Below the pieces are notes generated by a model. It saw nothing but the letters and a program-made list of their open reading frames with translations. It did no database searches and was not told where the DNA came from. The position numbers were made by a program, and so were the translations under genes. Shown piece after piece: positions 1-28,812 of a stretch of 28,812 bases of DNA. Origin of the DNA: a virus (taxonomy: Duplodnaviria; Caudoviricetes); IMG/VR virus record IMGVR_UViG_3300020469_000189, positions 1 through 28,812 of that record; one strand, 5' to 3'. How positions within the stretch are numbered: the stretch's first letter is position 1; the number at the start of each line of letters is the position of its first letter.

Positions 1-2
1 AA

Positions 3-530
3 AAAGTATTAAAAGCTGCTAAGTCAGGAACGTTTGACGATAACCCAGTGGCACTAGAAAAGGTTGCAGGAGATATGGTTTTTAATCCAGACCATAGAGC
101 ATACCCAAATGGTAGAGCACCTATATATGAACCAGTAAAAGTCAAAGAAGCAGGTACTGGATTTATGATGATACATAGAAGTGTATTTGAGGAATATGCA
201 AAAGCACATCCTGAGTTAGAGTATACTCCTGACCATTTAAGAGAAGGAGAGTTTAAATTAGGAGAAAAAATTCATGCTTATTTTGACTGTATAATCAATG
301 AAGAAAACAGATATCTAAGTGAAGATTATATGTTTTGTGAAAATTTGAGAAAGCAAAATATAGATATATGGACATTACCAATGATTGAACTTATGCATTG
401 TGGTAGTTACATCTACCAAGGTAAGCTAGTAGATATGGCAGTAAATGACGTTCATGCAACAATGGCTCCAGAAGATATTGGAAAAATTCGAAGTAGTCGT
501 CCGTATGAAGATGACAAAAATAGTTCTTGA
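3..530 (+). CDS. 5'-truncated glycosyltransferase-A-like phage protein (C-terminal part)
   Basis: Frame is open from position 3 (KVLKAAKSGTFDDNPV...), so the start lies upstream of the window. GTGFMMI and YLSEDYMFC...H motifs resemble the C-terminal half of GT2/GT-A folds. Confidence 0.55.
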   Translation, partial: KVLKAAKSGTFDDNPVALEKVAGDMVFNPDHRAYPNGRAPIYEPVKVKEAGTGFMMIHRSVFEEYAKAHPELEYTPDHLREGEFKLGEKIHAYFDCIINEENRYLSEDYMFCENLRKQNIDIWTLPMIELMHCGSYIYQGKLVDMAVNDVHATMAPEDIGKIRSSRPYEDDKNSS

Positions 531-555
531 CAACATCTATAAAATTTGATATAAT
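527..555 (+). promoter_or_regulatory. consensus sigma70 promoter (TTGACA-17-TATAAT)
   Basis: TTGACA 527-532, 17-nt spacer, TATAAT 550-555 preceded by TGn; A-tract upstream. Confidence 0.85.
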
Positions 556-942
556 ATGTTATTATTTAATTGGAATGAGATTTTAAAAAGAAGCAAAGGA
601 AATGTTATGGACACCATTACAATCCTAAGAATTATTACTTTTAAACTTACACCCAAAAATTACAACGACCGAGTGTTTAAATTTTATAAACACTACTATG
701 GCGGACAGTCGTTTCTCTTGAATCCTGAGAAACTACTAAATGCTGGTCGCAGTTACTCAGATAAAGAAGTAGTGGAATATGCAGGAGTCGCATCGTTTCG
801 CAATTACTTTGAGTATCAGCAAACCAAAGACTCCACACTTGACCTTCTGATGTTACCAATATCAGAAGATATTATTACTAAAAACAGACTGCTTGACATA
901 AAAAACGGCAGGATTCATTTTATGTTCGAGGAGACACAATAG
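556..942 (+). CDS. conserved T5-like hypothetical protein preceding D11
   Basis: GxSFLLN...EYAGVASFRNY...NRLLDI...F.FEE pattern recalls the small ORF upstream of D11 in T5-like phages; position matches. Confidence 0.6.
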   Translation: MLLFNWNEILKRSKGNVMDTITILRIITFKLTPKNYNDRVFKFYKHYYGGQSFLLNPEKLLNAGRSYSDKEVVEYAGVASFRNYFEYQQTKDSTLDLLMLPISEDIITKNRLLDIKNGRIHFMFEETQ

Positions 943-952
943 GAGAATTATT

Positions 953-1582
953 ATGGCAATAGGCTTTAATGTAACCAAGGGCTCAGCCCAAAAAGATAAA
1001 ATATCAACTTATAACTACGCGGATAAGGAAGACCACAAGGTAAGACTAGTGGGCGACTTACTCCCTAGATATGTCTACTGGATTAAAGGAGAGAACAACA
1101 AAAACATCCCTATGGAATGTTTGTCTTTCGACAGAAACTCTGAAACCTTTAATAACATCGAACACGACCACGTAAGAGACTTTTACCCAGACTTAAAGTG
1201 TGGATGGTCTTATGCGGTTCAATGTATTGATTATTCAGACAATTCAGTTAAAGTATTGAATCTTAAAAGAAAACTGTTTGACCAAATTATTGTAGCTATG
1301 GAAGACTTAGGTGATCCAACAGACCCAGTAACTGGTTATGACATTCATTTTAAAAGAAAGAAAACTGGACCTCAAGTATTTAACGTTGAGTATCAGTTAG
1401 CTGTCTTAAAATGTAAAAATAGAGAACTAACCGACGAAGAAAAAGAGCTTATCAAAGATCTTAAATCTATGGATGATGTACTTCCTAGACCTACTGCTGA
1501 CGCACAGTTGGAATTACTAAGAAGAATCAATAATCAGGATGGCGGAGACGAGCAAGTAGATTCGGAGTTCGACGTATCATGA
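953..1582 (+). CDS. T5 D11-like putative ssDNA-binding protein
   Basis: AGGAG RBS; LPRYVYW, ECLSFDR, CGWSY and LGDPTDP.TGYDI.F motifs; acidic C-terminal tail; lies just before the D12/D13 homologs. Confidence 0.75.
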   Translation: MAIGFNVTKGSAQKDKISTYNYADKEDHKVRLVGDLLPRYVYWIKGENNKNIPMECLSFDRNSETFNNIEHDHVRDFYPDLKCGWSYAVQCIDYSDNSVKVLNLKRKLFDQIIVAMEDLGDPTDPVTGYDIHFKRKKTGPQVFNVEYQLAVLKCKNRELTDEEKELIKDLKSMDDVLPRPTADAQLELLRRINNQDGGDEQVDSEFDVS

Positions 1583-2085
1583 TTGGAGTAGGAAGTATCT
1601 TTCCTAATTTCCACATGGTTGGAGTAGATGAAAGCAATAGTTTTTTAGATTTAGATGTATTAGCACCCAATAGTTGGACTGTTATGTATTTTTATCCTAA
1701 AGATTTTACTTTTATCTGCCCTACTGAAATTGCAGGAATGGATATGCTAGTATCAGAAGCAGATGTTATCGGCGTTAGCGGTGACAATGAGTTCTGTAAA
1801 CTAATGTGGAAACAAACAAATGACACAATTAGAAATATTAATCATATTTTAGCTGCAGATTGTGGACTTAAGTTATCTACTAAACTAGGAATAGTTGATG
1901 AAGATAATGGAGTCTGCTTTAGAGCTACATATATTGTAGACCCAGAAGGGGTTGTTCAACATGTATCAGTCAATGCACTTGATACAGGTAGAAATGCAAA
2001 CGAAGTACTAAGAACACTACAAGGCTTAAAAGCTGGTGGACTTACAGGTTGTGAATGGCAACCAGGAGAAGACTTCGTAGCATGA
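1579..2085 (+). CDS. ahpC: peroxiredoxin, AhpC/Prx1 type
   Basis: FYPKDFTFICPTE peroxidatic motif, RATYIVDPEG, GRNANEVLR, C-terminal GCEW. Confidence 0.9.
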   Translation: MIGVGSIFPNFHMVGVDESNSFLDLDVLAPNSWTVMYFYPKDFTFICPTEIAGMDMLVSEADVIGVSGDNEFCKLMWKQTNDTIRNINHILAADCGLKLSTKLGIVDEDNGVCFRATYIVDPEGVVQHVSVNALDTGRNANEVLRTLQGLKAGGLTGCEWQPGEDFVA

Positions 2086-2396
2086 AGCAATTAAAAAAAT
2101 CACTATTATGGATAGTAGATACCTGGCGTATAATCATGGATGCAAAATATAATCCATTAAGAGTTATTCCTGACCCAAGTTTACAAACTTACTTTATGTT
2201 AGTATTGTTTACTATGTGGTCAGTATACTTTGGATTTGTTGCCTCTTACTATATGGGATGGCTTGGCTATTCAGTAGTAACAAGTATCATTGTTCATATT
2301 GCAGTTCTTTTACCTATAAGTTTCACTAATGCTATATTTTTAGACGCAGAAAGAGATGGAGCAAGATGGGTAAAAGATTGGAGAAATGAAAAATGA
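2082..2396 (+). CDS. small membrane protein (about 2 TM helices)
   Basis: Two long hydrophobic segments. Probable start is the ATGA overlap with the Prx stop (2082) rather than 2055. Confidence 0.65.
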   Translation: MKQLKKSLLWIVDTWRIIMDAKYNPLRVIPDPSLQTYFMLVLFTMWSVYFGFVASYYMGWLGYSVVTSIIVHIAVLLPISFTNAIFLDAERDGARWVKDWRNEK

Positions 2397-2827
2397 AGGG
2401 GTATATATTTACAATCTGTATAGGTATGTTTGCAACTATCTCGGTTGCTTACAATAATCTAGAATATAGAGGACAGCCTAGTAATACTAGTTGTACTGGT
2501 CAATGTTATATTGATTATGTAGCCCTTAATGGTACAAGCGTAGACATACTAAGAGCAAAACAAGAACTTGCAAATGCAGATGAGTTTTCCTCTATTAGAA
2601 GTCTATGGGCAGGTTGTGCTGCTTGTCATGGAATGGAAGGTCAAGGTATGGCTGTATTTCCTAAACTAGCAGGTCAATCTTCTGATTACATAGTTGACAG
2701 ATTAAATGCTTACAAAAACAGAGAAACTGTAGGTGCTATGTCTTCTACTATGTGGGGACAAGCTGCTATGTTATCAGACCAAGATATAAATACAATAGGT
2801 AAATTTATTCAGGAAACAATGAAATGA
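2393..2827 (+). CDS. membrane-anchored/exported monoheme cytochrome c (c553/c4-like)
   Basis: Hydrophobic N-terminal signal or anchor; CAACH heme motif; PKLAGQ..DYI...L.AYK; distal Met region; LSDQDI..I..FI. Confidence 0.85.
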   Translation: MKGYIFTICIGMFATISVAYNNLEYRGQPSNTSCTGQCYIDYVALNGTSVDILRAKQELANADEFSSIRSLWAGCAACHGMEGQGMAVFPKLAGQSSDYIVDRLNAYKNRETVGAMSSTMWGQAAMLSDQDINTIGKFIQETMK

Positions 2828-3774
2828 TATTATTCACCGCAGACTGGCATATTAAATTAGGACAAAAGAATGTACCTGTAGCGTGGGCTTGCTCTCGTTA
2901 TGAAATGTTCTTTGAACAAATACAGAATGTAATTGCGGAAAATAATTGTGATTTACACATCATTGGTGGGGACTTGTTTGATCGAGTTCCCAGCATGGAT
3001 GAACTTACTCTTTACTTTGATTTTATAAAGAGAGTAAATGTAAGAACTATTATATATGACGGCAATCATGAAGCCACAAGAAAAAATAAAACTTTCTTTA
3101 CTAATTTGAAGAAAGTTACCAGTAGTATCAATCCTCTAGTAGAAGTAATTGATACAACATATTACGAAGATAACTGGGCAATATTACCTTATGCAGACTT
3201 ACATAGAAAAGATGCAATAGAAAATATTGATGCAGAAATCTTATATACTCATGTTCGTGGAGAGATACCACCACATGTAGTACCAGAAGTAGATTTAGAA
3301 AGATTTGATAAGTTCAAAGTTGTTTTTGCTGGAGATTTACATGCTCACGAGAATACTCAAAGAAACATTGTATATCCAGGCAGTCCTATGACTACATCAT
3401 TTCATAGAAATCAAGTCCGAACGGGGTATTTACTAATAGACGGATTAGAATGGAAGTGGGGGAGTTTTGAACTACCTCAACTTATTCGTACTAGTGTAAC
3501 TAACCCAGATGATATGATTCAGACCGACTTTCACCATACTATATATGAGTTGGAAGGAGATGTTCAAGATTTGGCTAAAGTTAAAAACACTGAGCTACTC
3601 GATAAAAAAGTAGTAAAACGAGAAATGGAAGCAACTCTTAAGTTGAGTCAAGACATGACAATATCAGAAGAACTAATAATGTATCTATCTGAAATCTTAA
3701 GTCTGGAAGAAACTAAAATACCAAATATTATAGGAGTGTTTAATGATTATTCTAAAGAAGCTGAAGTGGGATAA
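2824..3774 (+). CDS. SbcD/Mre11-like recombination nuclease (T5 D12-like)
   Basis: Metallophosphoesterase motifs DWH, GDLFD, GNHE, GDLH and YPGSP. Confidence 0.9.
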   Translation: MILFTADWHIKLGQKNVPVAWACSRYEMFFEQIQNVIAENNCDLHIIGGDLFDRVPSMDELTLYFDFIKRVNVRTIIYDGNHEATRKNKTFFTNLKKVTSSINPLVEVIDTTYYEDNWAILPYADLHRKDAIENIDAEILYTHVRGEIPPHVVPEVDLERFDKFKVVFAGDLHAHENTQRNIVYPGSPMTTSFHRNQVRTGYLLIDGLEWKWGSFELPQLIRTSVTNPDDMIQTDFHHTIYELEGDVQDLAKVKNTELLDKKVVKREMEATLKLSQDMTISEELIMYLSEILSLEETKIPNIIGVFNDYSKEAEVG

Positions 3775-5548
3775 TTGCTTTTCTTATGGAGAAGGAAACG
3801 AGTTAGACTTAGATAAGTCAACTCTTACACAGCTTGTAGGCACAAATGGAGTGGGAAAATCCTCTATTCCCTTGATTTTAGAGGAAGTATTATTTAATAA
3901 AAACAGTAAAAATGTTAAGAAGGCAGATATCGCAAACCGCTATATCAATAGTGGTTATAATATCTCTCTATCTTTTACAGTGGATAATGATGAGTACTGT
4001 ATTAGCGTTATAAGACGTGCAGCACTTAAGTGTAAACTTACAAAAAATGGAGAAGATATAAGTTCACACACAGCGTCAAATACGTACAAGACGCTCGGGG
4101 AAGTATTGGGCATTGATTTTAAAACCTTTTCTCAATTAGTTTACCAAAACACCAATGCATCATTACAATTCTTAACAGCGACTGACACGAACCGTAAAAA
4201 GTTCTTAATTGACCTCTTGAAGCTAGACGAATATGTGTCTTACTTTGAGATTTTTAAAGAAGCTGTAAGAGTAAAAGCAAACGAAATCACAGGAAGCAAT
4301 GCGAAAATTGCAACAATCGAGAAATGGTTGGCAGATAATATTCTTGAAGATAGTGTCATACTCGAAAAGATGATTTTACCAAAAATTAATGAAGAAGATG
4401 AAGAATCTTTACGTTCTTTACAATTAGAATTTGAAAATATCTCCGAAAAGAATAAAAAAATAAATCTTAATGAAATGCTGAAACAGCAGGTAAAAAACAT
4501 ACCGCTAGAACAGTACAAAGCAGATTTACAAACTTATCCTGAGTTGCAAGATACTTCTGATATAGAACAAGATATAGGAAAAGTAAACCATAATCTTGCA
4601 TATCATGAGAGACTCTTAAATGAGTATGAAAGTCAAACAGGTAAGTGTCCTACATGCGGTCAGGACATAGAAGTAGACTTCACAGAAGAAAAACTAGAGC
4701 TTCATAGAGAAGGAATAAAGACAGCAAAGCTAAATTACTTAGAGAAGAAAGCAGATTTAACCGAGATACAACATGGAAATAAAATACATAGGGCAGCAAC
4801 CAAAGGAGTCCAAGACTGGGAACAAACCTACAGGTCTATTGACCATGAGCTCCCGTCAGAAGCAGTGGATGGAGAAAGAATCTCCAAGCAAATTCAAGAG
4901 CTTCGTAAAACGATTGCCGATAGTAGGTCGAATCTTCAAGAGGTTATAAATGAAAACGAGAGAAGAGAAAGACATAACACCAGAATTAGCATCATCTTGG
5001 AACAAACTGATGGATTTCAAAGGGAGCTTGATGCAAGTAAATCTAGTCTTGAGAGTTCAGAAAGCAAATTGGCGATTCTTGAAACACTCAAAAAAGCATT
5101 TAGTACGAACGGACTTTTAGCTTATAAAATAGAATCTCTAGTAAAAGAACTAGAAGTTCTAACAAACGACTACCTTGCTGAATTTAGTGATGGTAGATTT
5201 AGTATTAACTTTGTAGTGGAGAATGATAAATTAAATGTGGAAGTCTCAGATAATGGCAATATTATTGACATTCTTGCTCTTTCTAGCGGCGAGTTAGCTA
5301 GAGTAAACATAGCAACCTTAGTAGCAATACGAAAACTAATGGCTTCTATAAGTCGTAGTCAAATCAATGTGCTATTTTTGGATGAGGTAAACCAAGCCTT
5401 AGATGAAGTTGGTAAAGAAAAAGTAGTGGAAGTATTACTTAAAGAAGAAAACCTTAATACATATATGGTATCACATGGTTGGACTCACCCATTACTAGAA
5501 AAAATAGAGATAACTAAAATAGATAATATTAGTTACTTAGAAGGATAA
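3743..5548 (+). CDS. SbcC/Rad50-like ATPase (T5 D13-like)
   Basis: Walker A GTNGVGKS, coiled coil with CPTC zinc hook, LSSGE signature, LFLDE Walker B, SH switch. Confidence 0.92.
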   Translation: MIILKKLKWDNCFSYGEGNELDLDKSTLTQLVGTNGVGKSSIPLILEEVLFNKNSKNVKKADIANRYINSGYNISLSFTVDNDEYCISVIRRAALKCKLTKNGEDISSHTASNTYKTLGEVLGIDFKTFSQLVYQNTNASLQFLTATDTNRKKFLIDLLKLDEYVSYFEIFKEAVRVKANEITGSNAKIATIEKWLADNILEDSVILEKMILPKINEEDEESLRSLQLEFENISEKNKKINLNEMLKQQVKNIPLEQYKADLQTYPELQDTSDIEQDIGKVNHNLAYHERLLNEYESQTGKCPTCGQDIEVDFTEEKLELHREGIKTAKLNYLEKKADLTEIQHGNKIHRAATKGVQDWEQTYRSIDHELPSEAVDGERISKQIQELRKTIADSRSNLQEVINENERRERHNTRISIILEQTDGFQRELDASKSSLESSESKLAILETLKKAFSTNGLLAYKIESLVKELEVLTNDYLAEFSDGRFSINFVVENDKLNVEVSDNGNIIDILALSSGELARVNIATLVAIRKLMASISRSQINVLFLDEVNQALDEVGKEKVVEVLLKEENLNTYMVSHGWTHPLLEKIEITKIDNISYLEG

Positions 5549-5556
5549 TTTATATC

Positions 5557-5585
5557 TTGACAACATCTCATAAATTTGATATAAT
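5557..5585 (+). promoter_or_regulatory. consensus sigma70 promoter (TTGACA-17-TATAAT)
   Basis: TTGACA 5557-5562 and TATAAT 5580-5585; intergenic; near-identical to the promoter at 527. Confidence 0.88.
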
Positions 5586-5605
5586 ATAATATAAAAAGGA
5601 ATAAC

Positions 5606-5836
5606 ATGCAAGTAGTAATTTACAGTATACCAAATTGTACATATTGTGTACAAGCAAAAAATTTAGCAGAAAATCATCCAAAAGTCGAGGAGACTATATA
5701 TAAGATGATGGGCGATGGTTTTAAACCAACAGAAGTTAGGGAACTGTTTCCGACAGCAAGAACATTTCCTCAGATTATAGTAGACGGAGAAAAGATAGGC
5801 GGATTCACAGAACTCAAGGCTTTACTGGATGGTTAA
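5606..5836 (+). CDS. glutaredoxin
   Basis: CTYC active site, TFPQI and IGGF motifs; AAGGA RBS. Confidence 0.9.
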   Translation: MQVVIYSIPNCTYCVQAKNLAENHPKVEETIYKMMGDGFKPTEVRELFPTARTFPQIIVDGEKIGGFTELKALLDG

Positions 5837-6317
5837 TTCTAGAAGGAAAGGTCATGACGCTGAGATACGCGTAGCAGATATGCTTAAAAGAATCACAGGC
5901 GAGGAGTTCGTACAGACTCCTGGCTCAGGTTCTGGCAAGATAAAAGGTGATTTAATGGTACCTCACAAACATAACCTCTTTACAATAGAGGTTAAGTTCT
6001 ATCGTGATATGGCATTTAATCATAAAATATTTACTCAAAAGAGTAATACCTTTGTGGGTTGGTGGTCTAAGTTGTGCAAACAGGCACAGGATATGGAGCA
6101 GGAACCTCTGCTTATATTTAAAGAGAATCACTCACAGTGGTACGTGGCAACGACAAGAAAGCCATGTTACAAAAAACATATGTACATAAACTGGTTGGGG
6201 TGCTATGTCACCTTTGCCGAACAATTTTTAGAAACAGAGGAGTTAAAGTTTACAAATGGCGATAAAATTTACGAGCCATGGAGAGTCGATCCCGAATGGG
6301 AACTTACTAATAGTTGA
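5829..6317 (+). CDS. T5 D14-like PD-(D/E)xK nuclease / Holliday junction resolvase
   Basis: SRRKG..AE, PGSGSG..KGD, IEVK, WW.K...QA and PLLIFK motifs; directly upstream of the D15 homolog. Confidence 0.8.
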   Translation: MVNSRRKGHDAEIRVADMLKRITGEEFVQTPGSGSGKIKGDLMVPHKHNLFTIEVKFYRDMAFNHKIFTQKSNTFVGWWSKLCKQAQDMEQEPLLIFKENHSQWYVATTRKPCYKKHMYINWLGCYVTFAEQFLETEELKFTNGDKIYEPWRVDPEWELTNS

Positions 6318-7113
6318 TGGACTCAACTTGGCGTTCAGATGGAAACATCAGGGCAAGAATGACTTTGAACATGATTATGTACGAACAGTACAATCATTAG
6401 CAAAGTCTTATGACTGCGGAGAAATCGTAGTCTTAGGGGATGGCGGTAGTAATTACCGTAAGGAAATATATCCCGAATACAAAGCAAACAGAAAAGAAAG
6501 ATATGCAGAACAGACTGAGAAAGAGGAACAAGAGTTCCAAGAATTCTTAGCCGAGTTCCAAGTTACTATGAATACTTTAAAGTATAAGGGACACCTTACG
6601 CTTAAATATGCAGGAGTAGAAGCTGATGACATAGCTGCTCTTATCTGTCAAAACAGAGAGAATCTAGGTATACAAAATATTTGGATGATTTCATCAGATA
6701 GAGACTGGGATTTACTTATTGATGAGAATATAAGTAGATTCTCTACAGTCACTAGAAAAGAAACAACGATTCATAATTGGGACGAGCATTATGATTTTGA
6801 CCCAGAGTACTTCTTAACATATAAGTGCCTAACAGGGGATAAAGGAGATAACGTTCCAGGAGTTGATGGTATCGGTCCAAAGAGAGCGACACAGATTATT
6901 CAACAATATGGAGATATTTTTGATATTATGGCGAGTTTACCAATAGACGGAAAGTATAAATTTATACAGAACTTAAATGAGTTCGGAAGTGACGGACTTG
7001 AAGTTGGTATTAAACTCATGGATTTAACATATGACGTAGACGGAGCAGTACTCGGTCACGCCAAAGAGATTATAGGATTAGTGGAGAATTATGTCAGTGA
7101 AAATAGACTTTAG
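6256..7113 (+). CDS. flap endonuclease / 5'-3' exonuclease (T5 D15-like)
   Basis: IVDGLNLAFR, YKANR, GVEADD, SSDRDW and GDKGDNVPGVDGIGPKRA (H3TH) motifs. Confidence 0.93.
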   Translation: MAIKFTSHGESIPNGNLLIVDGLNLAFRWKHQGKNDFEHDYVRTVQSLAKSYDCGEIVVLGDGGSNYRKEIYPEYKANRKERYAEQTEKEEQEFQEFLAEFQVTMNTLKYKGHLTLKYAGVEADDIAALICQNRENLGIQNIWMISSDRDWDLLIDENISRFSTVTRKETTIHNWDEHYDFDPEYFLTYKCLTGDKGDNVPGVDGIGPKRATQIIQQYGDIFDIMASLPIDGKYKFIQNLNEFGSDGLEVGIKLMDLTYDVDGAVLGHAKEIIGLVENYVSENRL

Positions 7114-8866
7114 TAAAGATAGTCTTTTAGATGATTTTGCTTTAGCAACTCTAAAAGATAGATATATGGTAGGTGATGAAACTTCACCCCAAGAAGCTTT
7201 TGCGCGTGCCGCAATAGCTTTTGCAGATGATGAGGCTCATGCACAAAGACTATATGATTATGTAAGTAAACTATGGTTTATGTTTGCTACGCCAGTATTA
7301 TCAAATGGAGGCACTAAAAGAGGATTACCTATTAGTTGCTTTTTGAATTATGTAGATGACAGCAGAGAAGGAATAACAGATCACTTCACAGAAAATGCTT
7401 TCTTATCTTCTTTTGGAGGAGGTATTGGAGGTAGCTGGAGTGATGTTCGTGCGTCTGGCTCTAAGACTTCTAAAGGAAGCGAGAGTACAGGAGTAATACC
7501 TTTTATGAAGGTAGTAGACGCAGAAATGTTAGCTTTCTCACAAGGAGTAACTAGACGGGGAAGTTACGCAAGTTATATACATATGAGTCACCCCGAGATT
7601 GAGGAATTTTTAGATGTACGGAAGCCAACTGGTGGCGATACTAACCGTAAGTGTACTAATATCCATCATGCTGTGGTTATTCCTGACGCTTTTATGGAGC
7701 TTATTCACTCCGCTTCAAAGTATCCTGATTTTGACGACAGCTGGGATCTTACAGATCCTCATTCCCTTGAAGTAAAGAAAACTGTATCTGCGAGAGCGTT
7801 ATGGGTTAAAATACTTCAGAATAGAATGGAAACTGGAGAGCCTTACTTAATGTTTGAAGATGCGGTAAACAAAGATTTGCCCGACTTTCAAAAGAAGAAA
7901 GGAATGAAAGTACATCACAGTAATCTGTGTTCAGAAATAACACTCGCCACAAACGAAGAAAGAACAGCAGTTTGTTGTCTCTCTAGTGTTAATCTAGAGT
8001 ATTATGATGAATGGAAAAAAGTACCTGCATTTATACCTGACTTAGTCAGAATGTTAGATAATGTACTTGAATACTTTATTAATAATGCTCCTGACCAATT
8101 AGAGAAAGCTAAGTTTAGTGCTCAGAGGGAGAGGAGTATTGGACTTGGTGCTATGGGTTTTCATGCGTATTTACAAAAAAATGGAATACCTTTTGATAAC
8201 CCAATGGCAACAGGCGCTAATTCTGAAATGTTCCAACATATCAAAACACAAGCGGAAAACACAACTAGACAACTAGCTGTTGAGAGAGGAGCTTGCCCAG
8301 ACGATGATAGTTGTTCTGTAAGGAACGCTCATCTATTGGCAATCGCTCCTAACGCTTCATCTAGTATTATCTGTGGAAACACTAGTCCAAGTATTGAACC
8401 ATATAGAGCAAACGCCTATACTCAAAAGACAAAGTCTGGTAGTAACTTAGTTAAGAATAAATTTTTAGATAGGTTGCTAATGAGTAAAATAGGACATGCT
8501 GAAGTATACGATAGCACTTGGAAAAGTATTGTTGCAAACAGAGGTAGTGTACAACATCTTGACGTACTTGACGAGTGGGAAAAAGATGTATTCAAAACAG
8601 CCGTAGAAATTAATCAAGCATGGATTGTAGAACACGCAAGTACTAGACAAGAATATATTTGTCAGTCACAGAGCGTAAACCTATTTTTCCCACCTGATGT
8701 AAATAAAGGCGATTTACACAATGTCCATATGTTAGCATGGGCAAAGAATTTAAAAACATTGTATTACTTGAGAAGTGAAGCTATCAGTAGAGCTGATAAT
8801 GTATCTAATCAAGCTAAGCGAGAAATAATATTTGAACAGTCAGACTGTTTAAGTTGCGAGGGATAA
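7091..8866 (+). CDS. nrdA: ribonucleotide reductase class I alpha subunit (compact, no evident ATP cone)
   Basis: ISCF, NLCSEI, VCCLSS, APNASSS, TLYY motifs and C-terminal CLSCEG. Confidence 0.95.
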   Translation: MSVKIDFSKDSLLDDFALATLKDRYMVGDETSPQEAFARAAIAFADDEAHAQRLYDYVSKLWFMFATPVLSNGGTKRGLPISCFLNYVDDSREGITDHFTENAFLSSFGGGIGGSWSDVRASGSKTSKGSESTGVIPFMKVVDAEMLAFSQGVTRRGSYASYIHMSHPEIEEFLDVRKPTGGDTNRKCTNIHHAVVIPDAFMELIHSASKYPDFDDSWDLTDPHSLEVKKTVSARALWVKILQNRMETGEPYLMFEDAVNKDLPDFQKKKGMKVHHSNLCSEITLATNEERTAVCCLSSVNLEYYDEWKKVPAFIPDLVRMLDNVLEYFINNAPDQLEKAKFSAQRERSIGLGAMGFHAYLQKNGIPFDNPMATGANSEMFQHIKTQAENTTRQLAVERGACPDDDSCSVRNAHLLAIAPNASSSIICGNTSPSIEPYRANAYTQKTKSGSNLVKNKFLDRLLMSKIGHAEVYDSTWKSIVANRGSVQHLDVLDEWEKDVFKTAVEINQAWIVEHASTRQEYICQSQSVNLFFPPDVNKGDLHNVHMLAWAKNLKTLYYLRSEAISRADNVSNQAKREIIFEQSDCLSCEG

Positions 8867-9826
8867 ATGAGTTTATTAAAAGAAAGAGAATACTATAAAC
8901 CTTTTCAATATCCTTGGGCATTTGAGAACTATAAAAAACAACAACAAATGCATTGGCTACCTGAAGAAGTGCCATTACAAGATGATATAAAGGATTATAA
9001 AGAAAAATTAAGTGAAGGCGAAAGGACATTGTTAGACAATATCTTTAAGTTTTTCACTCAAGCAGATGTAGATGTATGCGGAGGCTATGCCCACCATTAC
9101 TTACCTACATTTAAACAACCAGAAGTAAGAATGATGCTAGTTAGTTACGCTGCTATGGAAGCAGTACACCAAGAAGCATATTCCCTTCTACTAGAAACTT
9201 TAGGTAAATCAGAAGATATGTACCAAGAGTTTTTTGATATCAATGCTATGATGGAGAAACATGAATATCTACAAGATTTCGGTATGAACACTCCATATGA
9301 TATGGCAAAGACAATGGCAGTATATAGTGCATTTACAGAAGGAGTACAGTTATTTAGTAGCTTTGCTATTCTTCTTAACTACCCAAGACATAACTTGATG
9401 AAAGGAATGGGACAAATTGTAACATGGAGTATTCGTGATGAATCATTACATGTAGAAGGTTTGTCTAAACTATTCAGAACTTTCATTGCAGAGAATCCTG
9501 AGTTATGGACTGATAAGTTAAAGTACGAAATATACTGTGCTGCAGAAAAGACAGTAGAGTTAGAAGATAACTTTATTGATATTTGTTTTGATAAAGCAGA
9601 TATACCAGATTTGACAGCAAAAGAAGTCAAGGAGTATATTAGATATATTGCTGACAGAAGGTTATTAGGTATCGGTATGAAGAAGATATTTCATAGTACA
9701 GATAATCCATTACCTTGGATTGACATGCAAGTCAACGCAGTTGAGCATACCAACTTTTTTGAAAACCGTGCTACCGAGTATGCTAAGGCGAGTACACAAG
9801 GCAATTGGCAGGACGTATTTAAATGA
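8867..9826 (+). CDS. nrdB: ribonucleotide reductase class Ia beta subunit
   Basis: FFTQAD, EAVHQEAY (radical Tyr), EGVQLFSSF, RDESLH and NFFE motifs. Confidence 0.95.
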   Translation: MSLLKEREYYKPFQYPWAFENYKKQQQMHWLPEEVPLQDDIKDYKEKLSEGERTLLDNIFKFFTQADVDVCGGYAHHYLPTFKQPEVRMMLVSYAAMEAVHQEAYSLLLETLGKSEDMYQEFFDINAMMEKHEYLQDFGMNTPYDMAKTMAVYSAFTEGVQLFSSFAILLNYPRHNLMKGMGQIVTWSIRDESLHVEGLSKLFRTFIAENPELWTDKLKYEIYCAAEKTVELEDNFIDICFDKADIPDLTAKEVKEYIRYIADRRLLGIGMKKIFHSTDNPLPWIDMQVNAVEHTNFFENRATEYAKASTQGNWQDVFK

Positions 9827-10029
9827 GTTCAGAACTACCTACACAAACAATCACTATCGATGAAACTTCGTATGATGTATCAGCATTATCTAAAGAACAA
9901 CAAAGTATTGTTAATGCAATAAACAAGTGCGATATCGATTTAGAAGATTACAAGCACAAGATGGCTATTACACAAACGGCTAGACAGGCGTATGTTAATG
10001 ATCTTGGCGAACAATTAAAGGAAGACTAA
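9823..10029 (+). CDS. small hypothetical protein (coiled-coil)
   Basis: Translationally coupled ORF; ITIDE..Y....LS..Q pattern followed by an amphipathic helix. Confidence 0.6.
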   Translation: MSSELPTQTITIDETSYDVSALSKEQQSIVNAINKCDIDLEDYKHKMAITQTARQAYVNDLGEQLKED

Positions 10030-10673
10030 TGAAAATATTCGTAGGCTATGAATCGGCATATCCTGAAATGTTTGAAGTGTGTAAGGCATCAATCTTACGA
10101 TTTAATCCTACACACGAAGTTATACCTTTAATTACTTCGGAATTAGAGGAACAGGGAATATACACTAGAAAAGAGAAAGGGAATACCGAATTTGCTTTTA
10201 CTAGATTTCTTGTTCCTTATCTTTCCAACTACATGGGCTATTCTTTATTTTGTGATGGTGACTTTCTATGGAGATGTGACCCACAAGAGATAACTCATTT
10301 TAAGAAAGATAATGAAGAAGTTATGTGTGTACAGCATGCAGACTTAATGTTTGACCAATACACTAAAATGCATGATAAACTAAACAAGCCTTATGATAAA
10401 AAATATTGGTCATCGTTGATGTATTTTAATAATAAAGAATGTGTAAACTTAAATGAGTGGTATGTAAATAATGCAGCCGCTAGGCATCTTCATGGGTTTA
10501 CTTGGGCTAGCAAAGTGGGTTCTTTACCTGCTGCTTACAATGCTTTAGTAAATTATTATGACTTTGGTGAGAGAGCTAAAGGAGTACATTTTACAGATGG
10601 CGGACCATGGATGGGTATAAACGACCATGAGCAATATTGTAAAGAATGGACAGACATATATAATTCATTATAA
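10029..10673 (+). CDS. GT-A glycosyltransferase (GT8/CDI-like)
   Basis: KIFVGY, TEFAFTRFLVPYL, DGD (DxD), WSSLMYFN, YNALV and HFTDGGPW motifs. Confidence 0.8.
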   Translation: MKIFVGYESAYPEMFEVCKASILRFNPTHEVIPLITSELEEQGIYTRKEKGNTEFAFTRFLVPYLSNYMGYSLFCDGDFLWRCDPQEITHFKKDNEEVMCVQHADLMFDQYTKMHDKLNKPYDKKYWSSLMYFNNKECVNLNEWYVNNAAARHLHGFTWASKVGSLPAAYNALVNYYDFGERAKGVHFTDGGPWMGINDHEQYCKEWTDIYNSL

Positions 10674-11590
10674 TGAGAAACATACCTGTAGTAGCAGTAG
10701 ACCAGTATGACTTTTTAGCACACAGACGAGAGCAGGAAAAGAAACATTGGGCAAAAAAGAATAACCTAACAGAGTTAGATTCGATTCTTACTGTTGAAAT
10801 AAATACTACAGAGTTATGTAATAGAACTTGTGTCTTTTGTCCGAGACACGACCCAAAAGTATTTCCAAATAGAAACTTGCATCTTACCATAAAAGGAGCC
10901 GAGACAATAGGTCTCGAACTAGGTAAGGCAGGTTTTAGTGGAAAAATATCATTGAGTGGATTTGGAGAAAATTTACTCAACCCAAATTTCAGAGAGATAG
11001 TTCATATCTTTCGACACACAGTTCCATTAGCAACTTTAGAGTGTAACACTAATGGCGACAAACTTACCCAAACATACGCAGAAGAACTATTTGAATATAG
11101 TGGATTAGATTTAATTTACATAAATCTTTATGATGGCGTAGAGCAAATGACTCATTTCGATAAAGTTATGAAAAATATACCTGAAGAAAAGTACAAGTAT
11201 CGTATGCATTGGGGAGATTTTGAGAACCATGGATTATTACTTAACAACCGTAGCGGGGTCATCGATTGGGTAGGTATAGAAGAATCAAACGTGGCTTCTT
11301 TAAAAGGTAAACCATGTCATTATCCTTTCTATAAAATGTTCGTAGACTGGAATGGAGATGTTCTATTTTGTTCAAACGACTGGGGGAGGGAACATGTTGT
11401 GGGAAATTTACTACAAGATACATTACACAATGTATGGTTTGGTAAACCTATGACAAAAATTCGTAAAAAATTAATAAAAGGAGATAGGTCACACAGCCCT
11501 TGCAATAAGTGTAGTGTTGATGGTTCTCTATTTGGAAAAGAATCTTTTAATCTAGTAAAGGAGTACTATGAAAATCGCAGTAACAGGTAG
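10673..11590 (+). CDS. radical SAM enzyme with C-terminal SPASM/twitch domain
   Basis: CNRTCVFC (CxxxCxxC), GFGE, NTNG; C-terminal CHYPF..VDWNGDVLFC..GNL..W..PCNKC. Confidence 0.9.
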   Translation: MRNIPVVAVDQYDFLAHRREQEKKHWAKKNNLTELDSILTVEINTTELCNRTCVFCPRHDPKVFPNRNLHLTIKGAETIGLELGKAGFSGKISLSGFGENLLNPNFREIVHIFRHTVPLATLECNTNGDKLTQTYAEELFEYSGLDLIYINLYDGVEQMTHFDKVMKNIPEEKYKYRMHWGDFENHGLLLNNRSGVIDWVGIEESNVASLKGKPCHYPFYKMFVDWNGDVLFCSNDWGREHVVGNLLQDTLHNVWFGKPMTKIRKKLIKGDRSHSPCNKCSVDGSLFGKESFNLVKEYYENRSNR

Positions 11591-12071
11591 CAGTAAATTA
11601 GCAAATTGTATACAAGGTAATAAAATAAGAGTAGAGTTTGGGGCAGATTGGTCACAGTATGATGTATTTGTAAACAATGCTCATGTAGAGTGGGAACAGT
11701 GCAGACTTCTCGAAGAAGTGTACGAGGTATGGAAAGATGATGAAACTAAAACAATAGTTAATATTTCGTCAAGAGCCCATCAACCTAATATATCTAAAGG
11801 ATATAAGTACGCCGCACAAAAGGCCGCTCTAAATCATATGGCAACTAACTTAAATTATAACAGTGATGCCAAATGTAGAATTGCTACAATCAACTTTGGG
11901 TTATTAGAGTCTTCAATGCATTCAAGTATCTCATATGAGAGAGCAGGTGAGTGGGTAGATTGGGTGATAAAAAACTCAGACATTACTGAAATAACAATTG
12001 AAAATCCTGCAAATTATATCCAAATTCAAAATGAAAAAGAAATCGCTAGAAGTTTAGGATTGAAGTCATGA
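11568..12071 (+). CDS. minimal short-chain dehydrogenase/reductase
   Basis: KIAVTG, VFVNNA, IVNISS and catalytic YAAQK (YxxxK); only 167 aa. Confidence 0.75.
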   Translation: MKIAVTGSSKLANCIQGNKIRVEFGADWSQYDVFVNNAHVEWEQCRLLEEVYEVWKDDETKTIVNISSRAHQPNISKGYKYAAQKAALNHMATNLNYNSDAKCRIATINFGLLESSMHSSISYERAGEWVDWVIKNSDITEITIENPANYIQIQNEKEIARSLGLKS

Positions 12072-12694
12072 TGGGACGAGTAATATTAGTAGGAAATTCA
12101 GTAGAATTACTTCAACACGAGTATGGCTCATATATTGACAGTTTTGACACAATTGTTAGATTCGGAAAAGGCATACCTACAGATGAAAATTTTGAACAGA
12201 TAGGTAAAAAAACTGATATATGGATTACAGGTTTCTTAAGACAAAGGCACTATCATAGGTTTGAAAATGCCAAAATATTATTTAATCGCTGTAGAATACA
12301 TATGAACACAGAGCCATCTAGTCCTAAATTTACTCAACCGCATGAAGTTATGTTTACAGATAAAGAAATACTAGAAATATTTGATTTAGTAGGAGCTACT
12401 AATGATAAGGCATTAGGTGATCGTCCTTCTGCAGGTTTTCTTGGTATATTGTATTTTTTAAATAAGTGTGAATATGAGAGTATAGAAATCATAGGATTTG
12501 ATTTTTTCTCTAAAAAGTTGCCTTTCTCTACAGGAGCAGACTATCCCGCTAGTTGGCATTTGCCAGTTAATAGTAAGGATAGGAGTCCTCACAATCCAAA
12601 TGAAAAACAAATAGTAAAAGAGTTAGCCGATAGAGGCAAAATTAAATGGAAAGTTCTTTCAGATTTGAAAGAAGAATTTTTAGATTTTTCCTAA
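12068..12694 (+). CDS. GT29 (sialyltransferase-like) glycosyltransferase
   Basis: Sialylmotif-L-like VILVGNS..L...G..IDSFD.IVRF...IGKKTD, S-like PSAGFLGILY...IIGFDF and VS-like H...E. Confidence 0.75.
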   Translation: MMGRVILVGNSVELLQHEYGSYIDSFDTIVRFGKGIPTDENFEQIGKKTDIWITGFLRQRHYHRFENAKILFNRCRIHMNTEPSSPKFTQPHEVMFTDKEILEIFDLVGATNDKALGDRPSAGFLGILYFLNKCEYESIEIIGFDFFSKKLPFSTGADYPASWHLPVNSKDRSPHNPNEKQIVKELADRGKIKWKVLSDLKEEFLDFS

Positions 12695-13630
12695 TCTAAA
12701 TCCTACTTTTACTAAAGACCCAGCTACACGTTTCTGTTTAGTTGATTTCAACATCAAAATTTCATTATTTCGTGCATTTCGCATATTTATAGGTATGCTA
12801 GGAATTAAGTTAGTATACATATCCCATGGAAGAGATAGTTGTATAGTTGTAGGTATCATTGTATAAGTTTGAATTAACCACTTATGTTGTATATTTAATT
12901 GAAAACATTTTCTTAACATTACATTATAGTTAACACTGTCAAGTGGTCCAAGGGATTCTAGTTCTACTAAAATATCATTTTTACCATTCATGTATAGTGG
13001 CATAAATTTATGCTGATAACCTAATAATCTTGTCATAAACCATTCTGTACTTGCTTGATAAAGAAGTCTATCAATCTTAGGCATATTAGGAGATCTTGCT
13101 TCTAAGCCGTCTTTTTCTGTAGGACAGAATAACTCTTCAAGTGAAAAAGTTTTTAACATGTCATAGTTAAATATCATAAACTCTGAATCAATATTTTGTA
13201 GTTTAGTTGGTGAAATAGGTATTTGTAAAATTCTGTAAAAGTCTTTAAATCTTGGATGTTTTCTAAAGACTCTTTTATGTGATAAGAAAGAAACAGACCC
13301 CGCAAAGAATTCTTCATTAGGAAAGTTATTAGACCATTTACCGTTTATTATATTGTTGCCACCTAGCCAAACTATTCTTTTATGTAGTCCACCTTTATCT
13401 TTCCAATGATCCAGTAAGTGACACATACATTTGGCTAAGTCTGATTTTCTCCAAAAAGATTCATATATTTTAACATTTGGAAAGTTATCTACTATCCATT
13501 CAATTGGAGCTTCATCCCAATCTTTATTATTTACATATAGATGTATTCTAACTTCTTCTTTATCGGGCAGGAGTGATGCTAAAGTAAACATACTCCATAC
13601 TTTTTTATAGGGGTGTACTATTTCAATCAT
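12680..13630 (-). CDS. hypothetical protein, possibly a degenerate GT-A (GT8-like) fold
   Basis: Long coupled ORF; TLASLL..RIHLYV and DSEFMIFNY loosely recall GT8 elements, but no clear DxD. Confidence 0.4.
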   Translation of the reverse strand: MIEIVHPYKKVWSMFTLASLLPDKEEVRIHLYVNNKDWDEAPIEWIVDNFPNVKIYESFWRKSDLAKCMCHLLDHWKDKGGLHKRIVWLGGNNIINGKWSNNFPNEEFFAGSVSFLSHKRVFRKHPRFKDFYRILQIPISPTKLQNIDSEFMIFNYDMLKTFSLEELFCPTEKDGLEARSPNMPKIDRLLYQASTEWFMTRLLGYQHKFMPLYMNGKNDILVELESLGPLDSVNYNVMLRKCFQLNIQHKWLIQTYTMIPTTIQLSLPWDMYTNLIPSIPINMRNARNNEILMLKSTKQKRVAGSLVKVGFRLGKI

Positions 13631-14531
13631 TTTTTATCTTTTTAAATTCCCAAAAGTTATCTACATATGCCTGTAGTCTTTCTTCCGCATCTTCATCAAA
13701 TTCAAATATTACTCCAGAGTTTCTTGCTGAGAGTATTTTACAAAGTGCAAGGTACGATTGTCTGTTTGATACTGTATCATAAAAACTTTCGTAAGTTAAT
13801 AAATTTTTCTCTCGTGCTTCTTTAGGAAAGCTAACAAGAGAAAGTCTCTTTCTGAGAAGGAGTGCAATTAATCCCATCTCACTATTTGGAGCAGTCGCTA
13901 CTTCTTTACAATTAAGTAGTAGTTCATACCCACCTTCTTTTTTGTTTAGTACATTTTCTGCACCAAATCTTCTTTTTAAATCGGCAATATAAACATGAGC
14001 AGTAATTGGATGAGGTTTTATTACATATCCTTCATCTACTAATTTCTTTACTCGTCTATAATCAATTACAGTTCCTTTACATAATAAATTACTACCTGGT
14101 AAGAAAATTACTTTATCATAAAATTCTGTATTCCATTGTAAATTATATTTATTCTGTAGTCCATTTACTATTTTTTCGATTCTTTCTTCATCAATCTTTA
14201 TGTCTGAATTAGCAATCGCTTTAAATAATTTGGTGTTAATTTTTATAGAATTAACTCTACAGTATATTCCTTTACCTAAAAAATCTGTATATAACCATTT
14301 TCTAATACTATGTAGTTCATTAGTATTAAACCATAAATCATATTCCCAGTCAACTCCTTCACTAGTGTCAAGAACAAGTTTCTCTTTCAATCTAGCTAAT
14401 CCATCTAAGTCATCTTTAGGTCTTGTACAAGATCCTGACTTCATGAAGTGAGTTGGTATATCTCCCAATGACTCATTTATAGTCATTGCTACCAGTTTAT
14501 TTTTCTTAACTGGCTTCTGCTTTGTTATCAT
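13623..14531 (-). CDS. GT-B glycosyltransferase-like protein (KpsS/KpsC capsule-synthesis type)
   Basis: IKPHP and LL..C.EVAT..NSEMGL.ALL..K.L resemble the HP and NS.G.EA motifs of CMP-Kdo/ulosonic-acid transferases. Start may be the downstream Met (MTINE). Confidence 0.6.
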   Translation of the reverse strand: MITKQKPVKKNKLVAMTINESLGDIPTHFMKSGSCTRPKDDLDGLARLKEKLVLDTSEGVDWEYDLWFNTNELHSIRKWLYTDFLGKGIYCRVNSIKINTKLFKAIANSDIKIDEERIEKIVNGLQNKYNLQWNTEFYDKVIFLPGSNLLCKGTVIDYRRVKKLVDEGYVIKPHPITAHVYIADLKRRFGAENVLNKKEGGYELLLNCKEVATAPNSEMGLIALLLRKRLSLVSFPKEAREKNLLTYESFYDTVSNRQSYLALCKILSARNSGVIFEFDEDAEERLQAYVDNFWEFKKIKND

Positions 14532-14673
14532 TTCTTAGCTTGAAAATTTCTTTTTCTAGGTTTTTTATTCTTTCTTCTGTTTCACCAATATGGTCAAAGA
14601 CGGCTGCCATCATTGACTCTAATTTTTTATTAAGATAGTTTGGTGTAATATCTTCTTGTTCTGCTTTTATCAT
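14506..14673 (-). CDS. small coiled-coil protein
   Basis: ATG at 14673 lies 1 nt after the stop of the Thr-rich gene; heptad-like EERIKNLEKEIFKL. Confidence 0.55.
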   Translation of the reverse strand: MIKAEQEDITPNYLNKKLESMMAAVFDHIGETEERIKNLEKEIFKLRNDNKAEAS

Positions 14674-14674
14674 A

Positions 14675-17419
14675 TTAAGAATCGCTCCATTGTGAGCCAT
14701 CCCAATAAGATAATCCAAAGTCTGCTAGACTCGCAACTTCGGTATCAAAAATTGTACCTGCTTGGGAGGCGGTTATTCTTTCAAATACTGTTGTTGTTGT
14801 ATCGAAAGTTGTTGTTGTTAAGTGATCAGTTGTTCTATTTGTTTCTGTTGCTTTACTTGTGGATATAGTAGTAGTAGTTGTTCTATCTGTTCCAAAAGTA
14901 GTAGTCTTACTTGTTTCAAAAGTGGTTGTAGTTCCAAATACAGTTGTTCTACTTGTTTGAGTAGATTGACTTGTTTCAAAAGTACTTGTTGTTGTTCTGC
15001 TTGAACCAGTTGTTCTACTAGAGGCTGTGCTTCTATCTGTATCAAATGCTGTTGTTGTTGTTCTGCTTGAACCTGTTGACCTAGTTGTAACTGTTCCCTG
15101 TGAAGTTTCAAACGTTGTTGTTGTAGCTCTACTTGAAGCTGTTGACCTAGCTGTATTAAATGTCGTCGTTGTAGAGTGAGATGTTCCAGTAGTTCTAGAA
15201 GATGCTCTTGAAGTAATATAAGCAGTTTCGTACGCTGTGGATTGAGTAGTGTTTGTACTTCTGCTTGTGTTTGTAGCTTGTGTAGTATTTGTACTTCTGC
15301 TTGTGTTTGTAGCTTGTGTAGTAATATATGCACTGATAGTAGCAAATGTTGTATTATCAATGTAAGCTGTATCAGTAGCAAATGTAGTTGCTGTGTTTGT
15401 AGCTTGTGTAGTATTTGTACTTCTTGCTGTGTTTGTAGCTTGAACAGTATTTGTACTTCTGCTTGTTCCAAATGAGGTATTATTTGTGAACGCTGTATTA
15501 TTTGTAAAGCCAGTACTTCTAGAAGTATTTGTTGCTTGTGTAGTATTTGTACTTCTGCTTGTACCAAATGCTGTATTATCTATATAGGCTGTTGATGTGT
15601 TAGTGTTTCTACTTGTATTTGTTGCCTGTGTAGTGTTTGTACTTCTACTGGTGCCAAATGCTGTGTTATCTATATATGCTGTAGTTCTAGAAGTATTTGT
15701 ATTTCTACTTGTTCCAAATGCTGTATTATCAATATACGAAGTAATTCTAGAAGTGTTTGTTGCTCTAGCGGTATTAGTATTTCTACTTGTGTTTGTATTA
15801 ACAGAAGTAGCAGTCGCTCTGCCTGTATTAGTACTATAAGTAGTAGTTCTACTTGTATTTGTTGCATTTGAGAACGCTGTATTATTTGTAAAGCCAGTGC
15901 TTCTAGCTGTATTATTAGTAAATCCAGTTGAATTTGTAAATCCTGTAGATCTACTACCAGCTGTACCTCTAGAAGTGTTAGTACTTCTTGATGTATTATC
16001 ACTTTGCTGATAAAAGTCAGTTCCTTGTTCTGGGTCAAAGTTGAAGTCAATGAATACAGTTATATAAGTAGTAATATTTGTAAATGCAGTATTATTTGTA
16101 ACTGCTGTGTTTCTAGCTGTGTTTGTGTTTCTAGATGTGTTAGTTCCAACCGATGTGTTTCTAGCAGTATTAGTACTTCTAGAAGTGTTTGTATTATTTT
16201 GGAAAACTGTAGTTCTAGCAGTTATATTTGTAAAACTTGTATTGTTTGTAAAAGTAGTAATATCTATATATGCTGTAGAGTTTGTAAAGGCTGTATTGTT
16301 TGTAAAAGAACAAGTTCTACTTGTATTTGTCGCCTGTGTAGTATCATAAGCAGTAGAGTTTGTAAAACCTGTACTTCTACTTGTATTTGTTGCCTGTGTA
16401 GTAGTATAAGCTGTTATAGTAGCAAATGATGTATTATCAATATATGCTGTCGCTGTATTAGTATTTCTAGCAGTATTCGTTGCCTGCGTAGTAGTATAAG
16501 CTGTTATAGTAGCAAATGTTGTATTGTCAATATAAGCAGTATCTCTAGCTGTGTTAGTGCTTCTTGCTGTACTAGTGCTTTGCGTAGTATCATAAGAGGT
16601 TATAGTAGCAAATGATGTATTATCTATATAAGCAGTTGTTGTTGCAAAAGTAGTAGTAGTGCCAGTTGTTTGTGTTGTGTTAGTACTTCTACTTGTATTT
16701 GTAGCTTGTGTAGTATTTGTGCTTACTGTTGTTGCTTGAGAAGTATTATCTATATAAGCCGTATCAGTAGCATAAGTAGTATTATCAATATAAGCAGTTG
16801 TTGTCGCAAATGAAGTATTCCTACTAGTTCCTATTGTTGTATCGAAAGCTGTTATATATGCTGTTGTAGTATTAAATGCGGTAACAGTACTTTTACTTGT
16901 ATTAAATGTTGTAGTTGTAGTAAAGGCCGTTGTAGTCGACTGCGAAGTATTAAATGTTGTTGTTGTATTAAATGTCGTAGTTGTAGTATACGCTGTCGTC
17001 GTACCTTGTGTAGTTGTAAAAGTAGTTGTAGTTGTAAACGCTGTAGTTGTATTAAAAGCAGTTGTAGTACTTGTTGTTGTATTGAATACTGTTGTTGTTG
17101 CAAATGTAGTTGTTCTACTTGTGTCTGTTGTTCTGCTCGTATCGAAAGTTGTAGTTCTACTTGTGTCAAACGTAGTTGTTGTATTATAGTCAGTATCAAA
17201 AGTAGTAGTCGTGTTGAATACTGTATTTTGTACACCTGATATAGTACTAGTAGTTGTAGCAGTTTGTCTTGTAGTTGAGTGCGTAGCAGTAAACGGTCCA
17301 GCTAAAGTTCCGCCATCATTGACGTAAACCTCGTTGACACGACGAATGGTTCCGCTGTCGTTGACAGCGATAAATCGAACAGTCCGTAATGTACCAGAAT
17401 CGTTTACAAATATTGCCAT
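14675..17419 (-). CDS. 914-aa Thr/Asn/Ser-rich self-complementary fibre protein (predicted giant beta-hairpin)
   Basis: Uninterrupted ORF in the operon. N-terminal triple VND(S/G)GT, mirror-symmetric arms (aa 64-452 and 478-866), central FDPEQG, C-terminal YWDGSQW. Confidence 0.85.
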   Translation of the reverse strand: MAIFVNDSGTLRTVRFIAVNDSGTIRRVNEVYVNDGGTLAGPFTATHSTTRQTATTTSTISGVQNTVFNTTTTFDTDYNTTTTFDTSRTTTFDTSRTTDTSRTTTFATTTVFNTTTSTTTAFNTTTAFTTTTTFTTTQGTTTAYTTTTTFNTTTTFNTSQSTTTAFTTTTTFNTSKSTVTAFNTTTAYITAFDTTIGTSRNTSFATTTAYIDNTTYATDTAYIDNTSQATTVSTNTTQATNTSRSTNTTQTTGTTTTFATTTAYIDNTSFATITSYDTTQSTSTARSTNTARDTAYIDNTTFATITAYTTTQATNTARNTNTATAYIDNTSFATITAYTTTQATNTSRSTGFTNSTAYDTTQATNTSRTCSFTNNTAFTNSTAYIDITTFTNNTSFTNITARTTVFQNNTNTSRSTNTARNTSVGTNTSRNTNTARNTAVTNNTAFTNITTYITVFIDFNFDPEQGTDFYQQSDNTSRSTNTSRGTAGSRSTGFTNSTGFTNNTARSTGFTNNTAFSNATNTSRTTTYSTNTGRATATSVNTNTSRNTNTARATNTSRITSYIDNTAFGTSRNTNTSRTTAYIDNTAFGTSRSTNTTQATNTSRNTNTSTAYIDNTAFGTSRSTNTTQATNTSRSTGFTNNTAFTNNTSFGTSRSTNTVQATNTARSTNTTQATNTATTFATDTAYIDNTTFATISAYITTQATNTSRSTNTTQATNTSRSTNTTQSTAYETAYITSRASSRTTGTSHSTTTTFNTARSTASSRATTTTFETSQGTVTTRSTGSSRTTTTAFDTDRSTASSRTTGSSRTTTSTFETSQSTQTSRTTVFGTTTTFETSKTTTFGTDRTTTTTISTSKATETNRTTDHLTTTTFDTTTTVFERITASQAGTIFDTEVASLADFGLSYWDGSQWSDS

Positions 17420-17422
17420 GTC

Positions 17423-17647
17423 TTAACTCGAGTATACGAAAAAGATGTGGCCGCTTGACGTACTTCCTACTCCTGTTGGAGCAGTTGTAGTAATTGTGTG
17501 CGGTAATCTAGCTGAAGGCACTGTGCCTGATGTAATCTTGGCTGCTGCGATACCTGCACCTTGAAAGTTTGCGCTGGAATCTACGGCTTGAACACCATCA
17601 ATTTTTATTCCTGCGTCTTCGATATTAAAATCTAATTTTTGTCCCAT
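17423..17647 (-). CDS. small fibre adaptor protein
   Basis: ITSGTVPSARL fibre-type motif and C-terminal APT...GHIFFVY; 1-3 nt gaps to its neighbours. Confidence 0.6.
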   Translation of the reverse strand: MGQKLDFNIEDAGIKIDGVQAVDSSANFQGAGIAAAKITSGTVPSARLPHTITTTAPTGVGSTSSGHIFFVYSS

Positions 17648-17648
17648 T

Positions 17649-20600
17649 TTATACCTCTATTGTTGTTCTTATAAATTTATAAGCCATTGTGTCACCACTT
17701 GCTGGTGTCACTCTTAATCTTACAGCGCCACTGCTTATATCTGCATCAAATGTTGCTTGTGCCCCATTGTCAAATATAGAAGCGTACTGCGTTAAATAAA
17801 CTGTTGTTCCGTCATGGAAAAGTGTTATTTCTAGTGATTGATAATCACTGTCTGTTGAATTTGTTATCTGTACTAAGTACTTAGCAGTTCTAAATACTGA
17901 AGCTGTAAAACTATCTAGTGTAAATACTGTTGTTGCTGAAGAAGTTCCTGAGCCAACATCCATACCAGCTACTTGACCTATGTGAAATTTCTGTGGAGGT
18001 GATGTATCTTGAAGACCTATTCTACTTCCAAAGTAAGCAGTATTAGAGTCTCCAGCTCCCATAAATAAGTCTCCTGTAAATCCAACAGTACCTGACAAAA
18101 ACTTACCACCAAGTGCTGCACTTGATAATTGTGTAGTTGTTATAGAATTATTTGCAATCTCACTTGTACCTACTGCGTTTGCTGCTATTTTAGCTGCTGT
18201 TACAGCATTAGCATTTATTTTTGCAGTTGTTACTTGTAAAGCTCCTAGATGTATTGTATCTATTGAGCCAGTCTTTAATTCTGCGCTGTCTACTGCATTG
18301 GCTGCTATCTCTGCTGAGCCTACTGCATCCGTAGCTATTAAGTCTGCAGTAATTAATCCTGATGATATCATACCTACATTGTTAATTGCATTGTCTGCCA
18401 TCTTAGCTGCTGTTACTTGGTCATCTCCAATATGTATAGTATCAATACTACCACTTACTAATTCTGATGAATCTACGGAGTTAGCCGCTAATTCTGAGGA
18501 GCCTATTGCTCCTGCAGTAATTGATTCTGCTGTTACTGAATTACTTGCAATCTCACTTGAACCAACAGCGTTTGCTTGTATCTTTGCGGCTGTTACAGAG
18601 TTACCTGCTAATTGAGCAGTATTAACCTGTGCATCATCAATATGTCTAGTAAGAATACTATTTTGTGCTATCTTAGTTCCATCTACTGCGTTATCTGCAA
18701 TATTACCAGTAGCAATAGTATTAGCTGCTATATCTCCTGATACAATAGTTCCATTAGATATTAAGTCTGATGTAATTAAACCGCTTGATATAAATGCTAC
18801 ACTATTAATAGCGTTATCACCTATTTTAGCTGATGTTACTGCATCACTTGCTAGTTGAGCTGCTCCTACTTGTCCATCATCAATATGTTTTGTTAAGATA
18901 CTGTTCTGAGCGATCTTAGTTCCATCTACCGCGTTATCTGCTATGTTTCCTGTTGCTATTGTGTTTGCTGCTATTTCTGCTGTTGTAACACTTCCTGCTA
19001 CAATCTTACTTGCATTAACAGTATTGTTTGCTATTGCACTTGCTGTACCTGTTAAGTTACCTGTTACATTTCCTTCTATGTCTGCTACTAGTACCCCTTT
19101 TGTATAACCTGTTCCTGAAGTATTTACAGTTGTAGTTGGTTGTACTTGTAAATCTTTAAATATTTGCCACTTACCAGAGTTATCTGCGTTTCTGAATATA
19201 CCTGAGTATTTGTCTGTACCACTAGTATCGTATAATCCATAGAAACCTATATCAACTGCATCTGAACTTCCGTTGCCAGTTGCCATTGAGATAAGAGAAT
19301 CTCCAGTTGTAATTGTGGTAGCTGAAGCTGCGAATGAGGTTCCTGATACTGTCACATTTCCTGAGAAAGTAACATTACCTGACATTGTCTGTCCACTTAA
19401 TGCATCTGATTTAAGTTCTGCTACTGATACAGCATTTGCTGCTATCTGTGTAGCTGTTACTGCATTTCCAGATATTTCTACTGCAGATACTGAATTTACT
19501 GCAAGTTTTGCATTTGTTACTTGGTCGTCTGCTATATGTATTGTGTCTATTGAGCCTGATACTAGTTCTGCAGTATCTACTGAGTTTGCACCTAATTGAG
19601 TACTAGTGATACTTCCGTCTGCAATCTTAGCCGCAGTAACTGCGTTATCTGCTATCTTTGCTGTTGTTACATTAGCATTTAATATTTTTGCTGTTGTAAC
19701 TGAATCAGAAGCTAGGTGTATGGCGTCTATTGAGCCACTTACTATTTCTGCTGTATCTACAGAGTTTGCAGCAAGTTGATCTGCTGTAATCTGTGCATCG
19801 TCTATGTGTCTTGTTAAAATACTATTAGAAGCAATTTTTGTACTGTCTACTGCATTATCTGCTATCTTACCTGTTGCTATAGTATTATCTGCTATATCTC
19901 CTGATACAATAGTACCATCTGCGATATGGTCTGAAGCAATTACTCCAGAAGGTAGCTTAGCTGCTGTAATAGCATTATCTGCTATTTTACCAGTTGTTAC
20001 ATTACTATTAGCTATTTTAGCTGTAGTTACTTGTGAAGCTCCTATATGTATAGTATCTATACTACCTGTTATTAGTTCTGCACTATCTACAGAGTTAGCC
20101 GCTAATAAATCTGCGGTAACAGTACCAGCTGGTATTTGAGTAGCCGTGACCGAGTTATTTGCTATTTCACTACTTCCTACTGAATTTACTGCAATTTTTG
20201 CACTTGTTACTGAGTTAGCGGCTAGTTTAGCTGCTGTTACTTGTAAAGCCCCTAGATGTATTGTATCTATTGAACCTGTTTTTAATTCTGATGAGTCTAC
20301 TGCATTTGCTGATATTTCTGCGTTTGCTATAGCGTTAGCAGCTACGTGTCTTGCTACTATTGAATCTGTTGCTATTTCAGCTCCTGTTACATTGTTTGCA
20401 GCTATCTTAGATGTTATTATTTGTGCAGTAGCAATGTGAGAAGAGTCTATACTTCCGTCTATTAACTGAAGACTATCAACTGAATTAGTTGCTAGTGCAG
20501 CTGTGTCTATTGAGTTATCTGCAACTCCTGTTACTGCTGACTGTTGTAGTTGAGCTGCTGCAATAGCATTAGTTGATATTTCACTAGTTCCTATTGCGTT

Positions 20601-20738
20601 TGCTGCTATTTCACTTGATCCAACAGCGTTTGCTGCTATTTCACTTGCTGTAATTGAATTACTTACTATTTCAGTAGTACCTACTGCATTCGCCTCAAGT
20701 GAGGAGACTAATGCATTACTTTTTCCTATGAGTGACAT
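17649..20738 (-). CDS. long tail-fibre-like protein with decapeptide repeats
   Basis: Dozens of ~10-aa repeats (IAANAVGSSE / KIADNAVTAA), a central DIGFYG..YSGIFR knob and a C-terminal DSF...RTAKYLVQI...HDGT beta domain. Confidence 0.75.
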   Translation of the reverse strand: MSLIGKSNALVSSLEANAVGTTEIVSNSITASEIAANAVGSSEIAANAIGTSEISTNAIAAAQLQQSAVTGVADNSIDTAALATNSVDSLQLIDGSIDSSHIATAQIITSKIAANNVTGAEIATDSIVARHVAANAIANAEISANAVDSSELKTGSIDTIHLGALQVTAAKLAANSVTSAKIAVNSVGSSEIANNSVTATQIPAGTVTADLLAANSVDSAELITGSIDTIHIGASQVTTAKIANSNVTTGKIADNAITAAKLPSGVIASDHIADGTIVSGDIADNTIATGKIADNAVDSTKIASNSILTRHIDDAQITADQLAANSVDTAEIVSGSIDAIHLASDSVTTAKILNANVTTAKIADNAVTAAKIADGSITSTQLGANSVDTAELVSGSIDTIHIADDQVTNAKLAVNSVSAVEISGNAVTATQIAANAVSVAELKSDALSGQTMSGNVTFSGNVTVSGTSFAASATTITTGDSLISMATGNGSSDAVDIGFYGLYDTSGTDKYSGIFRNADNSGKWQIFKDLQVQPTTTVNTSGTGYTKGVLVADIEGNVTGNLTGTASAIANNTVNASKIVAGSVTTAEIAANTIATGNIADNAVDGTKIAQNSILTKHIDDGQVGAAQLASDAVTSAKIGDNAINSVAFISSGLITSDLISNGTIVSGDIAANTIATGNIADNAVDGTKIAQNSILTRHIDDAQVNTAQLAGNSVTAAKIQANAVGSSEIASNSVTAESITAGAIGSSELAANSVDSSELVSGSIDTIHIGDDQVTAAKMADNAINNVGMISSGLITADLIATDAVGSAEIAANAVDSAELKTGSIDTIHLGALQVTTAKINANAVTAAKIAANAVGTSEIANNSITTTQLSSAALGGKFLSGTVGFTGDLFMGAGDSNTAYFGSRIGLQDTSPPQKFHIGQVAGMDVGSGTSSATTVFTLDSFTASVFRTAKYLVQITNSTDSDYQSLEITLFHDGTTVYLTQYASIFDNGAQATFDADISSGAVRLRVTPASGDTMAYKFIRTTIEV

Positions 20739-20739
20739 A

Positions 20740-21072
20740 TTATGTTTGCTCCAAATATGAGAGTACGCAGTCGATTGAATTTGCTACATTACTCTGTACC
20801 TTGATTATATCCCCAGCTTCTAAAACAACTTTTGCATCTCCACCTATAACTACTTGTGTAGAGTTACTTGGTATTGGAGTGTTATGCATTAAAGCTACGT
20901 GAGTACTTGAACTTGCGTCATAGAACTCTACTGTTGCTTCAATTTGTCCACCACTTTGATTACAAATGTAACACCCAATAATTGTAGATGTTGTACTACC
21001 TGGGCAAGTATAGACACTCGTTAATGAGGTACCTACACTGGCTTGTGATGCTGATTTAAATGCTGATGCCAT
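20740..21072 (-). CDS. small beta-rich virion-associated protein
   Basis: VYTCP..T.STIIG..ICN ... KVVLEAGD.IKV...S.LE pattern is common in aquatic-phage fibre loci. Confidence 0.6.
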   Translation of the reverse strand: MASAFKSASQASVGTSLTSVYTCPGSTTSTIIGCYICNQSGGQIEATVEFYDASSSTHVALMHNTPIPSNSTQVVIGGDAKVVLEAGDIIKVQSNVANSIDCVLSYLEQT

Positions 21073-21076
21073 AATC

Positions 21077-21277
21077 TTATCCTAATGCTATGCTCAGTGC
21101 TAATGCTTCTGATTCTGTTATTCCTGCAGAAGACATAGTAACAATTTGACCTGAGCTATTCTTTGTGTAAATTGTTTTGTCAGAAACATTCATAGCAAGT
21201 TCATGTGTTTGTAAATCACTTGCTTGTGGTACACTACCTGCAGTTTCTGACCTTTTAATTTTAATTACATGGGACAT
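21077..21277 (-). CDS. mini fibre adaptor (IKIKRS...ELA domain plus ALALSIALG tail)
   Basis: N-terminus is paralogous to that of 21281..22837; hydrophobic C-terminal peptide. Confidence 0.65.
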   Translation of the reverse strand: MSHVIKIKRSETAGSVPQASDLQTHELAMNVSDKTIYTKNSSGQIVTMSSAGITESEALALSIALG

Positions 21278-21280
21278 TTC

Positions 21281-22837
21281 TTAGAATGTTCCTCCGTCTA
21301 GTGTATTTGACCATGCTACTGTTCCGTTTGCTCCTACTTGAAGCATTTGACCTACTGAATTAGTAGAGTCATAAGTACCAATATTTAATGTTGTAAATTG
21401 ATTACCACCATTTGCTCCGAAAATCATTTGACCTTCAGCAATAGCGTTGTCTAAACCTTTAATTTGTAAAGTATCTGATACTATTTCTATTGAAGTATTA
21501 TCTACATTAACTGAAATAGTATTACCTGCTTTACCAAGTCCTGTTCCTGCTGTTACACTACCAGCTCCTGAGAACTGTGTGAATGTTAATGTATCAGTAC
21601 CAAGAGTTGCTGAACCAGTAACGTTTGAAAGAACGAAACCTGCGTCTGCATTAGTAGAACCTTCTTCAATAAAAGTAAACAGTCCTCCAGTTACATCAGC
21701 ACTTGAATCTGCGTCTAGCGCTCTTGTTAATACGGCTGCTGCTGAGCCACTACCTACTGTACTTACAAAGTAAACACCATTCTGTGTTCCTGTTGACTGA
21801 TTTTTAACAAGTACTCTATCATTAAGTATTAAAGCTTGTCCGTCTACTGATATAGCTCCATTTGAGCCATATGTTAGAGTTGCCCCTACACCACCAGTAC
21901 CATTATCATATGTTCCTGAAATAGCAGCTTCTGTTGCTACTCTACAAGAATCTTTAATATCTAGTGCTTGTTTTACGCTGTCTACGTATGCTTTAGTTGA
22001 GGCATCTGTTGCTTGGGTAGGAGTACCAATATTAGTAATCCTGTTTGCACCCATGTCAATTGTTTGTGAGCCTGCAACTGTAAGTCCACCATCAAAGTCT
22101 ACTGATGGGGTAAATGTTGTAGTACCAGCAACTGTTATAGTATCACTACTTGCGTTACCAATGTTTACTGCTCCATTAAGAGTTGTGCCGCCTGTGACTT
22201 CTAAATCGCCACTTGCAGTTACGTCTGTACCACTTATAGTACCTGCGGCTACTACATTACCTGAGCTCGCATTTACTGTGAATTTGTTAGTAGCAATAGC
22301 TAAGTTGCCAGTCATGTTTACGCCTGCTAGCGAACTTAATCCTGCAACTGATAGAGCACTGCCTACTGTTGTTGATTCACTTCCGTTAGTAGTAACAAAT
22401 TTTAGATATGAGGTTCCGCCCTGGTTTATATCTAATGCTGCTGCATTGTTATCTAATAGTGTAAGTGAATTTGCTTGACCTGAAAGGTCTAATGTACCAC
22501 CATGAGTAATAACTAAATTGCCTGCTGGCGCTATTGTTAAATTACCTGAAGCTGTACTAAGAGTATTGCTAGATCCTGTAATTACAATATTACCAGTTTT
22601 TAATTGGTCAATTTTGCTATTACTGTCAACTACTACAGCTGAACTTGCTGTCAGCGTACCAGCTGTATGGTCGAGCATTTGGACATATAAGTCCCCGCCT
22701 ATTGTTGTTACCGCCGAGGTGCTTGGATGCCCTACAAATAGTTTCTTTGAATTTGATGAATACGCTAATTCACCAGCACCGAGGGAAGAGGGAGCGGCGG
22801 AACTCGCACTTCTTTTGATTTTAATGGTTTGTGCCAT
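21281..22837 (-). CDS. tail fibre/structural protein
   Basis: N-terminal IKIKRS..P..L..GELAY; internal DASTKAYVD, DRVLVKNQ...QNGVY..LTRA.D and AGTGL.K.GN fibre motifs; ends LDGGTF. Confidence 0.75.
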   Translation of the reverse strand: MAQTIKIKRSASSAAPSSLGAGELAYSSNSKKLFVGHPSTSAVTTIGGDLYVQMLDHTAGTLTASSAVVVDSNSKIDQLKTGNIVITGSSNTLSTASGNLTIAPAGNLVITHGGTLDLSGQANSLTLLDNNAAALDINQGGTSYLKFVTTNGSESTTVGSALSVAGLSSLAGVNMTGNLAIATNKFTVNASSGNVVAAGTISGTDVTASGDLEVTGGTTLNGAVNIGNASSDTITVAGTTTFTPSVDFDGGLTVAGSQTIDMGANRITNIGTPTQATDASTKAYVDSVKQALDIKDSCRVATEAAISGTYDNGTGGVGATLTYGSNGAISVDGQALILNDRVLVKNQSTGTQNGVYFVSTVGSGSAAAVLTRALDADSSADVTGGLFTFIEEGSTNADAGFVLSNVTGSATLGTDTLTFTQFSGAGSVTAGTGLGKAGNTISVNVDNTSIEIVSDTLQIKGLDNAIAEGQMIFGANGGNQFTTLNIGTYDSTNSVGQMLQVGANGTVAWSNTLDGGTF

Positions 22838-22856
22838 GTTTCTGTCCTAAATGAGC

Positions 22857-23237
22857 TTAAAAAGCCCCTGCGTCTATAGTGTCTGAGTCTGTTGAGTCGT
22901 TACCTATCATTATAGGAACAAAACTATATACGCCCGTAGACGTTTCTCTATAGATCTTTAACTGATTGTCATCAGTGTCATAAAATAAATCTCCTTCCGC
23001 TAAGTTTGCTGTACTAGAGGCTGGAGAAGATGTTTGTACGAAAAATTGGTTAGCTAAAAAGTTAAGGGCTCCTTCAACAGTGGATTGACTAGAAAGTGTC
23101 CCTACCGGATTGTCGAATGTGAGTGAGCCTGCATCTGTTGCACTGGCGGCTACAGCGCTAGAAACCGTTAATGTAGTGGTCTGTGCTGTTGCGCTTAAAC
23201 TTGTAGTTTGAGGAGTAATCGTGACTGTAAGTGCCAT
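22857..23237 (-). CDS. fibre-base/adaptor protein
   Basis: P...EGDLFYDTDDNQLKIY motif; ends IDAGAF. Confidence 0.6.
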   Translation of the reverse strand: MALTVTITPQTTSLSATAQTTTLTVSSAVAASATDAGSLTFDNPVGTLSSQSTVEGALNFLANQFFVQTSSPASSTANLAEGDLFYDTDDNQLKIYRETSTGVYSFVPIMIGNDSTDSDTIDAGAF

Positions 23238-23575
23238 TATCTTGTAACTTCTGCTGTAACTCTTGCTACGCCTTGGATGAGTCTGGTAATACTGTTTGCA
23301 CTACTGTTAAATAGTTCTAAATCATAATAGTATTTTCCTGACGCTACGTTCCGTGTTAATGCATATCCTAAACTCATTGTTAATTTACCTTGTGCGGCAT
23401 TTGTAACTGTACAAGAAAAGGTTGCTGTAAGAGTACTAGATGTTGGCGTGGGTCTTAGTTGTGCAGACGCAGTGTGACTACTCAGATTAACTGGGCTGCC
23501 GTTTTGCGCTACTACTAATTCTATGGAAAAGTCAGACCCCTGGTCTATGACTATATCATAATTTCCTGCTGCCAT
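23237..23575 (-). CDS. BppU-N-like Ig-fold baseplate/fibre attachment protein
   Basis: AGGAG RBS; YDI.IDQGSDF...GKYYYDLE...RLIQG...V..EVTR. Confidence 0.65.
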   Translation of the reverse strand: MAAGNYDIVIDQGSDFSIELVVAQNGSPVNLSSHTASAQLRPTPTSSTLTATFSCTVTNAAQGKLTMSLGYALTRNVASGKYYYDLELFNSSANSITRLIQGVARVTAEVTR

Positions 23576-23596
23576 AATTGTACTCCTATTAATAGA

Positions 23597-23625
23597 ATTA
23601 TATCAAAAATATGGGGTGTTGTCAA
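23597..23625 (-). promoter_or_regulatory. consensus sigma70 promoter of the fibre/glycosylation operon
   Basis: Reverse complement reads AAAATAGTTC-TTGACA-ACACCCCATATTTTTGA-TATAAT (17-nt spacer), upstream of AGGAG and the ATG at 23575. Confidence 0.87.
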
Positions 23626-23649
23626 GAACTATTTTTAAGGGGTATTGCT

Positions 23650-24102
23650 TTAACCTGATGGAGCATAGTAATGTTCACCATAAAGGTCATGACATATCTG
23701 AGTTTTAAAGCTATTCATTCGCCAGCCTCCATCATGATTAAGTATATCTAAACACCAAGTTTTCATCTGGTCTTGTGTTACTGCCGAATGAGGAGTCCAG
23801 CCAGTTAGTACTCCTGTAAAAGCATTAGGATTTCCAACGATTTTATCGCTTGGAAAAAATGATTGTTCATGAGTGCCAGTTAAAGTTTGGTCTGATTGCC
23901 CTGTTACTAAATGAGATGCGTTTCCAGTTGTTGTATCTGTTGCCGACCAGGTTAAAAATACTACTCTAATAATATCATCTAAACTTCCTGCGCTTATTGT
24001 TTCATGATGTGAATATGTCCAAGTAACATTTATCTGACAATCCAGAGTTGTTGTTACTGCATTTCCTTCGCTATCTGTTCCTGTTTTTATTATCCAATCC
24101 AT
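23650..24102 (-). CDS. hypothetical protein, tail-associated
   Basis: Coupled to the tail-tip gene with an AAGGAG RBS; beta-rich; no recognised catalytic motif. Confidence 0.55.
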   Translation of the reverse strand: MDWIIKTGTDSEGNAVTTTLDCQINVTWTYSHHETISAGSLDDIIRVVFLTWSATDTTTGNASHLVTGQSDQTLTGTHEQSFFPSDKIVGNPNAFTGVLTGWTPHSAVTQDQMKTWCLDILNHDGGWRMNSFKTQICHDLYGEHYYAPSG

Positions 24103-24104
24103 TA

Positions 24105-27100
24105 TTACTCCTTAATTGCTAGTGCGTTATGTGTTACATAGTTTTCTGTAATATAAGTATCTGCATCTTCAACATCGATATTATAAGTTTGAACTTCTTC
24201 GTCTACTCTTTGTTTACGCCAGACTTTTTCTAATACCAAATTATCTGTAACTAAAAAATCTCCTAAAATTATATCTTCTGCAGTTTTCCACATATAGGTT
24301 TCTCCTCTCAATATTAAGAAAGGATGTTCATAGGTTGCGTGTAGTGTTTCATTTATTCTATAGAACCATGTATAAGAGTCTACCCCTATTGCTTTTACTA
24401 CAGAAGTAGTTTTAGAGGCATTTACTAGTGAAGTAGCAGTCCAAGTTTTGTAAGCATCTTCATTGCTTTCATCTAAAGTAGTATCTGTTACGGCTTGTAG
24501 TGAATCTCCGACAGCTATATCTTGAACTTTTTTAGTTGTACCATCTGCCATTCTTATATTTGAGCCGTACACAAGACAACCACCGCCGCCACCGCCACCA
24601 GAGCCACCGCCACCGCCGCCTCCAGAGGTACCTCCAGTTGTTACTTGGAATGTTTCTTCAAATCCACCAATAGTTGCACTTACTTGTGAGAGTGTTAAGT
24701 TTGAGCCAGAAGAAGTATGTGCTATGTTAATATAACTTCCATTTGCTATCTGTGAATTACCAGTTACAAAACTACCACCATCAATACTGTATTGTGCGGA
24801 AGAACTAACTGTTTTTGTTCCTGTAAATCCGCCAGTTACTTGTGAGTTTGCATAATACGTTGTGCTTAAAGCAGCACCTGTTATATTAGTAAAACTAAAT
24901 AATGGGTCTGTAGTTCCGAACTTAACAAAGTTATATCTTACGAATCCTAATCTTGATGAGTTATTGTCTCCCTGTGCATATATGTATAATTTTACAGTTC
25001 CAGTTCCTGGATATTTAAATGATACTGGTATAGAGCCTTGTGTTCTAGATGATTGGTCTGGGTTATTACTTGATACTTCTGATGCAAATATTCTTGATTC
25101 ATGGACATATCCATCAATGTTTCTTACAAGTCTTGTACTAAATGGATTCGATTCTCCTTGCTGTACAACATTTTGGTCCTGCGTACCAACAGTAGTTACA
25201 AAACTACTGTTATCAGATACATGGAAGTGCATTGATTTTACATGACTTATTCCTCCAATTCCTGATATAACAATATTACCAACATAGTATCCTGCTCCTG
25301 TACCTACTGTTCCTATCAATCGATAGTTATAATCATTTTCATAGAATGTTCCAATAGTAGTACCAGTTGTATTAGCACCTGTAGAGTTTAGAGTAATATT
25401 TGCTGTTGTTAATGTTCCGTTTACAGTAACATCATCTCCTTCTAATGTTCCTTTAAATTTGGCGTTACCTGATGTATCAATATAGAACTCTTTTGCGGAG
25501 ATAAATCCAGCACTACCTAGAGTAATACCTGCTGAAGCAAAGGTTGCATTTGCTGCTCCACTTGCATTAGTACTAGCAAAGGTTGTGCCTGTAAGTGCCC
25601 ATCCTCCTGCGCTCCCTCCTCCAACAGTCAAAGTCATTGAATCTGTTGAAGATATTTTAGCATTTGTAATTGCATTTGAATTTATCTCTGCTGTATTAAT
25701 ACTACATGCGGATATCTTAGCAGAATTAATAGCATTAGCAGCAATCATAGCATTAGTAATATCTCCATTACCTACACTAATTTTTGCAAAATCAATAGAG
25801 CCTGTTCCGATAGCTATTTTTGCTATGTCTATAGAACCTGTACCAATAGCTATTTTTGCTATGTCTATAGAACCTGTACCAATAGCTATTTTTGCTATAT
25901 CAATATCTCCTGTTCCGATAGCTATTTTTGCTATGTCTATGGAGCCTGTTCCTATAGCTATTTTTGCTATACCAATATCTCCTGTGCCAATAGCTATTTT
26001 TGCTATGTCTATAGAGCCTGTTCCGATACTTATTTTTGCTATGTCTATAGCTCCAGTCGCGCTTATTTCTGCGTTTGTTATACTGTTTGCTACAATTTTT
26101 GCTGCTGTGATTGAATTAGCTTGAACATGGTCGCCGTTTACAGAATCATTTTGAATGACAAGACTAGTTACAGAGTTAATTGCTATCTGATTATTCTCAA
26201 TAGAGTTTGCTGCAATAACAATTGCATTTACTGAATTTGCTTTTAATTGATTTGACTCAATAGCATTTGCAGCTATAACAACTGCATTTACTGAGTTTGC
26301 TGCTATCTCTGAATTGCCTATTGCATTTGCTTGAATTATAGCTGCTGTTACTGAATTTGATTTTAGCTGTGCATTTTCTATAGAGTTAGCAGCTATACTA
26401 TCTACGTTGATAGCATTACTGGCTACACTTGCATTTACTATAGCATTAGCAGCTACACCAACTGTTGTTATAGCATTTCCTGCTACTTGGTCAGTATCAA
26501 CTGCTCCATTTTGAATTATTATTCCATTTACAGAATTGATTGCGATTTCGCTACTTCCTACTGAATTTCCTAATAATATGGTTCCATTTACTGAGTTAGC
26601 AGCTATTGAAGCTGAAGTAACTGAGTTTGCAGATATCTCTGCATTATTAATTGTGTTTGCCCCTATTTGAATACTTCCTACAGAGTTAGAAGCTAGTTCT
26701 ACTCCTGTAATACTATTTGCTGTAACTGTAAAAGCACCTACTGCGTCTGATGTAAGTTGAGCGGCTGTAATACTATTAGCTGTTATTGCTACTGTTCCGA
26801 TTGAATTTGCTGATATCTCTGAACTACCAATAGCATTGGTTGCTATAGCTATACCACCTATTGAATTAGCGGCTATTTCTGAAGTACCAATAGCGTTAGC
26901 TGATATATTTACGGCTCCAATAGCATTTGCTGCTATTTCTGAACTACCAATAGCACCTGCTATTATATTTGCTTCACCTATTGAGTTAGCTGATATTTCA
27001 CTTGAACCAATAGCATTTGATACTATTGCTACTGCACTGATTGAGTTTGCTGCTATTTGCACTCCGCCTATTGAGTTTCCAGCTATCTGTACACTTCCAA

Positions 27101-28812
27101 TGGCGTTTGCTCCGACTTCATCATCATTGTCTATTTTTACTTTATTTGTGAATGAAGTGATAGCAAAGGTTCCAGCATTATTAGCTACTTTTGCGATTAC
27201 TGCATCTGAAGAAGAATCTATTCTTAATGCTTGTCTAAATATATTTTTACCAGAGTATGCTCTTGAAGGTGCAGAACTTATATTCATACTTGTATCACTT
27301 TCTATATAAGATACTGTAGAATAGAATCTTGTTGCTCCTGCAACATCTACTATAACTACATCTCCTGCTCTAAAATCTGTTGTGAACGCTGTACTCGTTC
27401 CTGTTATTGTACTAGACCCAGCTGGTAAAGCTATTGTTCCAGTTGCTTGTACTATATCATTATTTGACTCTCCGAGTCTTTTCATAAATGTATATAGTAT
27501 TTTATTACCATTAACATCTGCAGCATCTTCATCCGTATGTAAATGTATTGCTTGTAATGGGTCTGACCTTGTAGTTCCTCTATCTAAGGCTCCATCATAG
27601 TCAAATAATAGATAACCAGTTTCTCCATTTGCTAAGTTATTAAAACCTGCCTGTGTGGTAAAATTAGTGTTTGCACTTGCGAAAGCTAATCCTTCTGCTC
27701 CATTTAATGGTTGGTATGAGTATGTGTTATTTGAAAAAGTTATAGTACCATTTGAAGTATTGATATTTTGAGTAGCAGTTAATAAACCACCTCTTACAAT
27801 ACTACCATTTAATCCTGCTGGTATAATATCCGCAGAAAAAGGCGCTAGACTAGAGACATCAAAGTCTACTTTTGTTTGTATGTAAGAAGATGTTTGTCCA
27901 CTTGTATTTCTTGTTTGAACTCTTAATATGTATTCATCTCCAACTACTACATTTCGTATAGTATAGGAAACTTGTTTGTCTACATCTATTTTTACAAATT
28001 CATCGTGATTTGGGTCATGGGCTTCAGTCTGTGCATTATGTTGTATTCTATATCCTGCTAAATGTTCGTATACATCAGTTAAAGTATTACCATCACTATC
28101 TGTTCTAGTAGAAGTAGGATGAGTCCAAGATAATAAAATATCATAACCAGATACTCCCGCATCTAATGTTGTATTGTCTCCACCACTAGGTATTATAGCC
28201 GCTGTTAGATTTTGAGGTACTGGTACTTCTTCTGATCTTTTTGGTTTTCTTAATTCTGCTGGAAGTTCTGGTATTTCATATCCTCTATCTACTGCATTGA
28301 ACTTTTTAACATTGTATTCAGCAGCATTAATATCGAAAGTCATTTCATCACTATTTTCTTTTAATGAAGTAATAATATATTGTTTTATGTTCCCAGTTAC
28401 CTCTACACCTTTGTCTGTTTCTCCAGATATAGCATAGATAACTTCTCCATTTGGTACAGAACTAAATGCACTTGATACAGTTATTGAGGTTGAATTAAAA
28501 GAACTTACTGGTTGTGTTTCTACTCTAACTTCTTCTGAGTAATACATCTGTACTAAAGCACCTGCATCATCTTTAACGTTTCTTGCTTTTTCTTCGTTGT
28601 CAATAGCTCCACCATCCTCGTCAACTAATACTAAATCTCCTTCTCTATAAACTACGGAATTAATAGTTGCTGTCTGTTGAGTTAAATATGCACCACCGCT
28701 AGGATATATTAAATGTAATTCATAACTATTATTTGAATTTAAAGTACTTGATAAATCTCTATCTGTTTTTATTACTGTAGTAGTTGAATTTGATGCAGTT
28801 GTAACTCTACCA
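24105..28812 (-). CDS. 5'-truncated large tail-tip / central fibre protein with FN3-like domain, repeat shaft and C-terminal Hint domain
   Basis: Frame stays open from 28547 to the window end. Tip-J-like I.AAEYN..KF segment, FN3-like LSWTHP..GYRIQ..YILRVQTRN..G.TS, IAANSI repeats, poly-Gly linker, Hint domain. Confidence 0.8.
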   Translation of the reverse strand, partial: GRVTTASNSTTTVIKTDRDLSSTLNSNNSYELHLIYPSGGAYLTQQTATINSVVYREGDLVLVDEDGGAIDNEEKARNVKDDAGALVQMYYSEEVRVETQPVSSFNSTSITVSSAFSSVPNGEVIYAISGETDKGVEVTGNIKQYIITSLKENSDEMTFDINAAEYNVKKFNAVDRGYEIPELPAELRKPKRSEEVPVPQNLTAAIIPSGGDNTTLDAGVSGYDILLSWTHPTSTRTDSDGNTLTDVYEHLAGYRIQHNAQTEAHDPNHDEFVKIDVDKQVSYTIRNVVVGDEYILRVQTRNTSGQTSSYIQTKVDFDVSSLAPFSADIIPAGLNGSIVRGGLLTATQNINTSNGTITFSNNTYSYQPLNGAEGLAFASANTNFTTQAGFNNLANGETGYLLFDYDGALDRGTTRSDPLQAIHLHTDEDAADVNGNKILYTFMKRLGESNNDIVQATGTIALPAGSSTITGTSTAFTTDFRAGDVVIVDVAGATRFYSTVSYIESDTSMNISSAPSRAYSGKNIFRQALRIDSSSDAVIAKVANNAGTFAITSFTNKVKIDNDDEVGANAIGSVQIAGNSIGGVQIAANSISAVAIVSNAIGSSEISANSIGEANIIAGAIGSSEIAANAIGAVNISANAIGTSEIAANSIGGIAIATNAIGSSEISANSIGTVAITANSITAAQLTSDAVGAFTVTANSITGVELASNSVGSIQIGANTINNAEISANSVTSASIAANSVNGTILLGNSVGSSEIAINSVNGIIIQNGAVDTDQVAGNAITTVGVAANAIVNASVASNAINVDSIAANSIENAQLKSNSVTAAIIQANAIGNSEIAANSVNAVVIAANAIESNQLKANSVNAIVIAANSIENNQIAINSVTSLVIQNDSVNGDHVQANSITAAKIVANSITNAEISATGAIDIAKISIGTGSIDIAKIAIGTGDIGIAKIAIGTGSIDIAKIAIGTGDIDIAKIAIGTGSIDIAKIAIGTGSIDIAKIAIGTGSIDFAKISVGNGDITNAMIAANAINSAKISACSINTAEINSNAITNAKISSTDSMTLTVGGGSAGGWALTGTTFASTNASGAANATFASAGITLGSAGFISAKEFYIDTSGNAKFKGTLEGDDVTVNGTLTTANITLNSTGANTTGTTIGTFYENDYNYRLIGTVGTGAGYYVGNIVISGIGGISHVKSMHFHVSDNSSFVTTVGTQDQNVVQQGESNPFSTRLVRNIDGYVHESRIFASEVSSNNPDQSSRTQGSIPVSFKYPGTGTVKLYIYAQGDNNSSRLGFVRYNFVKFGTTDPLFSFTNITGAALSTTYYANSQVTGGFTGTKTVSSSAQYSIDGGSFVTGNSQIANGSYINIAHTSSGSNLTLSQVSATIGGFEETFQVTTGGTSGGGGGGGSGGGGGGGCLVYGSNIRMADGTTKKVQDIAVGDSLQAVTDTTLDESNEDAYKTWTATSLVNASKTTSVVKAIGVDSYTWFYRINETLHATYEHPFLILRGETYMWKTAEDIILGDFLVTDNLVLEKVWRKQRVDEEVQTYNIDVEDADTYITENYVTHNALAIKE
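24126..24578 (-). other. Hint (intein-like) autoprocessing domain, ~151 aa, no homing endonuclease
   Basis: Block A CLVYGS.I.MADG..K.VQDI.VGD, block B TYEHPF, block F YNIDVEDADTY, terminal THN followed by Ala. Confidence 0.88.
25767..26054 (-). repeat. coding tandem repeat, 8 x 36 bp (G[S/D/A]IDIAKIAIGT)
   Basis: Units such as atagctatttttgctatgtctatagaacctgtacca repeat directly on the + strand. Confidence 0.9.

Follow-up and report, generated by a model that had tools for sequence, protein, structure and literature searches.

The window, a 28,812-nucleotide stretch of DNA from an uncultured marine phage, encodes a 914-residue Thr-rich protein that is very probably a fold-back antiparallel β-hairpin and likely serves as a thin virion fibre. 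Its two arms of ~390 residues match in reverse, and the chain would fold back at residues 453–477; a base made of both termini would hold the fibre. The predicted length of the hairpin is 110–130 nm. The parts of the protein are:

14675–17419, minus strand: Thr-rich mirror-coded protein, 914 aa, predicted fold-back β-hairpin fibre
17231–17419, minus strand: N-terminal base segment (residues 1–63), with three VND-x-G-T repeats, strongly conserved (invariant columns in profile A1)
16064–17230, minus strand: outbound arm (residues 64–452), with bulky residues at even positions and 4/6/8/10 spacing
15989–16063, minus strand: tip (residues 453–477), which differs from relative to relative and carries a D-P-x-x-G turn-like motif
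14822–15988, minus strand: return arm (residues 478–866), whose bulky residues complement those of the outbound arm at i+j = 930
14678–14821, minus strand: C-terminal base segment (residues 867–914), which ends WDG-x-x-W and anchors the invariant register (W+24)

Reverse complementarity of the two arms

Pairs of F/Y/W with R/Q/K/H were counted over every value of i+j in the ORF. The highest count, 66 pairs, was recorded at 930; the sums 924 and 936 followed with 39 and 36 pairs, and no other sum exceeded 20. As controls, sets of 2000 shuffles were scored for their peak maximum, which averaged 15.8 when single residues were shuffled (maximum 21), 21.6 for dipeptides (maximum 32), 23.3 for segments (maximum 32) and 31.6 for 60-residue blocks (maximum 60). 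When residue identities were permuted on fixed positions, 36.7 ± 3.9 pairs fell at 930, with a maximum of 53 in 20000 permutations. A first-pass annotation of this DNA had predicted a single sharp peak at 930 over shuffled controls, and this was borne out (66 pairs against mean maxima of 16–32).

The even positions of residues 64–452 provide 73 bulky sites, comprising 64 complementary pairs, 2 same-class pairs (Q64:H866 and Q228:Q702) and 7 orphans, which agrees with the ~64 of ~73 mirrored positions first estimated by hand; none of the 73 is aromatic:aromatic or R:R, again as claimed. Of the 68 bulky residues at even positions in the N-arm, 66 have a mirrored partner. One face of the arms (every second residue) is Thr or one of ~70 mirrored aromatic:Arg/Gln/Lys pairs, and the opposite face is made of small residues (Thr/Ser/Ala/Asn/Gly). 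The annotation placed all key residues at even positions; 142 of the 149 bulky residues between 64 and 866 lie there. Its 12 example pairs were all found, each summing to 930; they are in general aromatic:polar, except that neither residue of Q64:H866 is aromatic. The three 8-residue gaps are mirrored between the arms as described, while the run of 4-residue steps at 188–204 includes I196, a non-bulky residue facing Y734.

Pair chemistry was more varied than the cation–π and amide–π contacts originally envisaged. The partner of the aromatic residue can also be Leu/Ile/Val/Asn, which points to stacking of a long side chain on the ring rather than to strict cation–π pairing. An Asn/Asp at aromatic+2 occurs almost exclusively opposite Arg (506 F:R pairs with N and 461 Y:R pairs with D, versus 2 of 925 F:Q pairs), a three-residue coupling across the arms; Arg likely lies across the aromatic ring, where it would be capped by the Asn/Asp two residues on. 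Backbone partners are most likely at i+j = 928, the alternatives being 930 and 932; the last of these, drawn from the N/D:Arg counts and a low-confidence AF2 strand pair, is less favoured than the other two. Since the hydrogen-bond register could be any of the three, aromatic and Arg may meet diagonally instead of facing each other. The irregular series of pairs would lock into a single register a Thr-rich chain that could otherwise slip.

Relatives and structure prediction

The comparison set consisted of 98 distinct complete proteins of 624–1621 aa, 60 representatives of which were used for site counts. The pair peak exceeded the protein's own shuffle maximum in all 98 and lay at W+24, constant relative to the protein ends, in 95; register and arm balance are conserved although length varies 2.6-fold. 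All 98 have ND at position 6. In the outer stems of the 60 representatives, 3839 sites were complementary and 730 were orphans, while polar:polar and aromatic:aromatic sites numbered 11 and 9, respectively. The longest arms reach ~720 residues (L101 and L038), and some relatives (L048, L141, L147, L029, L134 and L060) have only 52–66% of their bulky residues paired. Self-alignment gave one nested stem; branched (cloverleaf) folding of the long relatives was ruled out, their inner parts being nested stems with small offsets.

Length changes were found mirrored between arms. The window protein and L002 differ by +42/+42 (both arms) and by just 12 substitutions; indels of [−20,+16], [−20,−6] and [−40,+4] occur in each arm for the pairs L143/L165, L061/L062 and L139/L094, respectively. 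The set of balanced proteins was selected by balance, so equal indel sums within it are partly circular. One-arm offsets of at least 10 residues were present in 16 of the 98 proteins, 13 of them at least 99% identical to a balanced sibling; the unbalanced proteins without a near-identical balanced sibling are L145 (97%), L107 (95%), L087 (92%) and also L106. One lineage shows successive +1 offsets at a GLAAV-type motif, the pattern that β-bulges would produce. Pair orientation is swapped at column 78 (YI in 23 and QF/RF/KY in 30 of the 60 representatives); between close relatives, true swaps numbered 3, versus ~2,200 unchanged or conservative sites. The homologue comparison suggested in the annotation (covariation, no one-arm indels) supports its interpretation, in that 95 of the 98 proteins keep the register and indels are mirrored; one-arm offsets do exist, and close-relative swaps are rare. 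The gap-free ribbon of the annotation describes the 914-residue protein and not the whole family, in which one-residue bulges and one-arm indels are seen. Length may evolve by duplication in one arm that is matched later in the other.

Short versions of the protein are widespread, cultured phages included; KVP40.0254 has ~176 aa and arms of ~50 residues. Five cultured vibriophage minis have 9–13 pairs each, a count reached by 0 of 2000 shuffles, and their pair orientations differ. The tip of the 914-residue protein is a 25-residue loop only, whereas some short relatives have a globular head of 70–80 aa inserted at the mirror centre; with its variability, the tip is predicted to point outwards, towards the host. 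Pro was found in the 17-residue tip of 30 of the 60 representatives and at 31 of 52,671 arm residues. In the AF2 model of one short relative (P0032), two equal 21-residue strands (100–120 and 197–217) lead into a confident head; pairing was modelled for these 21 pairs only, the outer arms having pLDDT below 50. The model of the full 914-residue protein was uninformative (pLDDT 30.5, pTM 0.20), its sole block with pLDDT >50 being the tip (strands 458–461 and 468–471). Taken together, the fixed register, the mirrored indels, the turn-like motif or head at the centre and the AlphaFold2 inner arms of P0032 support the fold-back antiparallel reading first proposed.

Fold searches with the P0032 model gave a best VIA Z of 3.2 and 0 Foldseek matches at E ≤ 0.001. 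The 914-residue protein had no match in Pfam, PHROG and PDB sequence searches, and a single-sequence homologue search with it found no relatives; profiles A1 and A4 matched nothing in PHROG, Pfam and PDB bar one chance-level hit (E 0.9). Against cultured phages, tblastn of the N-terminal 100 aa returned only Pectobacterium ZF40 (E 6e-3) and tblastn of P0032 no match; the one match from a GTDB scan spanned 12 residues and was dismissed as irrelevant. Sequence of the region is present in marine sequencing runs of many studies.

Gene neighbourhood and alternative readings

The gene sits among tail-fibre genes with conserved synteny (59 representative loci):

17649–20738, minus strand: 1029-aa tail-fibre-like repeat protein (phrog_892 tail fiber, E 8.6e-101; 56/59 loci)
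17423–17647, minus strand: 74-aa ORF directly upstream, candidate adaptor (homologue in 59/59 loci)
14506–14673, minus strand: small coiled-coil ORF, candidate chaperone (HSBP1 E 0.0012, below curated cutoff; 58/59 loci)
13623–14531, minus strand: 302-aa phrog_26179 protein, weak KpsC/Capsule_synth/GT52-like glycosyltransferase candidate (56/59 loci)
12680–13630, minus strand: 316-aa ORF of the same module (no significant PDB or Pfam match; 53/59 loci)
12068–12694, plus strand: convergent GT29 sialyltransferase-like gene (PF00777 E 2.5e-9; 50/59 loci)

Counted from the ATG at 14673, the coiled-coil ORF encodes ~55 aa, and counted from 14700 it encodes 64 aa; a similar small ORF likewise comes after KVP40.0254. 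The phrog_26179 gene comes after short hairpin genes in unrelated phages, and in DLP6 the same downstream genes follow a tail protein without the Thr-rich hairpin. Comparison of the 13623–14531 product with KpsC/KpsS (PF05159) and GT52 gave sub-threshold matches throughout: the alignment with KpsC 6mgb covers a K-P-H-P motif plus a segment downstream of it (PDB E 0.42), and among 34 family members one matches Capsule_synth (E 0.006) and one GT52. In the Atlas it scored 0.95 against a cluster in which Capsule_synth makes up 13% of the members. The chances that this KpsC-like candidate glycosylates the Thr/Ser surface appear about even. A promoter and terminator scan of the region stayed at chance level; RNA-library contigs overlap parts of it and are not evidence of transcription.

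The alternative that survives best, itself unlikely, is that extended chains pair head-to-tail without folding back, the complementarity then lying between chains (an antiparallel dimer or a domain-swapped filament of ~260 nm). Intra- and inter-chain pairs look the same to sequence covariation, and the gp37 needle has three chains in one sheet, according to PMC9659904. Against this stand the turn motifs or variable globular head at the centre, the short Gly-containing loops of the cultured minis (some with a flanking Cys pair) and the inner arms that AF2 forms inside one chain of P0032. Partial strand swapping within a trimer would be compatible with the fold-back hairpin. It is very unlikely that the protein is an unfolded, mucin-like glycosylated Thr/Ser spacer, with a mirror pattern that low complexity and repeat duplication produced incidentally. 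Such a spacer would fit the composition (333 Thr; 57% Thr/Ser/Asn), the adjoining candidate glycosyltransferases, the low AF2 confidence and the view in PMC2474621 that protein palindromes are usually low-complexity by-products; yet the arms are complementary rather than identical, the pattern withstands block and segment shuffles and is exact to the residue across 624–1621 aa, and three-residue coupling crosses the arms. A parallel β-solenoid or triple β-helix of ~6-residue repeats is highly improbable: 6 is the commonest spacing and also the best parallel offset (49% same-class), but the spacings are irregular (4/6/8/10), no parallel offset exceeds 0.49 same-class or 0.37 complementary (versus 64/73 on the anti-diagonal), and a solenoid has no need for indels mirrored hundreds of residues off. 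A DNA-level inverted repeat (sense–antisense coding, RNA stem) or an assembly artefact is scarcely credible and was largely refuted, since the in-register reverse-complement identity of the window gene (0.38 versus 0.354 ± 0.008 in synonymous shuffles) was an excess that did not recur in a set of 59 genes (the in-register mean z was 0.38, the off-register values 0.21–0.44), exact reverse-complement codon pairs numbered 9 of 389 and possible sense–antisense pairs 3 of 64, no long inverted repeat was found, and, although one-arm variants among relatives resemble repeat mis-assembly, the gene agrees over most of its length with contigs of four studies, the main pieces showing 0–1 differences.

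For the fold-back hairpin, the balance tips slightly towards three hairpins bundled into a gp37-needle-like trimer, the arrangement otherwise being a single ribbon; a complex prediction with three copies of residues 325–605 scored 0.01, evidence neither way. There is a similarly modest case for a widespread class of phage fibres with arms of ~50 to ~720 residues (hairpins of up to ~240 nm), in which the fold would be written like a nucleic-acid stem by an aperiodic aromatic:Arg(+Asn/Asp) code, with mirrored indels, orientation swaps, programmed bulges and interchangeable tips, and with a sugar coat added by the co-inherited KpsC-like enzyme. If the fold is true, this natural β-hairpin would be more than 10 times the longest found described (~88 Å, in PMC10579305). 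Its register could then be read off a single sequence, much as in an RNA stem. Such a hairpin would explain how slippage is avoided in a low-complexity chain, offer simple rules by which long β-ribbons could be designed to a set length, and represent a new type of phage appendage. With short members occurring in cultured phages (KVP40.0254), the idea can already be put to the test.

Comparison with known systems

The first-pass annotation knew of no phage fibre built this way, and no such mirror-coded fibre was described in the papers searched, which took in few subscription journals. Designed β-hairpin peptides have 12–20 residues, Thr-rich strands and cross-strand or diagonal aromatic–cation pairs; the stacking and the Thr-rich strands are shared, whereas the present case is a natural protein with ~65–130 pairs in series. 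Protein palindromes, as described in PMC2474621, are short, of the identity type, often helical and mostly judged non-functional. They too show a reverse relation in low-complexity sequence, but here it is reverse complementarity, extends over hundreds of residues and is under selection. Phage fibre chaperones (Alteromonas A5 gp9 and the intramolecular chaperones of T5 and K1F) carry 'tentacles', long, polar, twisted two-stranded hairpins that project from a helical S74-type core, the longest being ~88 Å (PMC10579305). These are likewise variable-length hairpins in tail-fibre modules; they are ~14-fold shorter than the hairpin predicted here and, in that text, are not described as mirror-coded. 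The helical S74 domain (PF13884) is carried by some distant Thr-rich relatives; in the window protein neither this nor any other Pfam domain was found.

Each chain of the T4 gp37 needle runs out and back, and HxH motifs in the needle bind iron along its axis. The needle is a six-stranded antiparallel β structure of three chains with a receptor-binding head at its end (Bartual et al. 2010, via PMC9659904), and the same source gives 215 residues for the whole binding region, compared with ~390 per arm here and ~720 in L101 and L038. Short relatives share its base–arms–head layout, the out-and-back strands being predicted here from sequence. No homology to gp37 or to other long-tail-fibre distal subunits appeared in the PHROG, Pfam and PDB searches, and the 914-residue protein has no HxH motifs (its three His, H47, H748 and H866, are isolated). 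Register is set here by an aperiodic aromatic:Arg series, and the trimer is a proposal. While it is not a member of the gp37 family, the 914-residue protein would work like the T4 gp37 needle.

Complementary arms in the Thr-rich protein

The window is AT-rich phage DNA of 28.8 kb, in which plus-strand genes of DNA metabolism converge on minus-strand genes resembling those of tail fibres. The gene analysed here is the following:

14675-17419, minus strand: Thr-rich, mirror-coded ORF (914 aa, 333 of them Thr)

Its product had no sequence match in Pfam, PHROG or PDB. DNA of the window was present, whole or in part, in 20 public runs, most of them marine, belonging to 16 studies. Contigs of four studies tiled most of the gene, with 0-1 differences among the main pieces; none of these contigs spanned it, and 15282-15394 was absent from the pieces listed. 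Also on the minus strand, 17649-20738 encodes a fibre-like protein of 1029 aa made of Ala/Ile/Asn-rich decapeptide-like repeats, the length of which varies among relatives, and 24105-28547 a virion-like protein of 1480 aa with weak matches to fn3 and to a C-terminal Hint domain. Auxiliary genes on the plus strand (2393-2827 and 10673-12071) specify a cytochrome c, a radical SAM/SPASM protein and a short-chain dehydrogenase.

Pairs of F/Y/W with R/Q/K/H were counted in the Thr-rich protein for each value of i+j. There were 66 at i+j=930, 39 and 36 at six positions to either side, and at most 20 elsewhere. The first-pass annotation had predicted a sharp peak at 930 over shuffled controls, and this was borne out: no shuffle under any null reached 66, the mean maxima being 16-32 for residue, dipeptide, segment and block shuffles. 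When identities were permuted on fixed positions, 36.7 ± 3.9 pairs were obtained at 930 (maximum 53 in 20,000). The code occupies one face of the arms. At the even sites of residues 64-452, a bulky residue was found at 73, of which 64 were complementary, 2 polar:polar and 7 orphans; T:T occupied 91 more sites on this face. The annotation's estimate of about 64 complementary positions in about 73 agrees with this count, while its example Q64:H866 is not an aromatic:polar pair and its mirrored run of four-residue steps (188-204 versus 726-742) needs correction, position 196 being Ile. Mirror complementarity is a real feature of the protein and is under strong selection. A DNA-level effect was rejected: the two arms are not related as inverted repeats or as mirror repeats, reverse-complement codon pairs between them numbered 9 in 389, and sense-antisense coding could account for 3 of the 64 pairs. 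The small synonymous excess seen in this gene (z 3.0; 2.0 under a context-aware null) was not reproduced across 59 genes.

Register, indels and finer code among long relatives

From 174 loci, 174 Thr-rich ORFs were obtained; after removal of 46 duplicates and 31 incomplete ORFs, the final set comprised 98 distinct complete proteins of 624-1621 aa, that of the window included. All 98 exceeded their own shuffle maximum, and in 95 the peak fell exactly at the last WDG tryptophan +24 (W+24). Antiparallel self-alignment of the relatives resolved into a single nested stem, without any convincing sign of branching. Among 60 representatives, outer-stem positions were complementary in 3839 cases, orphan in 730, polar:polar in 11 and aromatic:aromatic in 9.

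Indels among relatives occurred as mirrored sets across both arms. The window protein and its relative L002 are separated by 12 substitutions plus a 42-residue insertion in each arm, and several further pairs show the same series of indel sizes in the two arms. Since the balanced set was picked by balance, the equality of indel sums within it is partly circular; this does not apply to the 82/98 count or to the range of lengths. Counter to the mirroring, a one-arm offset of at least 10 was seen in 16 of the 98 proteins. For 13 of these there is a balanced sibling with ≥99% identity, as would be expected of mis-assembled repeats or of intermediates that do not persist; L145, L107, L087 and also L106 have no balanced sibling that close. 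Five near-identical alleles of the window/L002 type (L070, L071, L074, L089 and L072) differ by a one-arm +42 or -62, and may represent either chimeric assemblies or true intermediates in evolution. In a 165-aa relative (P0001; best segment 73% identical) nearly all of both arms was deleted and the peak was still at W+24; this may be a minimal version, either natural or mis-assembled. Most substitutions preserved class (124 conservative changes). The aromatic was retained and its partner lost in 36 cases, the reverse occurred in 5, and orientation was swapped in 3; between lineages, column 78 swaps orientation too.

The partners of 4,659 aromatics were mainly Arg (2827) and Gln (1004), followed by Lys (274), Ile (149) and Leu (85). 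Asn/Asp at aromatic+2 was almost confined to aromatics with Arg as far partner (F:R with N, 506; Y:R with D, 461; F:Q, 2/925; counts that include related sequences), a pattern that, at the sequence level, is a cross-arm coupling of three residues. Pro was found in 30/60 tips versus 31/52,671 arm residues of the 60 representatives, and by this composition the mirror centre is turn-like. In one lineage, one-residue offsets recur at a GLAAV-type motif, as would be expected of beta-bulges. Members of this lineage (L032, L019, L041, L064, L023, L016, L136 and L067) have one-residue insertions in the N-arm at the motif, six at most and often ~21 residues apart, which are possibly programmed kinks.

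Short members, cultured phages and the gene module

Profile searches yielded proteins of 280-430 aa with the same terminal motifs, mirror arms of 70-140 residues and a variable central head, as well as a base-less family of minis (P0079-P0127) in which the peak lay at length+9 or +10 in 28/34; some short members, taken singly, were not significant. The head of the short relatives P0026-P0077 and L176-L190, at the fold-back point, is aromatic-rich and of unmatched fold. Thr-rich arms are fused to C-terminal Hint-like (by eye) or PF13884 S74 chaperone domains in P0099-P0101, P0105, P0108, P0060 and P0110-P0130. In the AF2 model of the short member P0032 (66 rows, mean pLDDT 55), the head was confidently predicted and two strands of equal length lay at 100-120 and 197-217, the outer arms having pLDDT <50; a fold search with this model against structure libraries returned no significant match. 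The AF2 model of the full-length window protein was unusable.

Cultured phages were reached via the downstream gene, phrog_26179:

L193:3881-4474 (KVP40.0254), L194, L196:2501-3034, L197 and L198 (both from 2501): vibriophage minis, 168-185 aa
L192:4162-4809 (Lullwater gp41) and L200:1857-2510 (BL199 gp042): Caulobacter podophage Thr-rich proteins, with a tail fibre on one side and the phrog_26179 gene on the other

The vibriophage minis have an adaptor-like N-terminal domain followed by a mirror hairpin of 50-60 residues with 9-13 pairs (9, 9, 12, 13 and 11 in KVP40.0254, VS1, 6E35.1a, D479 and F86, respectively; reached by 0/2000 shuffles). The mini ORF is unannotated in D479 and F86, and is labelled 'cell wall mannoprotein' in some records. 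RTH11, which has the same N-terminal domain without Thr arms, gave no mirror signal. In Lullwater gp41 and BL199 gp042 the code stood out clearly only in the outer arms (p=0.02 and 0.0005, respectively). The cultured minis and the window protein have the arm code and gene neighbours in common, but not the base, and we infer that their arms are of common descent.

The long-hairpin genes lie in a tail module. Synteny is kept over 59 loci: the 74-aa upstream gene was found at 59, a small coiled coil at 58, phrog_26179 at 56, the 316-aa gene at 53 and the GT29-like gene at 50, misses including contig ends. At the 15 short-hairpin loci, phrog_26179 lay downstream of the hairpin gene in 10 and was partial in 1, the contig ending there in 4; it follows the hairpin gene in KVP40 and the Caulobacter podophages too. 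Its product is weakly KpsC-like. In DLP6, the gene preceding phrog_26179 encodes a tail protein that has no Thr hairpin, so the association is with fibres in general. Just ahead of the same downstream module, DLP6 also encodes a large protein whose end is Hint-like.

Proposed fold and known systems

The chain very probably folds back on itself. The resulting antiparallel hairpin would have ~385 pairs and, at a rise of 2.9-3.4 Å per residue, a length of 110-130 nm, with the base at the virion and the tip pointing outward; it is probably trimeric and may be glycosylated. The sequence peak need not equal the hydrogen-bond register. The strand ends of P0032 sum to peak-2 (from DSSP limits in the AF2 model), and in D479 a Gly-Lys loop is flanked by two Cys residues that pair at peak-2; the Lys-Gly centre of the KVP40 mini is compatible with a register at the peak, and the full-length AF2 model contains a strand pair, of low confidence, at peak+2. 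We favour peak-2 (928), with a geometry drawn from general hairpin rules. At 928, Arg would cross the aromatic ring and reach the Asn/Asp beyond, which we propose as the reason why Gln recruits no Asn/Asp.

No description of such a fibre was found in the literature searched, subscription journals being mostly outside its reach. In working principle, the window protein may be likened to the needle of T4 gp37, described in PMC9659904 as antiparallel and six-stranded, built from three chains; unlike gp37, it gave negative results in the homology and HxH tests. Chaperone hairpin tentacles extend to ~88 Å (PMC10579305). Identity palindromes (PMC2474621) are a different phenomenon from the mirror complementarity described here.
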